Part shown: positions 1 through 64,000 of the stretch, piece by piece | How the letters are laid out: every line of letters starts with the position of its first letter | Position numbering within the stretch: position 1 is the first letter of the stretch | Origin: an uncultured Prolixibacteraceae bacterium | GTDB lineage: Bacteria; Bacteroidota; Bacteroidia; Bacteroidales; Prolixibacteraceae | Assembly (NCBI GenBank): GCA_963747515.1 | Contig: CAVVFN010000009.1 | Location: forward strand, 234,505 to 298,504 | Reading direction: 5' to 3' | DNA: 64,000 nucleotides | Notes under the pieces: generated by a model | The model's input: the letters and a program-made list of their open reading frames with translations, nothing else | What the model was told of the DNA's origin: nothing | Databases searched by the model: none | Position numbers and translations under genes: made by a program

Positions 1-111
1 CTGTTAAAAAACGTTTGATTAGAACTTTAGATTATAATTTTCCCATATTTTTGAATGATATTCAAGTTATAAAAGCAATATCAGAAGAATAGTTTAAACG
101 TAAGCAGTAAT

Positions 112-822
112 ATGACACCAGGAAAGTCCATACGGAGAATGGTAATTATTTGTTTTACTCTGTTGTGGTATAGTCATTTATTATTTGCACAAACAGAAGT
201 CCTGCCTTTACATTATGAACTGGATTCCATCCGGTTAAAGAAGTACCATTTAAACGATAATTTATCTAATTTACCCCTTCCAGGTATGGTTGAAAACAGG
301 TTTTTCAACACGGCATCTTCTGAAATAAATAATCTTCAATACGTTTATCAATTCAGAAATAAGCAGCTGCCTAAAACATTTTTGATTTCATTTAATGAAT
401 CTAAAACAGTTTTACCAGGTTTGGGTACCATTGAACATTTTACAAATCAATTAAGATGGCATCCAGGAAGAAATTTTACGATTGACTTTAAATCTGGATT
501 AGCTATTCAAAACACAATCATGAATCCTTATGTTCCTAATTATCAGCTCAGTTTCAGGGCTTCTGTTGAATATTTTTTTAATGATTGGCTAAGCGCTTAT
601 TTATACGCTCAGTATATAAGCAAACCCCTCAACAGGTCAGCTACTTACTTTGACCCATTTATGAGCAACAATCCTTTGTTTTTGCAAAATGAAGTTGGCG
701 CCGGATTAAAAGCCAATTTCAATAAAACGCATATAGGTCTTGAAGTTTATTCTATGCCTGGACAGGATTTTAAATCGGTAAGGTTAAAACCTGCAAATTC
801 CAGAATAACTATTGGGTTTTGA
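112..822 (+). CDS. hypothetical exported / outer-membrane protein
   Basis: 236-aa ORF with an N-terminal signal-like segment (LLFAQ), alternating beta-strand pattern and C-terminal Phe (ITIGF). Confidence 0.6.
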   Translation: MTPGKSIRRMVIICFTLLWYSHLLFAQTEVLPLHYELDSIRLKKYHLNDNLSNLPLPGMVENRFFNTASSEINNLQYVYQFRNKQLPKTFLISFNESKTVLPGLGTIEHFTNQLRWHPGRNFTIDFKSGLAIQNTIMNPYVPNYQLSFRASVEYFFNDWLSAYLYAQYISKPLNRSATYFDPFMSNNPLFLQNEVGAGLKANFNKTHIGLEVYSMPGQDFKSVRLKPANSRITIGF

Positions 823-876
823 TAGCTGTTTAATTTCATTAATTTCTTTTTTCGATAAAGGGAAGAAAATGGATAT

Positions 877-2910
877 TTATTTCACTTCCGAACCATTTTT
901 AACTTTCTGGTCGGGCGACACTATTGACAAGGTACCGTCGGCATTTTCGGCACATAGAATCATACCCTGCGATTCGATGCCTTTTAGTTTTTTCGGCTCA
1001 AGATTTACCAGGACAGATACCTGCTTCCCGATTAAATCAGCAGGTTCATAATATTCTGCTATGCCCGATACAACTGTTCTCTTGTCAAAACCGGTATCAA
1101 TTTTCAGCTTTAGCAACTTTTTTGTTTTAGGTAATCTTTCTGCCTCCAATACCGTACCTACCCGGATATCCATTTTACCAAAATCATCAAATTCAATGTT
1201 GTTTTTTACAGGATGGGCTTTGGCAACTTCCACCTTATTGGCCTTTTTTGTATTTAAAAGCTTTTGCAGCTGTGCTTCAATAACATGATCCTCCACTTTT
1301 TCAAACAGCAGTACGGGTTGGTTCACCTTATGTCCTGAAGATAATAAATTAGCAGAACTCAGCTTTTCCCATTCCTGTTTGTTCAAATTGAGGATTACCC
1401 TTAATTTTTCCATGCTGAATGGCAGGAACGGTTCAAGGATAATGGTAAGACTGGCTGTAATCTGCAGGCACACGTTCAAAATAGTTTTAACCCGTTCGGG
1501 ATTGGTTTTGAATAATTTCCACGGCTCCTCGTCGGCCAGGTATTTGTTGCCCAGCCGCGCTAAGTCCATGGCATTTTTAAGGCCTTCTCTGAAGCGAAAG
1601 CTGTCGAGGCTTTTTTCTACATCGGCTTTAATTGCAGAAATGGCAGCAAGAGTTTCCCTGTCGTAATCCGAAAGGCCACCCCGTTCAGGCACCTGGCCAT
1701 CAAAGTATTTGTGGGTAAGCACCAGTGCCCGGTTCACAAAATTTCCCAGCACAGCCACAAGCTCATTATTGTTGCGTGCCTGAAAATCCTTCCAGGTAAA
1801 ATCATTGTCTTTGGTTTCGGGAGCATTTGCAATAAGAACATATTTCAAAACATCTTCCTTCCCGGGAAGTTCCTGAAGATATTCATGCAGCCATACTGCC
1901 CAGTTGCGTGAGGTGGAAATTTTATCATTTTCAAGATTCAGAAATTCATTCGCAGGCACGTTTTCAGGAAGGTTAAAAGTCCCTTCAGCTTTCAGCATAC
2001 TTGGAAATATGATGCAGTGAAATACAATATTATCCTTTCCAATAAAGTGAATTAAGCGGGTTTCGGGATCTTTCCAATAGGTTTCCCATTCCGGAGTGAG
2101 TTCCTTTGTTGCCGAAATGTATCCGATTGGCGCATCGAACCACACATACAATACTTTTCCTTCGGCTCCTTCAACTGGTACTGGAACTCCCCAGTCGAGA
2201 TCACGGGTGAGAGCTCGCGGCAGCAAGCCACTGTCGATCCATGATTTACACTGACCGTAAACATTGGGTTTCCATTCCTTATGACCCTCCAGTATCCATT
2301 CTCTGAGCCAGGGTTCATACTCATTGAGCGGCAGGTACCAATGTCTGGTTTCTTTTAGCACCGGTTGGTTTCCGCTTATCATGGAAGTTGGATTAATCAG
2401 CTCTGTAGGGCTTAATGATGTGCCGCAACTTTCACACTGGTCGCCATATGCCTTTTCAAATCCGCATTTGGGGCAGGTGCCAATGATGTATCGGTCGGCC
2501 AGAAACTGATTGTTTTCTTCATCGTAATATTGTTCGGATACTTTTTCAATGAATTTTCCCTCATTGTAGAGCTTTTTGAAAAATTCAGAAGCCGTATCAT
2601 GATGAATTTTCGAGCTGGTACGTGAATAGACGTCGAAGGATATGCCAAAATCGCTGAACGATTTTTTGATGATTTTGTGAAACCTGTCTACCACATCCTG
2701 TGGCGTTACTCCTTCATTTTTGGCTTTTAAGGTGATGGGAACTCCATGCTCATCTGAACCTCCAATTAGCAGTACATCCTCATTTTTAAGACGCAGGTAA
2801 CGTGCATAAATATCGGCTGGAACATATACGCCGGCCAGATGTCCGATATGAATTGGCCCATTGGCATATGGCAGGGCTGTAGTAATTAAAGTCCGTTTAT
2901 ACTCAACCAT
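877..2910 (-). CDS. metG: methionine--tRNA ligase with C-terminal tRNA-binding domain
   Basis: [13 protein letters not shown] (HIGH motif), CPKC..CESC zinc knuckle, KISTS (KMSKS equivalent), C-terminal Trbp111/EMAP-like domain (DIRVGTV...GIESQGM). Confidence 0.97.
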
Positions 2911-2953
2911 GTTGATTTTTATCTTGAAAAATTGATTTCTTTTATAAAAAATA

Positions 2954-2961
2954 CAAAGATA
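2954..2961 (-). promoter_or_regulatory. Bacteroidota -7 promoter element for metG (TATCTTTG)
   Basis: Exact TAnnTTTG on the minus strand about 45 nt upstream of the metG start. Confidence 0.6.
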
Positions 2962-3202
2962 GTGGAAATTTTTTGGTCACTCCTTGGCAGATGCTTAGAG
3001 ATTGATTTTAATAATAAAGAAATGTAAAATCGCATCAGAATTATAATCTGATCTTTTTTGATACTATATAAAATTAACCTTATTGTGATACTCCCATCAA
3101 ATATTGATTTTTATTGATTTCTTCCACTCACTGAATATTGCAGCCGTATTTAAAAGGATGTAATAATATATATCCTATAATTGGTGGAAAATTCATTTTA
3201 CC

Positions 3203-3210
3203 TATTTTTG
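3203..3210 (+). promoter_or_regulatory. Bacteroidota -7 promoter element (TATTTTTG)
   Basis: Exact TAnnTTTG 30 nt upstream of the ATG at 3241. Confidence 0.55.
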
Positions 3211-3240
3211 CTGACAAACTATTATAAATAATAAAGCAGT

Positions 3241-4638
3241 ATGCGGGTAATTATTTTCTTCAATGTTTTCTTTTTCTTTTTGTATCATTCTGTATTTGCT
3301 CAGGAAAAAACAGATTTTTGGAGCAATCAGTCGGGGCGCGAATTAAAATTAAGAATTTCGGATAATAACCGGTATTTGGTTTATAATGACGGGAAGCCAT
3401 TTTTTTGGTTAGGAGATACAGCATGGGAATTGTTTCACCGGTTAAACCGGGAAGAAGCGGATCGATATCTTGAAGATCGCGCTGAAAAAGGGTTTACGGT
3501 TATCCAGGCAGTTATTTTAGCTGAACTGGAAGGAGTAACCATTCCCAATGCATATGGTAACCTGCCTTTAGTTGATAAAAATCCGGATAAACCTGTTGAA
3601 GAGTATTTCAAACATGTAGACTATATTGTCGATAAAGCAGCTTCATTGGGAATGTTTATTGGAATGTTACCTTCGTGGGGATATTATTGGAAAACCAATC
3701 CTGGTAACGACATAAGAATTTTTACAGAAGAAAATGCCAGGAAATATGGAGAATATCTGGGTACCCGTTATCACGATAAACCAATAATTTGGATACTGGG
3801 AGGTGATAGTAATCCTGAAAATGATGAAGAGTTGGCTATCATTGAAGCACTTGCAAACGGACTTCGATTGAATGGCAAGAACTCTCAACTGATTACTTTT
3901 CATCCAAGAGGTCCTGGCAGGTCATCTGATTATTTTCATCATTCCTCCTGGCTTGATTTTAATATGTTTCAATCGTCACATGCAGCTAAGGGATTTGACA
4001 ATGGTATATTTGCTGAATTGGATCGCAGGCTGAAACCGGCCAAACCCACAATCGACGGCGAACCGCGATACGAACAAATGGTAGTGGGTTTTTATCATCA
4101 GGGAGCTCATCCAATGAATAAATTTACAAACTACGATACACGAACTGCAGCTTACTGGTCGATGCTTGCCGGAACCTGCGGCTTTACTTACGGAAATAAT
4201 AACATATGGCAAATGTGGAGCGAAGGCGAAAAGAAAATAGTTGGTGCCGATATTCCCTGGTACGAGGCAATAAATCATCCGGGAGCCTATGAAATGACGC
4301 ACATGAGAAAACTGTTTGAATCGCAGGAATGGGAGAAACTTGAACCTGCTCAGTATCTGATTATGGATGGACCTTTGAATGGTCCATCTAAAATCAGAGC
4401 AGCGATAGCCTCTGACAAATCATTTTTGATGGTATATTCTCCATATGGTGAACCGTTTACATTAAATCTTGATTCTCTGGCACATAACCATACCATTGAA
4501 ACCTGGTTTGACCCCAGATACGGGAGCAGTTTTGTATTTCGGCAGGGAATTACCCTATCTGTAAAGACCTTCACTCCACCTACTTCTGGTGTAGGAAATG
4601 ACTGGATGCTTGTTGTTGAAACAAAATCAACTGACTAG
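3241..4638 (+). CDS. DUF4038-domain glycoside hydrolase (GH140 apiosidase-like) with C-terminal beta-sandwich
   Basis: Signal peptide; PFFWLGDTAWELFHRL, KGFTVIQAV, WILGGD, HPRG, DGEPRYE, G..GFTYG.N.IWQ and WFDPR motifs typical of DUF4038/GH140 proteins. Confidence 0.75.
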   Translation: MRVIIFFNVFFFFLYHSVFAQEKTDFWSNQSGRELKLRISDNNRYLVYNDGKPFFWLGDTAWELFHRLNREEADRYLEDRAEKGFTVIQAVILAELEGVTIPNAYGNLPLVDKNPDKPVEEYFKHVDYIVDKAASLGMFIGMLPSWGYYWKTNPGNDIRIFTEENARKYGEYLGTRYHDKPIIWILGGDSNPENDEELAIIEALANGLRLNGKNSQLITFHPRGPGRSSDYFHHSSWLDFNMFQSSHAAKGFDNGIFAELDRRLKPAKPTIDGEPRYEQMVVGFYHQGAHPMNKFTNYDTRTAAYWSMLAGTCGFTYGNNNIWQMWSEGEKKIVGADIPWYEAINHPGAYEMTHMRKLFESQEWEKLEPAQYLIMDGPLNGPSKIRAAIASDKSFLMVYSPYGEPFTLNLDSLAHNHTIETWFDPRYGSSFVFRQGITLSVKTFTPPTSGVGNDWMLVVETKSTD

Positions 4639-4874
4639 TAACGGGATTTAAATGTGCTTTTAGCTGTAAAGTCTTTAAAAGTAAGTTTTATTATTTTCTT
4701 AAGCCTTTGGATTACATTTTAATGAAACAATTTAATTCTTTTTTTTTATATGATTATGCATGAATGGCAGTTAAAGATTAAAACTTGCGATAGTTAGGCT
4801 GTAAATCTTTTTCCTGTTTTTTCTTTGATGTTTTGTGGAAGTTTTGATTTGAGATAACTTTATATAGAAAAAAT

Positions 4875-5528
4875 ATGGCTCAGTTTACACATATCATTTT
4901 TGATCTTGACGGTACATTATCCGATCCCAGACAAGGCATCGGCAATGCCATAGGTTATGCTCTTGAAAAGATGCAAATAGAAGGTTTTGATGGGTTTGTC
5001 CCTGATAGTTTTATTGGCCCCCCTTTGCAACAAAGCTTTCAGGAGTTGTTTAATCTGGATAAGCAGAATACAGAGTTGGCTATAGGACATTTTCGTGAAT
5101 ACTATTCGAAGAAAGGTTTATTTGAGAACCATCCGTACCCTGGAATTTCTGAATTGCTGAAGGAACTTCATTTTGCTGGTATTCACATGTTCATTGCTAC
5201 CTCCAAATTGGAAAGATTTGCATTACAGATAGCTTCCCATTTTGGTTTCGATAAGTACATTGCCCGGCTTAAAGGAGCCGATTATAAAGGTGTGCATGCC
5301 ACTAAAACAACCATTATCACCAGCTTGCTGGAGATGCAGCAGTTGGCTCCTTCAGAAGATATTGTGATGGTGGGTGACACTGTTTTTGATGTTGTTGGAG
5401 GCAATCAGAATGGTCTCTCTACTGTGGCTGTTATGTATGGTTTTGGTAAACCAGAAGAGTTGCTGACTGCCGAACCTGATTTTTGGGCAGAAACGGTTGA
5501 CGACCTTTACGATATTCTTCTCAGATAA
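4875..5528 (+). CDS. HAD-superfamily hydrolase (phosphoglycolate phosphatase / 5'-nucleotidase-like)
   Basis: DLDGTL motif I, ATSK motif II, MVGD..FD motif IV. Confidence 0.85.
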   Translation: MAQFTHIIFDLDGTLSDPRQGIGNAIGYALEKMQIEGFDGFVPDSFIGPPLQQSFQELFNLDKQNTELAIGHFREYYSKKGLFENHPYPGISELLKELHFAGIHMFIATSKLERFALQIASHFGFDKYIARLKGADYKGVHATKTTIITSLLEMQQLAPSEDIVMVGDTVFDVVGGNQNGLSTVAVMYGFGKPEELLTAEPDFWAETVDDLYDILLR

Positions 5529-5754
5529 CGGTTTCATTCTTTTTACACCGGGAATATCGGTAAAGGGGCAAAATATGTTCTATTTTAAAAAGTTTTCTGT
5601 AAGGTTCTGAATTTTATCCTTATTGAAATAGATGTCATCAAGAAAAACCAGGAGGTACTTTTCAACGATATGCAATTTTAAATAATTGCTGCTGTTTGAA
5701 AGTCAATGAACGACAGAAATGATACGAATCAGGTTTTTTTTTGCTGAATTAAGA

Positions 5755-5762
5755 TATCTTTG
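5755..5762 (+). promoter_or_regulatory. Bacteroidota -7 promoter element (TATCTTTG)
   Basis: Exact TAnnTTTG 20 nt upstream of the ATG at 5782. Confidence 0.55.
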
Positions 5763-5781
5763 AATGGAAACAAAATTATAA

Positions 5782-6702
5782 ATGATTGTACCTGCTGCTT
5801 TAAAACCTGGTGATAAAATCCGGATTGTTTCACCTGCCGGTAAGGTGAAAGAGGAATTTGTACTTCCCGCTGTCGATTGGCTTGCCGGAAAAGGTTACCG
5901 GGTGGAAACAGGCAGGCATGTATTTGCAACCCATTTCCAGTTTGCAGGCACCGATGCTCAGCGGCTTGAAGACCTGCAGGAAGCATTAGATGATCAGGAG
6001 GCCGCAGCAGTACTTTGCTCCCGTGGAGGGTACGGAACCGTTCGTATTTTGAGTAAAATCAACTACAATGGGTTGATTAATTATCCGAAATGGATAATTG
6101 GCTTCAGTGATATTACTATAATGCACAGTTGCCTGAATAACCACTCTGTGGCAAGCATTCATGGAGTTATGCCCCGGTACTTCTTCGACAAAAATAGTCA
6201 GCCCAGTGAAAGCCTTCAGTCATTGATGAAGCTGATTACAGGTGAAAATGTTTCGTACACCTTTCCTGCTGCTGAAGGCAATCGTTCAGGACTGGTAAGG
6301 GGAGAACTGATTGGAGGCAACCTTTCTATAATTTCAAGTATGCAGGGAACACCATGTGAACTGGATACCAGCGGGAAAATCCTTTTTCTGGAAGATATCG
6401 ATGAGTATTTATATCATACCGATAGGATGATGCACCAGCTAATGCTGGGAGGTAAGCTGAATAATCTGGCGGGTCTGGTGTTGGGTTCCTTTACTGAAAT
6501 GAAGGACAATGAATCGCCATTCGGCAGAAATGTACATGAACTCATAACTGAAGTAATAGAGCAGTTTGACTTCCCGGTTTGTTTTGGTTTTCCTGCCGGG
6601 CATAATGAAATTAACCTGGCCCTGGCTTTTGGCCTTACCTGGGAACTTGAAGTTGGCAGCAAAACTTCTGCATTAAAACTGATTCAATCTCTTAATTTTT
6701 AA
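5782..6702 (+). CDS. LD-carboxypeptidase (peptidase S66)
   Basis: RGGYG, GFSDIT (catalytic Ser), GGNL, FLED (Glu) and PAGH (His) motifs. Confidence 0.9.
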   Translation: MIVPAALKPGDKIRIVSPAGKVKEEFVLPAVDWLAGKGYRVETGRHVFATHFQFAGTDAQRLEDLQEALDDQEAAAVLCSRGGYGTVRILSKINYNGLINYPKWIIGFSDITIMHSCLNNHSVASIHGVMPRYFFDKNSQPSESLQSLMKLITGENVSYTFPAAEGNRSGLVRGELIGGNLSIISSMQGTPCELDTSGKILFLEDIDEYLYHTDRMMHQLMLGGKLNNLAGLVLGSFTEMKDNESPFGRNVHELITEVIEQFDFPVCFGFPAGHNEINLALAFGLTWELEVGSKTSALKLIQSLNF

Positions 6703-6730
6703 TACTACAGGTTTAAAACTCAATTTTAAT

Positions 6731-7093
6731 ATGCTTTCAACAAGGGAAATAGGAGTGTTAGCCGAAAAACATGCAAAAGAATACCTTCTGGAACTGGGCT
6801 ACCAAATCCTTGACACCAACTGGCAATTCGGCCATTTGGAACTCGACATTGTGGCGCGTGAGGCCGATCAATTGGTAATCGTGGAGGTGAAATCGCGTAA
6901 TGGGATTCGTTACGAACATCCTTCGGAGGCCATAACCGATATAAAAATAAGACGAATTGTAGATGCTGCCGAAGCGTACATTTTTCAGAAGGACCTGCAT
7001 TGCGACACCCGTTTCGATGTAATAACAGTCATCTTTTTTGGTGATATTCCTGAACTTGAACATTTCAAGGATGCATTTTATCCCACCCCCTGA
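6731..7093 (+). CDS. yraN: YraN family protein (UPF0102, PD-(D/E)XK fold)
   Basis: G..AE..A..YL...GY.IL..NW....LELDIVA, VEVKSR and RFDVI motifs. Confidence 0.9.
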   Translation: MLSTREIGVLAEKHAKEYLLELGYQILDTNWQFGHLELDIVAREADQLVIVEVKSRNGIRYEHPSEAITDIKIRRIVDAAEAYIFQKDLHCDTRFDVITVIFFGDIPELEHFKDAFYPTP

Positions 7094-7119
7094 CGGCATT
7101 GGATCTAAATTCAAATTCG

Positions 7120-7127
7120 TATTTTTG
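7120..7127 (+). promoter_or_regulatory. Bacteroidota -7 promoter element (TATTTTTG)
   Basis: Exact TAnnTTTG just upstream of GTG 7135, supporting that start over the ORF-track start at 7099. Confidence 0.5.
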
Positions 7128-7134
7128 CATTGTT

Positions 7135-7482
7135 GTGAATATAGAAGAGATCAGGAAATATTGCCTGGAAAAGAAAGGAGTTACGGAAAGTTTTCCTTTT
7201 GATGAAACTACGCTGGTATTTAAAGTCTCAGCAAAAATCTTTTGTCTTGCCAATCTGGAGGGCGATCTTACAGTGAATCTTAAAAACGATCCTGAAAAGA
7301 ACCTTGAGTTGCGTGAAAGATATCCTGCAGTAAAACCCGGATACCACATGAACAAACAACATTGGAATACCGTTGAAATCAAAGGGAAGATTCCCGATAT
7401 CCTGATAAAACAATTCATCGATGATTCATACAATTTGGTAGTAAAAAATTTATCCCGAAAACAAAAACAAGAGTTGAAATAA
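7135..7482 (+). CDS. MmcQ/YjbR family DNA-binding protein
   Basis: ESFPFDETTLVFKV, NLKNDPE, PGYHMNKQHWNTV motifs; start moved to GTG 7135. Confidence 0.85.
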   Translation: MNIEEIRKYCLEKKGVTESFPFDETTLVFKVSAKIFCLANLEGDLTVNLKNDPEKNLELRERYPAVKPGYHMNKQHWNTVEIKGKIPDILIKQFIDDSYNLVVKNLSRKQKQELK

Positions 7483-8571
7483 ATGAAAACGCACCCTTTA
7501 TTTATCATTTTCTTAGTAGGTTTTTTTATCAATACTTCTGCTTATCCAGATATCAAAGGCGGAGAATTCTCACTTGAAACTGTTATTAAGCATTTTCCGG
7601 TTATCGATCAAGGCAGTACAGGAACCTGCTGGAGCTTTGCCACCACCAGTTTTCTGGAGTCGGAAATTATCCGCAAGGGTTATCCGGAAACCGATTTATC
7701 TGAAATGTTTTTTGTTTATCATGCCTATGAAAACAGAGCTCTGAATTATTTATTGTTTCATGGCAACAACAATATTGGTCAGGGAGGCCAGGCACACGAT
7801 GTAATGAATGTATTGGCCCAATATGGAATGATGACCCAGGAGGCATTCCCTGGAGTAGAGGGCAACGGCCGGCTCAATCACCGTAACCTGGAAAGAGAGG
7901 TGCGTGATGAGGCACAAAGGCTAAATGATAAAAAGGATGGTTTTACTTCAAAAAACCTTGAAACTTTCGATGCTATCCTGGATAACCATTTAGGTCAACT
8001 GCCTAAAAAGATGGCTCGCGGTTCCAAAAAAATAACTCCGATTGAATTTCGCGACAGTTTTGAAATTGACCCAGATGACTACATTGAGCTTACCTCTTAC
8101 AGCCATAGGCCCTTTTATAAGCCTTTTGTTCTGGAAGTACCCGATAACTGGGCGCATGGCCTCTATTACAATTTGCCCATCGACGAGTTGGTGGAGGTAA
8201 TGTACTACGCCCTCGAAAATGGATATACCATTGCCTGGGATGGCGATACCAGTGAAAAAACCTTTAGCTATGTCAATTGCAAAGCGGATCTGCCACGTAA
8301 ACAAAAAGGGAAAGTGGACCAAAAACTGCGTCAGGAAACTTTTTATAACCGAACTACCACCGACGATCATTTGATGCATATTGTTGGAATTTCGAGCGAC
8401 AGGGAGGACAGAAAAATGTTTTATACCAAAAATTCATGGGGACCTGCCAGCAATGATTGTGGAGGATACCTGCACATGACTGAAGATTACGTAAGACTGA
8501 AAACATTGGCTGTTATGGTGAATAAGGAATCCATTCCCGCTCATATCCGGCAAAAACTGGAGTTGAAATAG
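7483..8571 (+). CDS. aminopeptidase C / bleomycin-hydrolase-like cysteine peptidase (C1B)
   Basis: DQGSTGTCWSF (Gln/Cys), DDHLMHIVG (His), KNSWG (Asn); signal peptide. Confidence 0.88.
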   Translation: MKTHPLFIIFLVGFFINTSAYPDIKGGEFSLETVIKHFPVIDQGSTGTCWSFATTSFLESEIIRKGYPETDLSEMFFVYHAYENRALNYLLFHGNNNIGQGGQAHDVMNVLAQYGMMTQEAFPGVEGNGRLNHRNLEREVRDEAQRLNDKKDGFTSKNLETFDAILDNHLGQLPKKMARGSKKITPIEFRDSFEIDPDDYIELTSYSHRPFYKPFVLEVPDNWAHGLYYNLPIDELVEVMYYALENGYTIAWDGDTSEKTFSYVNCKADLPRKQKGKVDQKLRQETFYNRTTTDDHLMHIVGISSDREDRKMFYTKNSWGPASNDCGGYLHMTEDYVRLKTLAVMVNKESIPAHIRQKLELK

Positions 8572-8776
8572 CAGCCGATAGCAGCAGAAGGAAAATACAT
8601 AATGTGAGCAAAATTTCCTTGTTGCTGTACTTCTTATGGATTAACAGCCAATTTGCCCGCACTGCTCTTTAGTGTTCAGGGTGTTTTTTGTAACAAACAA
8701 ATCATCCGTTTTGATAACCAACGGGAAGCAGAGACAGTGACAAATAATCAATAATAAAAACAAATGAGAATACCTG

Positions 8777-9004
8777 ATGAATGAATTTGTACTTAACAAC
8801 GATTACATTGAACTGGTGAGGCTGATCAAATTCCTTGGCATTGCTGAAACCGGGGGACATGCAAAAACATTGATTGACCTGGGAGAGGTGCGGTTAAACG
8901 GACAAACGGAACTTCGTAAACGTGCCAAACTCAGAGATGGGGATGTATTAGAAATTTCCGGCAGAAAAATACGGATTCGTTCTGCCGGAAATGCAAACTC
9001 CTGA
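8777..9004 (+). CDS. S4-domain RNA-binding protein (YaaA/YbcJ-like)
   Basis: YIEL..LIK..GIAETGG.AK..I..GEV.LNG..E.RKRAKL..GD pattern. Confidence 0.88.
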   Translation: MNEFVLNNDYIELVRLIKFLGIAETGGHAKTLIDLGEVRLNGQTELRKRAKLRDGDVLEISGRKIRIRSAGNANS

Positions 9005-9019
9005 ACTGACATTCAAGCT

Positions 9020-10654
9020 TTATTTCTTTTCCTTTAAAAGGTTCTCAACCAAAAGGTTTTGTTTCGACACTTCAACGGCTTTCTGCAGGGTATTGTCAAT
9101 CTGGCTGATAATAGGAAAATAACCTTCTTCCCCTATTATATTTCGTGCTATGTATGCCTTCAGCTGTGTCTTTATTAATTCACCCGATTGTTTCAATCCT
9201 TTCGCATCTTTTGGAATATCATTTTTTGCAGCATAATTTATAAACTCATTCATTATATTTTGTTGATCGAGATAAGTCTCAAATTCTCCTGCTGTTTTAA
9301 ATTTTGATAGTTTCTCTCTGTGGCTGTCGGCATAATTAAATGCAAAAGTATAAATCAGTCCTTTCCTGAATAAGCGATTGAAGTAATCCGAATTGCCTGT
9401 TGTATCCATGGGAACAAAGATATCGGGCATAATGCCACCTCCTCCGTAGACAATCCTGCCCGCTTTTGTCTGATACTTCAGTGAATCATTAAACTGAATG
9501 CTGTCGGCAGATAATTGTTCATTGTGGCTGAACCGTGTCTGTAAATCATGATAATATTCATCGTTGCCATTTTCATAAGGCTTTTGAATGCTTCTGCCAC
9601 TTGGTGTATAAAACCGGGCCACTGTCAGCCGCAATGCAGATCCATCCATCAGTGGAATCTGTTCCTGAACCAGCCCCTTACCAAACGACCGCCGGCCAAT
9701 AATCAGTCCACGGTCATTATCCTGAAGTGCTCCTGCAAATATTTCACTTGCCGATGCTGAGAATTCATCTATCAGCACAAAAACCTCCATGTCCTTCCAG
9801 TGGTTTTTCCCTGAAGCCCTGTATGTTTTACGAGGCTGATTTATTCCTTCAGTATATAAAATGGACTCCCCTTTCTCCAGAAATTCGTCCAGTATTTGCA
9901 GCACACTCGATAAAGAACCTCCCGGATTCTGACGAAGATCGACGATTACTTTTTTGGCTCCCTTTTCATTTATTTTCTGCATCCCCTGCATAAATTCATT
10001 GTATGTCTGTTCAGAAAACCGGTTTACTTTTATGAATCCTGTTTCATCGTCAATCATATAGGCAATATCGACACTGATAAGTGGAATGTTATCTCTTGTG
10101 ATTTCGAATTCCAGCTCTTCATCATATCCTTTTCTAATGATGCCAACTTCAACCCTGGTGTTTCGTTCTCCTCTCAAAAGCTTCAATACGGTGTTGTTTT
10201 TAACGTCCACTCCGGCAATTAAAGAATCATTTACGGTAACAATCCGATCACCAGGTAAAATGCCGACCTGGTTCGAAGGCCCGTTCGGGATAACTTCAAT
10301 AACCCTTACCGTATCGTCCTGAATCGAAAATTGAACACCTATTCCGGAGAAATTTCCACTCATCTCTTCATGAACTTCCTGCATATTTTTTGCCGGAATG
10401 TAAGCAGTATGAGGATCAAGATTTTTCAGGATTTCAGGAATGGTTTGTTCCACAATTTCGTCAGCATTGATGCTGTCTACATATCCGTTTTCTATTAGCT
10501 GAAGTACAGTATTCAGTTTATTTGGCCGTGCATAACCCATTAATGGTGAATGTACAACCTGGCTGTTGTGCCTGAGCAGGTTTCCCAAAAGAATACCTGC
10601 AGCAACCGATACAGCTACCAGTAAAGGCAAAATTACAGTTGTTCTTTTATTCAT
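9020..10654 (-). CDS. S41 family C-terminal processing peptidase (CtpA/Prc-like)
   Basis: LDPH, GIGV (PDZ), DLRQNPGG, SASASEIFAGALQD, GRRSFGKG motifs. Confidence 0.92.
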   Translation of the reverse strand: MNKRTTVILPLLVAVSVAAGILLGNLLRHNSQVVHSPLMGYARPNKLNTVLQLIENGYVDSINADEIVEQTIPEILKNLDPHTAYIPAKNMQEVHEEMSGNFSGIGVQFSIQDDTVRVIEVIPNGPSNQVGILPGDRIVTVNDSLIAGVDVKNNTVLKLLRGERNTRVEVGIIRKGYDEELEFEITRDNIPLISVDIAYMIDDETGFIKVNRFSEQTYNEFMQGMQKINEKGAKKVIVDLRQNPGGSLSSVLQILDEFLEKGESILYTEGINQPRKTYRASGKNHWKDMEVFVLIDEFSASASEIFAGALQDNDRGLIIGRRSFGKGLVQEQIPLMDGSALRLTVARFYTPSGRSIQKPYENGNDEYYHDLQTRFSHNEQLSADSIQFNDSLKYQTKAGRIVYGGGGIMPDIFVPMDTTGNSDYFNRLFRKGLIYTFAFNYADSHREKLSKFKTAGEFETYLDQQNIMNEFINYAAKNDIPKDAKGLKQSGELIKTQLKAYIARNIIGEEGYFPIISQIDNTLQKAVEVSKQNLLVENLLKEKK

Positions 10655-10655
10655 T

Positions 10656-11099
10656 TTAAATACTTTCTAACTTTTGCAATTCAACATGTCTAACTTCAAT
10701 ACCTGCTCTTTTTAACAGGTTGATTCCATCTTCGAGCCGGTAATTTTCGGTAAATATTACCCGTTTGATGCCAGCCTGTATAATAAGTTTTGAGCATTCC
10801 AGGCAGGGTGATGAAGTGACATATAAGGTTGCCCCATCACTGCTGTTGCCCGATTTTGCCACTTTTGTAATCGCATTGGCCTCGGCATGTAAAACGTATG
10901 GTTTAGTCAGATTGTTTTCATCCTCACAAATGTTCTCAAAACCCGATGGTGTACCGTTATACCCATCTGAAATTATCATTTTATCTTTAACCAGTAAGGC
11001 TCCTACTTTTCTTCGCTTGCAATAGGAGTTCTGTGCCCAGATAAGTGCCATTTTTAAATACCGCTGATCCAGAAGTCTCTGCTTTTCTTCGTTTTCCAT
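10656..11099 (-). CDS. dCMP deaminase family protein
   Basis: SYC.RRKVGA, GYNGTP, HAEANA and PCLECSK zinc-deaminase motifs; start moved to ATG 11099. Confidence 0.9.
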   Translation of the reverse strand: MENEEKQRLLDQRYLKMALIWAQNSYCKRRKVGALLVKDKMIISDGYNGTPSGFENICEDENNLTKPYVLHAEANAITKVAKSGNSSDGATLYVTSSPCLECSKLIIQAGIKRVIFTENYRLEDGINLLKRAGIEVRHVELQKLESI

Positions 11100-11139
11100 T
11101 TTAATTAAATGATTTGTAGCCAGTTCATATATCGGATTA

Positions 11140-11147
11140 CAAAAATA
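11140..11147 (-). promoter_or_regulatory. Bacteroidota -7 promoter element (TATTTTTG)
   Basis: Exact TAnnTTTG about 40 nt upstream of ATG 11099. Confidence 0.5.
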
Positions 11148-11212
11148 GTGGTCCTTTCCTAAAATAATGCAAATTACATACCGGATGTAAATCATCCAAC
11201 TGCAGTTTAAAC

Positions 11213-11239
11213 AAAAAAAGCCGCTTTCCAGCGGCTTTT
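11213..11239 (-). terminator. intrinsic terminator after the SPOR gene
   Basis: AAAAGCCGCT-TTCC-AGCGGCTTTT hairpin with a U-tract on the minus strand, 20 nt after the stop. Confidence 0.75.
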
Positions 11240-11258
11240 ATATATTTTTATGATTTTT

Positions 11259-11744
11259 TCAATCCTTTATAAGGAGCCATGCATCTTTATATTCAGGATA
11301 TGTATTTCTGACCTGGGCTATTCGGTTACGCGCTTCGTTCTCATTTTGATAAGAATTTACACAAACTCTGTAATATCCGGTTTCACTATGAAGAATGATG
11401 GGTGTGAATCCTCTGTTCAAAAGCGTTTCACGAAAATTCTTTGCATTATTTAACTCACCAAATGACCCCAGAATGACGAAAAAGTTGTTCGACTCATTCT
11501 GCGCTTTATCTTCCTGACGCGTGAAGGATACCTGTTCTTTTCGCATCGAAACAGGCTCACTTAATGTTGTTGCTGTTTCTTCCCTTGGCAGCGGCTGGGG
11601 CTGAGTGTCGTTTGCAGGTACGGTAAATACTTTTGGTTGAGCAGAAGGATCGGTAGTATAAGGCGATTGGGCCAATTCTTTTTTTGATTTGCAGGCTGTA
11701 AAAGCCAGACCCAAAATAACAACAAATAAAATTAACCGGTTCAT
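11259..11744 (-). CDS. SPOR-domain lipoprotein
   Basis: Lipobox AFTAC followed by KSKK; C-terminal FFVILGSF....NA...R..L...GF...YYRV..AW SPOR pattern. Confidence 0.85.
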   Translation of the reverse strand: MNRLILFVVILGLAFTACKSKKELAQSPYTTDPSAQPKVFTVPANDTQPQPLPREETATTLSEPVSMRKEQVSFTRQEDKAQNESNNFFVILGSFGELNNAKNFRETLLNRGFTPIILHSETGYYRVCVNSYQNENEARNRIAQVRNTYPEYKDAWLLIKD

Positions 11745-11772
11745 TTCTTTAAATTTTCATTTTTTTATGCAG

Positions 11773-11780
11773 CAAATATA
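11773..11780 (-). promoter_or_regulatory. Bacteroidota -7 promoter element (TATATTTG)
   Basis: Exact TAnnTTTG 29 nt upstream of ATG 11744. Confidence 0.55.
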
Positions 11781-11876
11781 TGTAAATCCTTTACTACTTT
11801 TTCATCTGAAAGTCGTTTTTAATGATAAGTTTTGCACAGGTAGCTGTTTGAAACACCTCCTTAAAGTTAATAACTC

Positions 11877-12161
11877 TTATCTGCGGGCTCCTGCACCACC
11901 ACCGCCAAAAAATAACATCACTCCAGGCAGAAAACCGAAATCGTACCATCCGCAGGTGTTGGGAAAAGCAGAAATCCTGTATCCGGTAAATAAAACATCA
12001 ATAAAACAGAACAGCAGGAATAATCCATGCAGTAATCCTGCCATAAATCCCGGCGGGTTGGAGGGAACAATGGTAACCGATTGGGTGGCACATACATAAA
12101 GAAATAAGATAGCGGCCGGTAAAAAAACAGGCTGAGCCTCATGAATTTGGTTTTCATACAT
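11877..12161 (-). CDS. small membrane protein, possibly frameshifted at its 5' end
   Basis: PPGF..GLLHG and N..GWYDFGF...GGGG resemble a widespread small hypothetical membrane family; an alternative MKTKF start lies in another frame across a T7 run. Confidence 0.5.
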   Translation of the reverse strand: MYENQIHEAQPVFLPAAILFLYVCATQSVTIVPSNPPGFMAGLLHGLFLLFCFIDVLFTGYRISAFPNTCGWYDFGFLPGVMLFFGGGGAGARR

Positions 12162-12466
12162 ACGATTTTTTTAATGTTGTTCTGACTAATGTGAAGGCGT
12201 AAAATGTAAAAGCAGAGGGATTGAAAATGAAATTTATTATCTGAACATGTTTATATATTTGGCTTATCACCTGGGATATCTTGTTTGTTCTGAAGGAATC
12301 TTTTTATTGTACCTATTTTGTCATTACAAAAGTTCAGGAAAATTAGAAATTGGGTGCAGAGCCTCAAAAATAATTTTTTTATTGAAGTTAATTGATTATA
12401 TTTAATTGACTTATCCCATGTATGGACAAACTGAAAAGACAGAATAAAAACCAATAAACAGGCAGA

Positions 12467-13591
12467 ATGGACTATGAAAAACCTACAAATCAATCAAAAC
12501 CCGTAATTTTGGTTGTGAACGATAACCCGCTGAACATTCAGATGTTGAAAAATCAGCTTTCGCTTGTCGATTGTAATCTGGCTACAGCAATGAATGAAAA
12601 TCAGGTGCTGCAGTTAATTGAGACAGTAAAACCCGACTTGATTTTACTTGATTTCGAAGTTTCAGCGAAAAAGGAATACATGCTTTGTCGCATGCTGAAC
12701 AGCGGAGAACGTATCAAAAACATTCCGTTAATTGTATTCTCAGATGAACAAGAAATAGAAAATATCGAAAAAAGTGTCGGACCTGGTACAGTTGATTGTA
12801 TTTCCAGGCCTTTTGGGAAATATGAGCTGGTAACCCGGATTAATTACCTCCTGGCAATGAAAAGAAAGAAAGAGGATCTTGAAAAAGAGCTTAAAAAAAA
12901 GAATCTGTTTTTTTCGATTATTTCACACGAACTCCGGGGTTCTTTTGGTATTGTTTTGAATTTTGTTGATATGCTGAAAAACGAAGGTGATAATATGTCG
13001 GCAGGGCAAAAAAAGGAGGTATTAAATGATATTGAAGGTATCACACAAAATACCATGGGTCTGCTTGAAAACCTTCTGAGATGGTCAAATGTACAATACG
13101 GAGAGATTTTTTACAATCCGGAGGATCTGGAGCTTAATAATTTAATTAATGAAACCATTGAAGATTTCACCCAAGCAGCCTGCCGGAAAAATATCAGGCT
13201 TGTTTCGAATGTCGGATCGTTAAGTGTATCAGCCGACAGAAACATGGTGCAATTAATTTTACGAAACTTGCTGACAAATGCATTGAAATTTACTCCCTGT
13301 GGAGGAAACATTACTGTGGGTTCCATTTATAAGGGGGGTTCTGTAAAAATTCAGATTTCCGATTCCGGGTTGGGAATGAATCCCGATAAAGTGGAACAGT
13401 TATTTCGAATCGATCGGAAAGTTACTACACCGGGTACTGAAAATGAACAGGGAAGCGGGCTGGGACTTATTTTTTGCCGTGAATTTCTTAGATGTCATGG
13501 AAGCGATATAGGCATTGAAAGTGTTCCGGGAAAAGGAACTACTGTTTGGTTTATGCTGCCGCTGGCAGTTATGCAACATGCCGAAGTGTAA
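12467..13591 (+). CDS. hybrid sensor histidine kinase with atypical N-terminal receiver domain
   Basis: REC-like N-terminus; SHELRGS H-box, RNLLTNALKF N-box, DSGLGM and GSGLGL G-boxes. Confidence 0.88.
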   Translation: MDYEKPTNQSKPVILVVNDNPLNIQMLKNQLSLVDCNLATAMNENQVLQLIETVKPDLILLDFEVSAKKEYMLCRMLNSGERIKNIPLIVFSDEQEIENIEKSVGPGTVDCISRPFGKYELVTRINYLLAMKRKKEDLEKELKKKNLFFSIISHELRGSFGIVLNFVDMLKNEGDNMSAGQKKEVLNDIEGITQNTMGLLENLLRWSNVQYGEIFYNPEDLELNNLINETIEDFTQAACRKNIRLVSNVGSLSVSADRNMVQLILRNLLTNALKFTPCGGNITVGSIYKGGSVKIQISDSGLGMNPDKVEQLFRIDRKVTTPGTENEQGSGLGLIFCREFLRCHGSDIGIESVPGKGTTVWFMLPLAVMQHAEV

Positions 13592-13606
13592 ATTTAAATT
13601 CACATC

Positions 13607-15019
13607 ATGAAAGATTCCGGATTATCGGAAGAACAGGTTCGGGAACCTGCGTTTGCAGGCAGCTTTTATCCATCGTCAGGGAAAAAACTTTCACAACAAT
13701 TGAAGGATTTGTTTGCTCATGCCAAAATACCTGTTGAAACTAATCAGCCACAAGCTCTCCTTGCACCGCATGCGGGATACATGTTCAGCGGTCAGATAGC
13801 TGCTTCAGCATACAACCAGTTACCGGCAAACTGCATTTATAAAAGAGTATTTATAATTGCTTCCAGTCATCATTACACCTTTGGGGGCGCTTCTGTAAAC
13901 ATTTCCGCCCGATATAAAACTCCTCTGGGTGAAATAAAAGTAGATAGAAAGTTAGCAGGCAAGCTTAATCAATCTGAAGGGCTTATCCGGTTTCTGCCTG
14001 AAGCCCACCTGGTTGAACATAGCCTGGAGGTGCAGCTTCCTTTTTTACAGCATAAACTAGGGACTGATTTCTTACTGGTTCCCATTGTTGTCGGGACGCA
14101 TGATATTTCAGAATGTGAAAAAATTGCCCTGTTGCTTGAGCCCTGGTTTACTCCTGAAAATCTTTTTATTGTCAGCACCGATTTTTCACACTATCCTTCA
14201 TACGAGGATGCGCTTGAAAACGATTTTCATACAGCGCAGGCAATCTGTAGCAATAATCCGGATGTTTTGATGCAGTTCCTTGAACAAGACAAAAACATCG
14301 AAAATCTGGCTACATCACTTTGTGGTTGGGCAGCAGTGATGACCTTATTATATATAACCAAAAATAAAATGGCAGAGTACCGCCTTATCCACTATCAGAA
14401 CTCAGGAGATATTAAATCATACGGTGACAGGAACAAAGTGGTGGGGTACTGGGCAATGGCAGTTTACCGAAGGGATAATAACCTGGTTGTTCCTCCTGAT
14501 TTTCAGGTTGAATTGCTGGAGAAGGCGCGTCATGCCATTATTCATTATTTTAAAACGGGAGAAATGGTTCAGCAGGAACCCCGAATCAATGAATTGATTC
14601 ATTCAGCAGGAATGTTTGTAAGCATTTATGTAAAGGGAGAATTGCGGGGTTGTATAGGAAACGTTACCAACAGCAGTTCCCTAAATGATGCAGTGCAGCA
14701 GCTGGCTGTTTCGGCATCATGTGATCCACGCTTTAAAAACCTTAGAAGGAACGAACTGATTTTAATGGAACTTGAAATTTCCATTCTTTCACCACTTCAA
14801 AAAATTAAGTCGATCGATGAAATTATTTTGGGAAAGCATGGTATTTATATCAAAAAAGGTGCGGACTCGGGTATCTTTCTTCCCAAAGTAGCCCAAAAAA
14901 ATGGCTGGAGCTTGAATGAGTTTTTGGGACATTGTGCTCAGGATAAAGCAGGTATTGGTTGGGAAGGTTGGGAAACTGCCGATATTTTTATATATGAAGC
15001 ATTCGTTTTTAAAGGATAA
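13607..15019 (+). CDS. AmmeMemoRadiSam system protein B (MEMO1-like) fused to protein A (AMMECR1-like)
   Basis: R.PAFAGSFYP, PHAGY.FSG, EHSLEVQLPF, STDFSHY, CG (Memo domain); G.FVSI...G.LRGCIG, DPRF, EISILSP, GKHGI, FLP.VA, KAG (AMMECR1 domain). Confidence 0.88.
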   Translation: MKDSGLSEEQVREPAFAGSFYPSSGKKLSQQLKDLFAHAKIPVETNQPQALLAPHAGYMFSGQIAASAYNQLPANCIYKRVFIIASSHHYTFGGASVNISARYKTPLGEIKVDRKLAGKLNQSEGLIRFLPEAHLVEHSLEVQLPFLQHKLGTDFLLVPIVVGTHDISECEKIALLLEPWFTPENLFIVSTDFSHYPSYEDALENDFHTAQAICSNNPDVLMQFLEQDKNIENLATSLCGWAAVMTLLYITKNKMAEYRLIHYQNSGDIKSYGDRNKVVGYWAMAVYRRDNNLVVPPDFQVELLEKARHAIIHYFKTGEMVQQEPRINELIHSAGMFVSIYVKGELRGCIGNVTNSSSLNDAVQQLAVSASCDPRFKNLRRNELILMELEISILSPLQKIKSIDEIILGKHGIYIKKGADSGIFLPKVAQKNGWSLNEFLGHCAQDKAGIGWEGWETADIFIYEAFVFKG

Positions 15020-15251
15020 CACCCAAAGTGCGAAGACTTTTTTTTGTGAATGTGCTGTTGTTTTAAGAGTTTGAATTCTCCTTGTCCCTCTTACTGTTTT
15101 TTGGGTAAATAATAAACTTTCCACAGAATAACATAAAATTTACAACCGGCCACTTCTCATTATAGGCCCAATAATCTTTATGTTTAACCCGAATGCTAAT
15201 CCGTGGCAGAAATCATGAATTTACCTCCAGTAATCCGTATTTAAAACAGAT

Positions 15252-15363
15252 TAAATTCAACCTTAATTCAGTATTAATTCAGTGTTATTTCAGTTTAAAT
15301 TCAATTATAATTGAATTTATATTGAGTTAATATTGAATTTAAATTGAATTTAAATTGAATTTA
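15252..15363. repeat. dyad-symmetric array of 11-bp repeats (5 forward + 5 inverted units), copy 1
   Basis: TCA cores with C at 15258/69/80/91/302 and TGA cores with G at 15313/24/35/46/57; perfect 24-bp palindromic centre TAAATTCAATTATAATTGAATTTA. Confidence 0.85.
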
Positions 15364-15550
15364 CACCGGACCATGTATAGAGAATTATTCCTCATTAGGT
15401 CTGATGTAATTGTTAAGAAATATTGCAGGAGGTAAATGAAAAGGATGTTAATATCCGGGCAACAAACTTTACTTTTTCTTTAATTTTTGTACTAATTATA
15501 TAAAAAATAACTATTTTCGTAAAGTTATTTAATTTTAGTAAAATCCTATA

Positions 15551-16132
15551 ATGGTAAACAAGGACAATCCAAAATACAGTGCATTGGTGAAAACAGCCCG
15601 GGAACTTTTTTGGAAGCATGGGTTTAAGCGGATTTCGGTTCAGGAAATCTGTACCACTTCGGGTGTAAGCAAGATGACGTTTTATAAGTTTTTTCCCAAC
15701 AAGATTGAACTGGCAAAACATGTTTTTACCAATGAAATAGAAAACAGCATCATCAGGTTTAACCGTTTGATAGATGAGGATATTTCCGTGCATGAAAAGA
15801 TTGAAAAGATGATTCTGTTGAAAGCTGAAGGTACGAATAACATCAGCAAGGAATTCTTACAGGATTTTTATTTGGGTTCTGAACCGGAATTAAAAAGTTT
15901 TGTAGAAGAAAAAACAAAGGAGGCCTGGGATGGATTACTTGCTACATGGAAAAAAGCACAACAGGCCGGCATATTTCGCAATGACCTGAAGCCGGAGTTC
16001 CTGGTACAGGTTTCGTTCGGTCTTGTGGAACTCATGAAAGACGAAAGGCTGACGACTCTTTATTCTTCACCTCAGGAACTTATTCTTGAACTTACCCGAT
16101 TTATTGCCTACGGAATAACGCCAGGAAGATAA
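15551..16132 (+). CDS. TetR/AcrR family transcriptional regulator
   Basis: ARELFWKHGFKRISVQEIC...GVSKMTFYKFFPNKIEL helix-turn-helix. Confidence 0.9.
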   Translation: MVNKDNPKYSALVKTARELFWKHGFKRISVQEICTTSGVSKMTFYKFFPNKIELAKHVFTNEIENSIIRFNRLIDEDISVHEKIEKMILLKAEGTNNISKEFLQDFYLGSEPELKSFVEEKTKEAWDGLLATWKKAQQAGIFRNDLKPEFLVQVSFGLVELMKDERLTTLYSSPQELILELTRFIAYGITPGR

Positions 16133-16133
16133 A

Positions 16134-17276
16134 ATGAACAGGTTGAGGTACATACTATTTCCGGCGATGTTTCTAGTGCTTTTGCAGCAGGGATTTTCAC
16201 AGGAACTTTTAAGATTTAGCGGTCAGCTTTCGGTTTATACCAACATCAATCCCCATAATGATTATCCATGGTGGAACGGAGGAAGGTACCTTCCTCAGCT
16301 GAATTTTGAAATTCTTTCAGAAAAAAGCCGGCTGATAGATTTTGAAGTGTCGGCAAATATCTATGGAAATATAGGGATGAAGAATTTCAATTCTTTTTCT
16401 TCAAACACCTTTTTAAAGCCTTACCGCTTATGGGCACGGTACTCTGCTTCCCAGTTTGAAGTGAGGGCAGGACTTCAAAAGATTAATTTTGGATCGGCTT
16501 CTATCCTGCGGCCGCTCATGTGGTTTGACCAGATGGATCCCCGCGATCCTTTGCAGCTTACCGATGGGGTCTGGGGAATCCTGGGAAGGTATTATACCCT
16601 GAACAACTCAACATTATGGCTTTGGGTGCTTTATGGGAACGGCAATCCCAAAGGCTGGGAAACTATAAAAACAAATTCCCAAATACCCGAAGCAGGTGGC
16701 CGATTGCAGTTACCTGCCGGAAGTGGAGAGGCGGCTTTATCTTATCATTACCGGGTGGCCGACAGCAGGGGTCTTTCCGAAGCAAACCTCCGGCATGAGC
16801 AGATTCCAGAGCACAGGCTGGGATTTGATGCCCGATTCGACAAGGTTTTGGGTTATTGGATTGAAGCTTCATGGAAAATCATGGACAGGGATTTGGGCAT
16901 GCTTACCAACCAGGAGATACTGAACCTTGGGGTGGATTATACCTTTCAGCTGGGAAACGGATTAACGGTGGTATACGAACAACTTATCGCAGCTTATGAT
17001 AAAAAACCATTCGAACTCAATGAACCCATTACGTTTTCGCTTTTTAATGTTTCTTATCCAGTAGGTATGTTCGATAACATCAGTTACATTCTTTATTACG
17101 ACTGGCGCAATAATTCAGCATATAATTTTGTCAACTGGCAAAAACAGTTTAACCGTTTAACGGTACATGTGATGGGATATATCAACCCAAAATCCTATCA
17201 GCTACCCACTGTTACTACCACGCAAATTTTATTTGCCGGTGCAGGCCTGCAGCTTATGCTTATATTTAATCACTGA
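16134..17276 (+). CDS. hypothetical outer-membrane beta-barrel protein
   Basis: Signal peptide; R.GLQKINFGSA..LRPL.WFD..DPRDPL...DGV porin-like motif; beta-strand periodicity. Confidence 0.7.
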   Translation: MNRLRYILFPAMFLVLLQQGFSQELLRFSGQLSVYTNINPHNDYPWWNGGRYLPQLNFEILSEKSRLIDFEVSANIYGNIGMKNFNSFSSNTFLKPYRLWARYSASQFEVRAGLQKINFGSASILRPLMWFDQMDPRDPLQLTDGVWGILGRYYTLNNSTLWLWVLYGNGNPKGWETIKTNSQIPEAGGRLQLPAGSGEAALSYHYRVADSRGLSEANLRHEQIPEHRLGFDARFDKVLGYWIEASWKIMDRDLGMLTNQEILNLGVDYTFQLGNGLTVVYEQLIAAYDKKPFELNEPITFSLFNVSYPVGMFDNISYILYYDWRNNSAYNFVNWQKQFNRLTVHVMGYINPKSYQLPTVTTTQILFAGAGLQLMLIFNH

Positions 17277-17307
17277 TGCAATAATAATTTACTTGAGATA
17301 ATGAATA

Positions 17308-18030
17308 ATGGAAAACAACGCGATCATTACAATCAGGAATCTTACGAAGACTTTTCCAATGGGGAAATCAAGATTTACGGCGCTGGAGGATATAAACCTT
17401 TCGCTGGGAAAAGGTGAGTTCACGGGATTAATCGGTCCCAGCGGGTCGGGCAAAACGACCTTATTGAACATTATCGGTTCACTCGACACCCCCACTTTGG
17501 GAGAAGCCCGCGTGCTGGGTCATTCCATTGGCGAGCTTTCGGCAAAGCAGGCTGCCCGGCTGAGAAAGGAGAACCTGGGGTTTATTTTTCAAAGCTATAA
17601 CCTGCTTGCAGTACATACCGTATTTGAAAATGTGGAGTTTCCTCTGCTCCTTCTGAAAGTGGGAGCAGACGAGCGAAAGAAAAGGGTTATGGCTGCCCTT
17701 GAGTGGGTAGGATTAACCGAAAAGGTAAAGTCGAAACCTCCACGGTTATCGGGAGGTGAATGCCAGCGGGTGGCAATTGCCCGGGCTATGGTAAAAAAAC
17801 CCTCGCTGGTGCTGGCCGATGAGCCTACCGCCAATCTTGATGCAGCCAATTCCCATAACATTCTGCATACAATGCTGAACCTGAACCGCGAACTGAATAC
17901 CACATTTCTGTTTGCCACCCACGACGAAAAGGTAATTCGGTACCTTCGAAGGAAGGTTTATCTGCTTGACGGAAAGATTGAGAAGGAGGAGGTGGTTGAT
18001 GCGGCAGAAAGGGAGGAGGAAAGAGTTTAA
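17308..18030 (+). CDS. ABC transporter ATP-binding protein (LolD/MacB type)
   Basis: GPSGSGKT Walker A, LSGGECQRVAIARA signature, LADEPTANLD, THD. Confidence 0.93.
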   Translation: MENNAIITIRNLTKTFPMGKSRFTALEDINLSLGKGEFTGLIGPSGSGKTTLLNIIGSLDTPTLGEARVLGHSIGELSAKQAARLRKENLGFIFQSYNLLAVHTVFENVEFPLLLLKVGADERKKRVMAALEWVGLTEKVKSKPPRLSGGECQRVAIARAMVKKPSLVLADEPTANLDAANSHNILHTMLNLNRELNTTFLFATHDEKVIRYLRRKVYLLDGKIEKEEVVDAAEREEERV

Positions 18031-18035
18031 GCATC

Positions 18036-18070
18036 AATAGTAAATAGTGAAAAGTTAAAAGTAAACAGTT
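18036..18070 (+). repeat. five degenerate 7-bp tandem repeats
   Basis: AATAGTA AATAGTG AAAAGTT AAAAGTA AACAGTT directly after the ATPase stop. Confidence 0.45.
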
Positions 18071-18234
18071 GACCATGAAGAGGCTTTAGATGGAGATAGC
18101 GATGTAGGGGTGACTAATGAAATCGAATGGCGTCCCTTGTCGTTCATGGCTTGAATGCCGGAGCAAAGAACAAGGATGAAATCTTTAGCAGAATGGGAAG
18201 ACAATTATAAATAATTCAGTTAAAAATAAAACAA

Positions 18235-19413
18235 ATGAAGACTGCTTTAAAACTGGCTTATCGCAATCTCATCGGCGCAGGTCTTAGAACCTGGTTAAAT
18301 GTGATTGTTCTTTCATTTTCGTTTATAGTAATTATCTGGATGAAAGGGATAATGGCAGGATGGGATTACCAGGCCAAGACCGATATGACCAACTGGCAAA
18401 TCGGGGATGGCCAGTACTGGCATGAACAATACGATCCTTATGATCCGTTTACTCTGGCGGAAAGTCATGCCCCTGTTCCCGACCGGTTCAAAGATGAAAT
18501 TGCCTGTGGAGCAGTGGAGCCCATACTGGTGGTGCAGGGTACCATCTATCCGGAAGGACGGATGCAATCTGTTTCCATTACCGGGATTAACCCCGGACAG
18601 GAAATTCTGATGATTCCCACTCACAAACTGGATACTGCAGCAACCGATGCTGTACCGGCTGTAATTGGCGAAGTTTTATCACGAAGCATGCAGGTAGAAA
18701 AGGGCAACCGTCTGACTATGCGCTGGCGCGATGCCAACGGCATGTTCGATGCAACTGAAATATTTATTTCGGATGTTTTTTCAAGCAATGTGCCTGCAGT
18801 GGAAGCCGGAAAAATTTATATTCCCCTGGAAAAACTGCGCAGCATGACATTACTTGAGGATGAAGCAACCCTTCTCACCATTTCTGATGCAGAAATAGAA
18901 AGGCAAAATGTAGGGGTGTGGATATATAAACCTAAGGATGAACTTACTGCACAGGTGGATGAAATTATAAAAACCAAAACTGTGGGACAATCTGTTTTTT
19001 ATGGAATTCTGCTGTTGCTGGCCATGCTGGCAGTGTTCGATACACAGGTACTCTCTATATTCAGGAGGCAAAAGGAAATAGGGACTTACATTGCCCTGGG
19101 ATATACGCGTCGTGAGGTGGTCGCTTTATTTACTGTTGAGGGAGCTATGCATTCAGTGATGGCTGCTGTGGTTGCTGCCCTTTTTGGTTTTCCGTTTCTT
19201 TGGTGGCAGGCTAAAGTGGGATGGACCATGCCCATTGAAGCCAGCGATTTTGGAATGGCTATAGCACGGACACTCTATCCGGTATACAGCGCCGGACTGG
19301 TAATTGGCACTGTATTGATTGTTGTTTTGGTGACTACGGTGGTCAGTTACCTTCCTTCCAGAAAAATTGCCAAAATGAATCCTACAGAAGCTTTAAGGGG
19401 GAGAATACAATGA
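18235..19413 (+). CDS. ABC transporter permease (FtsX/LolE-like)
   Basis: N-terminal TM, periplasmic domain, R.KEIGT..ALG, three C-terminal TMs ending P.EALR. Confidence 0.88.
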   Translation: MKTALKLAYRNLIGAGLRTWLNVIVLSFSFIVIIWMKGIMAGWDYQAKTDMTNWQIGDGQYWHEQYDPYDPFTLAESHAPVPDRFKDEIACGAVEPILVVQGTIYPEGRMQSVSITGINPGQEILMIPTHKLDTAATDAVPAVIGEVLSRSMQVEKGNRLTMRWRDANGMFDATEIFISDVFSSNVPAVEAGKIYIPLEKLRSMTLLEDEATLLTISDAEIERQNVGVWIYKPKDELTAQVDEIIKTKTVGQSVFYGILLLLAMLAVFDTQVLSIFRRQKEIGTYIALGYTRREVVALFTVEGAMHSVMAAVVAALFGFPFLWWQAKVGWTMPIEASDFGMAIARTLYPVYSAGLVIGTVLIVVLVTTVVSYLPSRKIAKMNPTEALRGRIQ

Positions 19414-20684
19414 TAAAATTTTTAATAAAAGGACTGCTCCGCGATAAAAGCCGGAGCCGGTTGCCGGTAATTGTGGTAGCCATTGGTGTTATGCTTACTG
19501 TTTTTCTTCATGCATACATCACAGGATTCATGGGTGACACTATTGAGATGAATGCCCGCTTTTCGCACGGGCATGTGAAAGTTATGACCAGGGCATATGC
19601 TGAAAACATGAATCAGCTGCCTCTCGATCTGGCTTTGATGGATGTGGAAGAGTTATTAAATGATCTGCAGCAGCTTTATCCGGGATATAGCTGGACCCCC
19701 CGGATTCAGTTTGGCGGATTGGTTGATGCTCCCGATGAGAACGGAGAAACCAATGCACAGGGGCCTGCCGCTGGTTTTGCTATGGATTTTCTGTCGGAGA
19801 ACAGCCGGGAAGCTGAAAGACTGAATATACAAAAGTCGATGGTTCACGGGAGGATGCTTCAAAATCGGGGAGAAGCATTGCTCAGTGATGAATTTGCTTC
19901 AAAACTGAGATTAGAGCCCGGTGATGAGGTGACTTTAATAAGTACTACGATGAACGGCAGCATGACCATGTATAATTTTCATGTGGCCGGTACGGTATTC
20001 TTTGGATCCGAAGCACTTGACCGTGGCAGTATACTTGTTGATATTGAGGATGCCCGGCTGGCCCTGGATATGTATGATGCAGCCGGAGAAGTGGTCGGAT
20101 TTCTTAATACGGGATTTTATGACAATGAAAAAGCTTTGATAACAGCAAGTTCCTTTAACAGTTCATATACAATCGGGAATGATGAATTTTCTCCCCTTAT
20201 GAGAACTCTGAGCCAGCAGGGAAGCATGGGACAATATGTTGAGTTGTCGAATGTGTGGACTCTGTACATTACTATGGTATTTATACTGGCAATGGCTCTG
20301 GTGCTCTGGAATGCCGGTTTGCTCGGAGGACTGCGCCGTTATGGAGAATTCGGGGTCAGGCTGGCGATGGGTGAAGAGAAGAACCATGTTTTCCGCACAC
20401 TGATTTACGAATCGGTGATTATTGGCATTGCAGGTACCCTGATTGGAACAGCTGCAGGTCTGTTTTTTGCCGCCATTGTGCAGAAGTATGGAATTGATAT
20501 ATCGGGTATGATGGAAGGTGCTTCCGTAATGATGCCTGCAACAATACGCACCAGAATTACGCCGGCCGATTATTATATTGGGTTTATTCCGGGGCTTATT
20601 TCAACAGTAATTGGTACTATGCTTGCTGGAATAGGAATTTATAAACGAAAAACGTCACAGTTGTTCAAGGAACTGGAAGCCTGA
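19410..20684 (+). CDS. ABC transporter permease (FtsX/LolE-like)
   Basis: Same topology; RR..EFGVRLAMG; 4-nt overlap with the upstream permease. Confidence 0.88.
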   Translation: MIKFLIKGLLRDKSRSRLPVIVVAIGVMLTVFLHAYITGFMGDTIEMNARFSHGHVKVMTRAYAENMNQLPLDLALMDVEELLNDLQQLYPGYSWTPRIQFGGLVDAPDENGETNAQGPAAGFAMDFLSENSREAERLNIQKSMVHGRMLQNRGEALLSDEFASKLRLEPGDEVTLISTTMNGSMTMYNFHVAGTVFFGSEALDRGSILVDIEDARLALDMYDAAGEVVGFLNTGFYDNEKALITASSFNSSYTIGNDEFSPLMRTLSQQGSMGQYVELSNVWTLYITMVFILAMALVLWNAGLLGGLRRYGEFGVRLAMGEEKNHVFRTLIYESVIIGIAGTLIGTAAGLFFAAIVQKYGIDISGMMEGASVMMPATIRTRITPADYYIGFIPGLISTVIGTMLAGIGIYKRKTSQLFKELEA

Positions 20685-20738
20685 AAGGATTACCGAATAA
20701 GAGCTGTAAAAAGTAATAAATTTAAAAGAAACAATCAA

Positions 20739-21473
20739 ATGAAATGTATTTTAACAGCTATTTTATCTGTTTGGTTCGTTAGCGGATATGGTCAGCCAAA
20801 AGCGGATGAAATTATGGAAAGAATTGATAGAAACATGTCGTCCGATAACCGGGTATTTGAATCTTCAATGACCATTCATGGCAAGCGCAGTAGCCGTTCC
20901 ATTAAATCTAAAACATGGTCGGTGGGTGATAAAAAATCGTTTACTGAATATCTCTCTCCGGCACGGGATCAGGGTACAAAAATGCTTAAACTGGACGAGC
21001 AGCTTTGGATTTATTCCCCGTCGACCGACCGCACCATACAAATTTCGGGGCACATGCTGCGCCAGTCGGTAATGGGTTCCGACCTGTCGTATGAAGATAT
21101 GATGGATGACCGCAAACTGACTGAAACTTATAATGCAGAGGTAACTGGCAGCAGTGAGGTTGACGGCCGTAAAGTATGGGTTCTTGAATTGACAGCGAAA
21201 GTAGATAATGTGGCCTATGCCTCACGAAAGCTGTGGGTGGATACTGAGCGGTATGTTCCCCTCAGGGAAGATTTATTCGCCAAGAGCAGACAATTGCTAA
21301 AACGATCGGTTATGAGCGATGTGATTCAGGTAGAAGGTCGCTGGTTTCCCAAAACCATTCTTTATAAAGATATGCTGAAACAGGGAGATGGAACTGAATT
21401 CAAAGTGTTGGATATAAAGTTCAATCAGGACATCCCCGAATATATATTTTCAAAAGCTTCTCTTAAAATGTAA
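20739..21473 (+). CDS. LolA-like outer-membrane lipoprotein-sorting protein
   Basis: Signal peptide; F.SP.RD.GTKMLK, WIY.P, S.MGSDLSYED motifs. Confidence 0.85.
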   Translation: MKCILTAILSVWFVSGYGQPKADEIMERIDRNMSSDNRVFESSMTIHGKRSSRSIKSKTWSVGDKKSFTEYLSPARDQGTKMLKLDEQLWIYSPSTDRTIQISGHMLRQSVMGSDLSYEDMMDDRKLTETYNAEVTGSSEVDGRKVWVLELTAKVDNVAYASRKLWVDTERYVPLREDLFAKSRQLLKRSVMSDVIQVEGRWFPKTILYKDMLKQGDGTEFKVLDIKFNQDIPEYIFSKASLKM

Positions 21474-21475
21474 GT

Positions 21476-22201
21476 TTAAGAAAATATTTCATGCAGCACT
21501 TTCAGCGATTTGATTTCCCCCAGATTTTCGAAATGCAGCTGGTAATATTCTACCAGCTTTGAAATAAGGGAATTGCGAAGTCCTGCAGGCAAACGCAATT
21601 GCGCCAGGTCCTGAATTTTTAAGGAGGCCAGTTTAATCAGAATCTCAGTGGCTTCCTTATTTAAAAAGAAAGGATGTGAGGGTTCGAAAGGGACAACCGC
21701 ACCTTTCCGCATATCGAACCATCCTTCGAAACCTGTTTTTATGGTATCGGGCATAATTCCTGTATATTCCGTTAACCTGAACAAAAACCATAAATGGAAA
21801 TTTGCTGCAGGGCTTTCAGTCAAGTCATAATACAGCAGGGAATTTTGAATAAAACTGAAAGTATCGGGTGAACTATCCTGCTCCCGGAGGATTTTATACA
21901 GCATTTCAGCCAGAAAAATAATTTGAGCCGATTTCACCACATCGAAAGGAATGCTCTGGTAAACCGGCTGGTTTTTCAGTTCTTTTATCTGTTGAACTTC
22001 TCTAGCTTCTTTTTGATAAGCAACAAAATTCAAAAAAAACAGTGGCTGCAATATGCCCTGTTTGTTTTGTGACCTTCTGCTGCGGGAGATGTTTACCATA
22101 TAAGCCTGCCTGCCCCATTCCCTTGTGTAAATGGTGGCTATAATGCTGTTATCACCATATTTTACACAATTCAGAACGATTCCTTCGCCGGAGACAAGCA
22201 T
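21476..22201 (-). CDS. recO: DNA repair protein RecO
   Basis: GIVL...KYGDNSII..IYT...G, LQPL, E.L.K.L, LKSL.VL.E.F pattern of Bacteroidota RecO. Confidence 0.9.
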   Translation of the reverse strand: MLVSGEGIVLNCVKYGDNSIIATIYTREWGRQAYMVNISRSRRSQNKQGILQPLFFLNFVAYQKEAREVQQIKELKNQPVYQSIPFDVVKSAQIIFLAEMLYKILREQDSSPDTFSFIQNSLLYYDLTESPAANFHLWFLFRLTEYTGIMPDTIKTGFEGWFDMRKGAVVPFEPSHPFFLNKEATEILIKLASLKIQDLAQLRLPAGLRNSLISKLVEYYQLHFENLGEIKSLKVLHEIFS

Positions 22202-22246
22202 TTCTGTTTAATTAAAAGTTTTTACTGAAAAATTTTGATAACAATT

Positions 22247-24583
22247 TCAGTTTATGAATAACAGTTTTTCAATATGCGTTTTTTCTCCAAATTCATCGGT
22301 GCAGAATATAAGGTAAACGCCTGTTTTGACACGGTTTCCATTCAGGTTCTTTCCATCCCAGGTGGTTTGTCCGCCGAGGGAAGTACTTTGGTGCACCAGG
22401 TTTCCGCTGATATCGGTAATTTTTACATCGGTATCTTCCACCAATCCGGTAATGGTAATAGGGCCATACCAGCTCTCCCTCACCGGATTCGGGTAAACGT
22501 ATACATTGGCATAGGTGTCTTTTCCTGCAATGGCATTACCTTTATAGGAAATCAGCCCTTCACTGGTGCCAATAAACACTTCTCCCGAACTTTGGTTGAC
22601 TGCCAGTGCAGTGATGTTATTTGACAGCAGCGGTGAATTTTCACTGTTAAAATGCAGTACCTCTTTATCCCCCATTTCCGATACCAGATAGACTCCGGAT
22701 TTTTGGGTACCTATCCATTTTCTGTTGGCACCATCAACAGCAATGGCAGTAATGGTTTCGGTTTCAAGTAGCGGGTGATAAAGGCCATCTTTTAAATCCA
22801 GGCTGGGTTGAATAGCAAAAAGGTTTCCCTCTTCCCATATTCTGCCTGGATTGTTATATACGGCAATTCCTTTCGAGGTGCCAATCCATATGGCACCTTC
22901 CAAATCTTCAGTTAAACAATACACATCGTTCATGCGGTTGATGATTTCCTGTTGTCCGTTATTAAAATAGGAGGTCACCAGCAACCGCTTTTTTTCGCTG
23001 CCGTCTTTATTCACCACGTATGCATCATTTCCCCGGGGAACCTGTATCCATTTATCGTCGGTTTTTGTTATGATTATTCTGCCAATCATGTTTTCGGTAA
23101 CTCCGGTCAGGGAAAAAGTTTCCCAGTCTCCGTCAGGTTTAAGTTTCAGCAGGTTTTTTTCCACTTCTGAATTGGTTAGCCACAGGTTTCCTTCCGAATC
23201 GAAATCAAGGCCGCCAATCCTTACATAAGGTTCATCGGGTTTAGTGGGGATTGCTGTCTGCAACGGACTGTTTTTATTGGTATACCGTTTAACCAGTTCG
23301 CCGTTAAGAAACTCGAGGAGTCCTCCGCCCCAACTTGCCACAAACAGGTGATCGGGATTGGAAGGATGAGCAACAAGTTCAACCACATCAAAAAATCCTT
23401 CCATTTCTGCAACTGTTTTATTGCTGAATGTATTCCATTCTCCATTCCGGTATTGCTGAAACCTGGGCAACTGAAATATATTGTCCCAGGATTCAGTTCT
23501 GCCGCCAGGGGTTATCCAAAGATCTTCCATATTGGAATAGAGTGAAAAAACCCGGTTATCGGAAGGTCCTTCAGGGAAAAAGAATTCAGCTGATTGCCCC
23601 GTATACTTAACCAAACCGTAAATGTTATCAGCAATCCATAAAACGCCATCGCTACTCATTGCAACGCTTGTTGGAGCGATGGATGTTGCCGTTTCACCAG
23701 CAAAAGGATATGAATTCAACATGCCCTGGTAGGTATGGTTTTCATCAACGATAAAGAATTCGGCACGGCCTGCAAGGGTTAGGTAATTACCTGTAATCTG
23801 TGCATCATTTATATATTGAATTCCCGGCAGGTATGGTATCCAGTCGGTGCCGGTAAAGCGGTACATGGCATCTCCGCTCCATTGATCGGGTGTATAATTT
23901 ACTATTAACCATCCCGCATGAACCATAAGGTGATTGAATTTTTTTCCTGACTGCGGGATGCTGGTCACCATTTCCCAACTCCGGTAGTCAATGAGGTTTG
24001 GATTGTTAAAAGCGGCTCTGTACAACCCGTTGTTGGTGGCGGCATAAATAAAAGAATCAAAAATTTCAACATCATTTACTCTCAGAGCACTTCCATTTGG
24101 TCCGATAAACCAGGTTTCTTTTATTTCCCTTCGGGGAAGGTTAATCGAAACAATACCAAAGCCGCAAGAAAGAAAAGCTTCATCTTCGTGAAAGGTGATG
24201 TTGTAAATACTCATATCACCCGTCATCTGCTTCCGCATTATATCCGAAAGATTTATTACCGTATTTTCAAATATCAAATCGAGGTTGCTGTTGTTGTAAG
24301 CCACAACCAATATTTTATGCTTTTCACTCCATCCAATGGTTTGGATACCAAAATCATTCAACCCATTTACCCTTGTAATTTTATTAAGGCTGTTGTCGTT
24401 GCGGTTTAGGTAGAATAATCCTCCTCCTGTTGCGCAGTAAATCTTATTATCTGCTACTGCAACTTTTTTCCCGTTTGTATAGGAAAGATACTCCTGCCAG
24501 CTATTCTGCTGCTGCTGGGCTGCCCCAGGGTGAGTGAGCCATACAGCCAGGAACAGTAAGATTATTTTTTGCATGGGTTTCAT
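22247..24583 (-). CDS. porZ: type IX secretion system anionic-LPS delivery protein PorZ
   Basis: W..YLSY N-terminus, beta-propeller repeats ([14 protein letters not shown]), C-terminal VYPNP sorting domain; adjacent to recO. Confidence 0.88.
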
Positions 24584-25164
24584 TTATATTCAATATCGTG
24601 TAAATAATCAACCAGTTTTATAACTGCCCGGGCACGGTGGCTGATTTGATTTTTTTCTTTCAGATTCATTTCGGCAAACGTTTTACTGTAACCCGCCGGG
24701 AGAAAAATGGGATCGTAACCAAATCCTGAGCCGCCTCTTTTATTTCTGGTAATTTCTCCTTCAACAATTCCCTCAAACTGCTTTTCAATTCCATTCATCA
24801 CTAATGAAATCACTGTTCTAAAACGGGCTTTCCGGTTATTTATTTCTTTAAGCTGTTGCAATACTTTATCCATATTTGCCTGTGGATCTCTGGTTTCACC
24901 CGCATACCGTGCCGAAATGACTCCTGGTTTATTGCCAAGGGCTTCAATTTCCAGACCGGTGTCATCAGCAAAACAGGAATAACCATAGTTGTTAAATACA
25001 TAAAATGCCTTTTGCCGGGCATTGCCTTCCAGTGTTGGCTGTTCTTCAGGAATATCTTCCAGACAACCAATATCTATGAGATTCAATAATTTGAAGCTGT
25101 TTCCAAGAATGGCCTGTAATTCGTGCAGCTTATACGGGTTGTTTGTTGCAAAAACAAGTTTCAT
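24580..25164 (-). CDS. rdgB: non-canonical purine NTP pyrophosphatase (RdgB/HAM1)
   Basis: FATNN..K..E, ADDTGL, PGV.SAR, FGYDPIF, SHRARA; start moved to ATG 25164. Confidence 0.93.
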
Positions 25165-25355
25165 GTACTTAAATTTCAGGTAAAAATAGGTAAAAATGTT
25201 CACAGCAAAATTCATGAACGCAAGTTTGCATTACATGTTTAAAATGAAACAGGTTAATTTTATGCACAATTAAATGTGAATAAAAATTTAATGCGAACAG
25301 CATAAAAGGGCAGCAAAAAAACTTTAACTTCGCATAAACGCAAATTTAAGGATAT

Positions 25356-26096
25356 ATGCCATACCGCCGATTGCCAACAACCGATAAAGCGCGTCTTCGT
25401 GCACTGGATGCTGCTTTAAATATTGCTTCCGACAGGGATGCAGGAAAACTTGCCTATTCAAAAAATACCCTTTTCGAATTAAAGAATATCAAGTCGAATT
25501 TTGAGAATCATCTTAAACATCATGAACTTGATTTGAAGATTGAATCGGAAAAGAATGCAGGCTATAAAGCGGCGCTCGAAAAAGCCCGGCTATATGTTTC
25601 GCATTTTATGCAGGTGCTTTTTATGAATATTGAACGGGAGGAGCTGAAAGAGGAGGTGCTGTCATTTTATGGATTACAGGACAAAGGAGGGAAGGTTCCC
25701 TCGTTGAACTCCGAACAGGAAATTCTTGAGTGGGGTGAAAAAATAATACAAGGTGAGCAAAAACGTATGCAAAGAGGCGGAAGCCCTATATATAATCCTT
25801 CGGTTGCACTGGTTAAGGTAAAGGTTGAAGATTTCAATGAAGCGGCGGTTTTTCAGCAAAATCTCAAAAGAAATACGCTCAGGTCGTATGATAAAATGCA
25901 AAAATTGCGAAAAATTACCAATGATTTCATCAGCAGTATGTGGACTGAAATTGAGGAGAGCATGGCTGACCTTCCTCCAAAACATAAGCGGCAGCGGGCT
26001 CAGGAATATGGTGTGGTATATGTTTTCAGGCGAAATGAAAAGAAAAAGCTGAGGGCTGAAGGATTACAGGTAGATTTGCTTTTTGATTTTAATTAA
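25356..26096 (+). CDS. conserved hypothetical helical protein (MPYRRLP family)
   Basis: Clean 246-aa ORF; MPYRRLPTTD.AR.RAL start, YVSHF.QV, YNPS.A.V, YGV.Y...E motifs that I recall from Bacteroidales hypotheticals. Confidence 0.75.
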   Translation: MPYRRLPTTDKARLRALDAALNIASDRDAGKLAYSKNTLFELKNIKSNFENHLKHHELDLKIESEKNAGYKAALEKARLYVSHFMQVLFMNIEREELKEEVLSFYGLQDKGGKVPSLNSEQEILEWGEKIIQGEQKRMQRGGSPIYNPSVALVKVKVEDFNEAAVFQQNLKRNTLRSYDKMQKLRKITNDFISSMWTEIEESMADLPPKHKRQRAQEYGVVYVFRRNEKKKLRAEGLQVDLLFDFN

Positions 26097-26145
26097 TGGG
26101 TACCTGCTCTTGAAGTGATGTAAACATCCTGATTATCCTTAATCT

Positions 26146-27084
26146 TTAGTTGTTTATATAATCAGGACTTTTCCCTTTATTATCTCTATAGATAAGCCAT
26201 GTTAAGAGGACAAACAGAATTAAACTTAATACGGTTGCATAGTAGCTTTCGGAATTTGATCCAATTTTCTCTACATTGGGATTTAGGATATTGTTATCGA
26301 TAAGGTACATGGCAATCACTGCAAATGCATTGTTGAAGAAATGTGCAATAACCGGCAACCAGATTGAGCCGCTCCATATAAGGAGATAGCCGAACAATGC
26401 ACCAAGCAGCAGTCGTGGAACAAATCCGTAAAACTGGATATGTAAAGCACTGAACAGAATGGCAGAAATCCAGATTCCCCAGTGATAATTTCTGGTCCAT
26501 TGGGTAAAGATACGCTGAATTACCCCCCGGAAAAGCAATTCTTCTCCAACAGCAGGCAGTAAAGCAATCATGAAAAGGTTAAATAATAATCCACCTAAAG
26601 TATTGACCTGTAAAAAAGCTTCAGTAATTTCTTCCGCTCTATCTTCCGCATTTTTCATCCAATCTTCAACTCCTGAAAGCCATTCGGGAAAATTCATTTG
26701 GTTGTTCCATTCACCAATGAAATTGACAAGCGGCAAAAGGAAGAAAATAAGAACAATTACATAAAGGGAAGAAACGGATGAAATTTTTTTGTTTAGTAAA
26801 AGGTATTCAGCAGTCTTCCCATGATATAACCAGGCGAGAATAAATGGCGGGATAATAAATAAACCAATGGATTGCATCACTTGCAGATATTTTAGAAAAC
26901 GGATGCTTTCGGTATTATTTAACTCAGAAAGAGAAGACATGTTTAATACAGAATCCATTCCAAACAGGGGAACAGCAATTATTATTGATATAAACATGAA
27001 TATAAGGAAACAAACCAGGATAACAAATGCTGAAAATATGAGTTGTGAAAAGGGTTTCATTTCCCGGAAAGCAGTAAACATCAT
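26146..27084 (-). CDS. CPBP family (CAAX protease-like) intramembrane glutamic endopeptidase
   Basis: EELLFRG, FSALH, H.FNN motifs and multiple TMs; start moved to ATG 27084. Confidence 0.9.
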   Translation of the reverse strand: MMFTAFREMKPFSQLIFSAFVILVCFLIFMFISIIIAVPLFGMDSVLNMSSLSELNNTESIRFLKYLQVMQSIGLFIIPPFILAWLYHGKTAEYLLLNKKISSVSSLYVIVLIFFLLPLVNFIGEWNNQMNFPEWLSGVEDWMKNAEDRAEEITEAFLQVNTLGGLLFNLFMIALLPAVGEELLFRGVIQRIFTQWTRNYHWGIWISAILFSALHIQFYGFVPRLLLGALFGYLLIWSGSIWLPVIAHFFNNAFAVIAMYLIDNNILNPNVEKIGSNSESYYATVLSLILFVLLTWLIYRDNKGKSPDYINN

Positions 27085-27102
27085 AACAAAAATATATTTT
27101 TG

Positions 27103-27110
27103 CAAATATA
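27103..27110 (-). promoter_or_regulatory. Bacteroidota -7 promoter element (TATATTTG)
   Basis: Exact TAnnTTTG 19 nt upstream of ATG 27084. Confidence 0.5.
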
Positions 27111-27598
27111 GTGGATAGAATTAATCATTCCTTGCATATTCGCAGGGGTTCTGGTACAATTGCTGAATTTTTTATTTTACAGGATTCTTTTTATCTTTCA
27201 ATATACAAACAGGTAATTCATTTGCTCCGATTAGGTAATTTTCCTTTTATCAATGCTGCAAAAATATAATTCTATACAACTCTGCAATCCTGTTTGGCGG
27301 CTTATGACATCGGTACCATGAAGGTTGTGTTTCCATCTGCCGGATTAGGATAAAAACAGACCAATTTTTCAAATGTGTCAAAGCAGAATTAACTATTTTT
27401 TTTTCAAATGCGATCTACTTTTATACTACCATAGCTTACATTTTTTCATTCCCACTCAGCTTTCCAAAATTTATCGCTGCGCTTCTGGTCTGGACCCATT
27501 AAGACCATAAGCGCAGCGGAAAAAAAAGCCAGGGCTGACCGGAACAGGAAAAACCAGACCGCATGTAGCCGAAAGGTATCCTAAATTGTAATCCGGTT

Positions 27599-27751
27599 GA
27601 TCGAAAGACAGTTGACAAGATTTCAGAAAACATGTTCATGTTGTATTTTGCAGATTATTCTTCCTTTACACCAGAAGCACCTTTTGATGCCTCACTATTT
27701 GATGAGTTTCGAAAGATGTCAGGTATGGATTTTTTCAGCAAGAATGAATGA
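27599..27751 (+). mobile_element. decayed IS5-family transposase fragment (InsH N-terminal / DUF772-like)
   Basis: Hand translation of a frame absent from the ORF track: DRKTVDKISENMFMLYFADYSSFTPEAPFDASLFDEFRKMSGM, matching the (D)DRE.V.QI.EN.YMQYFLG...F....PFD.SLFV.FRKR.G pattern; no DDE domain or terminal inverted repeats seen. Confidence 0.7.
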
Positions 27752-27928
27752 TATCTTTTTTAAAGAACTTGCACCTCATAAAGAGATATACTACAAAATG
27801 TATTGTCCACCAGGAATACCTGACAAAGTTAGTAAAAAATCGTAGAAGGAGTTTTTCAGCAAGCCCTAGGTACAGATTTTTTTGATTAGGCAATTCTTTG
27901 TTTTTTTTTTATAAAATCCTTTCAATTT

Positions 27929-30900
27929 TTATTTATAATTCAAGTTTGTTGGAAGAAACTTTTCAATAAACTCAACAGTTTTACCTTTTCGCCGGGCATA
28001 GTCTTCCACCTGATCGCGGCCTATTTTTTCGAGGCTAAAATATTTTGATTCAGGACTTGCAAAATATTCACCCGAAACCGAAGCATTTGGGTACATGGCA
28101 TAATGTTCGGTAAGTTTTATTCCCACTTCCTCAGCATTTAGCAGATTAAAAAGATTTTCCTTTTCCGAATGTTCAGGGCAGGCAGGATAACCCAGGGCAG
28201 GACGTATTCCCTGGTACTTTACCCGTTGAAGTTGCTCCTGGGAAAGGTTTTCATTTGGAGCATATCCCCAATATTCCTTTCTCACCTTTTCATGCAGCAG
28301 TTCGGCAAAAGCTTCACTTAACCGATCGGCCAACGATTCCAGCATTATGGCTTTATAATCGTTATTATCTTTGCGGTACATTTCTTTCCATGGTTCGATT
28401 CCAATGCCTGCTGTAGTTGCAAAACCGCCACAATAATCGGTTTTCCCTGATTCCAATGGTGCTACAAAATCAGAAAGACTTAAATTTACTGATTCCTTTT
28501 TTTTCTTTTCCTGTTGCCGCAGGTGGTAAAACCGGCCGGCTTCTTTATTTCTACGTTCATCATCCCAAAGGATAATATCATCGCCCCCGGAATTGGCAGG
28601 CCATAATCCAAACACAGCATTGGCCTGCAGCATTTTCTTTTCAATTACCTCATCGAGGAACGTATTGGCTTCGGCAAGCAATTTACGCGCAGCATCTCCC
28701 TGGTTTTCATCCTCCAGGATTTGCGGGAAATGCCCTTTCATTCCCCACGTCAGGAAAAAGAAAGTCCAGTCGATATATTCACGCAATTCGCTTAACGGAT
28801 AATCTATAAGAGTTTTTACCCCCAGTATATTGGGCTTGTATATTGGACTGTTTTCCCAGTCAATCGCAGGTTTATTTGTACGGGCATCTTTCAGTTTCAG
28901 GTATTCCTTGGGTTTACGTTGCCCCTGGAACTGACGCACCTGTTCATAATCATCTTTAACCGACTGAATGTACTTTTCATTTTTCGACAACAGGTTGGAT
29001 ACCACATTCACTGCCAGTGAAGCATCCTTTACATGCACAACCGGATGAGAATATTGGGGTTCAATTTTTACAGCAGTGTGTATTTTTGAAGTAGTTGCTC
29101 CTCCGATTAAAAGAGGTATGGTTAATTTTCTTTGTTCCATTTCTTTGGCAATGTCTGCCATCATTTCAAGAGAAGGAGTTATTAATCCGCTTAGCCCCAC
29201 GATATCGACCTGTTCAGTGACAGCTGCATCGAGAATCTTTTCGGTGGGGACCATCACTCCCAAATCGATGATGTCGTAGTTATTGCATGCCAATACAACA
29301 CCTACTATATTTTTTCCAATATCATGCACATCCCCTTTTACGGTGGCCAACAATACTTTTTTTTGTTTACTTGTGTCTTTCATTCTGGCTTTATCGGCTT
29401 CAATGTAAGGCAGCAGGTAAGCCACTGCTTTTTTCATTACCCGGGCCGATTTAATCACCTGGGGCAGAAACATTTTACCCGATCCAAACAGTTCCCCCAC
29501 TACATTCATACCATCCATAAGTGGTCCTTCAATAATATTCAGGGCAGGTTGATATTTTTTAAGGGCTTCGGCCATATCCTGTTCCACAAAATCAGGAATG
29601 CCTTTTACCAGTGCATGTGCCAAACGTTTTTCCAAAGGTAAGTCCCGCCACTCATCTTTTTTTACTTCTTTTTTATCTCCCTGCTTTACCTGTTCTGCAA
29701 ATTCGAGTAATCTTTCAGTTGCGTCGGTCCTTTTGTTCAGTATCAGGTTTTCTGTTCTTTTAAGCAGGTCATTTGGTATTTCATCATAAATCTGCAACAT
29801 TCCCGGATTAACAATACCCATATCTAAACCGGCACGGATGGCATGAAAAAGAAACACCGAATGCATGGCTTCCCGCACTACATCATTTCCTCTGAAAGAA
29901 AAAGATACATTGCTGATTCCACCGCTGGTTTTAGCATCGGGCAGGTTTTCTTTAATCCATTTTACCGAATTTATGAAATCCACAGCATAATTGCTGTGTT
30001 CCTCCATTCCCGTACCTATTGTCAGCACATTTGGGTCGAAGATGATGTCCTGAGGCGGGATTCCTACCTTTTCGGTGAGGATTCTATAAGCCCTTTCGCA
30101 AATTTCTTTACGACGTTCAAGGGAATCTGCCTGACCTGATTCATCGAATGCCATTACTACAACAGCTGCACCGAAACGTTTAATGGTTCTTGCCTGAGCT
30201 GTAAAGTTTTTCTCACCTTCCTTTAAGCTGATGGAATTAACAATGGCTTTTCCCTGAAGACATTTAAGGCCAGCCTCAATGACTTTCCACTTTGAGGAGT
30301 CAACCATAACCGGAAGTTTTGCAATATCGGGTTCCGCCATCATCAGGTTTAGGAAGATTACCATTTCTTTTTCTGCGTCGAGCATGGCATCATCCATATT
30401 CACATCAATAACCTGTGCCCCATTTTCAACCTGGTCACGGGCAATGGCCAGGGCTTCTTCATATTTTTTATCACGGATAAGACGGGCAAATTTTCGTGAG
30501 CCGGAAACATTACAGCGTTCTCCTATATTGACAAAATTGGTTTCCCGGGTAAGGGTAACGGGCTCAAGACCGCTTAACCGCGTATTGTTATCTTTGGGAT
30601 TAACATGATGTGGTTTGGCATGAACCGCCATTTTTGCAAATTCACGAATATGGTCGGGGGTAGTACCACAACATCCTCCAATAATGTTTACAAAGCTGTT
30701 ATCAAGATATTCCTTAAGGTATCCTCCCATTATTTCAGGTGTTTCATCATAGCCTCCAAACTGGTTGGGCAGCCCCGCATTGGGATGAGCACTAATATGG
30801 AATGAAGCTTTTTGTGAAAGTTCTTTAACGTAAGGCCGCAGTTCGGTGGCACCCAGAGAACAATTCAGCCCGATACTTAGCAGATCGATGTGTGAAACAG

Positions 30901-31594
30901 AATTCAGAAAAGCCTCAAGGGTCTGACCCGAAAGTGTACGTCCGCTGGCATCGGTAATGGTTCCTGAAATCATTAGCGGCAATCGGATGTTTTTTCTCTC
31001 CAATGTTTCTTCCACAGCAAAAATAGCTGCCTTTGCATTCAGTGTGTCAAAAATGGTTTCAATGAGCAGCAAATTCACTCCGCCATCGATAAGGCCCTCA
31101 ATCTGCTCCCGGTAGGCTTCTTTAACTTCATCGAAGGAAACTGCTCTGTACCCGGGGTCATTTACATCGGGCGACAGCGATAATGTTTTGTTGGTAGGAC
31201 CCAATGTTCCGGCTACAAACCTTGGCTTATCAGGATTTTGCTCCGTAAAATAAAGTGCCTGTCTGCAAGCAATTTCTGCAGATGCCATGTTCATTTCATA
31301 AACCAGGTGCTGGGTGTTGTAGTCGGCCTGTGATATACGATTGGCATTAAATGTATTGGTAAGAATAATATCGGCACCTGCTTCCAGGTATTTCGAGTGT
31401 ATTTCTTCAATTATTTCAGGATGTGTAAGAGAAAGGATGTCGTTGTTTCCTTTTTGGTCGTGGGTTGTATTTTTCAGGAGTTCCCCACGGTAATCTTCTT
31501 CAGATAATCTGTAGTCCTGTAAAAGTGAGCCCATAGCGCCATCCAGAACCAAAACACGCGTTTGCAATTCTTTTTGTATGTCTTTTTTAATCAT
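27929..31594 (-). CDS. metH: B12-dependent methionine synthase
   Basis: LDGAMG, GLNC, GGCCGT (Hcy-binding zinc), IGER.N..GS (pterin-binding), GDVHDIGKN (cobalamin-binding), GIRPA.GYP.CP (reactivation domain). Confidence 0.97.
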
Positions 31595-31683
31595 AACTTT
31601 TTTTCTGTTTTCTTCTCATCAAATGCCTTAAGTTTTCTGTTGTTAAAATTTCTACTGAAGCTCTGCAAGGCATGTTTATTCTT

Positions 31684-32430
31684 TTACTTTATAATTTTTA
31701 TTTCATATTCTCCACGAACACCAATCTTTTCATCTTTAATTATTACTAAAGAAAGAATTTCTGTAAACATTTCTGAAAGTTTAAGTGCTTTTTCCAGATC
31801 TTCCTGATGTTTAACTTCATTTCCGATTGCGGTGGCAAATGCATCAGCAAGCAATATATTTTTACATACAACAGCCACAGCATCGGCATTGCCAAAACTA
31901 AGCGAGGGTCCTACTGTCCCTGCCGAGGTGCAGATTCCAATCTTTCCGCAACCTGGTGGAATTACAATGCCAATTTTTTCAGATAAAGATGAACTTCCTG
32001 CAAAAACTGACAGAAAGAGTTTTTGTTCAACTAAGGCAAAGATATCTCCACCGTTCTCTATAACCAATTCTATAACTGAAAAGTTTTGCAAAAGAGCCTC
32101 TCCCGCCTCACGTGAAAACAATCCGGCTACCGAGGCCATAGGTCCTACACCTGCTCTGGCTGCAGCATGTGCCATTTCTTTGGCTTCTGCCGGAGCTGCA
32201 TCAGAGGGCATGAAAGGATCGAGACTTTCTGCAAAATGAGGTTCTTTCCCGATCCATTTATCCAGCTTTTGCCTCAGTTCTCTTATTTTAGTAAATACAA
32301 CATCTTTCATTTCTTCCCGATATGAGCCTGGATCTATACCAATCCAAAGATCGGTTTCAAGATGTTTAATCTTAAATGCTTTGAAACGTCTGTAGTTGAA
32401 ATAATCCCTGTATGTTCTTTCGTGAAACAT
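31684..32430 (-). CDS. UPF0280 / ApbE-like protein (MA1715-like sulfide assimilation factor)
   Basis: ETDL.I, A...A.VGPMA.VAG, ENGGDI, GICTS.GTVGPS.SFG.ADA..V, ADA.ATA.GN motifs. Confidence 0.85.
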   Translation of the reverse strand: MFHERTYRDYFNYRRFKAFKIKHLETDLWIGIDPGSYREEMKDVVFTKIRELRQKLDKWIGKEPHFAESLDPFMPSDAAPAEAKEMAHAAARAGVGPMASVAGLFSREAGEALLQNFSVIELVIENGGDIFALVEQKLFLSVFAGSSSLSEKIGIVIPPGCGKIGICTSAGTVGPSLSFGNADAVAVVCKNILLADAFATAIGNEVKHQEDLEKALKLSEMFTEILSLVIIKDEKIGVRGEYEIKIIK

Positions 32431-32503
32431 GTTTTTAGATACGCCTTTTGCTCTTTTGGCTTATTACCGGGAGGCAATATCCCCTAAGCTAATAATTAAT
32501 GAA

Positions 32504-32914
32504 TTACCTGAAGTCAATATTAAACAGGTGCAAAGGACACGCGCCGATACACAATTCACATACAACACACTTGCTTTTATTGAATTCCAGTTTCCAGTTA
32601 TCTGGATTCATAGTGAGGGCGCCGGCAAAGCAAACTGCAGTACAATTTCCGCAATCGATACACTTATCTTCCTTAAAATGAATTCGTTTGTCAAGAGGTT
32701 CGCAAACAACATCATGGTCGGTAAGGTATTGCACCCCTTTTTCAATATTCTCCTTTTTTCCCTGAAGCTCTAAAAGAAGACTTCCCCTTTTGCCCGGAAA
32801 TACTTCCGCCTTCAGAATGTTAATACGGATGTCATAATCCCTCACCAGGTGATAACTGAGGGGCTTGTCTCCACTTTCCGGGGGAAAATTAAGTACATAT
32901 CTTTTTTTAATCAT
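32504..32914 (-). CDS. NIL domain plus 2x[4Fe-4S] ferredoxin (MA1822-like)
   Basis: N-terminal NIL domain (INILKA...G.L.LEL.G); CIDCGNCTAVC and CVVCELCIGACP cluster motifs. Confidence 0.88.
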   Translation of the reverse strand: MIKKRYVLNFPPESGDKPLSYHLVRDYDIRINILKAEVFPGKRGSLLLELQGKKENIEKGVQYLTDHDVVCEPLDKRIHFKEDKCIDCGNCTAVCFAGALTMNPDNWKLEFNKSKCVVCELCIGACPLHLFNIDFR

Positions 32915-34070
32915 TGTCGGCCTCCGTTTCCTTTAAGCTTTTCAGAGATGTATTTTGAGGGAACAATTGTACAGGTTTTGAAATTTCAAACTGTCCGTTT
33001 TGTAACCACAATTTAAGTTGGTCGGCAATTTTTCGCGCCTTTGCAAGACTTGAAACCGGAGCTGTACGGATTTTTTTTCCATTTATTTTTATTGACCCCG
33101 ACTGCAGCTGTTCGTAAGTTACCTGTCCAAGTTTTGGCATTCCCAAAGTACCATAATCAAGCACTGAAGTGTCAATTTGACTATTTGAAACGGAAACCCG
33201 CCGGGCCATATTTTCATCCAAAACAGGAATGGGTATTCCAATACCCATAAACATGCTCACTCCATATTTTTCATAATAAACAGCCTGCAGGAATTCAGGC
33301 GACATTTGTTTTAAATCTCCAATTACTGCTATTGTAGCCGCATTTGTAACCGGAATTCCCAGCTCATTTTTAGGGCGGGTAGTGTGAAATTGTGTGCCGT
33401 TCCAAACAACAAAACCCTGCGCACCCCCAAGAAAAATACGTGTTCCAATGCCAATAGTCCGCATTTCAGGATCATTGAGCAGGGGGCTTAATTCTCCTGA
33501 TGTAGAGTAGGTTGCATTACGCATATTGGGAAGTAAGGTTCCCATGTAGGTGTGAATCATCTTCCTGGTAGTATTGACAGCTACATTGTAATTCTGATAG
33601 GCATTCCTTGGGTTGAAAAGGGTAAATTCATTGATGGTGTTAATATTTATTCTGGTACGTATGTGCTTGCGGGGATAGCAGTCGGTACCTTTTCCCCAGG
33701 CCTCCAATACGACATCTTTCCCTTCCAGCAAATCTTGTATCACATGCGCTCCGCCATAGGCCGGATTATCCGGATCACAGGCAGTAGCTCCAATGTATGC
33801 ATCCACCGCAGCCAGTCCCTCGTAACAGGGTACCCCATTTAGCCTTATCTTTTCCATACGTATGGGGGGAGTAGAATGACCAAAATTAATGATCGCTCCG
33901 GAAGAACACATCGCACCAAAGGTGGCAGTAGTTACAATATCTACTTGTTCTGCAATCTCTGCAGGACTGGCTGATTTTGCCAGCCGGGTAACTTCTTCTG
34001 CAGTAAGAATAACAGCTTTACCCTGCTTCAGCTTCTGGTTAATCTCTTCGTAAGTTTTTATTTTAGGCAT
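32907..34070 (-). CDS. homocysteine biosynthesis protein / aspartate-semialdehyde sulfurtransferase (DUF39, MA1821-like) without CBS domains
   Basis: KT.EEIN.KL..G.AV.LTAEE, VD.VTTATFGAMCSSGA, GELSPLLNDP..RTIG.GTRIFLGGA.G, YG.S...GIGIPIP motifs. Confidence 0.88.
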   Translation of the reverse strand: MPKIKTYEEINQKLKQGKAVILTAEEVTRLAKSASPAEIAEQVDIVTTATFGAMCSSGAIINFGHSTPPIRMEKIRLNGVPCYEGLAAVDAYIGATACDPDNPAYGGAHVIQDLLEGKDVVLEAWGKGTDCYPRKHIRTRININTINEFTLFNPRNAYQNYNVAVNTTRKMIHTYMGTLLPNMRNATYSTSGELSPLLNDPEMRTIGIGTRIFLGGAQGFVVWNGTQFHTTRPKNELGIPVTNAATIAVIGDLKQMSPEFLQAVYYEKYGVSMFMGIGIPIPVLDENMARRVSVSNSQIDTSVLDYGTLGMPKLGQVTYEQLQSGSIKINGKKIRTAPVSSLAKARKIADQLKLWLQNGQFEISKPVQLFPQNTSLKSLKETEADND

Positions 34071-34102
34071 TTTAAAATGAAAAGTTGCTTTATTTTATGG
34101 AG

Positions 34103-34110
34103 CAAATTTA
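34103..34110 (-). promoter_or_regulatory. Bacteroidota -7 promoter element for the homocysteine/metH operon (TAAATTTG)
   Basis: Exact TAnnTTTG 33 nt upstream of ATG 34070. Confidence 0.55.
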
Positions 34111-34269
34111 GCTGATTTTACCTAATGAAAAGTATTTTAGTACGATTCAGTTAAAGAGTCGGTATATTAAAAATATGAAAACCTGAAGATTTTTCTTTTA
34201 AAATGATAAACCTGAATGGTGCTATTCGTTGGTTTCTGTTAATTTTACCTTTTTAAATTAATTTTTTAC

Positions 34270-35640
34270 ATGATTGAAATAGATTACCGTTTACATTTTA
34301 AAGATTTACAGAAAAAACTATCGTTATTTTGGGAGCTTTCAGCAGAAAAAATTATTCATATTGATAAGAACTATGATTCTTCCAATGGTTCTCCTGTATT
34401 TACCGTTGACGGGAAATATACTACCCGCGGCTGGACAGAATGGACACAGGGTTTTCAGTTTGGTTCGTCTATTTTACAGTTTGATATAACCGGTGATGTT
34501 TCTTTTTTGGAATCAGGAAAAAAAGCTACTCTTGAAAAAATGGCACCTCATGTTAGTCATACTGGGGTTCACGACCATGGGTTTAATAACCTGAGTACCT
34601 ATGGAAATCTTCTGCGGCTGATGAATGAAGGGAAGATTCCCCGGAATGAGTGGGAGAAAAATTTTTTTGAACTGGCTCTGAAAATTTCTGGAGCTGTGCA
34701 GGCCAGCCGATGGACAAAAACTAAAAACGGCGGGTACATCTATTCCTTTAATGGTCCGCATTCATTGTTTGTTGATACCATCCGTTCATGCCGTATTCTA
34801 ATAGCATCGCATATGCTGGGACATGACATGCAGGGGGAAAACGATGTGAAAATATCTCTCCTGGAACGGGCTGTTCAACATATTTATGCAACTGCCAAAT
34901 ATTCTGTTTTCTATGGAGAGGGAAGGGATGTGTATGATGTTAGAGGCAGAACAGCTCATGAATGCATTTTTAATATCAACGACGGCAATTTTCGATGCCC
35001 CAATTCACAACAAGGATACTCAGGATTCTCAACATGGACCCGTGGTCTGGCCTGGGCAATGTTAGGTTTTGCCGAAGAACTGGAAGCTTTCCGCAATATT
35101 ACCGATAATGATTTGCAATCATTTGGAGGTAAGGCAGATATCGAAAAGATGATGTTGAAAGCTGCCCGTGCTACCTGCGATTTTTACATTGAAAATACAC
35201 CGGTTGACGGAATTCCGTATTGGGATACGGGTGCTCCAAATTTGCATAAATTGGGAGATTACCTGAATAAACCTGCTGATCCATTTAATGCCTGGGAACC
35301 GGTTGATAGTTCGGCAGCAGCCATTGGTGCCCAGGGACTGCTCAGGCTGGGGAAATATCTGAATGAAAAAAGCGACAAGGAATCAGGAGAAAAATACTGG
35401 CAGGCCGGACTGACAGTAATGAATTCATTGCTCGATTATCCTTACCTGAGTACCAATCCTCAGCATCAGGGGCTAATTTTGCATAGCATATATCATCATC
35501 CCAATGGTTGGGATCATATTCCGGCGGGTCAGAAAATTCCCTGCGGGGAATCATCCATGTGGGGTGATTATCATGCAAGGGAAGCAGCTCTTTATTTGCA
35601 CCGGATGCTTTCTGATGAAAGATATTACACATTTTTTTAA
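34270..35640 (+). CDS. GH88-like unsaturated glycuronyl hydrolase
   Basis: HDHGF, S.W.RG.AW...GF, YWD, DSSAAAI and WGDY motifs of the (alpha/alpha)6 GH88 fold; no signal peptide. Confidence 0.75.
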   Translation: MIEIDYRLHFKDLQKKLSLFWELSAEKIIHIDKNYDSSNGSPVFTVDGKYTTRGWTEWTQGFQFGSSILQFDITGDVSFLESGKKATLEKMAPHVSHTGVHDHGFNNLSTYGNLLRLMNEGKIPRNEWEKNFFELALKISGAVQASRWTKTKNGGYIYSFNGPHSLFVDTIRSCRILIASHMLGHDMQGENDVKISLLERAVQHIYATAKYSVFYGEGRDVYDVRGRTAHECIFNINDGNFRCPNSQQGYSGFSTWTRGLAWAMLGFAEELEAFRNITDNDLQSFGGKADIEKMMLKAARATCDFYIENTPVDGIPYWDTGAPNLHKLGDYLNKPADPFNAWEPVDSSAAAIGAQGLLRLGKYLNEKSDKESGEKYWQAGLTVMNSLLDYPYLSTNPQHQGLILHSIYHHPNGWDHIPAGQKIPCGESSMWGDYHAREAALYLHRMLSDERYYTFF

Positions 35641-35648
35641 TTAAGGAA

Positions 35649-36479
35649 ATGGCAAAATTGTTAACAGATTTTTCAAAATTGTGTGTACATACCCTTACTA
35701 CAAAACCCTGGAATTTGCAGCAATGCATTGAAAACTACAGTGCTGCCGGTATCCAATCAATCACCGTCTGGAGAAATGTCCTTGAAAACCAAAACCTGAA
35801 GGTAGCCCGAAGAATATTAAAGGATCATGCTATGGAGGTTGTTTCTGTTGCCAGGGGAGGTTTTTTTCCTTCAACTGAAATTATTAAACGGAATGCAGCT
35901 ATTGATGATAATCATCTTGCCATTGAACAGGCTGCCGAAATAGGTGCCTCAATTCTGGTATTGGTGTGCGGTGCTGATGGCCGGCAATCACTCGAAAAAT
36001 CGAGAGACCAGATACGGGAAGGAATAATAAAAATCCTGCCCCGGGCACAAGCAGCAGGAGTGAAACTGGCTATCGAACCATTGCACCCCATGTATGCCGG
36101 TGACAGATCAGCAATTAATACCCTGGCCCAGGCAAACAGCCTGGCAGAAGAAATAAATTCACGGTATGTTGGTGTGGCTGTTGATGTTTACCACCTGTGG
36201 TGGGACAGTTGCTTACAGGAGGAGATTAGGAGATGCGGACAAAACAAAAACCTTTTCGCATTTCATATATGCGACTGGAATGTTCCTACTGTGGATTTTT
36301 TGAACGACAGGGGATTGATGGGGGATGGGTGCATAAATGTTCCGCAAATAAGAGATTGGGTAGAAGATTCCGGATTTTCAGGTTATAATGAAGTAGAAAT
36401 ATTCTCCGACAAATATTGGGCAATTAATCAAAAGGAGTATCTTGAGAAAATTAAATATGCATACCTAAATTATTCATAA
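35649..36479 (+). CDS. sugar phosphate isomerase/epimerase (xylose-isomerase-like TIM barrel)
   Basis: LAIEPLHP, DVYH, FHICD, RGLMGDG.I, EVEIFS metal-binding motifs. Confidence 0.85.
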   Translation: MAKLLTDFSKLCVHTLTTKPWNLQQCIENYSAAGIQSITVWRNVLENQNLKVARRILKDHAMEVVSVARGGFFPSTEIIKRNAAIDDNHLAIEQAAEIGASILVLVCGADGRQSLEKSRDQIREGIIKILPRAQAAGVKLAIEPLHPMYAGDRSAINTLAQANSLAEEINSRYVGVAVDVYHLWWDSCLQEEIRRCGQNKNLFAFHICDWNVPTVDFLNDRGLMGDGCINVPQIRDWVEDSGFSGYNEVEIFSDKYWAINQKEYLEKIKYAYLNYS

Positions 36480-38159
36480 ATGAAACGATTATTTTTTTTG
36501 CTGTTACTAAGCACTCCCCTTCTGGCAATACCACAGGTTCAGGAAAAAATTGACAGGGGAGTTGTTGCTCTGACCGTCAATGAGAAGGAAGTTTTTGTAA
36601 GTTGGCGTTTGTTCCGTGACGATCCTGAAAATGTGTCATTCAATGTCTATAGAAAAGATATCGGGCTGACGGATTATGAGAAAGTTAACGATCAACCCAT
36701 AGCATCTTCCACCAATTTTACCGATACCTCTGTTCAGCCGGGACATGGGTATTATTATAAGGTGAAACCCTTAACGGGAACCCAGGAAAAGGAGTCGCCA
36801 GGAGAAGCTTATGTTTTTACTCTTGCGGGTAATCAACCCTGGATTTCCATTAAACTAAAGGATGAGGTAACTTTAAAAAGAATTGGAATTGGCGATCTCG
36901 ATGGCGACGGAGCCTATGATTTTGTTTTGCAACATCCCGATTTTAATGTCGATCCCTATTTTAAGCCCGGATACTGGAAGCGAAGCCCTGAAACTTATAA
37001 GTTGGATGCTTATTCATCAAAAGGGGAGTTCATATGGAGCTATGATATGGGATGGGCAATAGAAACCGGCACATGGTATTCTCCTTATATGGTTTTTGAT
37101 GTGGATCAGGATGGAAAGGCAGAAGTCTATGCCAAAGGAGGCGAAGGTGATCCCCGTGAAATGGACGGTCATGTATTAACAGGCCCTGAATATCTTATTA
37201 AACTTGATCCTCAGACAGGGAAAGTAATAAAAAAACAGGATTGGATTTCACGGCAAGATTTTGAATCCTATAATTACTGGAGCCGGAATTTTTTAAGTAT
37301 TGCCTACCTTGACGGGCGGAAGCCATCATTGATTATGCAACGGGGAACTTATACCCAGATTATAACGGATGCACTTGACAAAAACCTGAATACGGTGTGG
37401 GAATGGAAAAGTACAGGTGAATATTCAAAATATAAAGGACAGGGTGGTCATGCATTGATGACCGGTGACATCGATTTAGACGGAAAAGACGAACTGGTTG
37501 TAGGAACATTTGCCCTCGATGACAATGGTGAACCCATGTGGCACACAGGCCTGGGCCATAACGATGCTGGATATATCGCCGATTTTCTTCCTGAACGGCC
37601 AGGATATGAAATCTTTTACGGAATCGAATCCCGTTCTCCTAAAAACGGAGTTTGTCTTGTAGACGCAAAATCAGGAGAAATTATCTGGGGTTATGAAGGA
37701 AGTACATTTCATGTGCACAGCCAGGGAATGGTTGGAGATATAACTGCCGAATATCCTGGGCTGGAATGTTATGCCGGAGAAGCTAAAGGAGGGGATAAAT
37801 TTTTCCTGTATACTTCCAATGGCAAACAGTTGTCTGATGAAAACCTTTGGGGGCTGGCTCCCCGGGCAGTCTGGTGGGATGACGATGACCAGAAGGAAAT
37901 TTGTTTTAAAAACACTGTTTTTGATTATCAGGGGGAAAGTAAACTCGAAATTGAAGGGAAAGTTTTAATTGTTGCCGATATCCTGGGCGATTGGCGGGAA
38001 GAAATTGTGACCAGCCTTCCGGGTGAAATCCGGATTTATTCAACTAACATACCCGCAGAAAGCAAGAAAGTATGCCTGATGCAGAATCATCTTTACCGAA
38101 TGGCAGTGGCCGATGCAACAATGGGATACTACAACTCACCCCAGGTGGGATTTAAATAA
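36480..38159 (+). CDS. rhamnogalacturonan lyase-like protein (PL11, YesW/YesX-like)
   Basis: Signal peptide; EK.DRGVVA, VSWRL..DD....FNVYR, GDLDGDG.YD, D.DQDGKAE, ADILGDWREE, YRM.VA...MGY.N motifs. Confidence 0.75.
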   Translation: MKRLFFLLLLSTPLLAIPQVQEKIDRGVVALTVNEKEVFVSWRLFRDDPENVSFNVYRKDIGLTDYEKVNDQPIASSTNFTDTSVQPGHGYYYKVKPLTGTQEKESPGEAYVFTLAGNQPWISIKLKDEVTLKRIGIGDLDGDGAYDFVLQHPDFNVDPYFKPGYWKRSPETYKLDAYSSKGEFIWSYDMGWAIETGTWYSPYMVFDVDQDGKAEVYAKGGEGDPREMDGHVLTGPEYLIKLDPQTGKVIKKQDWISRQDFESYNYWSRNFLSIAYLDGRKPSLIMQRGTYTQIITDALDKNLNTVWEWKSTGEYSKYKGQGGHALMTGDIDLDGKDELVVGTFALDDNGEPMWHTGLGHNDAGYIADFLPERPGYEIFYGIESRSPKNGVCLVDAKSGEIIWGYEGSTFHVHSQGMVGDITAEYPGLECYAGEAKGGDKFFLYTSNGKQLSDENLWGLAPRAVWWDDDDQKEICFKNTVFDYQGESKLEIEGKVLIVADILGDWREEIVTSLPGEIRIYSTNIPAESKKVCLMQNHLYRMAVADATMGYYNSPQVGFK

Positions 38160-38179
38160 AAAATCTAATTTTTTAAGAT

Positions 38180-39325
38180 ATGATTCATAAGGTTGGGATA
38201 ATTATGAACGGCGTTACCGGCCGGATGGGAACAAATCAACACCTGATGCGATCCATCGTTGAAATTATCAAACAAGGTGGGGTGAAAATAAATGATTCGG
38301 AATTCATTATGCCCGATCCTGTTCTGGTGGGACGCAATGAAATTAAACTGAAGAAACTGGCTGAAATGTCGGGAGTGGAAAAGTGGACTACAGATCTGGA
38401 TTCGGTGATGAACGATCCATCCTATTCAGTGTATTTCGATGCTCAAACTACAGGTCGGCGTGCCGGTGCAGTGATAAAGGCAGCAAAAGCGGGTAAACAT
38501 GTTTATTGCGAGAAACCGGTGGCAACCAATACTCAGACTGCTCTTGAGCTTTACCGCATTTGCGAAGAAGCCGGCGTTAAACATGGTGTGGTGCAGGATA
38601 AACTCTGGCTGCCCGGATTGCTGAAGCTAAAGCGGCTGATGGAAAATGGTTTCTTTGGGAAGATACTTTCAGTCAGGGGTGAATTCGGATATTGGGTGTT
38701 CGAAGGCCATACCGTGCCATCTCAACGGCCAAGCTGGAATTACCGGAAAGAAGACGACGGAGGTATTATTGTAGATATGCTCTGTCACTGGCGGTATGTG
38801 CTCGATAATTTATTTGGAAAGGTGAAAGGGGTATTTTGTCTGGGTGCTACTCATATTCCGGAACGGGTGGATGAACAAGGTAATGCTTATAAATGCACTG
38901 CCGACGATTCGGCATATGCTACTTTTGAACTGGAAAATGATGTTGTAGCCCATTTTAATTCTTCCTGGGTAACACGGGTGCGGCGCGATGATTTGCTGAC
39001 CCTGCATGTTGACGGCACCAAAGGTTCTGCCGTTGCAGGTCTGCGTGAATGCTGGACCCAGCATTACGGAAATACTCCAAAGCCGGTATGGAATCCCGAT
39101 ATTTCGCAACCTATTAATTTTTACGACGGCTGGAGTAAAGTGCCCGAGCAGGAACATTTCGATAATGCCTTTAAAGCACAGTGGGAGCTATTTCTTAAAC
39201 ATGTGGTTAAAGATGATCCGTTCCCATGGGACCTGCTTGAAGGGGCCAAGGGAGTTCAACTGGCTGAAAAGGGACTGGAAAGCTGGGAGAAGAAAACCTG
39301 GGTGGATGTACCTGAAATTCTTTAG
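38180..39325 (+). CDS. Gfo/Idh/MocA family oxidoreductase
   Basis: GIIMNGVTGRMG Rossmann motif, HVYCEKP, GVVQDKL.LPG, DMLCHW. Confidence 0.88.
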   Translation: MIHKVGIIMNGVTGRMGTNQHLMRSIVEIIKQGGVKINDSEFIMPDPVLVGRNEIKLKKLAEMSGVEKWTTDLDSVMNDPSYSVYFDAQTTGRRAGAVIKAAKAGKHVYCEKPVATNTQTALELYRICEEAGVKHGVVQDKLWLPGLLKLKRLMENGFFGKILSVRGEFGYWVFEGHTVPSQRPSWNYRKEDDGGIIVDMLCHWRYVLDNLFGKVKGVFCLGATHIPERVDEQGNAYKCTADDSAYATFELENDVVAHFNSSWVTRVRRDDLLTLHVDGTKGSAVAGLRECWTQHYGNTPKPVWNPDISQPINFYDGWSKVPEQEHFDNAFKAQWELFLKHVVKDDPFPWDLLEGAKGVQLAEKGLESWEKKTWVDVPEIL

Positions 39326-39394
39326 ACAATGATTTGGCGCTGTAGTCATTAAGGGAATATTTCATTGATTGAACGAATTTTTTTAATTGCAAAA

Positions 39395-40165
39395 ATGAAT
39401 AAAACAGCACTAATTACCGGAGGTTCAAGGGGTATAGGATTGGGAATTGCCAAAGAACTGGCAAAAGCCGGATTTAATCTGGCTTTAAATGGAGTAAGGG
39501 AGCAGGAAGCCGTTCAACCGGTTCTGGATGATTTGAAACCTTTTGGAGTGAATGTGATATATGTTCAGGGTGATGTTTCAAAAAAAACCGGCAGGGAAAA
39601 AATTTTTCATACTGTAATGAATCAGTTCGGAAAGCTAAATGTTCTTGTGAATAATGCCGGTATAGCTCCCCGCGAACGAAGGGATATTCTGGAGGCTTCA
39701 GAAGAGATTTTTGATGAAGTAATGGAAATTAACCTTAAAGGGCCTTACTTTCTCACACAGTTGTTTGCCAATCATATGGTGGAGATGAAATTAGCCGATA
39801 CCGGTTATTGGGGCTGCATCATTAATGTATCCTCTGTTTCAGCAACGGTAGCTTCGGTTAACAGGGGTGAATACTGTTTGTCGAAAGCGGGTATTGCAAT
39901 GGCATCAAAATTATGGGCAGCCCGGTTGGGTGAATTTGATATCCCTGTTTATGAAATACAGCCGGGTGTAATCCAAACCGATATGACATCCGGAGTTATA
40001 GAAAAATACGACAGGCTTTTTGAACAGGGACTGAGTATTCAGAAACGCTGGGGATTACCTGAAGATGTTGGCAAAGTCGCAGCTGCTATGGCCACAGGAA
40101 TGCTTCCCTATTCTACCGGACAGGTGGTTAAAGTGGACGGCGGAATGACTGTTCAACGGTTGTGA
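39395..40165 (+). CDS. SDR family oxidoreductase (3-ketoacyl-ACP reductase-like)
   Basis: TGGSRGIG, NNAG, YCLSK (YxxxK), VDGG; start moved to ATG 39395. Confidence 0.9.
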   Translation: MNKTALITGGSRGIGLGIAKELAKAGFNLALNGVREQEAVQPVLDDLKPFGVNVIYVQGDVSKKTGREKIFHTVMNQFGKLNVLVNNAGIAPRERRDILEASEEIFDEVMEINLKGPYFLTQLFANHMVEMKLADTGYWGCIINVSSVSATVASVNRGEYCLSKAGIAMASKLWAARLGEFDIPVYEIQPGVIQTDMTSGVIEKYDRLFEQGLSIQKRWGLPEDVGKVAAAMATGMLPYSTGQVVKVDGGMTVQRL

Positions 40166-40412
40166 GGATAAATGTTCAGGTGAAGGCTGCTTTTGCACCT
40201 GCTGAGCCTGAATCCGGAGCGAAGGAAAATCATAATCAGGATAAGGAGGAGGAATCATTTTCGTCAGGAAACAGAAGGCAGTATGAGAGAGAAGAAACAA
40301 TGGAAGTATTATTCTGAATAAAAGGGAAGGCATGGGCACGGACGTATGAGCAAAAATGAAGATACATTCATAGGTGTAATGTTGTTCATTTACACGATAT
40401 CAATTCTGTAGT

Positions 40413-40901
40413 TTGGAGAAAGAATTTCTGCATATTATCAGGGAAAACCAGGGCATCATTCATAAAGTGTGTAAGATTTACTGCGACCTGGTAGAAGATC
40501 AAAACGATCTTTTTCAGGAAATAATTGCTCAGTTGTGGAAGTCTTACCCCTCTTTCAGGAACGAATCGAAAGTAACTACCTGGATGTATCGGGTGGGACT
40601 TAATACGGCGATAACTTTTTTTAAAAAAAGTAAAAGAAGACCCGATCGGAATCAACTATCTTATAAAACTTATCAGTTTGCCGATGATGGTTATGATATT
40701 GAAACTGAGGAACAGATAAAGATCCTTCAGCATGCTGTCGCTCAATTGACCGGGATTGAAAAATCGATCATCCTGTTATTTCTCGAAAATAAAAAGTATG
40801 AAGAAATTGCTGAAATAACCGGAATTACACAAAATTATGTAAGGGTGAAAATGAACAGGATTAAGAAAAAATTGAAGGTATTGATGGAAAAGGAGGAATA
40901 G
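40413..40901 (+). CDS. ECF RNA polymerase sigma factor
   Basis: DLFQE....LW.SY.SF...SK.TTWMYRV.LN (region 2); YEEIAEITGI....VRVKMNR.K (region 4); TTG start. Confidence 0.9.
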   Translation: MEKEFLHIIRENQGIIHKVCKIYCDLVEDQNDLFQEIIAQLWKSYPSFRNESKVTTWMYRVGLNTAITFFKKSKRRPDRNQLSYKTYQFADDGYDIETEEQIKILQHAVAQLTGIEKSIILLFLENKKYEEIAEITGITQNYVRVKMNRIKKKLKVLMEKEE

Positions 40902-40903
40902 AG

Positions 40904-41584
40904 ATGGAACTGAAAGATTTAAAAAAGACCTGGAACCGGTTTTCATCAGGAAAAGAGCTTGATGAGAATCAAATCAGGGAGATGCTGAGGAGCAAATCCA
41001 TGACTCTTATCGACCGTATAAACAGAAATATTCGAATTGGATTTGTTGTTCTTTTTGTTCTGATTGCCTTATTTGTGGTTGACGATTTTATTTTTGCCCC
41101 CATACTTACAAACGGTTCAGAGCTTGATATTGTCATGCCTCAATGGCTGGTTTTTTTGAGTATTTTTAGTAATATGCTCATAATTACGGCATTTGTTTAT
41201 TTTGTGATTAAGTACTACCGGGTCCAAAAAATTTGCGATAATTTATGCAACCTGAGGGAAACGCTTATCCGTATAATTGAAATTCTGCGTCTTTATCAGC
41301 GTTTGTTTTACCTGACCCTGTTTATTTTTGCAATTGCCATGGCCCTGCAATTTATATCGGGTGTCTGTTCCGGAGTGGTTTACGATCTGGAAAATCAGGG
41401 GATTCCGGTTTCTGATGTATCTTTGAAACAATGGGCTTTGGTGACCGGTGTCGGCCTTCTCGTGCTGGTTTTCTCTGTTGGTGGAATCTATCTTCTGATG
41501 CGTTGGGGCTTTCGCAGGTTATATGGAAAGTACATCGACAAATTGAAACAAATGTTGAAGGAACTAAATGAATTAGCGGCTTAA
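40904..41584 (+). CDS. four-TM membrane protein, probable anti-sigma partner
   Basis: 2 nt after the ECF stop; MELKDLKKTW N-terminus and four hydrophobic segments. Confidence 0.65.
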   Translation: MELKDLKKTWNRFSSGKELDENQIREMLRSKSMTLIDRINRNIRIGFVVLFVLIALFVVDDFIFAPILTNGSELDIVMPQWLVFLSIFSNMLIITAFVYFVIKYYRVQKICDNLCNLRETLIRIIEILRLYQRLFYLTLFIFAIAMALQFISGVCSGVVYDLENQGIPVSDVSLKQWALVTGVGLLVLVFSVGGIYLLMRWGFRRLYGKYIDKLKQMLKELNELAA

Positions 41585-41626
41585 CGGAATATTATTCTGC
41601 AGTAATAAAAATTTAAAAAAGGAAAT

Positions 41627-43009
41627 ATGGCATTAATAAAATCCATTTCAGGAATACGGGGAACAATTGGTGGAAAACCGGGTGAAGGGTTAAGCCCTCT
41701 GGACGTAGTGAAATTTACAGCAGCATATGCTGCCTGGGCAAAAGAAAATGCTGCGGGTAAAAAATTAAAGATAGTGGTAGGCCGCGATGCACGCATTTCA
41801 GGTGAAATGGTGGGCTCTCTTGTGATTGCCACTCTGGTGGGAATGGGTTGTGATGTGGTAAATATCGGACTGGCAACCACTCCAACAACCGAAATTGCCG
41901 TAACAGGCGAACAGGCCGATGGAGGGATAATCTTAACCGCAAGTCATAACCCAAAACAATGGAATGCCTTGAAACTGCTTAATTCCTCCGGAGAATTTTT
42001 AAATGCTGCTGAAGGTGAAAGAGTTCTTTTTCTGGCTGAAACAGAAGATTTTTTGTTTGCGGAAATCGATGAATTGGGGATAATAACTGAAAAAAATTAC
42101 GCTGATACTCATATTCAACAAATACTTGGACTTGATCTGGTCGATAAAAATGCTATAGAAGCTGCCGGTTTCTCTGTGGCTGTTGATGCGGTGAATTCTG
42201 TTGGAGGAATTGTAATGCCTGCTTTATTGAAAGCTTTGGGGGTGAAACATGTGATTGAAATTAATTGCGAGCCCACCGGATATTTTGCACATACACCGGA
42301 ACCCATACCGGAAAACCTGGTTGAAACTTCACAGATTGTCAGTCGCAGTAAGGTTAATTTGGGGTTTGTTGTAGATCCGGATGTTGATCGGCTGGTGGTA
42401 ATCAATGAGGATGGAAGCATGTTTAATGAAGAATATACTTTGGTGGCTGTTTCGGATTATGTTCTTAAAAACACCCCGGGAAACACTGTTTCCAATCTTT
42501 CATCCAGCCGGGCGCTGCGCGATGTTACCGAAAAGTATGGCATGAACTATTTTGCAAGTGCCGTTGGTGAAGTAAATGTGGTTGCCAAAATGAAGGAAAC
42601 CGGAGCCGTTATTGGCGGCGAGGGGAATGGCGGTGTTATTTATCCGGCAAGTCACTATGGCCGCGATGCCCTCGCAGGAGCTGCCCTGTTTCTGAGTCAC
42701 CTGGCTAAAAGTGGGTTGAAGTGTTCGGAACTCCGAAAATCTTATCCCGATTATTTCATTTCGAAAAATAAAATTGAACTCACTCCTTCAATCGATGTGG
42801 ATGCCTTACTGGAAAAGTTGAAAGAAAAATACGCAAACGAACAGATAACCGATATTGATGGCGTGAGAATCGATTTTCCGGAATCGTGGGTGCATTTGCG
42901 TAAGTCAAATACTGAACCCATTATCCGTATATATGCCGAGGCCAGGTCTGAAGCATTGGCCTTTAAACTGGCACAGCAAATTATAAGCGACATTAAAAAT
43001 CTTTATTAA
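41627..43009 (+). CDS. glmM: phosphoglucosamine mutase / phosphohexomutase
   Basis: SISGIRG, TASHNP (phospho-Ser), DPDVDR metal loop, GGEGNGG. Confidence 0.88.
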   Translation: MALIKSISGIRGTIGGKPGEGLSPLDVVKFTAAYAAWAKENAAGKKLKIVVGRDARISGEMVGSLVIATLVGMGCDVVNIGLATTPTTEIAVTGEQADGGIILTASHNPKQWNALKLLNSSGEFLNAAEGERVLFLAETEDFLFAEIDELGIITEKNYADTHIQQILGLDLVDKNAIEAAGFSVAVDAVNSVGGIVMPALLKALGVKHVIEINCEPTGYFAHTPEPIPENLVETSQIVSRSKVNLGFVVDPDVDRLVVINEDGSMFNEEYTLVAVSDYVLKNTPGNTVSNLSSSRALRDVTEKYGMNYFASAVGEVNVVAKMKETGAVIGGEGNGGVIYPASHYGRDALAGAALFLSHLAKSGLKCSELRKSYPDYFISKNKIELTPSIDVDALLEKLKEKYANEQITDIDGVRIDFPESWVHLRKSNTEPIIRIYAEARSEALAFKLAQQIISDIKNLY

Positions 43010-43130
43010 AATTCCAGTTTTAAACATTATCATCATTTTTTAAATACAATCTCCTCCTCAGAAAAAATATCACGGAAGCGGTTTACTTCGATATTTTTAT
43101 AGACGGCTTTACAATATACCAACTATAGGG

Positions 43131-43231
43131 TAAATTCATTTTAAATTCAATGTAAACTCAATGTAAATTCGCATTTAATTGAATTTACATTGAATTTATA
43201 CTGAGTTTACATTGAGTTTATATAGAATTTG
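43131..43231. repeat. dyad-symmetric array of 11-bp repeats (4 forward + 5 inverted units), copy 2
   Basis: TAAATTCATTT TAAATTCAATG TAAACTCAATG TAAATTCGCAT tt AATTGAATTTA CATTGAATTTA TACTGAGTTTA CATTGAGTTTA TATAGAATTTG. Confidence 0.85.
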
Positions 43232-43519
43232 ATCAGGAGTTGGTATCTGTTTTCTATGGTGAGAAGACTCAGAAGAGTTTAGCAGTCATGTAAGAAAGGA
43301 ATCTCAAATACCCCTGGTGGAAATGACCGATAAATCGTCTGCACCTGAAAATTTTATGGATATGCTGCCCGTTCATCAGTAGAATGATGAACTGCAGCTC
43401 ACAGGAAATAATTCTTTGGATTTTTATTATTTTCTTGTTTAGCCATAACTTTATCCTGTCTGGCAATGCAAAGTGCCGGCAATAGAATAAAGCAGATATT
43501 GAATAAAGAAATACGGAAA

Positions 43520-44345
43520 TCAGAAAGTGATGGTATTGGGATTTGGGCCAATCCGGCTGCCCTTATCGAGACGGTCAATTTTTTCCATATCTTCATTACT
43601 TAATTCAAAGTCAAAAATATCGGCATTTGATATTATCCGCTCAGTGAGTAACCGATTTAGGGATGGTTACCACTCCTTTTTGAATATCCCAGCGAAGTAC
43701 AATCTGCACGGGTGTTTTTCCATATTTTGCAGCCAGTGCCTGCAATACAGGGATATTTAATACCCGCCCCTTCATAATCGGGCTCCAGGCTTCCGGCTGG
43801 ATGTTATTACTCTGGCAAAATTCCAGTAAGTCGGGTTGTATAAGTTCCGGATGAAATTCCACCTGGTTAACTGCCGGGATTATTTTGCATTCAGGAAGAA
43901 ATTCCCGGAGGTGGTGGATAAGGAAATTACTTACACCGATGGCTCTTATTTTTTTCTTCTCATACAATTCCTCCATGGCCTTCCATGTTTCAACCGAGCG
44001 TTTTCCTTTTGGCCAGTGAATCAGGTACAGGTCGAGGTAATCGGTCTGAAGTTTATTCAAGCTTTCTTCATAAGCCTGAAAGGTTGAATTATAACCCTGA
44101 TCGCTGTTCCAGACCTTTGATGTAAGAAAAATTTCTTCGCGGGAAATGCCACTTTCGCGGATTGCCTTTCCAACACCTCTTTCATTTTGGTAGGCTGCAG
44201 CTGTATCGATGCTGTGATACCCATGCTCAAGGGCCACCTTAACCGCAGTTTCTACTTCATTGCCCTCTTCGGCACGAAAAACTCCCAATCCAAACCAGGG
44301 CATTTTTACTCCGTTATTTAATGTTGTTGTTGATGAACTGTCCAT
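43520..44345 (-). pseudogene. aldo/keto reductase with a +1 frameshift near the C-terminus (or a sequencing error)
   Basis: AKR motifs IDTA..Y, TSK, DLYLIHWP, IGVSNF, IPKS; the frame stops at 43641 but ERIISNADIFDFELSNEDMEKIDRLD...GPNP continues in the next frame to TGA 43520. Confidence 0.85.
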
Positions 44346-44748
44346 TTTACTTTTTTTTGCAAATTTTGTAAAAATAATTTCTCAGTATAAAGTACTTTTC
44401 TAATCAGGTTGAGGTAAGGTGGTTCGGGATAAAAAAATTTTTGCCCACAGGAAAGAACAGGTAAAGGAATGCAAAAGGTTAATATCAAATTAACCGATAG
44501 CCGTTTAAAAGTGCTGTCTGAACAGCTTTTTCAACCTGCCCTCATTCCCTGAGTCTTAAAACTCCAATCCAGGCCAGGGTATTTATTTCCATTTTTCAGC
44601 TTTACTCCGGATGAGATATTTACCATTATAAGTAATATTGATTAATGATTTTTGTTAAGTTAAAACAAGTCATTTTAAAGAATGTTTAGATTTTAAAGGT
44701 TGATCAATATTTACTTATTTTGCATTACGAAAAACATTAATAAAGTCG

Positions 44749-45999
44749 ATGAAAATATTCAAATTTGGCGGTGCTTCGGTTAAGAGTGCAGATGCTGTGC
44801 AAAACTTATCGGATATCTTAACCGGTTACGATGATAAACTGATTGTAGTTATTTCAGCAATGGGTAAAACAACCGATTTGCTGGAAACTCTTGCAAAAGC
44901 TTATTTTAATCAAAATGAGCAAAAATGGGACATTCTTGGACAATTTAAAAGTTTCCACGGGGAAATTTGCGATCAGCTTTTTGGTAACGGACAAACCCCT
45001 CAGACCATTTCTGCCTTTTATTTTGAATTGGAAAGCAAGTTAAGGAAAATACCTTCACTGGATTACGATTTTGAATACGACCAGATAGTTTCATTCGGGG
45101 AGCTGGTGTCGACCCGCATTGTGAGCGATTACCTGAATTTGACGGGTAAGCCAAACCTATGGGTAGATGTGAGAAATTGTATCCGAACCGATGATAATTA
45201 CAGAGATGCTGCAATTGACTGGGATTTGACTGAAGAATTATCAGCAAAAACCTTCACATTTCAGAACAGCAACCTCTATATTACACAGGGATTCATCGGC
45301 TCAACACCCGCCAGCCTCACCACAACTCTGGGGCGGGAAGGTTCAGATTTTACGGCAGCCATTTTAGGAAATGTGCTGAATGCCGAAAGTGTTTCATTCT
45401 GGAAAGATGTGCCAGGAGTACTTAGTGCTGACCCCAAAAAAATGGAAGGGGCATCAAAAATTGAGGCATTATCGTATCGTGAGGCTGTTGAAATGACGCA
45501 TTCGGGAGCAAAAATAATTCATCCCAAAACCATGAAACCGCTTCACAATAAACAAATACCTTTATATGTAAAATCATTTCTGTCTCCCGACAATCCGGGA
45601 ACAGTAATTCATGAAATCGATCATAAAATAGATCTTCCTCCCATTTTCATTATTCGTGAAAATCTCGTGCTGATTACCCTTTCACCCAAAGATTTCTCAT
45701 TCATCAGCATTGAAGATATCGAACGGGTGGTAAATTTTCTGATAGAAAACAAAGTAAAAGTGACCCTGATGCAACAGTCGGCTATTGACCTGAACCTGGT
45801 GCTGGAGGCTGGAGAAGCCGATTGGGACTGGCTAATGGCGGAATTAAACCCATACTACAGCATACGTTACAATACCGGGCTGACCCTCATTACCATCAGG
45901 CATTATACTGAAGAAACACTTGACTGGATGGTAAAAGAAAAGGATATTTACCTGGAGCAGCACAGCAGGCTCACAGCACGGATGCTGGTGAAAGAATAA
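44749..45999 (+). CDS. lysC: aspartate kinase (monofunctional)
   Basis: KFGGASV, VVISAMGKTT, SFGE..S, TTLGREGSDFTA, KDVPGV..ADP, HPKT. Confidence 0.92.
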   Translation: MKIFKFGGASVKSADAVQNLSDILTGYDDKLIVVISAMGKTTDLLETLAKAYFNQNEQKWDILGQFKSFHGEICDQLFGNGQTPQTISAFYFELESKLRKIPSLDYDFEYDQIVSFGELVSTRIVSDYLNLTGKPNLWVDVRNCIRTDDNYRDAAIDWDLTEELSAKTFTFQNSNLYITQGFIGSTPASLTTTLGREGSDFTAAILGNVLNAESVSFWKDVPGVLSADPKKMEGASKIEALSYREAVEMTHSGAKIIHPKTMKPLHNKQIPLYVKSFLSPDNPGTVIHEIDHKIDLPPIFIIRENLVLITLSPKDFSFISIEDIERVVNFLIENKVKVTLMQQSAIDLNLVLEAGEADWDWLMAELNPYYSIRYNTGLTLITIRHYTEETLDWMVKEKDIYLEQHSRLTARMLVKE

Positions 46000-46224
46000 T
46001 TATTCTGATGGAAGGATGCTTAACTTAATCCCAAATTCAAAGGGGTGGTGAAGGAAATTTCCAGTTTAGTCGCAGTACCTGAAAAGTTTGCCGATCAGAT
46101 ATTCAAATATTGTTATTAATGGTATTATTGCTTATGAATCTTATGCCGGCTTATTTGAAATTTTACCCGTTCAGGTTCCAAATGTCTGCTGCTGTTGATA
46201 TTATTGCATTCAGGCAACAGTCCG

Positions 46225-47337
46225 CTATTCTGAAAAATAATCGCGGTTAACTATTTCCTTCACATTTTCTACCTGCACATTATCAACCGACATTTGCGTT
46301 GTCTCACTAACCTGCCTGCCTTTATTTCGATAGGTTTTATTCATTGTGAACAAATCAGGCTTCATTTTTGAGTAGGTAATGGTAAAGGTATAGTTTACAT
46401 CTTCATAATAGTTGGTATTGTTGATGTTAACCGCAAGCGATTTGCCCTGGCGGTTTTGCATTTTCGATTTTCCCTTTGCCTCAATTTGTTTAACAGAATA
46501 ATCCTCCTGAAAAATGATTATCTCACCTTCGAAAGCAGTAGCATAAAAATCCTGAGAACCTGCAAAAGTGGGGTTTTCCTGCCGGAATGAGATTACCCAT
46601 GCTGGTTTCCCTTCAATAACGGGTTCACCTGCAAGGGCCAATTCAAACTGATTGCTTAGGGCAGGGTTCAAAACAGATGTGGCATTTCGTACCCAGTCGA
46701 GCCCAAGCAATTCATCGAAATGAAGGAATCCGGATGCAAAACTGTAATCGGGTTCATTTTTTTTCATGTTGTAGGTTCGCATTTTAAAAGCATCGGTTTT
46801 TGAAGGTGATCGATAACCCGTTTTATCGTAAATTAACACTTTTGCCTCTTCAATCACCTGCAGTGAATCATTAATGACTTTTTTCATTCTAAGGCTGCAG
46901 TCGAGATTAAAGGGGCCGCTCATAAAGTTGTAGGGGGTATTTTCAGATGCCATTCTGAGAATTCTTGCCAATACCAGTGAACGGCCTTCAATATCCACTT
47001 TTTCAATATCGTAGGTTTGAGGTTTAAGCTTTATAATATTAAATTCTTTTTTGAACAGGGAGGCTAACGGAAGCTTCATGCTTTGATAACCAACCGAGGA
47101 AAAGAAAATCTGCCGGGAAATCATTTCTTCCGGAATTTTAAGTTCGAAGTTTCCGTTTTCATCACTGGCAGTGCCATAAAAGGTATCTTCAATTCCCACG
47201 TTAGTATAGGCAAGTGGTTCGTTGGTTGATTCGTTTACCACCTTCCCTTTGATAGTCCTGGCAACGCGTGTTTCAGTTTGTGCAGCAGCTGAAAGCGTGA
47301 AAATAAAAGCCAGGAACATATAATAAAAGTTCTTCAT
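46225..47337 (-). CDS. exported protein with carboxypeptidase-regulatory-like (CarboxypepD_reg) N-terminal domain
   Basis: Signal peptide; IKGKVV...TNEPLAY.NV.......GT.SDENG.FEL, FSSVGY. Confidence 0.75.
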   Translation of the reverse strand: MKNFYYMFLAFIFTLSAAAQTETRVARTIKGKVVNESTNEPLAYTNVGIEDTFYGTASDENGNFELKIPEEMISRQIFFSSVGYQSMKLPLASLFKKEFNIIKLKPQTYDIEKVDIEGRSLVLARILRMASENTPYNFMSGPFNLDCSLRMKKVINDSLQVIEEAKVLIYDKTGYRSPSKTDAFKMRTYNMKKNEPDYSFASGFLHFDELLGLDWVRNATSVLNPALSNQFELALAGEPVIEGKPAWVISFRQENPTFAGSQDFYATAFEGEIIIFQEDYSVKQIEAKGKSKMQNRQGKSLAVNINNTNYYEDVNYTFTITYSKMKPDLFTMNKTYRNKGRQVSETTQMSVDNVQVENVKEIVNRDYFSE

Positions 47338-47476
47338 TATTTGTTTCGTTTTTTTATTACAACCATTCCGGCAACAGGTTGTTTAACCAATAAGCATTAT
47401 TATTCTGCTTCAGTAAATTTTAATAAAAGTAAACTTTTAATACAAATCACTGGAAATATAACGTTTTAATATTTGT

Positions 47477-47484
47477 TATATTTG
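47477..47484 (+). promoter_or_regulatory. Bacteroidota -7 promoter element (TATATTTG)
   Basis: Exact TAnnTTTG 22 nt upstream of ATG 47506. Confidence 0.5.
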
Positions 47485-47505
47485 CTAAAATCAAAAAGAA
47501 AAAAC

Positions 47506-48165
47506 ATGATTAACAAACTGTCTGTAATTTTCATAACAGTTTTTGCATTACTTTTTACATCGTGTGTATCGAAAAAGAAGTTTGTCGAAATGCAGAATGG
47601 CCGCTTACGGGCCGAGCAGCAGGTACGGGAGCTTACGCAGGAAAATAATGCCCGGGCCAAACGGATAAATGCAATGATTGCTGATTTTGAAGCCATGAAG
47701 AACGAATTGCTGGGAAGCAATGCCGAGAAAGATGAATACATCGATAATTTGAATAAGAAAATAGCTGAGCTGAATGAACAGATGAACAAACAAAAAGAAT
47801 CGTTGCAGGCCAATACTTTTACTTATGGGTTTGAAAAGGAAAGGTTATCGGAGACCCTTCAGTCAAGGGATAATACCATTCGCAACCTGGAGTCAAAGGT
47901 GAAAGAGCTTGAGAAGGAAATTTCGCAGCAAAGCTCGGCAGTCAGTGAACGCAATGTACGCATAAGTGGACTGAATGACCGGATAGAAGCTCTGGAAGCA
48001 GAAATTGCCAGGGGTGAAAAACAACGGGCAGAACTGCAGCAGCAAATTCTGAAGCTTAAGCAGGAGATTGATGCTCTGAATGAACAGATAAAGACAAAGG
48101 ACGAAACCATTACACGTCTTCAGAATAATGTTAACCTGCTGAAAAAGGAATTGGGAGGAAATTAA
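47506..48165 (+). CDS. coiled-coil lipoprotein
   Basis: Lipobox LFTSC followed by VSKKKF and about 190 aa of heptad repeats; start moved to ATG 47506. Confidence 0.75.
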   Translation: MINKLSVIFITVFALLFTSCVSKKKFVEMQNGRLRAEQQVRELTQENNARAKRINAMIADFEAMKNELLGSNAEKDEYIDNLNKKIAELNEQMNKQKESLQANTFTYGFEKERLSETLQSRDNTIRNLESKVKELEKEISQQSSAVSERNVRISGLNDRIEALEAEIARGEKQRAELQQQILKLKQEIDALNEQIKTKDETITRLQNNVNLLKKELGGN

Positions 48166-48188
48166 TTTTTAAATCAATAATTCTGTAA

Positions 48189-48791
48189 ATGAAAAAAGTT
48201 ATTTTTTTATTCGCACTGGCATTAATAAGCATGTCGGTGTTTGCCGGAGGTGCCAAATGGGAATCCTTGTTTAACGGTAAGAATCTTAAGGGTTGGAATG
48301 TTCATGGCACTGAAAAATGGTATGTGGAAGATGGTCTGCTAATTTGTGAAAGCGGCCCGGATGAAGAGTATGGTTATTTGTCTACTGAAAAGAATTACGA
48401 CGATTTTGACCTGGAACTGGAGTTTTTACAGGAGGCAAATGGCAACAGCGGAGTTTTTTTTCGTTCTACATTTGACGGGACCAAGGTGAGCGGCTGGCAG
48501 GTGGAAGTGGCTCCGCCCAATCACGACACAGGTGGTGTTTATGAGTCGTATGGAAGGGGTTGGCTTGTACAAATTCCCGATGAGAAGGAAAATATTTTGA
48601 AAATGGGGGAATGGAACAAATTGAGAATTCGTGTAGTGGAGGGTCATGTTACAACCTGGTTAAATGGTCAGCAGATGGTTGACTTCAATGATGAAAAAAT
48701 TGCACAGGGAAAAGGAGCCATTGCCCTTCAGATTCATAGTGGAGGAGGTATAAAAGTGAAGTGGCGTAATCTGAAGGTGAAGGAGTTGTAA
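48189..48791 (+). CDS. DUF1080 / 3-keto-disaccharide hydrolase family protein
   Basis: W.SLFNGKNL.GW, NSGVFFR, YE, GEWN, WLNG, G.IALQ.H, V.WRN..VKEL. Confidence 0.88.
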   Translation: MKKVIFLFALALISMSVFAGGAKWESLFNGKNLKGWNVHGTEKWYVEDGLLICESGPDEEYGYLSTEKNYDDFDLELEFLQEANGNSGVFFRSTFDGTKVSGWQVEVAPPNHDTGGVYESYGRGWLVQIPDEKENILKMGEWNKLRIRVVEGHVTTWLNGQQMVDFNDEKIAQGKGAIALQIHSGGGIKVKWRNLKVKEL

Positions 48792-48940
48792 AAAATTTCA
48801 TTTGCCGGTTTGGGCAGGGATAGAATAGGCAGAGTTAAAGAATCCGGCTTTTATTGAATTTCCTGAAGTTGATTTGCAGCAAAACTACGGATGGAATTCT
48901 CATAAGGCTGGAATCTTATTTACTTTTGTTATTATGCAGC

Positions 48941-49693
48941 TTAATTGTTGTTTTCTTTTTTATAAATTTCAAAATAATACCTGACAGAAGCCCTGATTTC
49001 ATAATCTGTTGAAGTGTATGGCAGTATGTTTTGTGCATTGAACCAAAGCATAAAGCTATCGGCAGCGGCTTCATTTAATCCGGTAAGTTTCATTACGGTT
49101 TCCTTATTGTAATTTCGTGAATGCATTTCCCAGTTTTGCTGGATAGCCATAGCTTCCCTTACATCGCGCTTTTCCTGCTCATGCCTGCTGAGGTAATACT
49201 GCCAATATGATATGGGATTAAAAAGTGCTGAAAGCAGAGGAGGCTTTTCGTTGAACGCATCTCCCCGCAGTTCAACCGGAATATCTACGGGTTTTCCGGT
49301 ACCAAGATCACCGGCTATATTTGGTTTTTCGCCTTTTACTTCCACTTCCCCGACAGCATAACTTACCGGATTCAGGGTAAAGGTAAGCAGTTCGTATCCC
49401 ATATAATTATGAGGGATGTATATTACTTTCTTCTGATAACCCACCGAAGTAACAATAAGGCTGTCGATATTCAGGACATCGAGGGTAAAATAGCCATCGT
49501 TATTGGTGATGGTGCCGCTGCGGTTTCGGTTGTTGATGATGTTGGCATAAGGTAAGGCCGAACTGTCGCCGGCGCTAATCAGCCTTGCCTTTAACCTGAC
49601 AAGGATGGGATCGACCAGCACAGGATTGGATTGTGCGTAGCTTTTAAAACCCGCATTCAAAATCAGCATACCTAATATAAAAACGAATCTCAT
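48941..49693 (-). CDS. carboxypeptidase-regulatory-like domain protein
   Basis: LPYANI......GTITN.DGYF.L....DSL.VTSVGY; start moved to ATG 49693. Confidence 0.75.
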   Translation of the reverse strand: MRFVFILGMLILNAGFKSYAQSNPVLVDPILVRLKARLISAGDSSALPYANIINNRNRSGTITNNDGYFTLDVLNIDSLIVTSVGYQKKVIYIPHNYMGYELLTFTLNPVSYAVGEVEVKGEKPNIAGDLGTGKPVDIPVELRGDAFNEKPPLLSALFNPISYWQYYLSRHEQEKRDVREAMAIQQNWEMHSRNYNKETVMKLTGLNEAAADSFMLWFNAQNILPYTSTDYEIRASVRYYFEIYKKENNN

Positions 49694-49710
49694 CTTTTGA
49701 ATTTGAAGGT

Positions 49711-49718
49711 CAAAAATA
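49711..49718 (-). promoter_or_regulatory. Bacteroidota -7 promoter element (TATTTTTG)
   Basis: Exact TAnnTTTG 18 nt upstream of ATG 49693. Confidence 0.5.
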
Positions 49719-50028
49719 TGGAAAAGATTGCTTTTCACAGAGAAACATAATTCTTTAACGTGAAATTTAACAAGTTTTAAAAGATTTTTACACAAGGATT
49801 TCCACATTTAACTGCAGGCATAAACCGGGATTTATTTTTTAAACATCTTTTGCCCGGGGAAACATCTTTTTCAAATGAATGCTGTTGCTGCTTCAGCAGG
49901 GGCCCATGGATTCGGCTGATGAAACAGGCTGATGTTCGGAAAAAGAAAACGTTTTGCTGAATGATTCTGCCTATCTGTAAAATGTAGGATTAGATAAACA
50001 AATAGCTGTACCACCTTGTTTTGAGATA

Positions 50029-50934
50029 ATGACCAGATTTCCTGTTATACGTTGGTTCGACAGAAATACCGTGAAGCATTTGCGCTTTCCGTTTTCCTTT
50101 TTTCTGATGCCTGTTTTCCTTTTTGCTTTAAGTCAGGCCCTTTTGGTGAATTGGTTTCATGCCATTTTTGCCTTTTTTATTTTGCATTTTCTGGTGTTTC
50201 CCTCCAGTAACGGATACAACAGTTATCAGGATCGCGATGAAGGCAGCATTGGTGGGTTAAAACATCCGCCCAAAGTTACCCGGCATCTTTTTTATGTTAC
50301 CTTACTTTTCGATATTGCTGCCCTTGTTCTTGCCCTCATCGTTTCACCGCTGTTTTCTCTATTGGTTCTGGTTTTCATAATCGTATCGCGGATGTACAGC
50401 TATCGCGGTATCCGGATAAAGAAATACCCGGTAGCCGGATTTTTGGTTGTTTTTATTTTTCAGGGCGCTTATGTTTATCTTATGACCTTAGTATCGGTAT
50501 CGAACCAGTTTCTGCCCGCAGTTTTAACCCGCAGCAGTCTGATATGCATGAGCATTTCAAGTTTATTTATCGGAAGCATGTATCCACTCACACAGATTTA
50601 CCAGCATGAGGCTGATAAGAGAGATGGCGTAATTAGTATCAGTTATCTTTTGGGATATCGGGGTACTTTTTTATTTTCATTCATTTTATTTACTGCAGCA
50701 TCTGTTTTGTTGTTTTTTTATTTTGGCCGCAGAAACCATTACACAGCTCTTCTTCTTTTTATGGTGCTCATCCTTCCGGTGGTGATTTTCCTCAAGAAGT
50801 GGTCTGATAAAGTACGTCGGAACAGCCGGTTTGCCAATTATGAGAATACCATGAAAGCCAATGTGCTTTCTGCAAGTTCTATGAATTTGTTTTTTATATT
50901 ACTGATTATTAACAACCGGCTAATGTTGTTTTAA
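50029..50934 (+). CDS. UbiA-family prenyltransferase-like membrane protein
   Basis: About 9 TMs; NSYQDRDEG (NDxxDxxxD-like), YS...IRIK, YQHEAD.RDG. Confidence 0.75.
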   Translation: MTRFPVIRWFDRNTVKHLRFPFSFFLMPVFLFALSQALLVNWFHAIFAFFILHFLVFPSSNGYNSYQDRDEGSIGGLKHPPKVTRHLFYVTLLFDIAALVLALIVSPLFSLLVLVFIIVSRMYSYRGIRIKKYPVAGFLVVFIFQGAYVYLMTLVSVSNQFLPAVLTRSSLICMSISSLFIGSMYPLTQIYQHEADKRDGVISISYLLGYRGTFLFSFILFTAASVLLFFYFGRRNHYTALLLFMVLILPVVIFLKKWSDKVRRNSRFANYENTMKANVLSASSMNLFFILLIINNRLMLF

Positions 50935-50935
50935 T

Positions 50936-52036
50936 ATGAGCAGGATCATTTCTACCGGAACGGCAGTGCCAGAATATTCAGCCCCTCAGGAAAACATTCT
51001 GGGTTATATGTGCGGGGCATATAACGATGAAACGGTGTCGCGTAAGCTGCGCATATTGTTTCATTCAAGCGGCATTCGTTCGCGGTATTCGGTAGTGCCC
51101 GATTTTGGTAATCAACAAGTGGATAATCTTTTTTTTGGAAATGGAAAGCCGGATGTGGAAAAGAGAATGGATCTTTTCCGCAAAAATGCTTCTGACCTTG
51201 CTGTTGCTGCAATAAATAACCTTTTCAGTAAACTGGATACAGATATTCAATCCTTTGGAATAACTCACCTGATAACAGTAACCTGTACGGGCATATATTC
51301 CCCCGGACTGGAGACTGAAGTAATGGAAAAGTTGCTACTGCCCACTGATATTTTTCATACCTCAGTGAATTTTATGGGTTGCAATGCTGCTTTTCCGGCA
51401 CAAAAAATTGCCGATTCCTTTACCCGTTCTGATGAGAATGCCCGGGTGCTGGTGGTTTGCCTTGAATTATGTACCATACATTTTCAACCTAAAGATGATA
51501 ACGATAATTTGCTGTCGAATACTATTTTTGGCGATGGGGCTGCTGCATTATTGATGGTATCCGATAAATTGGCAAGACAGCAAAATCTGAAAGGGCTTGA
51601 GGTTAAAGGGTTCTATTCCGGAATGTTGGGTGAAGGTAAGAGTCTGATGGGCTGGAATATAAAGCCGTTAAATTTTGAAATGGTATTAAGTGCGGGTATC
51701 CCCGCTTTTATCGGGCAAAAAATAAATCACTTTATTTCTGAAACCAGCAGGAATTTGAACGTGGCTCCCGGTATGATTGATAAATGGGCAGTTCACCCGG
51801 GAGGACGAAAGATTCTTGACCAGGTTAAAGCGCAACTGGGACTGAATAATGGGGAAATGAATTATTCCTATCAGATTCTAAGGGATTATGGAAATATGTC
51901 GTCTCCTACCATTCTTTTTATCCTGAACCTGATACAGGAGCAGGAATTGAAACACGGAGAGAAAATATTGGCTATTGGATTTGGACCAGGCATCAGTGTG
52001 GATACAGCATTATATCATTATGTGGAAGAAATTTAA
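50936..52036 (+). CDS. type III polyketide synthase
   Basis: FMGCNAA (Cys), LELCTIH, FGDGAAA, WAVHPGG (His), GNMSS (Asn), GFGPG. Confidence 0.93.
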   Translation: MSRIISTGTAVPEYSAPQENILGYMCGAYNDETVSRKLRILFHSSGIRSRYSVVPDFGNQQVDNLFFGNGKPDVEKRMDLFRKNASDLAVAAINNLFSKLDTDIQSFGITHLITVTCTGIYSPGLETEVMEKLLLPTDIFHTSVNFMGCNAAFPAQKIADSFTRSDENARVLVVCLELCTIHFQPKDDNDNLLSNTIFGDGAAALLMVSDKLARQQNLKGLEVKGFYSGMLGEGKSLMGWNIKPLNFEMVLSAGIPAFIGQKINHFISETSRNLNVAPGMIDKWAVHPGGRKILDQVKAQLGLNNGEMNYSYQILRDYGNMSSPTILFILNLIQEQELKHGEKILAIGFGPGISVDTALYHYVEEI

Positions 52037-52763
52037 GCAGCGCTCTGCGCTTGATGAACTGCTTGATTCACCTGATATTCCGGAAGGTATGCTGGTAGAA
52101 AACCTGCGCGAACTTGATTTTCTAAACCGGAATACGGGAGGGCATGCTCTTAGCCTGAAAGGAATTAAAATGTTGCTGAACAATAAACGCAGGTCGTATC
52201 ATATCGCCGATTTAGGTTGTGGCAGTGGTGATACCCTGCGATATGTGGCAAGATGGGCAAGAAAAAATGGATATAAAGTAAAATTAACAGGTGTGGATAT
52301 TAACCCGAATGCCATTCAGTATCTGAAAATGATGAGCACCAGCTTTCCTGAAATAGAGGGTTATGCAGGTGATTACAGGGAGTTTTTAATGCATTCAGCG
52401 GTTGATGTTTTTCATTGTTCCTTGTTTTGCCATCATTTAAACAGTGAAGAGCTTGCAGAACTATTTGGAGACATGAATTCGTCAGCAGGAATAGGTTTTG
52501 TAATCAATGATTTGAAGCGAAGTCCACTGGCCTATTTCGGGGCGAAGATTTTTACAGCTGTCTTTCGGGGCAGCCCCTTGTCAAGGCATGACGGACCTCT
52601 CTCTGTTCTGCGAGGTTTTAAAAAAAAGGAAATTGAATTGTTGTTTAAGCAGGCAGGAGTCAGGCATTACCGGATCTTTAGGAGGCCGTTTTTTCGTTAT
52701 TTAATAGTCGGTAAAAATTCTTCTGTGACGGAAGAGGCAGACTTTCAAAGAAAAATATTATGA
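52020..52763 (+). CDS. class I SAM-dependent methyltransferase
   Basis: IADLGCGSGD motif I, GVDIN, SLFCHH, INDL.RS, D...SV.RGF; start moved to ATG 52020 (overlaps the PKS stop). Confidence 0.85.
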   Translation: MWKKFKQRSALDELLDSPDIPEGMLVENLRELDFLNRNTGGHALSLKGIKMLLNNKRRSYHIADLGCGSGDTLRYVARWARKNGYKVKLTGVDINPNAIQYLKMMSTSFPEIEGYAGDYREFLMHSAVDVFHCSLFCHHLNSEELAELFGDMNSSAGIGFVINDLKRSPLAYFGAKIFTAVFRGSPLSRHDGPLSVLRGFKKKEIELLFKQAGVRHYRIFRRPFFRYLIVGKNSSVTEEADFQRKIL

Positions 52764-54358
52764 AACAGGTTAATGGGAAAATGCCCGAAGTGCTTATTGC
52801 CGGTGCGGGGCCTACAGGGTTAATGATGGCATGTCAGTTGTCACTGTTTAACATTCGTCTGCGTATAATCGATATGAAGGTATCTCCTTCATCCTATTCG
52901 GGGGCAATGGTTATTCATGCCCGGACGATGGAAATCTTTCAGCAAATCGGGCTTGCGGAAAAGATGCTGGAACAGGGTACTGTAGTCAACGGACTTTCTG
53001 TTTATTTTAATGGGAAGAAGTCAGGCCACCTGAATCTAAAAGGAACAGGCAGCTCATTGTCAAAATTTCCTTTCATGCTGCTGCTGGAACAGTCAAAAAC
53101 TGAAGGTTTGCTCATTGAATTTCTGCGGCAGAAAGGCATCGGGGTTGAATGGGATACTGAACTTGTATCAATGGAACAACAAGAACAAGGAGTGGAGGCT
53201 GAACTCATCCTGCCTGTTGGTGACAGGGAAAAGGTAAAGGCAGAATATCTTGTAGCAGCCGATGGAGGCAAGAGTACCATCCGGTCGCTGCTAAAAATTC
53301 CTTTTGAAGGGAAAACGCATCATTCTGCTTTATCTGTTATGGAATGTGATAGCGATATAATCTCGCCTTCCAATGAACTTCTGTTTTCCTTTTCAAGGCA
53401 GGCAACTACCGGTTTTTTTCCCCTCTCCAAAGGAAACTGGAGGATTGATGCTGCTTTTCAGAGAATAAGGACAGGCAGCGGTTTATCGTTTAATGCGGTT
53501 CAGAAGAATTTTAACCGGAATACCAGGCTGAACGCCAATGTTCGTAATCCGGAGTGGTTTACCGTATTTCATTCACATGGGAAGTATGCACGCTTTTATA
53601 GAATTAACAGGTGCTTTCTTGCAGGTGATGCGGCCCATTTATTTACTCCGGTTGGCGGACAGGGGATGAATACCGGGTTGCAGGATGCACATAACCTGGC
53701 CTGGAAAATGGCAATGGTAATTAAGGGGAAGATACTGCCTGAAACTCTGGATACCTATCAGACGGAACGAAAACCTGTTGCCATCAGAACATGCCGTTCC
53801 TCCGACAGGTTTTTTAAGCTGGCAGCTTCAGGAGGCTTAGTTTACAAATTATTCAGAAGTTATCTTCTTGCTCCTTTATTGGGTGTATTTTTTAAGTTAA
53901 TGAAAGTGAAACCGATTTCTGAATCTATTTTTAAAAGAATTTCCGGAACAGGGATTTCTTATCCGGAGAATTTTCTGAATTTCGATGGATCTGAAAATAT
54001 ACTTGCAACTGCTCCCCGTCCGGGTGAGCGGATTCCTTATTTCAAATATGTCGATACTGATGGAAATGAGGTTTCAATTGATGATAAGCTGAGCAGTGAC
54101 CGTTTTCACCTGTTAATTTTTGAAGGGAACAATTCCAATAAAAAAGAACTTCAGAAAGCGGTAAAGGAATTCCGGAATACAGTATCAACTCATATTATTT
54201 CTTTAAATCAGGGTTCGGGTGATTTGTATGTTAAGTTTGGAATTAAATCACAGGGATGGTATTTGATAAGGCCTGATCTTTATATTACCTGCCGGTCGGA
54301 TGAATCGGGTGCAGAACATTTAAAAGCCTGCTTGCATCTGCTGTTTAAAATTAAATAA
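52760..54358 (+). CDS. FAD-dependent monooxygenase (PheA/TfdB-like aromatic hydroxylase)
   Basis: GAGPTG, ADGG.S..R, LAGDAAH...P.GGQGMNTGLQDAHNLAWK, Y..ER.P, C-terminal L.RPD.Y. Confidence 0.88.
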   Translation: MKQVNGKMPEVLIAGAGPTGLMMACQLSLFNIRLRIIDMKVSPSSYSGAMVIHARTMEIFQQIGLAEKMLEQGTVVNGLSVYFNGKKSGHLNLKGTGSSLSKFPFMLLLEQSKTEGLLIEFLRQKGIGVEWDTELVSMEQQEQGVEAELILPVGDREKVKAEYLVAADGGKSTIRSLLKIPFEGKTHHSALSVMECDSDIISPSNELLFSFSRQATTGFFPLSKGNWRIDAAFQRIRTGSGLSFNAVQKNFNRNTRLNANVRNPEWFTVFHSHGKYARFYRINRCFLAGDAAHLFTPVGGQGMNTGLQDAHNLAWKMAMVIKGKILPETLDTYQTERKPVAIRTCRSSDRFFKLAASGGLVYKLFRSYLLAPLLGVFFKLMKVKPISESIFKRISGTGISYPENFLNFDGSENILATAPRPGERIPYFKYVDTDGNEVSIDDKLSSDRFHLLIFEGNNSNKKELQKAVKEFRNTVSTHIISLNQGSGDLYVKFGIKSQGWYLIRPDLYITCRSDESGAEHLKACLHLLFKIK

Positions 54359-54359
54359 A

Positions 54360-54821
54360 ATGAATCAAACATCAAAACATGAAAAGAGATTTCAGTTCTG
54401 GCAGAAATGGCTTTTTTACAGCAGTATTCTGTTTGCCTTATTTGGGGTGGTATTGGCTTTATTTGGTAACAACCCCCTTTTCAAGCCTTATCACAGAATG
54501 CTTGCCCTGATTTTTTTTGATAAGGAAGCATTTCCGGAAAATACGCAGGAACTCTATACTTTCATTATGGGGCCTGTGGGTGCAAACATTGCCGGATTCT
54601 ATCTTTTGCTGGTCTATATTGCCGGGTATCCTTTTAAACGGAAGGAGCGATGGGCACGTTCGGCAATCATTGTTTCATTTGCCTCCTGGTTTATAATAGA
54701 TGCCATTGTTTCAGTATATTATGGTGTGCTGTTCCAGGTACTGGTATTGCATCTGCTTGTTTCTGTACCTCAAAAAGCTTTACCACTAATTTTCACATGG
54801 AAGGAATTTGATCTGAAATAA
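54360..54821 (+). CDS. four-TM hypothetical membrane protein
   Basis: 1 nt after the monooxygenase stop; four hydrophobic segments; WF..D...S. Confidence 0.65.
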   Translation: MNQTSKHEKRFQFWQKWLFYSSILFALFGVVLALFGNNPLFKPYHRMLALIFFDKEAFPENTQELYTFIMGPVGANIAGFYLLLVYIAGYPFKRKERWARSAIIVSFASWFIIDAIVSVYYGVLFQVLVLHLLVSVPQKALPLIFTWKEFDLK

Positions 54822-54937
54822 TATATTGGTAATTTCATAATTCTCAGGCGATGCATGAATAAGTAGGTCAAAAGAAGGGCATTTTTTAAAGAGTAACATC
54901 CATTAAACTTCTATGGGGCAGGGAAAGATTCAGTTGA

Positions 54938-54968
54938 TTCACCGGATGATAAAAAATCATCCGGTGAA
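54938..54968. terminator. 13-bp perfect hairpin between convergent genes
   Basis: TTCACCGGATGAT-AAAAA-ATCATCCGGTGAA, 11 nt past the valS stop. Confidence 0.65.
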
Positions 54969-54979
54969 AAGTTTCAGGT

Positions 54980-57607
54980 TTATTTTATTGAAGAGATTCT
55001 TTCCTCCAGTACTTTAATTTTAGCCTCCGCATCGGCTTGTTTTGCTTTTTCTTTAGCTACTACTGTTTCCGGGGCGCTGTTGACAAACCGTTCATTGCCC
55101 AGTTTTTTGAGAACTGAGTTTAAGAAACCCTTTGTATAATTCAGTTCTTCTTCCAGCTTTCTCCGCTCTTCTTTCACGTCAATAAAATCTTCGAGAGGAA
55201 TATAGAAATTGGTTGATTTTACCCGGAAGGATGCTGCTCCCTGTACCTCATCGGAAACCGTTTCGAGTGCAGAAAGATTAGCCAGTTTAATTACTACACT
55301 ATTGAAAGCTTTTTCGTAACCTTTATCTCCCTGCTGAACATTCAGCACCAGGGAATCCTTATTTGGAATACTTTTATCGGTTCTAATTTTACGGATTCCC
55401 GAAACGGCTTCCTTTACATTTTCAAAAGAGGCTAATAAATCTTTATCATACGGATTAATTTTTGGCATCTGACTGATCATGATGCTTTCTCCCTCAATCC
55501 GGGTTTTAAGCAACTGCCATATTTCTTCGGTGATGAACGGCATAAAAGGGTGCATCAGACGCAGGAGTTGGTCGAACAATTCCACCACTTCAGCATAAGT
55601 TTTAACATCGATAGGCTGTTGGTACGGAGGTTTTACTATCTCCAGCAGCCAGCCTGAGAATTCATCACGAACGGTAGTATAAATGGTCATTAATGCCTCT
55701 GAAATGCGGAACTGATTGAACTGTGAATCCAATAGCTCAACCACCTCATTTAACTTGTTGGAAAACCAGTTAACAGCCAGTTTTGAATGCTCCGGCTGTT
55801 CGGTTTCAGAAGAAACTTCCCAATTTTTCACCAGACGGAATGCATTCCAGATTTTTGTAGCAAATCCTGCACCCTGCTGTGGCAGGCTTTCATCGAAAAG
55901 CAGATCCCCTCCTGCAGGTGAACACAGCAACATGCCGACACGCACTCCATCGGCACCATATTTGGAAATTAAATCAAGCGGGTCGGGTGAATTGCCCAAT
56001 GATTTTGACATCTTTCTGCGTTGGGCATCACGCACCATACCTGTAAAATACACGTTTTTAAATGGATATTGATTTTCGTACTCATATCCGGCAATAATCA
56101 TACGCGCCACCCAAAAGAAAATAATATCGGGTGCAGTTACCAAATCTGAGGTGGGATAATAATATGCCAGTTCTTTATTCCCGGGATTGCGAATGCCGTC
56201 GAATACTGAAATTGGCCATAGCCAGCTTGAGAACCAGGTATCCAATACATCTTCATCCTGTATCAGGTCAGCCAGAGTAAGGTTACTGTTGCCGGTTTTC
56301 TCCCTTGCAATATTTAATGCCGTTTCGGCCGATTGGGCACAAACAAAGTCACCACCGGGCAGGTAGTAAACAGGAATCTGATGGCCCCACCATAACTGAC
56401 GGCTGATACACCAGTCCTTTATATTGCCCGTCCAGTGGCGGTAAATATTTTTAAATTTTGGCGGATGAAACTGAATGGTACCGTTCATTACGTTATCCAG
56501 TGCTGGCTTTACCAGATCTTCCATTTTCAGGAACCACTGCACTGAAAGTTTGGGTTCAATGGCAACATTGGTGCGTTCCGAGAAACCCACTTTATTGGTA
56601 TAATCTTCAATGTGGTCAATATTCCCTGCTTTTTCCAGTTCCGGAATGATTTTTTCCCGCACAACAAACCGGTCTTCTCCAATGAACATTTCGGCAGCTT
56701 TACTAAGTGTTCCGTCGTCATTGAATATATCAATGGAAGGAAGATTATGGCGTAACCCGATTTCATAATCGTTTATATCGTGGGCAGGGGTGATTTTCAG
56801 GCACCCTGTTCCAAAATCCATATCCACATAGCCGTCTTCAATTATTGGAATGGAACGATTGATAAGCGGCACCAGTACATGTTTCCCTTTCAGGTGAGTG
56901 AACCTTTTGTCGGCAGGATTTACACAAACAGCAGTATCGCCCAGAATGGTTTCAGGACGGGTGGTAGCGATGGTAATATATCCTTTTTCACCATCCAGTT
57001 TGTATTTCAGGTAGTACAGTTTTGATTTTACTTCCCTGTAATTTACCTCCTCGTCGGAAAGGGCGGTTTTGGCTGCCGGATCCCAGTTTACCATACGTAC
57101 TCCCCGGTAAATAAACCCTTTTTTGTATAAATCAACAAATATGCGGATGACCGATTCACTGCGGGTTTCATCCATGGTAAATGCAGTGCGATCCCAATCG
57201 CATGAAGCACCCAGCTTTTTTAACTGTTCCAGGATAATTCCCCCATGCTTATGGGTCCAGTCCCAGGCATGTTCCAGAAATTCTTCCCTGCTCAGGTCAT
57301 ATTTGTCGATTCCTTCTGCCCGTAATTTATTTACTACCTTCGCTTCAGTGGCAATGGATGCATGGTCGGTACCGGGTACCCAGCAGGCATTTTTGCCGTT
57401 CATACGTGCCCTGCGAATCAGAATATCCTGAATGGTATTATTGAGCATGTGCCCCATATGCAACACACCCGTTACATTGGGAGGAGGAATAACGATTGTA
57501 TAAGCCTCGCGTTCATCGGGTTCTGAGTGGAAAAATTTATGTTGCATCCAGAACTGGTACCATTTTTCTTCTACTTCTGCCGCGATGTATTTGCTCGGAA
57601 TTTCCAT
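54980..57607 (-). CDS. valS: valine--tRNA ligase
   Basis: [38 protein letters not shown]-terminal coiled coil. Confidence 0.97.
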
Positions 57608-57645
57608 ATTATCTTCTTACTGAATTCTACCTAAAATTTGAGGTG

Positions 57646-57653
57646 CAAATGTA
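57646..57653 (-). promoter_or_regulatory. Bacteroidota -7 promoter element for valS (TACATTTG)
   Basis: Exact TAnnTTTG 39 nt upstream of the valS start. Confidence 0.55.
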
Positions 57654-57884
57654 CGAGGAAAAGTTTAATTGTAAAAGGCTGCTCCGTGACAGAAGTTTAC
57701 CTGCATTTTTTTGAACATGGTAAAGAGCAACATTTATTTGATGCCCTCGCCCTGACGCAATAAGTTGCCTATGTTCCTCTTCAATTGAAGAGGAAAAAGC
57801 ATCTGACAGGTGGCAGGGTGAGCGTTAATTTCATTTAATATGGAAAGAAATTATGTTTACAGAAACATGAACAACCCGTCTCTT

Positions 57885-57924
57885 AAAAGGAACACCGGAA
57901 GCTTTTAATCTGCTGGTGTTCCTT
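57885..57924 (-). terminator. probable intrinsic terminator of the 58007-58846 gene
   Basis: AAGGAACACC/GGTGTTCCTT 10-bp stem followed by further T residues on the minus strand. Confidence 0.55.
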
Positions 57925-58006
57925 ATTTATGGGGCAGAATTACAAAATAGAAAAGCGATGTCTGGGAATTAAACTTTGATCTATTTCAGGATGTAAACCT
58001 ATATTT

Positions 58007-58846
58007 TTATTTCCCTGGTTGGTGTTTGATTCTGCCAATGATTATTATCTTTTCAATTCCATTGCGTGTAAGGATTGCCTGGTTGTCGCAATCGCCCTCT
58101 CCGTAATTGATACTCCATGATTTATCCCCGGCATTAACCGATACGTTACCGCTTACTATCTGCCGGCAGGAATTTAAAAATACCAGAGGATTTTCTTCCA
58201 GAATGGTTTTTGTAATTGTTATCCCATCCTGCCATTCTGTAACCACTTCGCCCCATGACCTTGTAACATCATCGCTCCGGTCAGAAACTTTTCCCAATTC
58301 GTGGCTTCTGTTCATTGTACCTTTACGGTATGCCGTTTTTTCTTCAGTAGTGACGGTGATTTCTTCATTTACTTCTGAAATTCTGGTTTTATTTTCTCTG
58401 TTTAACGTTACTGTTTTAGCGATAACACCCTCAACTCCCCATCCATTTACCGAAAAGTTCTCAAATGTTTTTGTCCGGGTGGTCATAAGGTTTTCGAAGG
58501 AGGAGGAGGTGACAATGATTTTACCCGATCTGATTTTTCCGTCTTTCCCTTCACATGCATTACCAAAATCAATGATCATTTTCCGGGGGTCTGCATTTCT
58601 GTAATAGGTAACTACCGGACAAGAACCCTCTGCATTATTTCCATCCGGAGTTGCCGACTTTAACAATCCCAGCTGGTTGTCAATTACTTCTTCTGAATAT
58701 TCATCAAGATCAGCCAGTAAGTTTTCGACTTCAATTTCCTGTTCAATCACCTCAGTATTTGCCGATGGTTCAACTTCTTTTTTTTGACAGGATATCATTG
58801 TTGCTGCAAACAGCCCGGTCAACACTAACAACATTAATTTCTTCAT
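58007..58846 (-). CDS. hypothetical lipoprotein
   Basis: Lipobox TMISC; CP...IDFG..C...DG..RSGKI and I.YG.G.CD motifs of a Bacteroidota lipoprotein family; start moved to ATG 58846. Confidence 0.75.
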   Translation of the reverse strand: MKKLMLLVLTGLFAATMISCQKKEVEPSANTEVIEQEIEVENLLADLDEYSEEVIDNQLGLLKSATPDGNNAEGSCPVVTYYRNADPRKMIIDFGNACEGKDGKIRSGKIIVTSSSFENLMTTRTKTFENFSVNGWGVEGVIAKTVTLNRENKTRISEVNEEITVTTEEKTAYRKGTMNRSHELGKVSDRSDDVTRSWGEVVTEWQDGITITKTILEENPLVFLNSCRQIVSGNVSVNAGDKSWSINYGEGDCDNQAILTRNGIEKIIIIGRIKHQPGK

Positions 58847-59148
58847 AGCGCATATAAATTTAAATATTGAAAAATAGTTTTGCATAGTTAGATACCCGTT
58901 TAGCCAAAAAGTTAAATATAAATGTAATTTTTTTTTCATTAATAATTTAACTTATGATTGTTTTTATTATCTAATGGTTAAAAGAATAAGCCGGGAATGA
59001 GCCAAAATGCAGATTTGCGGTTAAATTTCTTTTGCAATTGCAACTTTTGAACCTTTCAGATGAGTACTGTTTTGAAATTTATATTAACGGGTAAAGCAGA
59101 ATTTTATCCAAAAGGTTTAATGCTGCATCTATTTAAGTAATATGAATT

Positions 59149-59185
59149 AAAAAGAGGATGCCTGCAGCTGCAGACATCCCCTTTT
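59149..59185 (-). terminator. intrinsic terminator
   Basis: Minus strand GGGGATGTCTGCA-GC-TGCAGGCATCCTC followed by TTTTT, just after the 59203 stop. Confidence 0.7.
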
Positions 59186-59202
59186 CGTATGAAAATATAT
59201 TT

Positions 59203-59931
59203 TTATTCGCCCCATACAACTTCTTTGGAAGCAAGGGAAATAAATTGAATATTGTAATCCTGATTGGCCGGCACACTGGTAGATTCATATAGAATGGCCA
59301 GTAATTCAAGCCGGTAAGTCTTGCCATTCTCGGCTTTGTTATACATATTACTCCAGCCTGGATCTGCAGTACCAAAGGAATAATCGGTTTTTGTATGGAC
59401 CAATGATGGGCTGATAAATATTTTATTATCCGATTCATTGAGTAGCCGGATAATATAAGCATCAGCGTCTTCTACTGCTGTCCAAACGACCTTCAGTTTA
59501 TCGGAAGCAAACTGAGTGGAATCTATTGTTACTGCCTCCAGTTCAAGGTTCTCGAGCTTGTCGGGTTGGGTTACAGGAGGTTCATCGTTCTGGCTGCTGG
59601 TAACTGTAAAAATATAATTTCCGGAGGGTGGCATAGAATCGGAATACTGCGTTGTTTCCGGGAAAAGGTTGAAAATATAAGGGTTGTTTTCATCCTGGTT
59701 CAATGTCCATGTTTCATCTTCGGGTCCGTTAACAGTTACCGATTCGAGTTCCTTATTCCCAAATACCCAAAAGTTAAGTCCATATTTTTCTTCTCCATCT
59801 TCAACGGTTTTCTGTATAAAAGCATCGGAAACCACGTCTAAGGCAACTGGCTCAGGATCATCAATACATGCATTAAAACTTGCGGCAACTAAAGCAAAAA
59901 TTGCTGTAAAAATTAATTTTCTGTTTCTCAT
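59203..59931 (-). CDS. hypothetical lipoprotein
   Basis: Lipobox SFNAC followed by acidic IDDPE; beta-rich Fn3/Ig-like body. Confidence 0.7.
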   Translation of the reverse strand: MRNRKLIFTAIFALVAASFNACIDDPEPVALDVVSDAFIQKTVEDGEEKYGLNFWVFGNKELESVTVNGPEDETWTLNQDENNPYIFNLFPETTQYSDSMPPSGNYIFTVTSSQNDEPPVTQPDKLENLELEAVTIDSTQFASDKLKVVWTAVEDADAYIIRLLNESDNKIFISPSLVHTKTDYSFGTADPGWSNMYNKAENGKTYRLELLAILYESTSVPANQDYNIQFISLASKEVVWGE

Positions 59932-60234
59932 ATTTCAATTTATTTATTAAAGTTATTAATTCGTTGACACATTACAACCAAAAAAGGTTGCGTAGAGAAT
60001 AAAAAAAAGTTTCTGATTTTATCCCCAAATGGAATAATCTGTAGAAGGATTACACATGGACATTAAGGCAACACCACTTTTTATCTTTCAGTTTACAAAA
60101 AGTATCTGCTGCATTTCCCTGTTAATCAGCTTAATATCAGGTATTGTAAAAATTCCATTTTCTAAAGAGGTGTTTGGAGTGGTTTTGGCACTTATCTGAT
60201 GGAATACTATTTTCAGAACATTAAAGTAAGAATT

Positions 60235-60441
60235 ATGGAAAAATTAGTAAAAGTAATTGAAGTAATTGCCACGTCCGACAAAAATTTTTCTGATGCAACC
60301 CGAAATGCAGTTGAAGAAGCCTCAAAAACTGTTAAAAACATTAAGTCGGTTTACGTTAAGGAAATGAAAGCATCGGTAGAAAACAACCAGATTGTTTCCT
60401 ACGCTGTGAATGCAAAAATTTCTTTCGAAATTGAAAGATAG
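60235..60441 (+). CDS. dodecin-like flavin-binding protein
   Basis: VKVIEVIATS...F.DA..NAV.EASKTVKNI.SVYVKE....Y.VN.KISF; start moved to ATG 60235. Confidence 0.85.
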   Translation: MEKLVKVIEVIATSDKNFSDATRNAVEEASKTVKNIKSVYVKEMKASVENNQIVSYAVNAKISFEIER

Positions 60442-60544
60442 AAAGCTGTTGTTCTGCATTCGTAATAAATTTGATTCGAAATACCCGTAATAAAGTTTGC
60501 AGCAGAACAGCAGATTTAGATTCGTGACAGGCAGCAATCACGAA

Positions 60545-60579
60545 AACTCCCTGTTAACAAAATTCGTTGACAGGGAGTT
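60545..60579 (+). terminator. probable terminator hairpin after the dodecin gene
   Basis: AACTCCCTGTTAAC-N7-GTTGACAGGGAGTT (one G-U pair) followed by AAATTTTT. Confidence 0.55.
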
Positions 60580-60631
60580 AAATTTTTATTTTTAAAGAAG
60601 AAATGAATTTAATCTCAAATGATGGCTTTCC

Positions 60632-62350
60632 ATGTCTGTCCATAATAAAGAAATAGCGGATAAGCTGAATGAACTGGCAGATATGCTTGACATCAAAGGC
60701 GAAAATGAGTTCAGGGTAAGGGCTTATCGAAATGCGGTGCGTTCCCTCTCAGGGTATACCCGAAACATTTCAGAAATGGTGGAGAATCATGAAGATATTT
60801 CTTCACTTCCCGGAATTGGTAAAAGCATGAGCGAAAAAATAGAAGAAATTGTTAAAACCGGTAAACTGAAACAGCTTCAAAAGCTAAGAAAGGAAGTACC
60901 TGAGTCGCTTTTAGAAATCATGAAGCTGGAACAACTTGGCCCGCAGCGGACAAAAATTTTGAACGACACCCTGAATATACGTTCCCTAAAGGAACTGGAA
61001 AAAGCTGCCAGAGCCGGAAAAGTTGAAAAAATAAAAGGATTTGGAAAAAAAACAACAGAAAGGATACTTGAGGAAATAGAATCCTGGTCACAAAAAGGAG
61101 GTTCTGCAAGAATAAAACGAACGGAAGCAGAAATGTTGGTTAACCCAATGCTGAGGTATATGGAAGATAAAATTGAAAGGCTGACGGTAGCCGGGAGTTT
61201 TAGAAGAAAGAAAGAAACCGTCCGCGATATCGACCTTGTGGCGGTGAGTTCAAATCCCCGTCAGGCAATGAAAGATTTTACCGCATACGATGAGGTGGAG
61301 CGTGTTATTTCCGAAGGTGAAACCCGGGCATCGGTAAAACTGCGTACAGGATTGCAGGTTGATTTACGCATTGTTGAAAAGAAAGCATTTGGTGCAGCGT
61401 TACTGTATTTTACAGGTTCTAAGGAACATACAGTAGCTTTACGAACCCTGGCGCAGGAGCGGGGACTAAAACTGAATGAATATGGAATCTCTCAAAACGG
61501 TAAAGTTTTGGCTTCTGAAACAGAGCAACAGGTATACCAGGCGATGAAATTGAACTACATTGAACCTGAACTCCGTGAAAACAAAGGAGAGATTGAGGCT
61601 TCACAAGATAATAAACTGCCTGTGCTTGTAAGCAGAGCTGATCTGCGGGGTGACCTCCACGCGCATACTACAGAAACCGACGGCACCAATACCCTGGAAG
61701 AAATGGCCGATGCTGCCCGGCAAATGGGCTATGAATATCTGGCTGTAACCGATCATTCAAAGAAGGTGACAATAGCTCGTGGCATGAATGAACAAAGACT
61801 GGAAAAACAAATAGCTGCAATTGATATCCTGAACAGGAAGCTTAAAAATTTCAGGATTCTTAAAGCGGTGGAGGTAGATATCCTTGAAGATGGATCGCTT
61901 GATTTGCCTGACACGATTCTAAAGGAACTCGACCTGGTTGTATGCTCGGTTCATTATTACCGGAAACTTACCAGAAAAAAGCAAACACAGAGGATTATAA
62001 AGGCAATGCAAAATCCTTATTTCAATATACTGGCCCATCCTACCGGAAGAATGATTGGCATTAGAGACGAGCTGGATACCGATATGGAGGCGGTTATGAA
62101 AGAGGCTAAAAATTGCGGCTGCTTTCTGGAAATTAATGCCAACCCCGACCGGCTCGATTTGAACGACGATTATGCACGTATGGCAAAGGAAATGGGGGTC
62201 AGAATCTCTGTAGCTACCGATGCACACGCTGTAAACAGCCTTCAATACATGGAGTTTGGCATCGCGCAGGCACGAAGGGGATGGCTCGAAAAAAACGATG
62301 TGCTTAATACGCGGTCTTTAAAGGAATTAATGAAGTTGCTGAAAAGGTGA
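60632..62350 (+). CDS. polX: DNA polymerase X with PHP domain
   Basis: HhH motifs (LPGIG, IKGFG), AGSFRR..ETVRDID, QVDLR, YFTGSK.H; PHP motifs DLHAH, TDHS, AHP.GR, TDAH. Confidence 0.93.
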   Translation: MSVHNKEIADKLNELADMLDIKGENEFRVRAYRNAVRSLSGYTRNISEMVENHEDISSLPGIGKSMSEKIEEIVKTGKLKQLQKLRKEVPESLLEIMKLEQLGPQRTKILNDTLNIRSLKELEKAARAGKVEKIKGFGKKTTERILEEIESWSQKGGSARIKRTEAEMLVNPMLRYMEDKIERLTVAGSFRRKKETVRDIDLVAVSSNPRQAMKDFTAYDEVERVISEGETRASVKLRTGLQVDLRIVEKKAFGAALLYFTGSKEHTVALRTLAQERGLKLNEYGISQNGKVLASETEQQVYQAMKLNYIEPELRENKGEIEASQDNKLPVLVSRADLRGDLHAHTTETDGTNTLEEMADAARQMGYEYLAVTDHSKKVTIARGMNEQRLEKQIAAIDILNRKLKNFRILKAVEVDILEDGSLDLPDTILKELDLVVCSVHYYRKLTRKKQTQRIIKAMQNPYFNILAHPTGRMIGIRDELDTDMEAVMKEAKNCGCFLEINANPDRLDLNDDYARMAKEMGVRISVATDAHAVNSLQYMEFGIAQARRGWLEKNDVLNTRSLKELMKLLKR

Positions 62351-62449
62351 AATGAAGAACTGAAACGGAAATTGCTTTCAGCCATCCGAAAGCCAGCTTA
62401 AGAAAGCATTGTGCAGATGTGAAGGAATGAAATTAAAAAACGGAATGAG

Positions 62450-62941
62450 ATGATAGCACTGGTATATGGTCTGCCGGGAACCGGAAAAACATTTTTTGCA
62501 AGGCATTTTGCCCGAAAAACTGGGGCTGTACATTTGAATACTGACCTTGTAAGGGAAAAGCTGGATGCAAAAGGACAATATGACGATACTACCAAACAGC
62601 AGGTATATAATGAACTCTTTAAGCAGGTTATGAGGGAGTTGAACGATAAAAAAGACGTTATTGTCGATGGCACATTTCATAAACAGGTGCGGAGAGACCA
62701 GGTGAAAAAGATGGCCGTTGAAATGGATGAACCTGTTTTTCTCATAGAAATTAAAGCTGCTGAAAAAACAGTCAAAAAGAGACTGAAAAAAAGCCGGAAG
62801 CATAGCGAAGCAGATTTCGATGTGTATAAAATACTGGAGCACGATTTTGAATCGGAGGAGGACCATCATCTGGAATTGTGGTCCGATGAGGATAAAGAAG
62901 ACGAAATGTTAAACAAGGCAATACAATACACCAATGGATAA
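62450..62941 (+). CDS. P-loop kinase (AAA_33 / gluconate- or polynucleotide-kinase-like)
   Basis: GLPGTGKT Walker A, D.VR, IVDGTF, RL..R..SEAD. Confidence 0.85.
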   Translation: MIALVYGLPGTGKTFFARHFARKTGAVHLNTDLVREKLDAKGQYDDTTKQQVYNELFKQVMRELNDKKDVIVDGTFHKQVRRDQVKKMAVEMDEPVFLIEIKAAEKTVKKRLKKSRKHSEADFDVYKILEHDFESEEDHHLELWSDEDKEDEMLNKAIQYTNG

Positions 62942-63941
62942 AGAACAGGTTGAATTTTTAATGAATCACTGCACATTGCCCGATACCTGCAATGAAACAA
63001 TCCTAAAAGAGACACACATCTCATGGATTATTTTAACCGATAACTTTGCCTTTAAAATTAAACGTCCTGTTAAATTTTCCTTTCTCGATTTTTCCACTCC
63101 CGACAAACGGGAGTTCTACTGTCAGCAGGAGATTAAGTTAAACCGTCGCCTGGCACCCGAAATGTATCTTAGGGTGATTCAGTTGACAAACCAGATGGCC
63201 GGGCTGGCCAACGGGGAAGATGAAGGTGAGGTAATCGATCATGCTGTGCAAATGAAGCGTATGGACAACAACCTGGAAATGGATAAGATGCTTGAAAGAA
63301 ATGAGGTAACTGAAAAGCATATTGATATACTGGCCGAAAAAATTGCCCGGTTTCATAAAAAGATACGGGTGCTGAAGAATGTTTTTGCCACGCTCAAATT
63401 CCATGAAAAATATGCCGATATTCAATCCGAAGGTACTTTTCTGAAAGAGATAGCTGGTGCTGAATGGGAGAGAAAAATAAATGAATGTGTTGACAAATCG
63501 TTTAACTACCTCAACTCCATTCGAAATTTTTCAAACCAAAGGGTAATTACAGGATACCATAAAAACTGCCATGGGGATTTGAATGCAAGTAATATTTTTT
63601 TATACGACGACCCTGTAATTTTCGATTGCATCGAGTTTAACAGCGATTACCGAAGAATTGATGTTTTGAATGACATCGCCTTTTTATGTGTTGATCTCGA
63701 TTTTTTCGGAAAGCAGGATCTGAGTGAACGGTTCTATGAAAAATACCTTAAAACATATGGTATAAATGAGGATCCTGAGAGCCGTAAATTGTTCAACTAT
63801 TATAAAAGCTACCGTGCAAATGTCCGGGCAAAGGTAATTCTGATTAACATGAAGGAATCTTCGGATAATTCAGATGAAAAAGATTTGGATGATCTTAAAA
63901 AATACATTGTGATGACGGAAGAATACCTTCAGGATTTTTAA
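62934..63941 (+). CDS. aminoglycoside-phosphotransferase-like kinase (COG2187-like)
   Basis: ETHISW..L....AFKIKRPV.F.FLDFS, E..LNRRLAP..Y, HGDL...NI, FDCIEFN...R.IDV..D.AFL..DL, YRA.VRAKV. Confidence 0.85.
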   Translation: MDKEQVEFLMNHCTLPDTCNETILKETHISWIILTDNFAFKIKRPVKFSFLDFSTPDKREFYCQQEIKLNRRLAPEMYLRVIQLTNQMAGLANGEDEGEVIDHAVQMKRMDNNLEMDKMLERNEVTEKHIDILAEKIARFHKKIRVLKNVFATLKFHEKYADIQSEGTFLKEIAGAEWERKINECVDKSFNYLNSIRNFSNQRVITGYHKNCHGDLNASNIFLYDDPVIFDCIEFNSDYRRIDVLNDIAFLCVDLDFFGKQDLSERFYEKYLKTYGINEDPESRKLFNYYKSYRANVRAKVILINMKESSDNSDEKDLDDLKKYIVMTEEYLQDF

Positions 63942-64000
63942 ATGGGAATGCCTGTTAGATTTTCCAAAACTGAAAAAATAGTTAAAAAATGAAGCTGATA

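Follow-up and report, generated by a model that had tools for sequence, protein, structure and literature searches.

A dispersed, converging 11-bp repeat family in Mariniphaga and its putative protein recognition cores

The MITEs BrickBuilt and MITEPgRS/MITE464 of Porphyromonas gingivalis contain minisatellites (Klein et al. 2015, PMC4596501). BrickBuilt is composed of 23-nt units in a single direct array, placed between a distinct leader and tail (PMC4596501), and its ends match IS5-family insertion sequences of the same genomes (PMC4596501). By phylum and behaviour, these minisatellite MITEs are the closest described relatives of the repeat family reported here. Arrays of a shorter unit, the heptamer GGGAATC, are known from Xanthomonas campestris and X. 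citri, where they often form convergent pairs (Rehm et al. 2015, PMC4692102). REP sequences are palindromes that measure 20-40 nt and bear a tag, GTAG or CGTC (PMC3733652), and REP, BIME and REPIN sit next to or around RAYT transposase genes (PMC3733652, PMC2817692).

The window analysed here is a stretch of 64,000 nt (C9:234505-298504) in a 5.47-Mb genome of the genus Mariniphaga, which is assembled in 12 contigs and has a G+C content of 39.5%. To our knowledge, very few mini-repeats have been described in environmental Bacteroidota, and most bacterial mini-repeats have no known protein partner. Bacterial repeats of this kind, among them REP, ERIC, Correia and other MITEs, influence transcription, the rearrangement of genomes and the quality of their assembly. 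In Drosophila, Foldback (FB) transposons, like their relatives Galileo and Tetris, carry long inverted arms of tandem sub-repeats; these elements are eukaryotic and kilobase-sized, with sub-repeats of 10-31 bp or longer and transposases of the P or MULE type. In plasmid R1 parC and the iteron and centromere arrays, the repeats are direct and occupy one locus or a few, adjacent to the genes that they serve, and Pho-box-type sites of the OmpR/PhoB regulators combine a 7-bp core with a 4-bp spacer.

Architecture of the element and its two copies in the window

The earlier note on this DNA had described five forward and five inverted units around a 2-nt centre at 15252-15363, and the sequence reads exactly so. 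The forward 11-nt units of this copy 1 are TAAATTCAACC, TTAATTCAGTA, TTAATTCAGTG, TTATTTCAGTT and TAAATTCAATT, followed by AT and by the five inverted units. The core C recurs at 15258...15302 and the core G at 15313...15357, in 11-nt steps that include the dyad. An inverted-repeat search returns two directly abutting arms of 56 nt (0 nt apart) with 79% complementarity, and a 24-bp perfect palindrome, TAAATTCAATTA followed directly by TAATTGAATTTA (15296-15319), spans the dyad. The second copy that had been placed about 28 kb away is likewise present, at 43116-43246, and TRF assigns period 11 to both copies. Matches to a two-unit pattern number nine in the window and are confined to the two copies, whereas 100 shuffles predict 0.01. 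In single-stranded DNA folding, the copies compare with shuffles at z = -4.4 (copy 1) and z = -8.8 (copy 2); the RNA energies are -35 to -63 kcal/mol.

Conserved terminal modules carry the element beyond the span first noted, to ~15222-15380 for copy 1 and 43116-43246 for copy 2. The left end of copy 1 was compared with the terminal consensus (a)TACCTtcTCCgGAT as derived from 64 arms and from 126 arms. The features of both copies and of the genes that flank them are as follows.

13607..15019, plus strand: Memo-like and AMMECR1 fusion gene, flanking copy 1; it lies outside the element and bounds the 531-nt spacer
15222..15251, no strand: left terminal region of copy 1, a degenerate terminal module TACCTCCAGTAATCCGTAT and then a decayed sixth unit TTAAAACAGAT
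15252..15306, no strand: left arm of copy 1, five forward 11-nt units with the consensus T-W-A-A-Y-T-C-A-A-T-N
15307..15308, no strand: dyad centre AT of copy 1, as read from the sequence
15309..15363, no strand: right arm of copy 1, five inverted units
15364..15380, no strand: right terminal module of copy 1, CACCGGACCATGTATAG, for which the family consensus is ATCCGGAGAAGGTAT
15551..16132, plus strand: TetR-family regulator gene, flanking copy 1 and outside the element
41627..43009, plus strand: phosphoglucomutase/phosphomannomutase family gene, flanking copy 2
43116..43130, no strand: left terminal module of copy 2, ATACCAACTATAGGG, which pairs with 43231-43246 in the DNA fold
43131..43230, no strand: body of copy 2, four forward units (43131-43174), the dyad at 43175/43176 and five inverted units to 43230
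43231..43246, no strand: right terminal module of copy 2, GATCAGGAGTTGGTAT, from the terminal consensus and the DNA fold
43641-44345, minus strand: aldo/keto reductase gene, flanking copy 2 and convergent with the gene at 41627..43009

The copies of the family share one plan, that of an imperfect palindrome of 130-160 bp in which a terminal module (A)TACCTtcTCCgGAT is followed by 11-nt units up to a fixed dyad, beyond which the whole is repeated in mirror image. The terminal module (a)TACCTtcTCCgGAT stands on both arms in inverted orientation, and in the alignment of 64 arms its information content falls beyond ACC. Units are 11 nt long and ~80% A+T, and their number per arm is about 3-5 (1 to 5 at the widest). 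The exact 11-nt phase across the dyad, claimed in the earlier note for copy 1, extends to the family: the spacing of core C and core G holds in clusters with both arms, the innermost core C and core G being 11 nt apart, or 22 nt if the central unit is decayed. The flank consensus is AT, then ACC...GGT, then AT, with 61% agreement per flank position; a TA duplication would fit it, although such a dinucleotide is itself palindromic and the reading is ambiguous. Outside the element ends the DNA is unique, save for a single locus where another repeat family adjoins.

Copy number, genomic context and turnover

The whole genome holds 31 arrays with at least four motif matches, and all but two of them run forward-then-inverted in 11-nt phase. 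An nhmmer profile search of the whole genome returns 35 loci of the TWAAYTCAATN type with lengths of 129-161 nt, plus one fragment of 89 nt; copy 2 scores 93.3. A further subtype, AAAYTCG-N4, forms nine clusters in the genome, seven of which are new, which brings the family to ~42 loci altogether. At one locus the element is a hybrid with one arm per subtype. The CG subtype contains TACGAA, but a sequence look-up gave no link to foldbacks with TACGAA units in other phyla. The dispersed element family that had been suggested from two copies is thus real (35 + ~7 loci).

All 35 loci of the TWAAYTCAATN type are intergenic and non-coding. The orientation of their neighbouring genes is ++ at 13, +- at 9, -+ at 7 and -- at 6, which corresponds to 19 co-directional, 9 convergent and 7 divergent (20%) contexts. 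The scan for phased arrays that the earlier note had proposed for this and related genomes recovers a family, with no gene-orientation bias. Copies lie mid-spacer, typically 100-300 nt from either gene; 28 of the 35 are downstream of at least one gene, and in co-directional spacers the element lies a median of ~170 nt past the upstream stop codon. The distribution over contigs is mildly uneven (chi-square p = 0.04). Neither a promoter-like excess nor terminator-like sites were found in the region, and a T-tract terminator signature is absent at the copies.

Neighbouring genes provide no candidate partner. Among the neighbours in this genome and at 87 related loci, no partner-like gene recurs, the largest cluster being one of ABC-transporter paralogues, and no cluster is transposase-like. 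A par or rep gene was not found beside the copies either; together with the lack of a recurrent neighbour, this deprives the centromere or iteron analogy, drawn earlier from the phased units, of its expected context. The TetR regulator, which had been considered as a partner of copy 1, adjoins one of ~42 copies. A conserved promoter/operator region of the TetR gene lies ~100 nt downstream of copy 1. The sole public contig returned for the identical TetR protein is the same as the window and ends at the copy 1 dyad; on the practical side, palindromes break short-read assemblies.

The taxonomic range is narrow. A three-unit pattern occurs in six of 21 Mariniphaga genomes, with 3 to 165 matches each, and is found in no genome of 20 other genera; when reversed as a control, the pattern has no match anywhere. 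In a seventh genome, G006, the CG subtype prevails (164 matches, ~80 loci); in five of the other carriers it is a minority, and 14 congeners among the 21 Mariniphaga genomes are without any such array. A convergent-array pattern has no match in 400 other Bacteroidota genomes drawn across the phylum. A four-unit core pattern matches 3 of 300 other genomes of the order (G099, G053 and G270); at the loci fetched from these three no foldback was found, and G099 and G270 carry direct arrays. The non-Mariniphaga matches of a species-wide scan and those on viral contigs are also direct tandem arrays, with a similar core. The family is confined to seven closely related Mariniphaga genomes and is absent from ~700 other Bacteroidota sampled.

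Comparison of spacers between species offers a view of the history of individual copies. At 13 of the 36 loci of relatives that could be placed by synteny, an element occupies the same spacer in the present genome; at the other 23 there is none here. Independent insertion would yield far fewer than thirteen shared spacers among several thousand, which places the origin of many copies before the species diverged. At five of five further spacers that are occupied here (G000), G006 has no element, and its ~80 CG-type copies are therefore located elsewhere. Concerted change at orthologous G006 sites was considered as well and is rejected by the same five empty spacers. Four species have the element in the spacer upstream of the TetR gene. 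The G006 spacer contains a palindrome of the CG type that is one unit long and has the same kind of ends, and in two outgroup species the spacer measures 90 nt and holds no element.

The identity between copies differs from genome to genome, with a mean of 0.78 and a maximum of 0.92 in G011 and a mean of 0.71 and a maximum of 0.82 in the present genome (G000), within which no near-identical copies were found. Taken together, the comparisons indicate that the subtypes were amplified lineage by lineage and at differing sites, as would be expected of a mobile family. Given the absence of near-identical copies here, mobility is read from the differences between species only, and within this genome the family looks old and quiescent. 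A clean empty site could not be aligned, the spacers of other species being too diverged.

Constraint on the units and the search for a mover or binder

Column frequencies were taken by distance from the dyad alone, with no motif filter. Counted in 150 arms of five species, unit positions 3, 4, 6, 7, 8 and 10 reach frequencies of at least 0.9 in the four inner units, and positions 2, 5, 9 and 11 stay at 0.5-0.7. The profile of the unit is alike in the five species. In the CG subtype a core of seven bases does not vary, whereas the spacer of four bases varies freely and differs even when units that face each other on opposite arms are compared.

The core withstands time to a striking extent. 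In copies at shared sites, 456 of 480 core positions (95%) are intact, which equals the value for other copies. Under neutral decay, retention would be expected at ~78% or less, by a crude yardstick taken from third codon positions of flanking genes (50-65% identity between species); the value for random arms of the same composition is 50%. The family model also gives shared-site copies scores as good as those of the rest. With the exception of the nearest relative, a copy resembles its orthologues no more than its paralogues, which points at a consensus that persists, rather than at shared history. Read most simply, this conservation suggests that a sequence-specific factor recognises the cores; homogenisation among copies might produce it as well.

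Pairing between the arms behaves differently. For class 0 geometry, complementarity is 0.767 within an element versus 0.753 +/- 0.005 for swapped arms, and for class 1 geometry it is 0.723 versus 0.723. The excess within elements is restricted to the inner unit pair, and the inner columns co-vary slightly. An initial sign of arm covariation, 74% versus 60%, proved to be an artefact of mixed dyad geometries and is nearly gone when arms of the same geometry are swapped. Mismatches between the arms comprise 305 G-T and 331 A-C pairs, with no strand asymmetry per element (overdispersion p = 0.13). No pairing constraint of either the RNA or the DNA-hairpin type is visible. The potential to fold back follows from consensus units in converging orientation, and the hairpin looks like a by-product.

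These results divide the earlier proposal of a protein that reads the units and polymerises from a central site. The part that concerns the units themselves has indirect support from cores that are 95% intact in shared copies while pairing is not kept beyond what the consensus gives; a par or rep gene, as expected beside a partition-type array, was not found next to the copies.

A gene that could move the element was sought in several ways. The TA-like flanks had raised an IS630/Tc1 origin, which is rejected since no IS630-type DDE_3 gene was found in six element-bearing genomes (G000, G002, G003, G008, G010 and G011). No longer element with matching termini was found, and no arms separated by cargo were detected in the whole genome, at 104 genome loci or at 120 metagenome loci. 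The genome has seven Y1_Tnp genes, all at least 13 kb from any copy; the four whose flanks were read are bordered by other, GC-rich hairpins, and RAYT-like Y1 genes are common in the order. A RAYT/REP link was dropped accordingly, as the Y1 genes carry unrelated repeats. Seven genes of PF05635 (23S-rRNA-IVS, four-helix-bundle) are present in the genome, none of which is bracketed by the 11-bp-unit family.

Catalogued families offer no match, in keeping with the suspicion in the earlier note that the repeat is undescribed. Rfam gives no match at the gathering threshold, and an E-value scan yields no hit at E < 0.2, with scores at chance level; plasmid and phage records hold no match to the unit family, and no description of an 11-bp-unit foldback family was found in the literature searched. 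Curvature from phased A-tracts was also considered. A wedge model puts the ratio of end-to-end to contour length at 0.96 in the elements, close to the 0.95 of windows across the genome and far from the 0.38 of a control with A-tracts; it predicts no unusual bend, a result to be taken as a lead.

Readings of the family and its place among known repeats

We consider it probable that the family is a non-coding foldback repeat of the MITE/REP class, with phased cores that are putative recognition sites of a DNA-binding protein. Among the hallmarks of MITEs, a length below ~300 bp, multiple dispersed copies, terminal inverted repeats and presence or absence between related genomes are all seen; an autonomous insertion sequence with matching ends was not found among the DDE_3 genes, termini, cargo and neighbouring ORFs examined. 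The element would act as double-stranded DNA, and the cores, which recur at every helical turn and point towards the dyad, would be putative sites for a sequence-specific DNA-binding protein. They might belong to a foldback-type transposon that has multi-site ends and an elusive or lost enzyme, or be sites that are now used by a host protein.

Three other explanations compete for the same observations. The arrays might be architectural or regulatory sites of the host and no mobile element, along which a nucleoid-associated or partition-like protein polymerises over both arms from the dyad, and which persist for their use to the host; this is in essence how the earlier note read them. In its favour are cores that survive between species (95% intact), an exact 11-bp phase continuous over the dyad, one unit profile across five species, old copies that match the family model as well as others do, and the mildly uneven distribution over contigs (p = 0.04). 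However, the sites vary by lineage: close species differ from 3 to 165 pattern matches, 23 of 36 syntenic sites of relatives are empty in the present genome, G006 has ~80 loci of the other subtype and none at five spacers occupied here, and 14 congeners manage without arrays. Neither a bias toward promoters or gene ends nor a constant neighbour is observed, and a conserved terminal module would be needless in a pure binding array. We regard this explanation as unlikely. A neutral origin, in which replication slippage and template switching enlarged a short palindrome of the ancestor into microsatellite-like converging arrays that nothing recognises, would account for unit numbers from 1 to 5 per arm, for the one-unit palindrome with similar ends at the TetR site of G006 and for the slight co-variation of the inner columns, as quasi-palindrome correction would give. 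Dispersed and positionally conserved converging heptamer arrays are moreover documented in Xanthomonas (PMC4692102). Slippage, however, produces identical neighbours, whereas neighbouring units here share the core and differ in the spacer; core retention in old copies exceeds the neutral expectation, the terminal module and dyad geometry are conserved, and slippage alone leaves the same composite at ~40 unrelated sites unexplained. This makes a purely neutral origin very unlikely.

A function at the RNA level, with the element transcribed as an AU-rich hairpin that serves as terminator, 3' stabiliser or RNase III target, appears most improbable. Terminator, stabiliser and RNase III roles have been proposed for REP, ERIC and Correia elements, and the A-form helix repeats every eleven base pairs, to which the 11-bp unit is equal. 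That both window copies fold far better than shuffles, and that 28 of 35 copies are downstream of a gene, speaks in the same direction. Against this stand the lack of an Rfam match and of a T-tract terminator signature, G-T and A-C mismatches that are equally frequent and free of strand bias, and arms that match their own partner no better than the arms of other elements. Seven of the 35 copies lie between divergent genes, and the median distance of ~170 nt from the upstream stop is unfavourable as well. The RNA hairpin that the earlier note had offered as an alternative thus fails on several counts: neither G-U asymmetry nor covariation is seen, a terminator tail is lacking, and divergent genes flank 20% of the copies.

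Returning to the reading of a MITE/REP-class repeat with recognised cores, we can extend it in a more speculative direction. A dedicated protein might bind the 7-bp cores and coat the element outward from the dyad, being either a new bacterial transposase or recombinase with multi-site ends of the foldback type or a lineage-specific chromosome organiser; we hold this to be rather doubtful, albeit conceivable. If the protein were a transposase or recombinase, the family would represent a prokaryotic counterpart of the eukaryotic Foldback elements; if it were an organiser, ~40 landing pads would have been seeded by a mobile element. In either case, the AAAYTCA and AAAYTCG subtypes would mark a shift of protein specificity between sister species. 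The family provides a clean handle on such a partner, with a 7-bp core at every turn, natural A/G variants and element-free congeners as controls.

Compared with the systems described above, the family resembles parC and Pho-box sites in its 11-bp periodicity, conserved core and free spacer, which suit head-to-tail binding at each helical turn; it differs from them in that ~40 converging arrays are dispersed over the genome without an associated gene. Like REP sequences, it consists of dispersed extragenic palindromes; REPs can be bound by host proteins, and RAYT-like Y1 genes occur in this genome. The earlier note had recognised no REP element here, and the family indeed differs from REPs: the element is 129-161 nt long, its terminal consensus has no GTAG or CGTC tag and the RAYT genes are flanked by unrelated hairpins. 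With FB elements it shares sub-repeat arms, many non-coding copies and the ability to fold back, a likeness of architecture only, with no link in sequence or enzyme.

The Xanthomonas arrays are alike in their short tandem units, dispersed intergenic location, convergent layout and positions that are largely kept between sister species. Their units are 7 nt long, rich in G and able to form quadruplexes, and the arrays lack both a terminal module and a fixed dyad, whereas the present unit is an AT-rich 11-mer (7-nt core and 4-nt spacer) between conserved ends. BrickBuilt differs from the present family in unit length (11 nt here), in having one array where two converge here within an element that is palindromic as a whole, and in its end-matching insertion sequences, for which no equivalent was found. 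The two nevertheless have much in common: both belong to Bacteroidota, are non-coding and strictly intergenic, reach ~20-40 copies per genome in a narrow range of hosts, place short terminal inverted ends around tandem units and have some sites conserved between sister species. What is distinctive of the Mariniphaga family is the combination of arms made wholly of 11-bp units, an invariant 7-bp core (AAAYTC-A/G), a fixed dyad and conserved ends.

Copy 1 and the region upstream of the TetR gene

The Logan contig L155 (run ERR11718636) is identical to the window, with which it was compared at 15296-15550, and this public short-read contig ends just within the left-arm unit nearest the dyad in copy 1 of the foldback element. 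The palindrome of copy 1 evidently breaks short-read assembly.

In the ~70 nt 5' of the TetR gene (window 15470-15550), TTCGTA/TACGAA motifs are kept in all Mariniphaga relatives, the element-free genomes G005 and G012 among them. This stretch probably serves as the operator for TetR. The motif is similar to the core of the CG-type foldback unit (AAATTCGTA).

Hybrid copy and other repeats in the window's own genome

A hybrid foldback element is located outside the window, on contig C3 of the same genome (G000 C3:224145-224273), with TWAAYTCAATN units in its left arm and TACGAGTTTAA (CG-type) units in its right arm. Its predicted fold reaches -27 kcal/mol, and the arms, being of mixed subtype, hardly pair.

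The genome further harbors the following genes and repeats:

C4:14792-16392, C1:6245-6589, C5:2121-2465, C11:37699-38040: Y1_Tnp (RAYT-like) genes, seven in total
C1:154915-155766, plus four further loci: non-coding repeat of ~850 bp with inverted repeats TAATTAGGGCCTGCTGAGAAA at its termini
C11:50750-51010, C2:449600-452170 and numerous further sites: abundant purine-rich repeat family
C2:631784-644353, at the contig end: 12.5-kb tandem array, period ~207 bp

Three of the seven Y1_Tnp genes belong to a 628-bp tandem array. Flanks were read for four of the genes, and all four are flanked by GC-rich hairpins, CAGGCTGAAAGCCTG being one example. A series of ~50-nt repeats follows downstream of the gene on C11. 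The five copies of the ~850-bp repeat share 93-97% identity, with one of them occupying a spacer whose counterpart in the relative G011 holds a foldback element. Purine-rich repeats flank one foldback copy and, on C2, are also present around two genes of PF05635 (23S rRNA IVS-type four-helix-bundle).

Similar units outside Mariniphaga

On an archaeal contig from a Methanosarcina MAG (L040:4604-4709), AAATTCA and TGAATTT arrays converge on a 30-nt spacer. They are without the terminal module of the Mariniphaga elements, and possibly represent chance or an analogous structure. Loci of G099 (L180 among them), from another family of the order to which Mariniphaga belongs, carry GAAATTCAGTT, GAAATTCGGTT and similar 11-nt units, at least ten of them at one locus. 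Unlike the Mariniphaga elements, these arrays are direct and not foldbacks; a congener has none.

On each of three IMG/VR contigs, three to four AAATTCAGTGT units form a direct array:

L169:8108-8163
L168:2529-2566
L175:3116-3158

GGCCAAAA...TTTTGG brackets the arrays in L169 and L175, and a helicase-like gene lies immediately downstream of the array in L169. These arrays look like phage iterons that share core and period with the Mariniphaga unit.

Follow-up and report, generated by a model that had tools for sequence, protein, structure and literature searches.

We found that a Mariniphaga-like marine bacterium carries an already known set of genes for the anaerobic synthesis of homocysteine from sulfide directly beside its only methionine synthase gene. 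The locus lies in a 64,000-nt stretch of DNA from an uncultured Prolixibacteraceae bacterium (GCA_963747515.1, CAVVFN010000009.1:234505-298504; hereafter the window), and we consider it likely that this cluster encodes the final two reactions of methionine synthesis along the known sulfide route, in parallel to a MetA/MetY route, and that it has been inherited within the family. Both the pathway and the gene set are known, and the locus represents neither new chemistry nor a new kind of system. Our assignment is based on gene content, synteny, distribution, conserved residues and the control by SAM riboswitches found in relatives; what each subunit does, and by what chemistry, is carried over by analogy from published work on homologues. 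Genetic work has demonstrated the route in Methanosarcina and in Desulfovibrio, where homocysteine rescues Dde_3007 mutants (PMC4045070). A literature search gave no paper characterising it in Bacteroidota, in line with the first-pass annotation of this DNA. That annotation had described DUF39, NIL-ferredoxin and COG2122 homocysteine genes linked to metH at 27929-34070; all four open reading frames are intact and lie there on the minus strand (Table 1), and profile matches bear out their identities. The intergenic gaps measure -8, 73 and 89 nt and contain no TAnnTTTG motif on the coding strand, which makes co-transcription of the four genes plausible. The GC content of the cluster (0.42) equals that of its flanks.

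Table 1 Features of the methionine cluster, in window coordinates
Feature	Coordinates	Strand	Evidence
[quoted passage not shown]
NIL + 2x[4Fe-4S] ferredoxin, 136 aa	32504..32914	-	PF09383 and Fer4 families
UPF0280/COG2122 ApbE-like protein, 248 aa	31684..32430	-	NF003323 and PDB 2o34 matches
MetH, cobalamin-dependent methionine synthase, 1221 aa, five domains	27929..31594	-	NF007024, TIGR02082, Pfam
Candidate Bacteroidota -7 promoter box TAAATTTG	34103..34110	-	Position and conservation

The DUF39 protein, encoded by a single-copy gene, matched PF01837 over the full profile (1-349 of 349, residues 19-363; 498 bits, E 1.4e-149). It contains the TATFGAMCSSG motif, which includes C55, and a second cysteine, C131, which lies within GTDCYP and is itself invariant in 10 Bacteroidales sequences. 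Across 43 DUF39 sequences from approximately 10 phyla, C55 was invariant and C131 was conserved in at least 90%; the two residues are the counterparts of the essential Cys54 and of Cys131 of the Methanosarcina acetivorans L-ASST (PMC12068725). Profile match, residues and synteny together suggest orthology to the characterised L-ASSTs MA1821, Dde_3007 and DvMF_1464. No Pfam match to a C-terminal CBS pair was found in the protein, which ends at residue 387. The CBS pair is a feature of archaeal L-ASSTs only, so that its absence is no argument against membership of the bacterial subgroup, and the bacterial-type Dde_3007 lacks it as well (PMC4045070). L-ASST has no solved structure, and a sequence search of the PDB with the DUF39 protein gave no match; its AF2 model (pLDDT 95) likewise found no PDB neighbour at E<=0.001 in a fold search, which added nothing on the mechanism.

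The second gene encodes a small ferredoxin with a NIL domain (PF09383, E 6.9e-16) and Fer4 families, in which eight cysteines form two CxxCxxCxxxC motifs. An 8-nt overlap joins the beginning of this gene to the end of DUF39, and the same position and overlap recur in Prolixibacteraceae loci; the protein is presumed to be the electron-donating subunit. The third protein had no Pfam match but scored 225.6 bits (E 5.9e-67) against NF003323 (UPF0280/PRK04334), below the equivalog cut-off of 271, and matched PDB 2o34 (E 4.9e-27). The COG2122 gene directly follows the NIL-ferredoxin gene in most of 98 related loci, and its product is presumed to help in the delivery of sulfide or persulfide.

The fourth gene encodes a full-length MetH (NF007024, 1995 bits, cut-off 1497; TIGR02082, 1723 bits), with all modules found: homocysteine-binding (PF02574), pterin-binding (PF00809), B12 cap (PF02607), B12-binding (PF02310) and reactivation (PF02965). 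Searches of the genome found neither MetE (PF01717) nor a second full-length MetH, leaving the cluster MetH as the only methionine synthase found. The first-pass annotation had further proposed that the organism bypasses homoserine acylation, and that the genome be checked for absence of metA/metX, metB/metC and metY. This part fails for the organism as a whole because the genome keeps an intact and tightly packed aspartate kinase-metY-metA operon, in which MetY (TIGR01326, 665 bits, cut-off 495) and MetA (NF047918, 486.5 bits, cut-off 460.5) both exceed curated cut-offs, together with two further PF01053 enzymes. The L-ASST and MetA/MetY routes are redundant here.

It is conceivable that the cluster is nevertheless the main or only working homocysteine route, with MetA and MetY serving, for example, in O-acetylhomoserine/sulfide salvage or cysteine synthesis. 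The coupling of the sole methionine synthase gene to the L-ASST genes would fit this, as would the description of the TIGR01326 model, by which its members can be bifunctional OAH/OAS sulfhydrylases, and the existence of gut Rikenellaceae and Odoribacteraceae genomes that have the cluster and lack MetA, MetX and MetY. Since those gut bacteria have none of the three genes, L-ASST may be their sole way to homocysteine. We nevertheless regard this explanation as unlikely for the window host, given the state of its ask-metY-metA operon and the retention of MetA and MetY in four of four sampled Prolixibacteraceae with DUF39. A similar redundancy, between L-ASST and a co-encoded O-acetylhomoserine sulfhydrylase route, was reportedly described for M. 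acetivorans by Rauch et al. in 2014.

By analogy with the characterised systems, the DUF39 protein and the translationally coupled NIL-2x[4Fe-4S] ferredoxin would form an L-aspartate-semialdehyde sulfurtransferase. Assisted by the COG2122 protein, this enzyme would take up sulfur from sulfide, probably in the form of a persulfide on C55. The sulfur would then be passed to the aldehyde carbon of aspartate semialdehyde, and the intermediate reduced by two electrons through the ferredoxin clusters, yielding homocysteine without homoserine or acyl-homoserine; MetH would methylate this product from 5-methyl-THF. The earlier statement that all four steps are co-transcribed is wrong: three of the proteins would serve a single step and MetH the second, and asd and metF are present in the genome outside the cluster.

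A candidate promoter box lies 33 nt upstream of the DUF39 ATG, with a predicted leader of approximately 25 nt. The single TAnnTTTG promoter claimed earlier agrees with what we observed. Since TAnnTTTG is not enriched across the window (64 observed, 73 expected), the evidence for this box is its position and its conservation, a GCTAAaTTTGC box also occurring 31-33 nt before the ATG in the Mariniphaga anaerophila locus (L049) and in locus L052. Scans for sigma-70 promoters and intrinsic terminators returned no more sites than in shuffled sequence and were uninformative here. So short a leader could hold neither a riboswitch nor a leader peptide, and we rejected a leader peptide or attenuator before DUF39 on the basis of the conserved -7 box. 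Rfam searches found no riboswitch in the whole window at the gathering threshold or in 27500-34400 at E<=1; the lone match in the latter search, to bxd_4, is attributable to chance. No SAM riboswitch was detectable in the host's own genome when 150 of 451 candidates were scored and a regular expression that recognises five of five Bacteroidota-type copies was applied. At least 35 related loci have a SAM-I riboswitch immediately 5' of DUF39 and on its strand; the window's sublineage lacks it. It is this riboswitch in the relatives that ties the DUF39 cluster to methionine; for the window's own cluster, a link to methionine control is suggested by homology with these relatives and by adjacency to metH.

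These observations bear on the substrate of the DUF39 protein. MMP16/ComF (COG1900d), the coenzyme M synthase, belongs to the same COG1900 fold family and carries out analogous aldehyde-to-thiol chemistry on sulfoacetaldehyde (PMC12068725), so that the window protein could in principle thiolate some other aldehyde and make some other thiol, its proximity to metH being incidental. COG1900 members do differ in substrate, the function of MMP16 may be covered in part by L-ASST (PMC12068725), and the substrate of the window's clade is assigned from sequence. However, in a profile search the protein reached only 140.1 bits against TIGR03287 (MMP16), far below the cut-off of 363.95; it has just four cysteines, no CxxCxxC motif and no inserted ferredoxin domain, whereas in MMP16 a ferredoxin domain interrupts the COG1900 domain and the conserved cysteines are differently placed. 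The COG1900a-specific cysteine pair is present instead. We therefore ruled out the coenzyme M synthase paralogue, and the protein does not group with the non-homocysteine paralogue that the first-pass annotation had named as grounds for refutation. The wider proposal of another aldehyde is very improbable, as it would also have to accommodate the SAM-I riboswitches of the relatives, a MetH linkage that recurs in several phyla, and six high-quality Bacteroidales genomes in which the cluster is present and no other homocysteine route is recognisable.

DUF39 was found in 176 of 301 Prolixibacteraceae genomes (58%), representing 23 of 36 genera. Gut Rikenellaceae and Odoribacteraceae are among the approximately 5% of sampled Bacteroidales species that have it. 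The pathway, for which methanogens and Desulfovibrio have so far supplied the only proof, would now extend to these bacteria, among them most Prolixibacteraceae. The DUF39-NIL-ferredoxin-COG2122 order was conserved in most of the 98 loci, and the same order followed by MetH was observed in nearly all Prolixibacteraceae loci, in Odoribacteraceae, in Spirochaetota and in another Bacteroidota metagenome-assembled genome, which removes the special event implied by the earlier wording, a pathway "fused into an operon". The window's DUF39 shares 87% identity with the M. anaerophila protein and 81-84% with its Draconibacterium counterparts, and the gene order is the same. In a tree made up solely of uncharacterised homologues, it belongs to a Prolixibacteraceae clade (SH-aLRT 99) that forms part of an all-Bacteroidales clade (99); the latter falls within a Bacteroidota/Spirochaetota/Fidelibacterota group, apart from a Bacillota/Methanomassiliicoccales group. 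The "methanogen-type" label and the idea of a foreign donor are not supported for this protein, and a recent horizontal acquisition from an archaeal, deltaproteobacterial or Firmicutes donor was rejected for this lineage on the tree, the prevalence in the family and the unremarkable GC content. A small separate Bacteroidales lineage (L031, L032, L122) was placed among Bacillota-type sequences.

The distribution has another side: DUF39 was present in 0 of 400 genomes in a phylum-wide Bacteroidota sample, it is patchy in Bacteroidales, where it forms at least three separate lineages, and COG2122 and MetH have been lost from the locus in some relatives (L047, L052, L060). These facts would suit an island that was gained recently or is decaying and that no longer has a function. 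We find that scarcely credible for four intact genes that include the genome's only methionine synthase, match their flanks in GC and keep their order in related genera, with a DUF39 that is highly identical there and occurs in more than half of the family's genomes. The cluster is characteristic of the Prolixibacteraceae and has been inherited within the family; it was not acquired recently.

Among known systems, that of Desulfovibrio (Dde_3007; DvMF_1464, DvMF_0262 and DvMF_0044; PMC4045070, PMC5764234) is built from the same three protein families, with a DUF39 protein that, like the window's, is of the bacterial type, without CBS and with a separate NIL-ferredoxin, and it has the same proposed role, conversion of aspartate semialdehyde and sulfide to homocysteine with no homoserine intermediate. 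In D. vulgaris, however, the locus tags indicate that the three genes lie apart, and the organism lacks the standard route, whereas in the window the genes are contiguous with a full-length metH, coexist with MetA/MetY and belong to a member of the Bacteroidota (Prolixibacteraceae). The M. acetivorans L-ASST (MA1821/MA1822, helper MA1715; PMC12068725) is also a COG1900a protein with an adjacent small ferredoxin subunit, and its cysteine numbering nearly equals that of the window protein. The archaeal C-terminal CBS pair is a SAM-sensing regulatory domain (PMC12068725), so that control by SAM is exerted through the protein in archaeal L-ASSTs and through the SAM-I riboswitch in the window's relatives. 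The archaeal sequences among the top matches, from Methanomassiliicoccales, are placed in the opposite half of the DUF39 tree. Dehalococcoides DET0921:DET0919, an apparent DUF39 pathway in PMC5764234, offers contiguous genes in a bacterium, as in the window; no link to metH is reported for it there.

As to what a second route might be for, we purely infer that the Fe-S/sulfide route would operate under anoxic, sulfidic conditions, with the PLP route covering the others. Taken jointly, the findings can be read, tentatively and at somewhat less than even confidence, as an ecologically meaningful switch in Bacteroidales and no mere redundant extra. Facultative Prolixibacteraceae with two routes would then use the ferredoxin/sulfide one when conditions are anoxic and sulfidic; gut Rikenellaceae and Odoribacteraceae, having dropped MetA, MetX and MetY, would need free sulfide, reduced ferredoxin and B12; and the Mariniphaga sublineage would have replaced SAM-riboswitch control by a putative regulator acting at the conserved promoter beside the start codon. 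M. anaerophila and Draconibacterium provide cultured, oxygen-tolerant hosts in which this poorly understood enzyme could be studied. For metabolic reconstruction, Bacteroidales that lack MetA, MetX and MetY but carry the cluster should not be called methionine auxotrophs.

All four genes that the first-pass annotation had read as a methanogen-type homocysteine pathway were confirmed on the minus strand of the window, with the domains it described, as intact ORFs separated by intergenic gaps of -8, 73 and 89 nt. [quoted passage not shown] The eight ferredoxin cysteines of NIL/Fd lie in two 4Fe-4S motifs, CIDCGNCTAVC and CVVCELCIGACP. The COG2122 protein had no Pfam match; in the PDB it matched a structure deposited under the name 'hypothetical protein' (2o34, E 4.9e-27). 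The neighbours are unrelated: CAAX protease, Ham1, PorZ and RecO genes flank the cluster at one end, a sugar-acid operon at the other. The GC content of the cluster is unremarkable. An 823-nt gene-free stretch follows metH; it houses an inverted repeat with arms of about 10 bp, and no canonical terminator was found in it.

Features of the DUF39-metH cluster and its flanks (window coordinates)
Feature	Length	Position	Strand	Basis
DUF39	387 aa	32907-34070	minus	PF01837 'HcyBio, homocysteine biosynthesis enzyme, sulfur-incorporation', whole profile, E 1.4e-149
NIL/Fd	136 aa	32504-32914	minus	NIL domain and two 4Fe-4S motifs
COG2122 (UPF0280/PRK04334)	248 aa	31684-32430	minus	NCBIfam models, E 5.9e-67, 225.6 bits, under the 271-bit equivalog cut-off
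MetH, cobalamin-dependent methionine synthase	1221 aa	27929-31594	minus	complete, five domains; NF007024, 1995 bits (cut-off 1497)
Candidate promoter box		34103-34110	coding strand	TAAATTTG
Inverted repeat	about 10 bp per arm	27470-27530	minus	CGCTGCGCTT ... AAGCGCAGCG

COG1900 proteins fall into at least two functional branches, and by the features below the window DUF39 does not group with the non-homocysteine paralogue, the outcome that would have refuted the first-pass reading. That paralogue, COG1900d or methanogenesis marker 16 (MMP16), is now shown to be the coenzyme M synthase; its COG1900 domain is interrupted by a ferredoxin domain and its cysteines are at other positions. Nearly all COG1900a proteins share two cysteines, Cys54 being essential in vivo and Cys131 non-essential (PMC12068725). 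The window DUF39 has no inserted ferredoxin domain, scores 140 bits with the MMP16 model TIGR03287 against a cut-off of 364 bits, and carries C55 in TATFGAMCSSG and C131 in GTDCYP; C55 is present in every one of 43 homologues drawn from about ten phyla, and C131 in at least 90% of them. Unlike the archaeal enzymes it lacks a C-terminal CBS pair, and this is equally true of Dde_3007, a Desulfovibrio protein characterised by genetics (PMC4045070). Profile, residues, partners and context together suggest that the window DUF39 is orthologous to the characterised members. An AlphaFold2 model built from the 43-sequence alignment was confident (pLDDT 95.1, pTM 0.91), and neither a structural neighbour at E<=0.001 nor a sequence relative was found in the PDB; this is a trait of the whole DUF39 family rather than of the locus, and no experimental structure yet represents the fold.

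The three-protein DUF39 pathway is established knowledge in bacteria. One paper (PMC5764234) notes a contiguous DUF39 cluster in Dehalococcoides (DET0921:DET0919) and cites methanogen work that gives aspartate semialdehyde and sulfide as the substrates and a persulfide on a conserved cysteine in vivo. From published work on homologues, sulfide would be bound in persulfide form, probably at C55 and with COG2122 assisting, and the persulfide sulfur would attack the aldehyde of aspartate semialdehyde; the two [4Fe-4S] clusters would then reduce a thioaldehyde-like intermediate to homocysteine, for methylation by MetH. Our literature search found no paper tying the three-protein pathway to Bacteroidota. 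The window cluster places a known pathway in a new host clade and is ordinary within its family; modestly new are the mapped distribution in Bacteroidales, the lineages in which L-ASST is apparently the sole homocysteine route, and a widespread SAM-I control of the cluster that appears to have been lost in the sublineage of the window.

The genome itself (5.47 Mb, 12 contigs, 100% complete) contradicts the proposal that the organism bypasses homoserine acylation. Its contig 8 carries a tight operon of aspartate kinase, MetY (TIGR01326, 665 bits; cut-off 495) and acetyl-type MetA (NF047918, 486.5 bits; cut-off 460.5), so that, with the L-ASST cluster, the organism has two routes to homocysteine. 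Two PF01053 enzymes besides MetY are encoded; MetX and MetE were not found in the genome, nor did tblastn reveal a second full-length MetH, and the only methionine synthase therefore adjoins the L-ASST genes. Nor does the cluster hold all four steps, as had been claimed: its four genes cover two reactions only, and Asd and MetF are encoded elsewhere, on contigs 2 and 8. What stands of the original interpretation is the presence of DUF39 pathway genes beside metH. Methanosarcina acetivorans is reportedly also redundant for two homocysteine routes. Facultatively anaerobic growth is described for the type species of Mariniphaga and Draconibacterium. The Fe-S- and sulfide-dependent route may serve under anoxic, sulfidic conditions, with MetA and MetY used otherwise.

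About 4-8 kb before the window start lies another four-gene set (L130:2317-6789; G000:C9:226316-230788), encoding a corrinoid protein with B12-binding_2 and B12-binding domains (236 aa), a URO-D/MtaA-like methyltransferase fused to a thioredoxin-like domain (539 aa), a stand-alone homocysteine S-methyltransferase-domain protein (294 aa) and a CobW GTPase, which could be a system for corrinoid-dependent homocysteine methylation from an alternative methyl donor.

The bypass probably does hold in some relatives. Among 19 Bacteroidales genomes carrying DUF39, MetA and MetY are both present in ten, including all four Prolixibacteraceae, whereas six genomes, each at least 95% complete, lack MetA and MetX and have no MetY above the curated cut-off of its model. 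Two of the six are Odoribacteraceae-like (G527 with locus L041, G645 with L040) and three are Rikenellaceae (G533 with L038, identical to a Rikenellaceae MAG sequence; G652 with L046; G754 with L042); the sixth is G432 with L039. Judged from their gene content, L-ASST is apparently the sole homocysteine route in these genomes.

No PF01837 gene was found in 400 other Bacteroidota genomes sampled evenly across the phylum. In a sample of the order, 20 of 400 other genomes had one, representing 17 of 237 genera with that of the window included; within Prolixibacteraceae, 176 of 301 genomes had one, from 23 of 36 genera. When one genome was scanned for each species, at least 598 species had a relative. 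The best matches are Mariniphaga anaerophila DSM 26910 (87%), Draconibacterium spp. (81-84%), the cultured D. mangrovi GM2-18 (L058) among them, and other Prolixibacteraceae, followed by gut and rumen Bacteroidales (60-67%), Spirochaetota and Fidelibacterota (about 60%), Bacillota (55-58%) and Methanomassiliicoccales (53-55%).

In an unrooted DUF39 tree (IQ-TREE quick method; 98 proteins, all uncharacterised, from the top 80 matches and the order sample), the window falls within a 16-row Prolixibacteraceae clade (SH-aLRT 99), sister to a gut Bacteroidales clade. The resulting all-Bacteroidales group (31 rows, 99) lies inside a 72-row group (100) with a second Bacteroidales lineage, Spirochaetota, Fidelibacterota and others, apart from a Bacillota/Methanomassiliicoccales group that contains a third, small Bacteroidales lineage (L031, L032, L122). 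This topology argues for long residence of the window's DUF39 lineage in Bacteroidales and speaks against a recent donor among archaea, deltaproteobacteria or clostridia.

Among 18 unnamed Bacteroidales loci and 80 named loci, almost all have DUF39, NIL/Fd and COG2122 in this order. The next gene is a full-length MetH in eleven Prolixibacteraceae loci (L049-L051, L053-L059, L068) and L037, in Odoribacteraceae (L035, L040, L041, L063, L067), in four Spirochaetota loci (L076, L085, L094, L095) and in another Bacteroidota MAG (L099), and in several Bacillota a shorter MetH (about 800 aa) is encoded close by. Because MetH lies directly downstream in several lineages, the supposed fusion with metH is an old, recurrent arrangement and not a special event. 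Three Prolixibacteraceae loci (L047, L052, L060) have DUF39 and NIL/Fd without COG2122 or MetH downstream, and eight loci from Fidelibacterota and others (L075, L087, L092, L098, L105, L109, L114, L115) place COG2122 after DUF39 without an intervening NIL-ferredoxin. In the Prolixibacteraceae MAG locus L068, DUF39 (7001-8162) and COG2122 (8667-9408) each align in two overlapping parts that differ in reading frame; these are frameshifts, which reflect errors of assembly or else pseudogenes.

In seven of ten related loci tested, Rfam recognised a SAM-I riboswitch (RF00162) immediately upstream of DUF39 and in the same orientation (61-75 bits; gathering score 44). A covariance model built from these matches detected SAM-I ahead of the cluster in at least 35 of the 98 loci, among them ten from Prolixibacteraceae, members of both other Bacteroidales lineages and several Bacillota. 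These riboswitches are independent comparative evidence that the cluster belongs to the methionine/SAM regulon. No SAM-I was found upstream of DUF39 in the window (34071-34269), M. anaerophila (L049), L052 or L057. The window's genome had no RF00162 match (150 of 451 candidates scored), no match to a SAM-I pattern that recognises five of five Bacteroidota-type copies, and no SAM-I before ask-metY-metA. The candidate box TAAATTTG lies 33 nt before the first ATG, leaving no room for a riboswitch or leader peptide. The bare motif is not enriched within the window (64 matches against 73 expected); a GCTAAaTTTGC box 31-33 nt before the ATG is shared by L049 and L052, the two closest loci with upstream sequence, which makes it a credible promoter. 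SAM-I control appears to have been lost in the Mariniphaga sublineage, where this conserved box stands instead. In three Bacillota, two SAM-I copies stand in series upstream of DUF39 (L103:6572-6902, L108:6321-6826, L116:2899-3267).

Follow-up and report, generated by a model that had tools for sequence, protein, structure and literature searches.

A genus-restricted, MITE/REP-like dispersed repeat with arms of helically phased 11-bp units, putatively protein-bound, in an uncultured Prolixibacteraceae bacterium

The inverted array at positions 43131-43231 of the window, a stretch of 64,000 nt from an uncultured Prolixibacteraceae bacterium (C9:234505-298504 of the source genome, G000), is one copy of a dispersed repeat that we read as MITE/REP-like and restricted to one genus, with arms that are helically phased arrays, putatively bound by protein as double-stranded DNA. 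We give this reading as a whole a probability of about 55%. REP, MITE and BrickBuilt elements are familiar examples of dispersed intergenic palindromes; the present family differs from them in its body, which is made up wholly of 11-bp units that are in phase with the helix and share one lattice without a break.

Results and Discussion

Architecture of the element and its copies in the source genome

The array consists of four plus five 11-nt units that converge on a centre of 2 nt. In the left arm (43131-43174, plus strand), four units of the TWAAYTCARTN type follow one another as TAAATTCATTT, TAAATTCAATG, TAAACTCAATG and TAAATTCGCAT, with their core C at 43137, 43148, 43159 and 43170. The dyad centre occupies 43175-43176, and the right arm (43177-43231, minus strand) holds five mirrored units (NAYTGARTTWA on the plus strand) that run from AATTGAATTTA to TATAGAATTTG, with core G at 43181, 43192, 43203, 43214 and 43225. 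The innermost C and the innermost G (43170 and 43181) are 11 nt apart, and all C and G cores fall on a single 11-nt lattice. An earlier note on this DNA had described the unit, the 11-nt phase, the dyad geometry and these core positions correctly. The inverted repeat proper is longer than had been described there, extending over 43116-43246 (paired arms 43116-43170 and 43192-43246), because a 14-nt terminal box borders each arm. The left box, TACCAACTATAGGG (43117-43130, plus strand; family consensus TACCTnnTCCGGAT), was delimited with a logo of 64 arm ends, and the right box, ATCAGGAGTTGGTA (43232-43245, minus strand), is its inverted partner, as indicated by both the inverted repeat and the logo. 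The nhmmer envelope of the whole element spans 43108-43251 (C9:277612-277755; 105.8 bits, E 4e-30).

A sister copy of the same family lies in the window at 15233-15382 (C9:249737-249886; 98.8 bits), with arrays of 5 + 5 units at 15252-15363. The local alignment score between the two array regions was 89, and 1000 palindrome-preserving shuffles gave a mean of 21.8 (sd 5.2) and a maximum of 50; the resemblance that had been proposed for the two copies is well beyond that of palindromic shuffles. Their flanks, which had been called unrelated, are so only in part, the terminal box being common to both. The idea that 43131-43231 is the "second copy" of a pair had to be given up: a search of the source genome (assembly of 5.47 Mb, 39.5% G+C) with an nhmmer profile built from 33 full-size copies returned 65 loci, about 45 of them full-size. 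None of the 65 loci falls inside a gene as delimited by a crude ORF caller, and their gene contexts are convergent in 21 cases, tandem in 30 and divergent in 14. The weak nhmmer matches represent two other repeat groups.

The family element is about 145 bp long and is composed of the inverted 14-nt box TACCTnnTCCGGAT, three to five TWAAYTCARTN units per arm and a minimal centre. Within the core family, similarity between copies reaches about 75 nt to either side of the dyad and ends there, and the idea that the element is part of a larger unit was rejected. At the arm ends, conservation stops at position -14, that is, 14 nt outside the first unit (logo, 64 arm ends). At most ends CC is preceded by the dinucleotide TA, which is indistinguishable from the element's own terminus and may simply belong to it, so that a target-site duplication would be putative. 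The element contains no ORF and, being short, non-coding, dispersed and bounded by terminal inverted repeats, it has several of the properties by which MITEs (shorter than about 500 bp) are recognized. In assembly orientation, the right arms fit the consensus slightly better than the left ones (43 vs 22 pattern matches with at most two mismatches; Wilcoxon p = 0.04). We treated this excess as noise, possibly due to chance, because no correlation was seen with gene direction, with GC skew or with the strand of the local genes.

Unit conservation and the phase of the two arms

Conservation within the unit is uneven. Position 1 is T in 86% of the units, A3, A4, T6, C7 and A8 are conserved in 95-98% and T10 in 93%, percentages that are somewhat inflated since units were picked at up to three mismatches to the consensus. 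Two bases alternate at positions 2 (W), 5 (Y) and 9 (R), and position 11 is free. The right-arm G lattice was in phase with the left-arm C lattice in 77 of 78 elements from three species, and, with metagenome copies added, in all of the 93 paired arrays. The distance between the innermost C and the innermost G takes only the values 11, 22 or 33, the number of units changes in steps of 11 nt only, and the 93 arrays contain no phase-breaking indel, though copies differ at about one quarter to one third of their positions. The earlier note had proposed selection on the architecture, and this proposal is borne out by the lattice that is unbroken through the dyad in 93/93 arrays, by the 11-nt steps and by the six unit positions conserved at 93-98%.

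Conservation was also examined in six orthologous pairs from G000 and the congeneric species G002. Identity amounted to 85% at core positions, 67% at variable positions and 48% at position 11, values that are inflated by the tendency of periodic-sequence alignment to favour matches; the four-fold sites of glmM are 59% identical. Orthologous pairs were barely closer to each other than non-orthologous ones (0.76 vs 0.73). Given this small difference and the alignment bias, gene conversion or re-insertion may underlie the conservation of orthologous copies, which could accordingly reflect either of these processes and not selection.

These data bear directly on the rival explanation that the family is a purely selfish MITE, by now inactive and functionless, whose regularity was inherited from a master copy, with gene conversion among the copies. 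We regard this as rather unlikely. The near-equal similarity of orthologous and non-orthologous copies is what would be expected under concerted evolution, and the intergenic position of the copies is equally in line with a selfish element. On the other hand, the copies persist at the same sites with 85% core identity, though the four-fold sites of glmM have fallen to 59%, and neutral decay should blur all positions of the unit to the same degree and add indels of 1-2 nt, whereas no phase-breaking indel is found in 93 arrays.

Distribution among species and occupancy of orthologous sites

For a survey of species we used a degenerate three-unit pattern, whose reversed control gave 0 matches in 41 genomes. 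Between 25 and about 250 matches per genome were obtained in G000, G002, G003, G008, G010 and G011, and a few in G006; there were none in the 15 other congeners, so that the family is present in 6-7 of the 22 congeneric species surveyed. Among 151 genomes from 36 genera of Prolixibacteraceae, it was found in this genus alone, with 1-3 stray matches in one other. The composition of the units also differs between species. In G011, 7 of the 12 exact matches are one identical 30-mer, and C occupies unit position 5 in 31 of the 36 units (86%) of the exact matches, compared to 25-28% in G000. This suggests a recent, species-specific amplification in G011.

Orthologous sites differ in occupancy between species. 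When the flanks of 20 G002 elements were mapped onto G000, about six sites proved to be filled in both genomes, including 15233-15382, and about seven in G002 only. Likewise, 4 of 11 syntenic sites are common to G008 and G000, again including 15233-15382, while the other seven are filled in G008 and empty in G000. At the site in the glmM-reductase interval that is filled in both G011 and G008, the two genes on either side of the G011 element are separated by only 40-60 nt in G014, G018 and G019, three species that lack the family. At alignable filled sites the extra DNA exceeds the element itself (about 193 nt at one G002/G000 site, about 370 nt in G011 vs G018), and among the aligned sites and the metagenome loci no filled/empty pair was alike enough to fix the element ends or a target-site duplication. 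In metagenome contigs, a first pattern gave no match and a second one 95 stretches, 80 of which were fetched as loci. Most of the stretches are ordinary paired elements, and a dozen or so are unrelated one-directional tandem repeats. The sole match in viral contigs, which comes from a giant-virus bin, was discarded as an unrelated tandem repeat that runs in one direction only.

The patchy presence in the genus at about 25 to about 250 matches per genome, the orthologous sites that may be filled or empty, and the species-specific composition of the units, with one 30-mer dominant in G011, are all consistent with a selfish MITE. They speak against a different alternative, in which the copies are non-mobile host sites, either those of a regulon or chromosome-organising ones comparable to parS, matS or Noc-binding sites, that were gained together with their protein. 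The conservation of the units, their strict helical phasing and the retention of copies at orthologous sites would all suit such host sites. Nevertheless, every copy ends in a conserved, inverted terminal box, sister species differ about ten-fold in copy number, G011 contains near-identical recent copies, many sites that are occupied in one species are vacant in another, and the same genome holds several further 11-bp-phased families with other units and other species distributions. The box, the spread of copy numbers, the empty sites and the coexistence of several families are features that one typically sees in repeats that proliferate and not in a set of sites that is fixed, and we therefore consider the host-site explanation very improbable. 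We favour instead the MITE/REP-like dispersed repeat named at the outset, which would have spread by a transposition-like process. Among the functions that had been offered as examples in the earlier note, a protein-loading site and a non-autonomous mobile element fit best with a family that is dispersed, genus-restricted and present at sites that are filled or empty.

Genes at the locus

The element lies between the glmM-type phosphoglucosamine mutase gene (41627-43009, plus strand), whose stop codon is 107 nt upstream, and an aldo-keto reductase gene (43520-44345, minus strand). The glmM product is 89% identical to a protein of a MAG labelled Mariniphaga sp., its remaining best matches are from Prolixibacteraceae, and an exact-protein look-up found no identical glmM protein on record in other assemblies. 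Comparison with orthologues places a frameshift in the reductase gene near 43642-43647, which leaves a 234-aa ORF and a C-terminal remainder in a different frame. In G008 and G011 the reductase orthologues are intact ORFs of 274 aa, followed by a second paralogue that is absent from G000. The array had been placed between the 3' ends of glmM and the reductase gene; the convergent arrangement holds, but the reductase gene is frameshifted and its real 3' end is about 270 nt away.

The glmM-reductase interval contains the element in G000, G008 and G011. In the latter two species its neighbours are an mgsA-like gene on one side and a gene for a Vut_1 transporter on the other, for neither of which an orthologue was found in G000. 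A comparison of window positions 43010-43640 with the G008 and G011 loci indicates that G000 has lost the flanking mgsA-like and Vut_1 genes, whereas the site still holds an element. In G000 the glmM locus resembles a region of decaying genes that surrounds a repeat, the latter having been either retained or re-inserted. That the element is still found here, though the mgsA-like and Vut_1 genes are gone and the reductase gene is frameshifted, is a further point against a purely selfish and inactive MITE.

Folding of the element

The element can be folded into one long hairpin, with an energy of -50.2 kcal/mol as RNA (z -8.95) and -29.7 kcal/mol as DNA (z -8.45). REP elements have been proposed to act as 3' stabilisers that protect transcripts against exonucleases, and the element at 43131-43231 might similarly operate as a hairpin of RNA or of single-stranded DNA, either terminating transcription in both directions or stabilising 3' ends, in this case for the convergent glmM and reductase genes. 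Besides the length and stability of the hairpin, its start at only 107 nt after the glmM stop would agree with such a role, as would the share of convergent contexts (21 of 65, compared to about 15.5% among the gaps of 150 nt or more between genes, or about 3.7 sd above expectation) and a terminator scan that gave one weak internal consensus match within the element (n = 1).

If the hairpin were the functional form, native arms might be expected to suit each other better than foreign ones, yet native hairpins were not stabler than arm-swapped chimeras on either strand. The complementarity of left arms was 0.671 to their own right arm and 0.680 to foreign right arms, and the mean folding energy was -39.5 kcal/mol for native elements and -39.4 kcal/mol for chimeras, the other strand behaving alike; neither the complementarity nor the fold energies revealed covariation between the arms. 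Furthermore, the arms are often unequal by whole units, which would give rise to bulges of 11-22 nt in the hairpin. The stem is AT-rich, about 50 bp long and without a consistent T tract (U tract in a transcript), whereas an intrinsic terminator is recognized by a GC-rich stem followed by a U tract, and a search of the window against Rfam at the gathering score gave 0 matches. As to gene contexts, just 8 of 32 copies in the core family are convergent, 14 of the 65 copies lie between divergent genes, and no strand bias is tied to the direction of the adjoining genes. We dropped the RNA structure as the primary reading because there is no covariation signal on either strand, and we consider it distinctly unlikely. 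The transcript 3'-end structure that had been suggested for the array is disfavoured on the same ground and by the 14 copies located between divergent genes.

A model of protein binding

With the hairpin set aside, the preferred reading is that the element works as double-stranded DNA, and that the hairpin formed by a transcript or a single strand would be a by-product of the inverted arrangement. The uneven conservation of the unit and the phase kept through the dyad point to repeated protein contacts of this kind. The two arms, each composed of a 14-bp terminal box and three to five head-to-tail 11-bp units, converge on the 2-bp centre, an arrangement that places all unit cores on one 11-bp lattice, with a period of about one helical turn. 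In the model that we propose, each turn of the helix would offer one unit to a sequence-specific protein, which would be bound in opposite directions on the left and right arms. This putative protein could be either an enzyme by which the element was copied in the past or a protein of the host that organises its DNA.

It is tempting to speculate further that the arrays may be maintained loading platforms, on which a candidate sequence-specific DNA-binding protein would polymerise from both ends towards the dyad by one subunit per turn, and that they may represent one branch of a Bacteroidota-wide class of arrays phased at 11, 21 and 22 bp. We put this forward as a tentative possibility. If it holds, the sites would co-evolve with their protein in each species, which would account for the change from T to C that G011 shows at unit position 5, and the loading platforms would constitute a new kind of chromosomal cis-element system and not decaying transposon debris.

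Search for a transposase, a parent element or a partner protein

Several candidates for a parent element were considered. Arms separated by a gene were found neither in G000 nor in the fetched loci of its relatives nor in the 80 listed metagenome loci. Elsewhere in G000 the terminal box gave chance matches only, nearly all of them within genes and none at the end of another repeat. Fourteen representative multi-copy repeat regions, chosen from a much longer list, were inspected for an insertion sequence as the parent; the sole real one, an IS4-like element of 1254 nt present in about seven copies, has unrelated ends and was rejected. A transposase of the IS630/Tc1 type (DDE_3), which the flanking TA had suggested, is absent from all family-bearing genomes.

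RAYT-like Y1_Tnp genes occur in 18 of the 22 genomes of the genus, and their presence does not track that of the family. G000 has seven Y1_Tnp (IS200/RAYT-like) matches, six of which are ORFs of about 150-185 aa; matches lie at C1:6245-6589, C5:2121-2465, C11:37699-38040 and C4:14792-16392 (three in tandem). A RAYT partner was rejected after examination of three of these seven matches, none of which is flanked by 11-mer arrays. Two of the three genes have their own inverted repeats of about 40 nt on either side, those of the first being GC-rich and of the CAGGCTGAAAGCCTG type, and the third has a 49-nt satellite in 9 copies upstream. Because two of the three examined genes are accompanied by inverted repeats of their own, G000 probably contains a separate REP/RAYT-type system. 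HU-HIG proteins are not supported as readers of the arrays either: G000 has three weak HU-like matches, and not one of them is adjacent to an array. Among the candidates examined, neither a transposase nor a RAYT nor a binding protein could be linked to the family.

No partition genes were seen beside the elements, the identified neighbours being housekeeping genes (glmM, reductase, mgsA-like and Vut_1). A parC-like centromere would have its iterons beside a parMR-type operon, on a replicon that depends on segregation; this is not the arrangement found here, where 65 copies are spread over the chromosome.

Relation to known repeats and arrays

Correia elements of Neisseria are bacterial MITEs. 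BrickBuilt, a MITE of Porphyromonas gingivalis, is built of spacer-less tandem units and has a one-directional 23-nt minisatellite between its leader and tail (Klein et al., 2015; PMC4596501). The present family shares with both of them that it is short, non-coding and intergenic, occurs in tens of copies in a narrow lineage and has inverted ends; with BrickBuilt it further shares its occurrence in Bacteroidota and tandem units without spacers. Unlike BrickBuilt, its whole body consists of two converging 11-bp arrays on one lattice, and unlike classic MITEs it is associated with no target-site duplication and no parent transposon that we could find.

REP elements are characterised by a GC-rich stem of 20-40 nt, a GTAG or CGTC head and RAYT (TnpA_REP) transposases. 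The family resembles REP, BIME and REPIN sequences in that these are dispersed intergenic palindromes capable of forming hairpins and often kept at the same sites in related genomes (Di Nocera et al., 2013; PMC3733652), and, as for REP/RAYT systems, RAYT-like Y1_Tnp genes exist in G000. By contrast with REP, the element is about 145 bp long, AT-rich and periodic, it has no GTAG or CGTC head, and the Y1_Tnp genes that were examined are flanked by other repeats.

The arms themselves are reminiscent of plasmid loci to which proteins bind in arrays. The parC locus of plasmid R1 comprises two blocks of five 11-bp direct repeats bound by ParR, and the omega protein of pSM19035 binds heptad arrays in direct and inverted orientation; in both the parC and the omega arrays, one protein dimer binds per unit and a co-operative filament is formed. 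Spacer-less short units, four to five units per block, two blocks and an 11-bp period are features that the element has in common with these plasmid arrays. However, the plasmid arrays are single sites beside par or regulatory genes, whereas the element is found in 45-65 chromosomal intergenic copies with a terminal box, and the repeats of R1 are direct whereas the units of the element converge. A second parallel comes from Pho boxes and other sites of the OmpR/PhoB type, in which 7 conserved and 4 variable bp make up 11-bp direct repeats that are bound head to tail. The unit of the element shows the same layout of 7 conserved and 4 free positions per 11 bp along one face of the helix, and by analogy it may be recognized in a similar manner. 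Pho boxes differ from the element in being promoter-proximal, with 2-6 units in one orientation, and they are not bounded dispersed repeats.

Other phased families and repeats in the same genome

The family is one of several with an 11-bp period in G000. Tandem Repeats Finder (TRF) reported 207 period-11 arrays in the whole genome, compared to 42 of period 10, and the former merge into about 100 loci, 99 of which are intergenic. Beside the CAAT-type family treated above, there are sister 11-bp-phased families with the units TAAATTCGTAY, TAAATTCGCTA, TATAAAGCTAG, TAACTTCACAC and GGGGAGTTTA. Converging arrays are seen at most of the period-11 loci listed, and those of the CTAG family likewise keep one lattice across the dyad. 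Several unrelated unit sequences thus share one architecture in the same genome. If all these arrays are read by a single class of protein, that class would be a so far overlooked factor in the organisation of Bacteroidota genomes or in the mobility of their repeats, and the arrays could be used as bait DNA to find it. Otherwise, the family would be a new lineage-specific MITE-like repeat, of interest mainly for annotation and strain typing.

The sister families have some peculiarities of their own. The converging-array family with the unit TATAAAGCTAG has about 25 loci, for example C1:315503, C2:397002, C3:554856, C8:732819 and C10:101706, and it is common to G000 and G003 only. Its arrays are part of a larger non-coding repeat, which measures 400-800 nt depending on how it is delimited and contains long internal direct repeats. 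A converging array of TAAATTCGCTA units lies at C2:437260-437335, with copies at C2:552293, C8:1114417 and C8:1144890, and is followed after about 80-120 nt by a DUF6266 gene (207 aa) that is present in four copies. At C8:1110663-1114266, satellite blocks of 80 nt extend over 3.6 kb and form three arrays with about 21 units in all; they carry internal CCTTCGAAC and AACAACATA sub-repeats, and a lone unit follows the DUF6266 gene at C2:438204-438337. G000 is unusually rich in repeats, and several more families of non-coding or satellite-like repeats, each about 1-3 kb long and present in 7-12 copies, are represented at C10:194051-195064, C10:201141-201992, C8:24998-29603, C11:6522-8396 and C11:23461-26363.

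Follow-up and report, generated by a model that had tools for sequence, protein, structure and literature searches.

A coupled five-gene operon in Bacteroidota with a probable role in making a prenylated phenolic membrane lipid

We find that five coupled genes in a Mariniphaga-like host are best explained as one operon for the production of a prenylated phenolic membrane lipid, a reading to which, including its proposed steps, we give a probability of about 0.6. By analogy with characterised clusters, the product is most likely a prenylated, methylated and hydroxylated alkylresorcinol. In the proposed pathway, the type III polyketide synthase (PKS) would extend a long-chain fatty acyl thioester primer with three malonyl units and form a 5-alkylresorcinol by aldol closure, the 532-aa flavoprotein hydroxylase (FMO) would use O2 and NAD(P)H to introduce a third ring oxygen, the class-I methyltransferase (MT) would methylate the ring at O or C, and the membrane UbiA enzyme, with a prenyl diphosphate as donor, would prenylate the ring itself or one of its oxygens. 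The resulting lipid, retained in the membrane, would be an alkyl-prenyl-methoxy-hydroquinone or quinone. We infer in which order the steps occur, their regiochemistry, how long the prenyl chain is and what the pathway does for the cell. The preliminary description of this DNA had already taken the UbiA-like enzyme as pointing to a prenylated phenolic lipid or quinone, and this is reasonable.

The five open reading frames lie on the + strand at positions 50029-54821 of the window, which here means the whole stretch of 64,000 nucleotides that was analysed (Table 1). Their coupling, as first described, was borne out when the junctions were read from the sequence, and the spacing across the five genes is -17, -4 or +1 nt. 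The UbiA gene ends with TAA (50932-50934) and is separated by one base from the PKS ATG at 50936, and the FMO stop (54356-54358) is followed after one base by the ATG at 54360 of a small membrane protein (MP). MT and FMO share 4 nt (ATGA, 52760-52763). The open frame of MT extends back to TTG 51975, and the PKS stop lies at 52034-52036; the MT start is likely ATG 52020, giving a 17-nt overlap with the PKS, because the homologue alignments mostly begin at residue 16 or 20 and candidate start codons are available. The GC content shows no break between the operon and its flanks. The hairpin beyond MP has an extended fold of -21.4 kcal/mol and is probably a bidirectional terminator that marks the 3' end of the operon, a role that we infer, since a consensus terminator scan did not have it among its listed terminators.

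Table 1 Features of the operon and its borders in the window.
Feature	Position	Strand	Basis
UbiA-family intramembrane prenyltransferase, divergent subfamily, 301 aa	50029..50934	+	PF01040, AF2, Foldseek
Type III PKS, predicted long-chain alkylresorcinol synthase, 366 aa	50936..52036	+	Pfam, triad, tunnel residues
Class-I SAM-dependent methyltransferase (MT), 247 aa from the probable ATG	52020..52763	+	Methyltransf_25/31/11, PRK06202-like
Group-A flavoprotein aromatic-ring hydroxylase (FMO), 532 aa, C-terminal thioredoxin-like domain	52760..54358	+	FAD_binding_3, Phe_hydrox_dim, Rng_hyd_C
Helical membrane protein (MP) without a family, 153 aa	54360..54821	+	Pfam/NCBIfam blank; AF2
3'-end remnant of a lost sixth gene (u145) and conserved upstream block	49911..50028	+	Alignment to relatives
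Perfect 11-bp-stem hairpin between convergent MP and valS	54940..54966	.	Sequence read, fold energy

The count of five genes is correct here but describes a local state only, as a sixth gene, for a small membrane protein, precedes UbiA in five close relatives. This gene, u145 (~145 aa), is intact and directly 5' of UbiA in G008, G006, G010 and G003, and in G002 it is visible for the portion inside that genome's contig. In the window, the DNA ahead of UbiA aligns with the last ~118 nt of the G002 region but contains in-frame stops, and u145 is reduced here to a remnant of its 3' end. A conserved block at 49994-50028, ATAAACAAATAG-N11-CTTGTTTTGAGATA, ends at the UbiA start codon and is invariant in five genomes.

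The architecture is not unusual in Bacteroidota. No fewer than 577 species-level Bacteroidota genomes have the UbiA-PKS-MT core in this gene order, and 35 of 401 evenly sampled genomes of the phylum (~9%) carry the cassette. Across 80 related loci from Bacteroidales, Chitinophagales, Saprospirales and Sphingobacteriales, the three core proteins are orthologous (34-87% identity) and their order is kept in essentially all loci with enough sequence, a recurrence far beyond chance. Within the genus, the operon is accessory, being present in 7 of 22 genomes, while two others show a clean empty site. The common Bacteroidota cassette shares with this locus the UbiA, PKS and MT orthologues, their order and a near-identical PKS cavity, but it has SDR and RadA neighbours that are absent here, and its fourth gene encodes a 378-aa flavoprotein instead of the 532-aa PheA/TfdB-type hydroxylase. 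Cultured carriers of this 378-aa type include Flavisolibacter longurius BT320 and Paraflavitalea sp. CAU 1676.

The fourth slot is thus filled in two ways, with the 532-aa hydroxylase in 33 loci and the 378-aa GGR/QhpG-like flavoprotein in 36, and never with both together; in the whole genome studied here, no homologue of the 378-aa flavoprotein was found elsewhere. On the tree of the three core proteins a single switch suffices (SH-aLRT 98 on each side), and the hydroxylase clade, which is centred on Bacteroidales (32 of 68 typed loci), shares one replacement of the flavoprotein. Both types have almost the same residues at the PKS cavity positions examined, which argues for one scaffold and for fourth-slot enzymes that act on the same substrate, and we suppose that the two flavoproteins may do the same job. 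There is, however, another reading, which we consider rather unlikely, in which the two types are not equivalent: the 378-aa flavoprotein would saturate the prenyl chain without adding a third ring oxygen, and the Bacteroidales type would have lost this reductase and gained a true ring hydroxylase. Its product would then be more oxidised and able to form a quinone, and its prenyl group would stay unsaturated. The two flavoproteins differ in length and belong to unrelated families. In NCBIfam, the 378-aa protein matches the geranylgeranyl reductase superfamily best (99 and 93 bits, below the cut-off of 158.8), alongside BchP/ChlP, DGGGPL reductase and MenJ; it may therefore act as a prenyl reductase, in which case the cassette types would differ in product. 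A reduced prenyl group, dihydrogeranyl, is also present in the agq product (PMC3569393). On the other hand, the same protein matches the monooxygenases QhpG, LodB, GoxB and UbiH, its matches with solved structures include flavin halogenases and a polyprenylphenol hydroxylase, and the strict mutual exclusion in one slot with an unchanged PKS cavity fits a like-for-like replacement.

The first assignments of the enzymes proved right, including that of a PheA/TfdB-type hydroxylase of ~530 aa. MT matches Methyltransf_25/31/11 (Pfam) and a PRK06202-like profile (4.5e-38) and has a DLGCGSGD motif. FMO combines FAD_binding_3 (1.1e-72), Phe_hydrox_dim and Rng_hyd_C (31.8 bits, cut-off 27.5), and also matches PRK06184 (2e-86). 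Its nearest solved structure is rifampin monooxygenase (5.7e-50), followed by OxyS, PgaE and MtmOIV-type oxygenases and phenol hydroxylases, and its motifs GAGPTG, DGGKS and GDAAHLFTPVGGQGMN (GDAAH...GGQG) align with those of rifampin monooxygenase. With this full motif set, FMO can be assigned to the group-A hydroxylases (PheA/TfdB, PgaE, Rox type), and it is similar to enzymes that hydroxylate polyketide rings. The earlier suggestion that the product is made at oxic-anoxic transitions finds no support in the genome: with genes for cytochrome bd and for three homologues of haem-copper oxidase subunit I, an O2-dependent flavoenzyme is unremarkable in this host. MP has no match in Pfam or NCBIfam. 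Its homologues form only 81 clusters, of which every taxon-named one is from Bacteroidota, and its AF2 model shows five helices (pLDDT 80) with a best fold match no better than E = 1.3. MP adjoins or sits within the cassette in 11 of the 80 loci and also in L100 and L101, and in Pontibacter it was not found beside the cassette. We propose that MP is an optional helper, a recurrent accessory of the cassette.

Taking these results further, one could imagine a phylum-wide accessory alkyl-prenyl-methoxy-(hydro)quinone that serves as a second membrane redox carrier or antioxidant beside menaquinone, whose hydroxylation was so important that a Bacteroidales lineage swapped in an unrelated flavoenzyme and left the rest undisturbed. 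MP and the lost u145 would then be dedicated lipid handlers, either as a scaffold for a membrane-bound PKS-prenyltransferase complex or as a flippase. We regard this extended scenario as speculative and improbable as a whole.

The formation of a long-chain resorcinol is predicted from the PKS, which has Chal_sti_synt_N and Chal_sti_synt_C domains (Pfam) and an intact Cys-His-Asn triad, as noticed earlier, with Cys149/His287/Asn320 aligned to PKS18 Cys175/His313/Asn346. Its best match among solved PKSs is 7cb3, and the nearest ones include PKS18 and Steely1, which we take to accept long-chain acyl starters. T118, C179 and F183 occupy the sites of PKS18 Thr144, Cys205 and Ala209, and the same Thr/Cys/Phe tunnel pattern was reported for the long-chain enzymes BpsA of Bacillus subtilis and CepA of 'Entotheonella' (PMC7064976). 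W240, found in every one of 73 cassette PKSs, is placed at the ArsB-Trp281/PKS18-Leu266 site, where CepA also has Trp (PMC7064976) and where Trp reportedly determines resorcinol formation (PMC7064976, PMC6274091). The register of W240 against Leu266 shifts by two residues among three HMMER alignments; two gapless alignments (with 7cb3, and with 4b0n, where the IKP motif matches) both put W240 at the Leu266 site, while the alignment with PKS18 itself sets Met238 opposite Leu266. From these residues, the enzyme is predicted to be a long-chain alkylresorcinol synthase.

The UbiA-like protein scores above the gathering cut-off of PF01040 (6.6e-19; 68.6 bits against 34.2), and its AF2 model (pLDDT 92.5) confirms the UbiA fold, with DGGGP synthase, AfUbiA, ApUbiA and UBIAD1 as the best Foldseek matches (probability 1.0, TM 0.57-0.69). 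Canonical UbiA enzymes carry the Asp-rich motifs N-D-x2-D-x3-D and D-x3-D. Here both acidic pairs are present with a different spacing, as N64xxxD68xD70 (N-x3-D-x-D) and D196 are invariant and D199 (D196-x2-D199) is nearly so. Given this first-motif spacing and the strong divergence of the protein, for which a profile search of the PDB matched ApUbiA only (E = 0.024), donor and acceptor are not legible from sequence. It is the most conserved protein of the cassette (median identity 58%), and essentially all related loci with sequence that extends far enough have it beside the PKS.

These two enzymes could also be read in another way, in which the PKS makes a small phloroglucinol- or orsellinate-like head from short starters and UbiA adds a long polyprenyl tail, to give a chorismate-independent prenylquinone that would be used in respiration in addition to menaquinone. 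The single PDB profile match to ApUbiA would suit this, as would the second UbiA motif, which presumably resembles that of 4-hydroxybenzoate polyprenyltransferases, and PKS, MT, hydroxylase and prenyltransferase formally make up the steps of a ubiquinone-like pathway. The best NCBIfam match of the PKS is DpgA, a small-ring enzyme, although 162 bits is far under the cut-off of 425. Nevertheless, the tunnel pattern shared with BpsA and CepA and the resorcinol-type Trp speak against short starters (PMC7064976), and the patchy distribution (7 of 22 genomes in the genus, with two clean empty sites, and ~9% of the phylum) is unlike that of a core respiratory cofactor, so we hold this reading to be very doubtful. 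An alkylpyrone as PKS product, with the tailoring enzymes acting on a pyrone lipid, seems the least likely of all, although PKS18, BpsA and ArsC, each a relative or a sharer of the tunnel pattern, yield alkylpyrones (PMC7064976, PMC6274091) and the PKS18 alignment favours Met238. Against it, both gapless alignments favour the invariant Trp240, and a resorcinol is chemically the more sensible substrate for a ring hydroxylase and a phenol-type prenyltransferase. Moreover, every characterised operon of the PKS/MT/flavoprotein kind (srs, pkq, hid and agq) passes through a resorcinol (PMC9927152, PMC10896814).

Several known systems can be compared with the alkylresorcinol-lipid operon proposed here. 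BpsA and CepA belong to two-gene PKS/MT clusters without a hydroxylase or prenyltransferase. The hidABC cluster for hierridins in Cyanobium and a planctomycete MT-oxidoreductase-PKS operon share the MT, an FAD oxidoreductase and the alkylresorcinol-forming PKS (PMC10896814, PMC8086630), but their order is MT-FAD-PKS and they have no UbiA, save for one cyanobacterial cluster with an added prenyltransferase (PMC8086630). In srsABC of Streptomyces griseus and pkqABC of Mycobacterium smegmatis, an alkylresorcinol is converted to an alkyl-methoxy-benzoquinone, and the products are known as 'polyketide quinones' (PMC9927152). The analogy with these operons, drawn in the preliminary description, holds, since PKS, methyltransferase and flavoprotein hydroxylase stand in one operon for a redox-active lipid from a resorcinol; they differ in having three genes without a prenyltransferase, whereas here UbiA is coupled to the PKS by a 1-nt gap and conserved with it, and in that the MT here is a soluble class-I Rossmann enzyme. 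A search of the literature found no product for this architecture in Bacteroidota, in agreement with the earlier view.

By its architecture only, agqABCD of Actinoplanes missouriensis appears to be the closest characterised system. This cluster is reportedly the subject of Awakawa et al. 2011 (ChemBioChem 12:439), with activities of the set assigned to AgqB, AgqC and AgqD. It joins a type III PKS that forms alkylresorcinols to a monooxygenase, a methyltransferase and a UbiA-like membrane prenyltransferase, with 6-alkyl-4-O-dihydrogeranyl-2-methoxyhydroquinones as products (PMC3569393, PMC10896814, PMC7692728), and it serves as a reference cluster in antiSMASH KnownClusterBlast (PMC3569393, PMC10896814, PMC8698034). 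The four-enzyme set has a precedent with a known product. The agq-related los region of Micromonospora has the order UbiA-MT-'acyl-CoA dehydrogenase'-PKS (PMC7587189), and this annotation suggests that its flavoenzyme is of yet another family. agqABCD differs from the present locus in its actinomycete phylum and its gene order, and here an extra membrane protein is present. We class the locus as an orphan variant within a pathway type that is already known.

The operon is genuine and represents an orphan variant of an already known kind of pathway, and its general product class is predicted to be a prenylated phenolic membrane lipid, to which we give a probability of roughly 60%. The five ORFs of the preliminary description were borne out from the sequence, at the coordinates given there and on the + strand. 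The genes of the UbiA-family prenyltransferase (UbiA) and the type III PKS are read 1 base apart, the methyltransferase (MT) frame overlaps the 3' end of the PKS gene, MT and the flavin hydroxylase gene (FMO) share an ATGA, and 1 base separates FMO from the last gene, which encodes a 153-aa membrane protein (MP). Since most alignments of MT homologues have residue 16 or 20 of the long TTG frame as their first position, MT probably starts at an internal ATG, which gives a 17-nt overlap with the PKS gene. The GC content shows no break between the operon and its flanks. Promoter and terminator scans gave hits no more numerous than in shuffled sequence and the exact TAnnTTTG motif is absent from the + strand of the spacer upstream of the operon, so no promoter is claimed; an Rfam scan of 49600-55100 gave no regulatory RNA, its sole match being by chance (E = 0.72). 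Upstream of the operon, five genomes share without change a block, ATAAACAAATAG-N11-CTTGTTTTGAGATA, that runs up to the UbiA ATG. Just 6 nt ahead of the UbiA start codon is TTGTTTTG, which differs at one position from the -7 promoter motif of Bacteroidota, TAnnTTTG; were it a -7 element, the mRNA would have a very short leader or be leaderless.

Coordinates of the operon and of related features in the window and in compared loci
Feature	Sequence	Position	Strand	Remark
Five-gene operon	window	50029-54821	+	
Remnant of u145 (gene upstream of UbiA)	window	49911-50028		3' part, about 118 nt, in-frame stops
Invariant block	window	49994-50028		
Probable MT start (ATG)	window	52020	+	
Perfect hairpin	window	54940-54966		11-bp stem, between MP and convergent valS
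u145	L012	4826-5263		
u145	L013	4904-5335		
u145	L014	8316-8744	-	
u145	L015	8443-8868	-	
UbiA, MT and 532-aa FMO without PKS	L042	629-3883		MAG labelled Chitinophagaceae
MP homologue	L099	7001-7459		Pontibacter sp. 172403-2

Pfam and NCBIfam searches assigned a UbiA-family prenyltransferase, a type III PKS, a class-I SAM methyltransferase (PRK06202-like) and a 532-aa FAD_binding_3 hydroxylase with a phenol-hydroxylase-type C-terminal domain, and no family to the 153-aa MP. The PKS does possess the intact Cys-His-Asn triad noticed earlier (C149/H287/N320, aligned to PKS18 C175/H313/N346). The acyl-tunnel volume is reported to be set by Thr144, Cys205 and Ala209 of PKS18, and the long-chain enzymes BpsA and CepA to have Thr/Cys/Phe at these sites (PMC7064976). 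The window's PKS has T118/C179/F183 there, and these residues are conserved in 73 cassette PKSs except for the conservative changes C179S and F183Y in one sequence each. A Trp at the ArsB-Trp281 site (Gly284 in ArsC, Leu266 in PKS18) is reported as the determinant of resorcinol over pyrone formation (PMC7064976, PMC6274091). Two alignments without gaps, to 7cb3 and to 4b0n (where an IKP motif also matches), put an invariant Trp240 at this site; in the alignment to PKS18 it is displaced by two residues through compensating gaps. From the tunnel residues and Trp240 at the published sites, we conclude that the PKS is a predicted long-chain alkylresorcinol synthase. The UbiA protein is very divergent in sequence, as a profile search of the PDB matched ApUbiA alone (E = 0.024), and its structure is predicted with high confidence to have the UbiA fold (pLDDT 92.5). 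Its acidic residues N64-x3-D68-x-D70 and D196 are invariant and D199 is nearly so, with a spacing that differs from the canonical one; the donor, the acceptor atom and the chain length would not be readable from such motifs.

The gene that follows MT encodes the 532-aa hydroxylase in 33 loci and a 378-aa flavoprotein in 36, and both together occur in none. In a maximum-likelihood tree of the concatenated UbiA, PKS and MT proteins, a single branch separates the two types, with SH-aLRT 98 on each side of it, and one change is enough to explain their distribution. No homologue of the 378-aa protein was found anywhere in the window's genome. Judged from these sequences, the simplest reading would be that the pathway flavoenzyme was replaced once, non-orthologously, in a Bacteroidales-centred lineage. 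The PKS cavity positions that were examined are all near-identical between the two cassette types, from which we infer that both probably make the same scaffold and, more tentatively, that the enzymes in the fourth slot may catalyse the same reaction, a ring hydroxylation. For the 532-aa enzyme, a 337-residue alignment to rifampin monooxygenase, OxyS, PgaE and related polyketide ring oxygenases was obtained, and the GxGxxG, DG and GD fingerprints are all kept. The main rival takes the 378-aa enzyme for a prenyl reductase; its match to the geranylgeranyl reductase superfamily stays short of the cut-off, and it further matches flavin monooxygenases such as QhpG, LodB and UbiH and, among solved structures, flavin halogenases. 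With the replacement as the preferred reading, the exchange offers a clear example from nature of how one family of enzymes takes over from another at an otherwise unchanged position in a pathway.

When one genome per species was scanned with the UbiA protein alignment, matches were found in at least 577 genomes. All 80 retained loci are of Bacteroidota-type sequence (Bacteroidales, Chitinophagales, Saprospirales, Sphingobacteriales and Lentimicrobium), and an evenly drawn sample of the phylum had the cassette in 35 of its 401 genomes, or 26 of its 179 genera. The cassette is among the most widespread small biosynthetic operons of Bacteroidota. Wherever the sequence extends far enough the order UbiA-PKS-MT is constant, with one exception in which the PKS is missing; that UbiA and PKS are chance neighbours is ruled out by this order being kept across several orders. 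In the locus without the PKS (L042), the spacing between UbiA and MT is only about 160 bp. Two loci labelled Bifidobacteriaceae and Spirochaetia (L084 and L056) carry Bacteroidota-type cassettes nested within Bacteroidota clades and are probably mis-binned contigs. Cultured carriers include Flavisolibacter longurius BT320 and Paraflavitalea sp. CAU 1676. The window's genome encodes a single type III PKS and two further UbiA-family genes, one of which adjoins a haem-copper oxidase gene. The cassette is directly preceded by radA in nine loci that have the 378-aa flavoprotein (L039, L053, L054, L060, L061, L062, L064, L066 and L070); in the los region of Micromonospora endolithica, too, radA is found two genes ahead of UbiA (PMC7587189), which may reflect chance or an old linkage. 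A 262-aa SDR is encoded downstream of the 378-aa flavoprotein in 11 loci (L040, L043, L058 and RadA-linked loci) and never in loci of the 532-aa type.

Within the genus (Mariniphaga, where homologues place the window's genome), the operon is a dispensable accessory trait that has been vertically inherited and repeatedly lost, as it occurs in seven of 22 genomes (the window's and six others), always at the identical site, flanked by valS and by a conserved gene of 288 aa, and the site is empty or filled with unrelated sequence in genomes that lack it. The flanking genes are 136-146 bp apart in two operon-free genomes (G015 and G004), and unrelated stretches of 1-4 kb separate them in others. 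Such stretches are represented by L102, L103, L105 and L107, which suggests that genes turn over readily at this site. A plasmid or mobile origin and a recent horizontal arrival are ruled out by the plasmid search, in which no UbiA homologue was found among 72,556 plasmids, together with the continuous GC content and the synteny within the genus. Directly upstream of UbiA, four relatives carry u145, a gene for a 145-aa membrane protein without Pfam family; a fifth (G002) has it only in part within the contig, the window retains a remnant, and no homologue was seen in cassette loci beyond the genus. One Mariniphaga MAG (G011) has a second UbiA-PKS-MT-FMO copy on an 8262-bp contig (C3; L016/L024), which groups on the core-protein tree with other Bacteroidales MAGs (L029), apart from the syntenic Mariniphaga copies; this placement points to a horizontal acquisition or a binning error.

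The last gene, MP, is ruled out as a recognisable enzyme, as it has no Pfam match even up to E = 10, no fold match (best E = 1.3) and no conserved His or Cys hinting at a metal site. Its structure is predicted as a five-helix bundle without structural relative or obvious catalytic residues. The family comprises only 81 clusters, and all those with a taxon name are from Bacteroidota. In 11 of 80 loci, and on two further contigs, MP accompanies the cassette: it follows the hydroxylase gene, has MT on one side and the 378-aa gene on the other, or adjoins the cassette. The sole homologue away from a cassette among those examined, in Pontibacter, neighbours DUF3347, Csp, HMA-type P-ATPase and CusB-like genes, in what looks like a copper or metal-resistance neighbourhood.

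The earlier suggestion that the product is made at oxic-anoxic transitions found no support. Genes for three homologues of haem-copper oxidase subunit I and for a cytochrome bd oxidase are present in the genome, so an O2-dependent hydroxylase needs no special explanation, and nothing in the genome links the operon to such transitions. New here are the single flavoenzyme replacement defining the Bacteroidales form of the cassette, the finding that the PKS apparently carries published alkylresorcinol determinants, a pair of small orphan membrane proteins that appear and disappear along with the operon, and its accessory status in the genus. Few natural products from Bacteroidota have been characterised, and the phylum is known for menaquinone-only organisms. 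The chemistry becomes easier to predict through the PKS determinants, the two forms differing by one flavoenzyme exchange and the cultured carriers. What would be gained in practice is a novel group of prenylated phenolic lipids, a bacterial parallel to the alkylresorcinol-plus-UbiA chemistry of plants, together with a divergent UbiA prenyltransferase subfamily with an unusual acidic motif. We found no paper linking a product to this architecture in Bacteroidota. The srs/pkq and hid operons have the PKS, MT and flavoprotein in common with it and lack the prenyltransferase (PMC9927152, PMC10896814, PMC8086630), and a Micromonospora region is arranged as UbiA-MT-'acyl-CoA dehydrogenase'-PKS (PMC7587189). 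The agq cluster is a reference in antiSMASH KnownClusterBlast (PMC8698034). The agqABCD genes of Actinoplanes missouriensis reportedly yield 6-alkyl-4-O-dihydrogeranyl-2-methoxyhydroquinones and have the same four activities as our operon, a likeness of activities and architecture only (PMC3569393, PMC10896814, PMC7692728).
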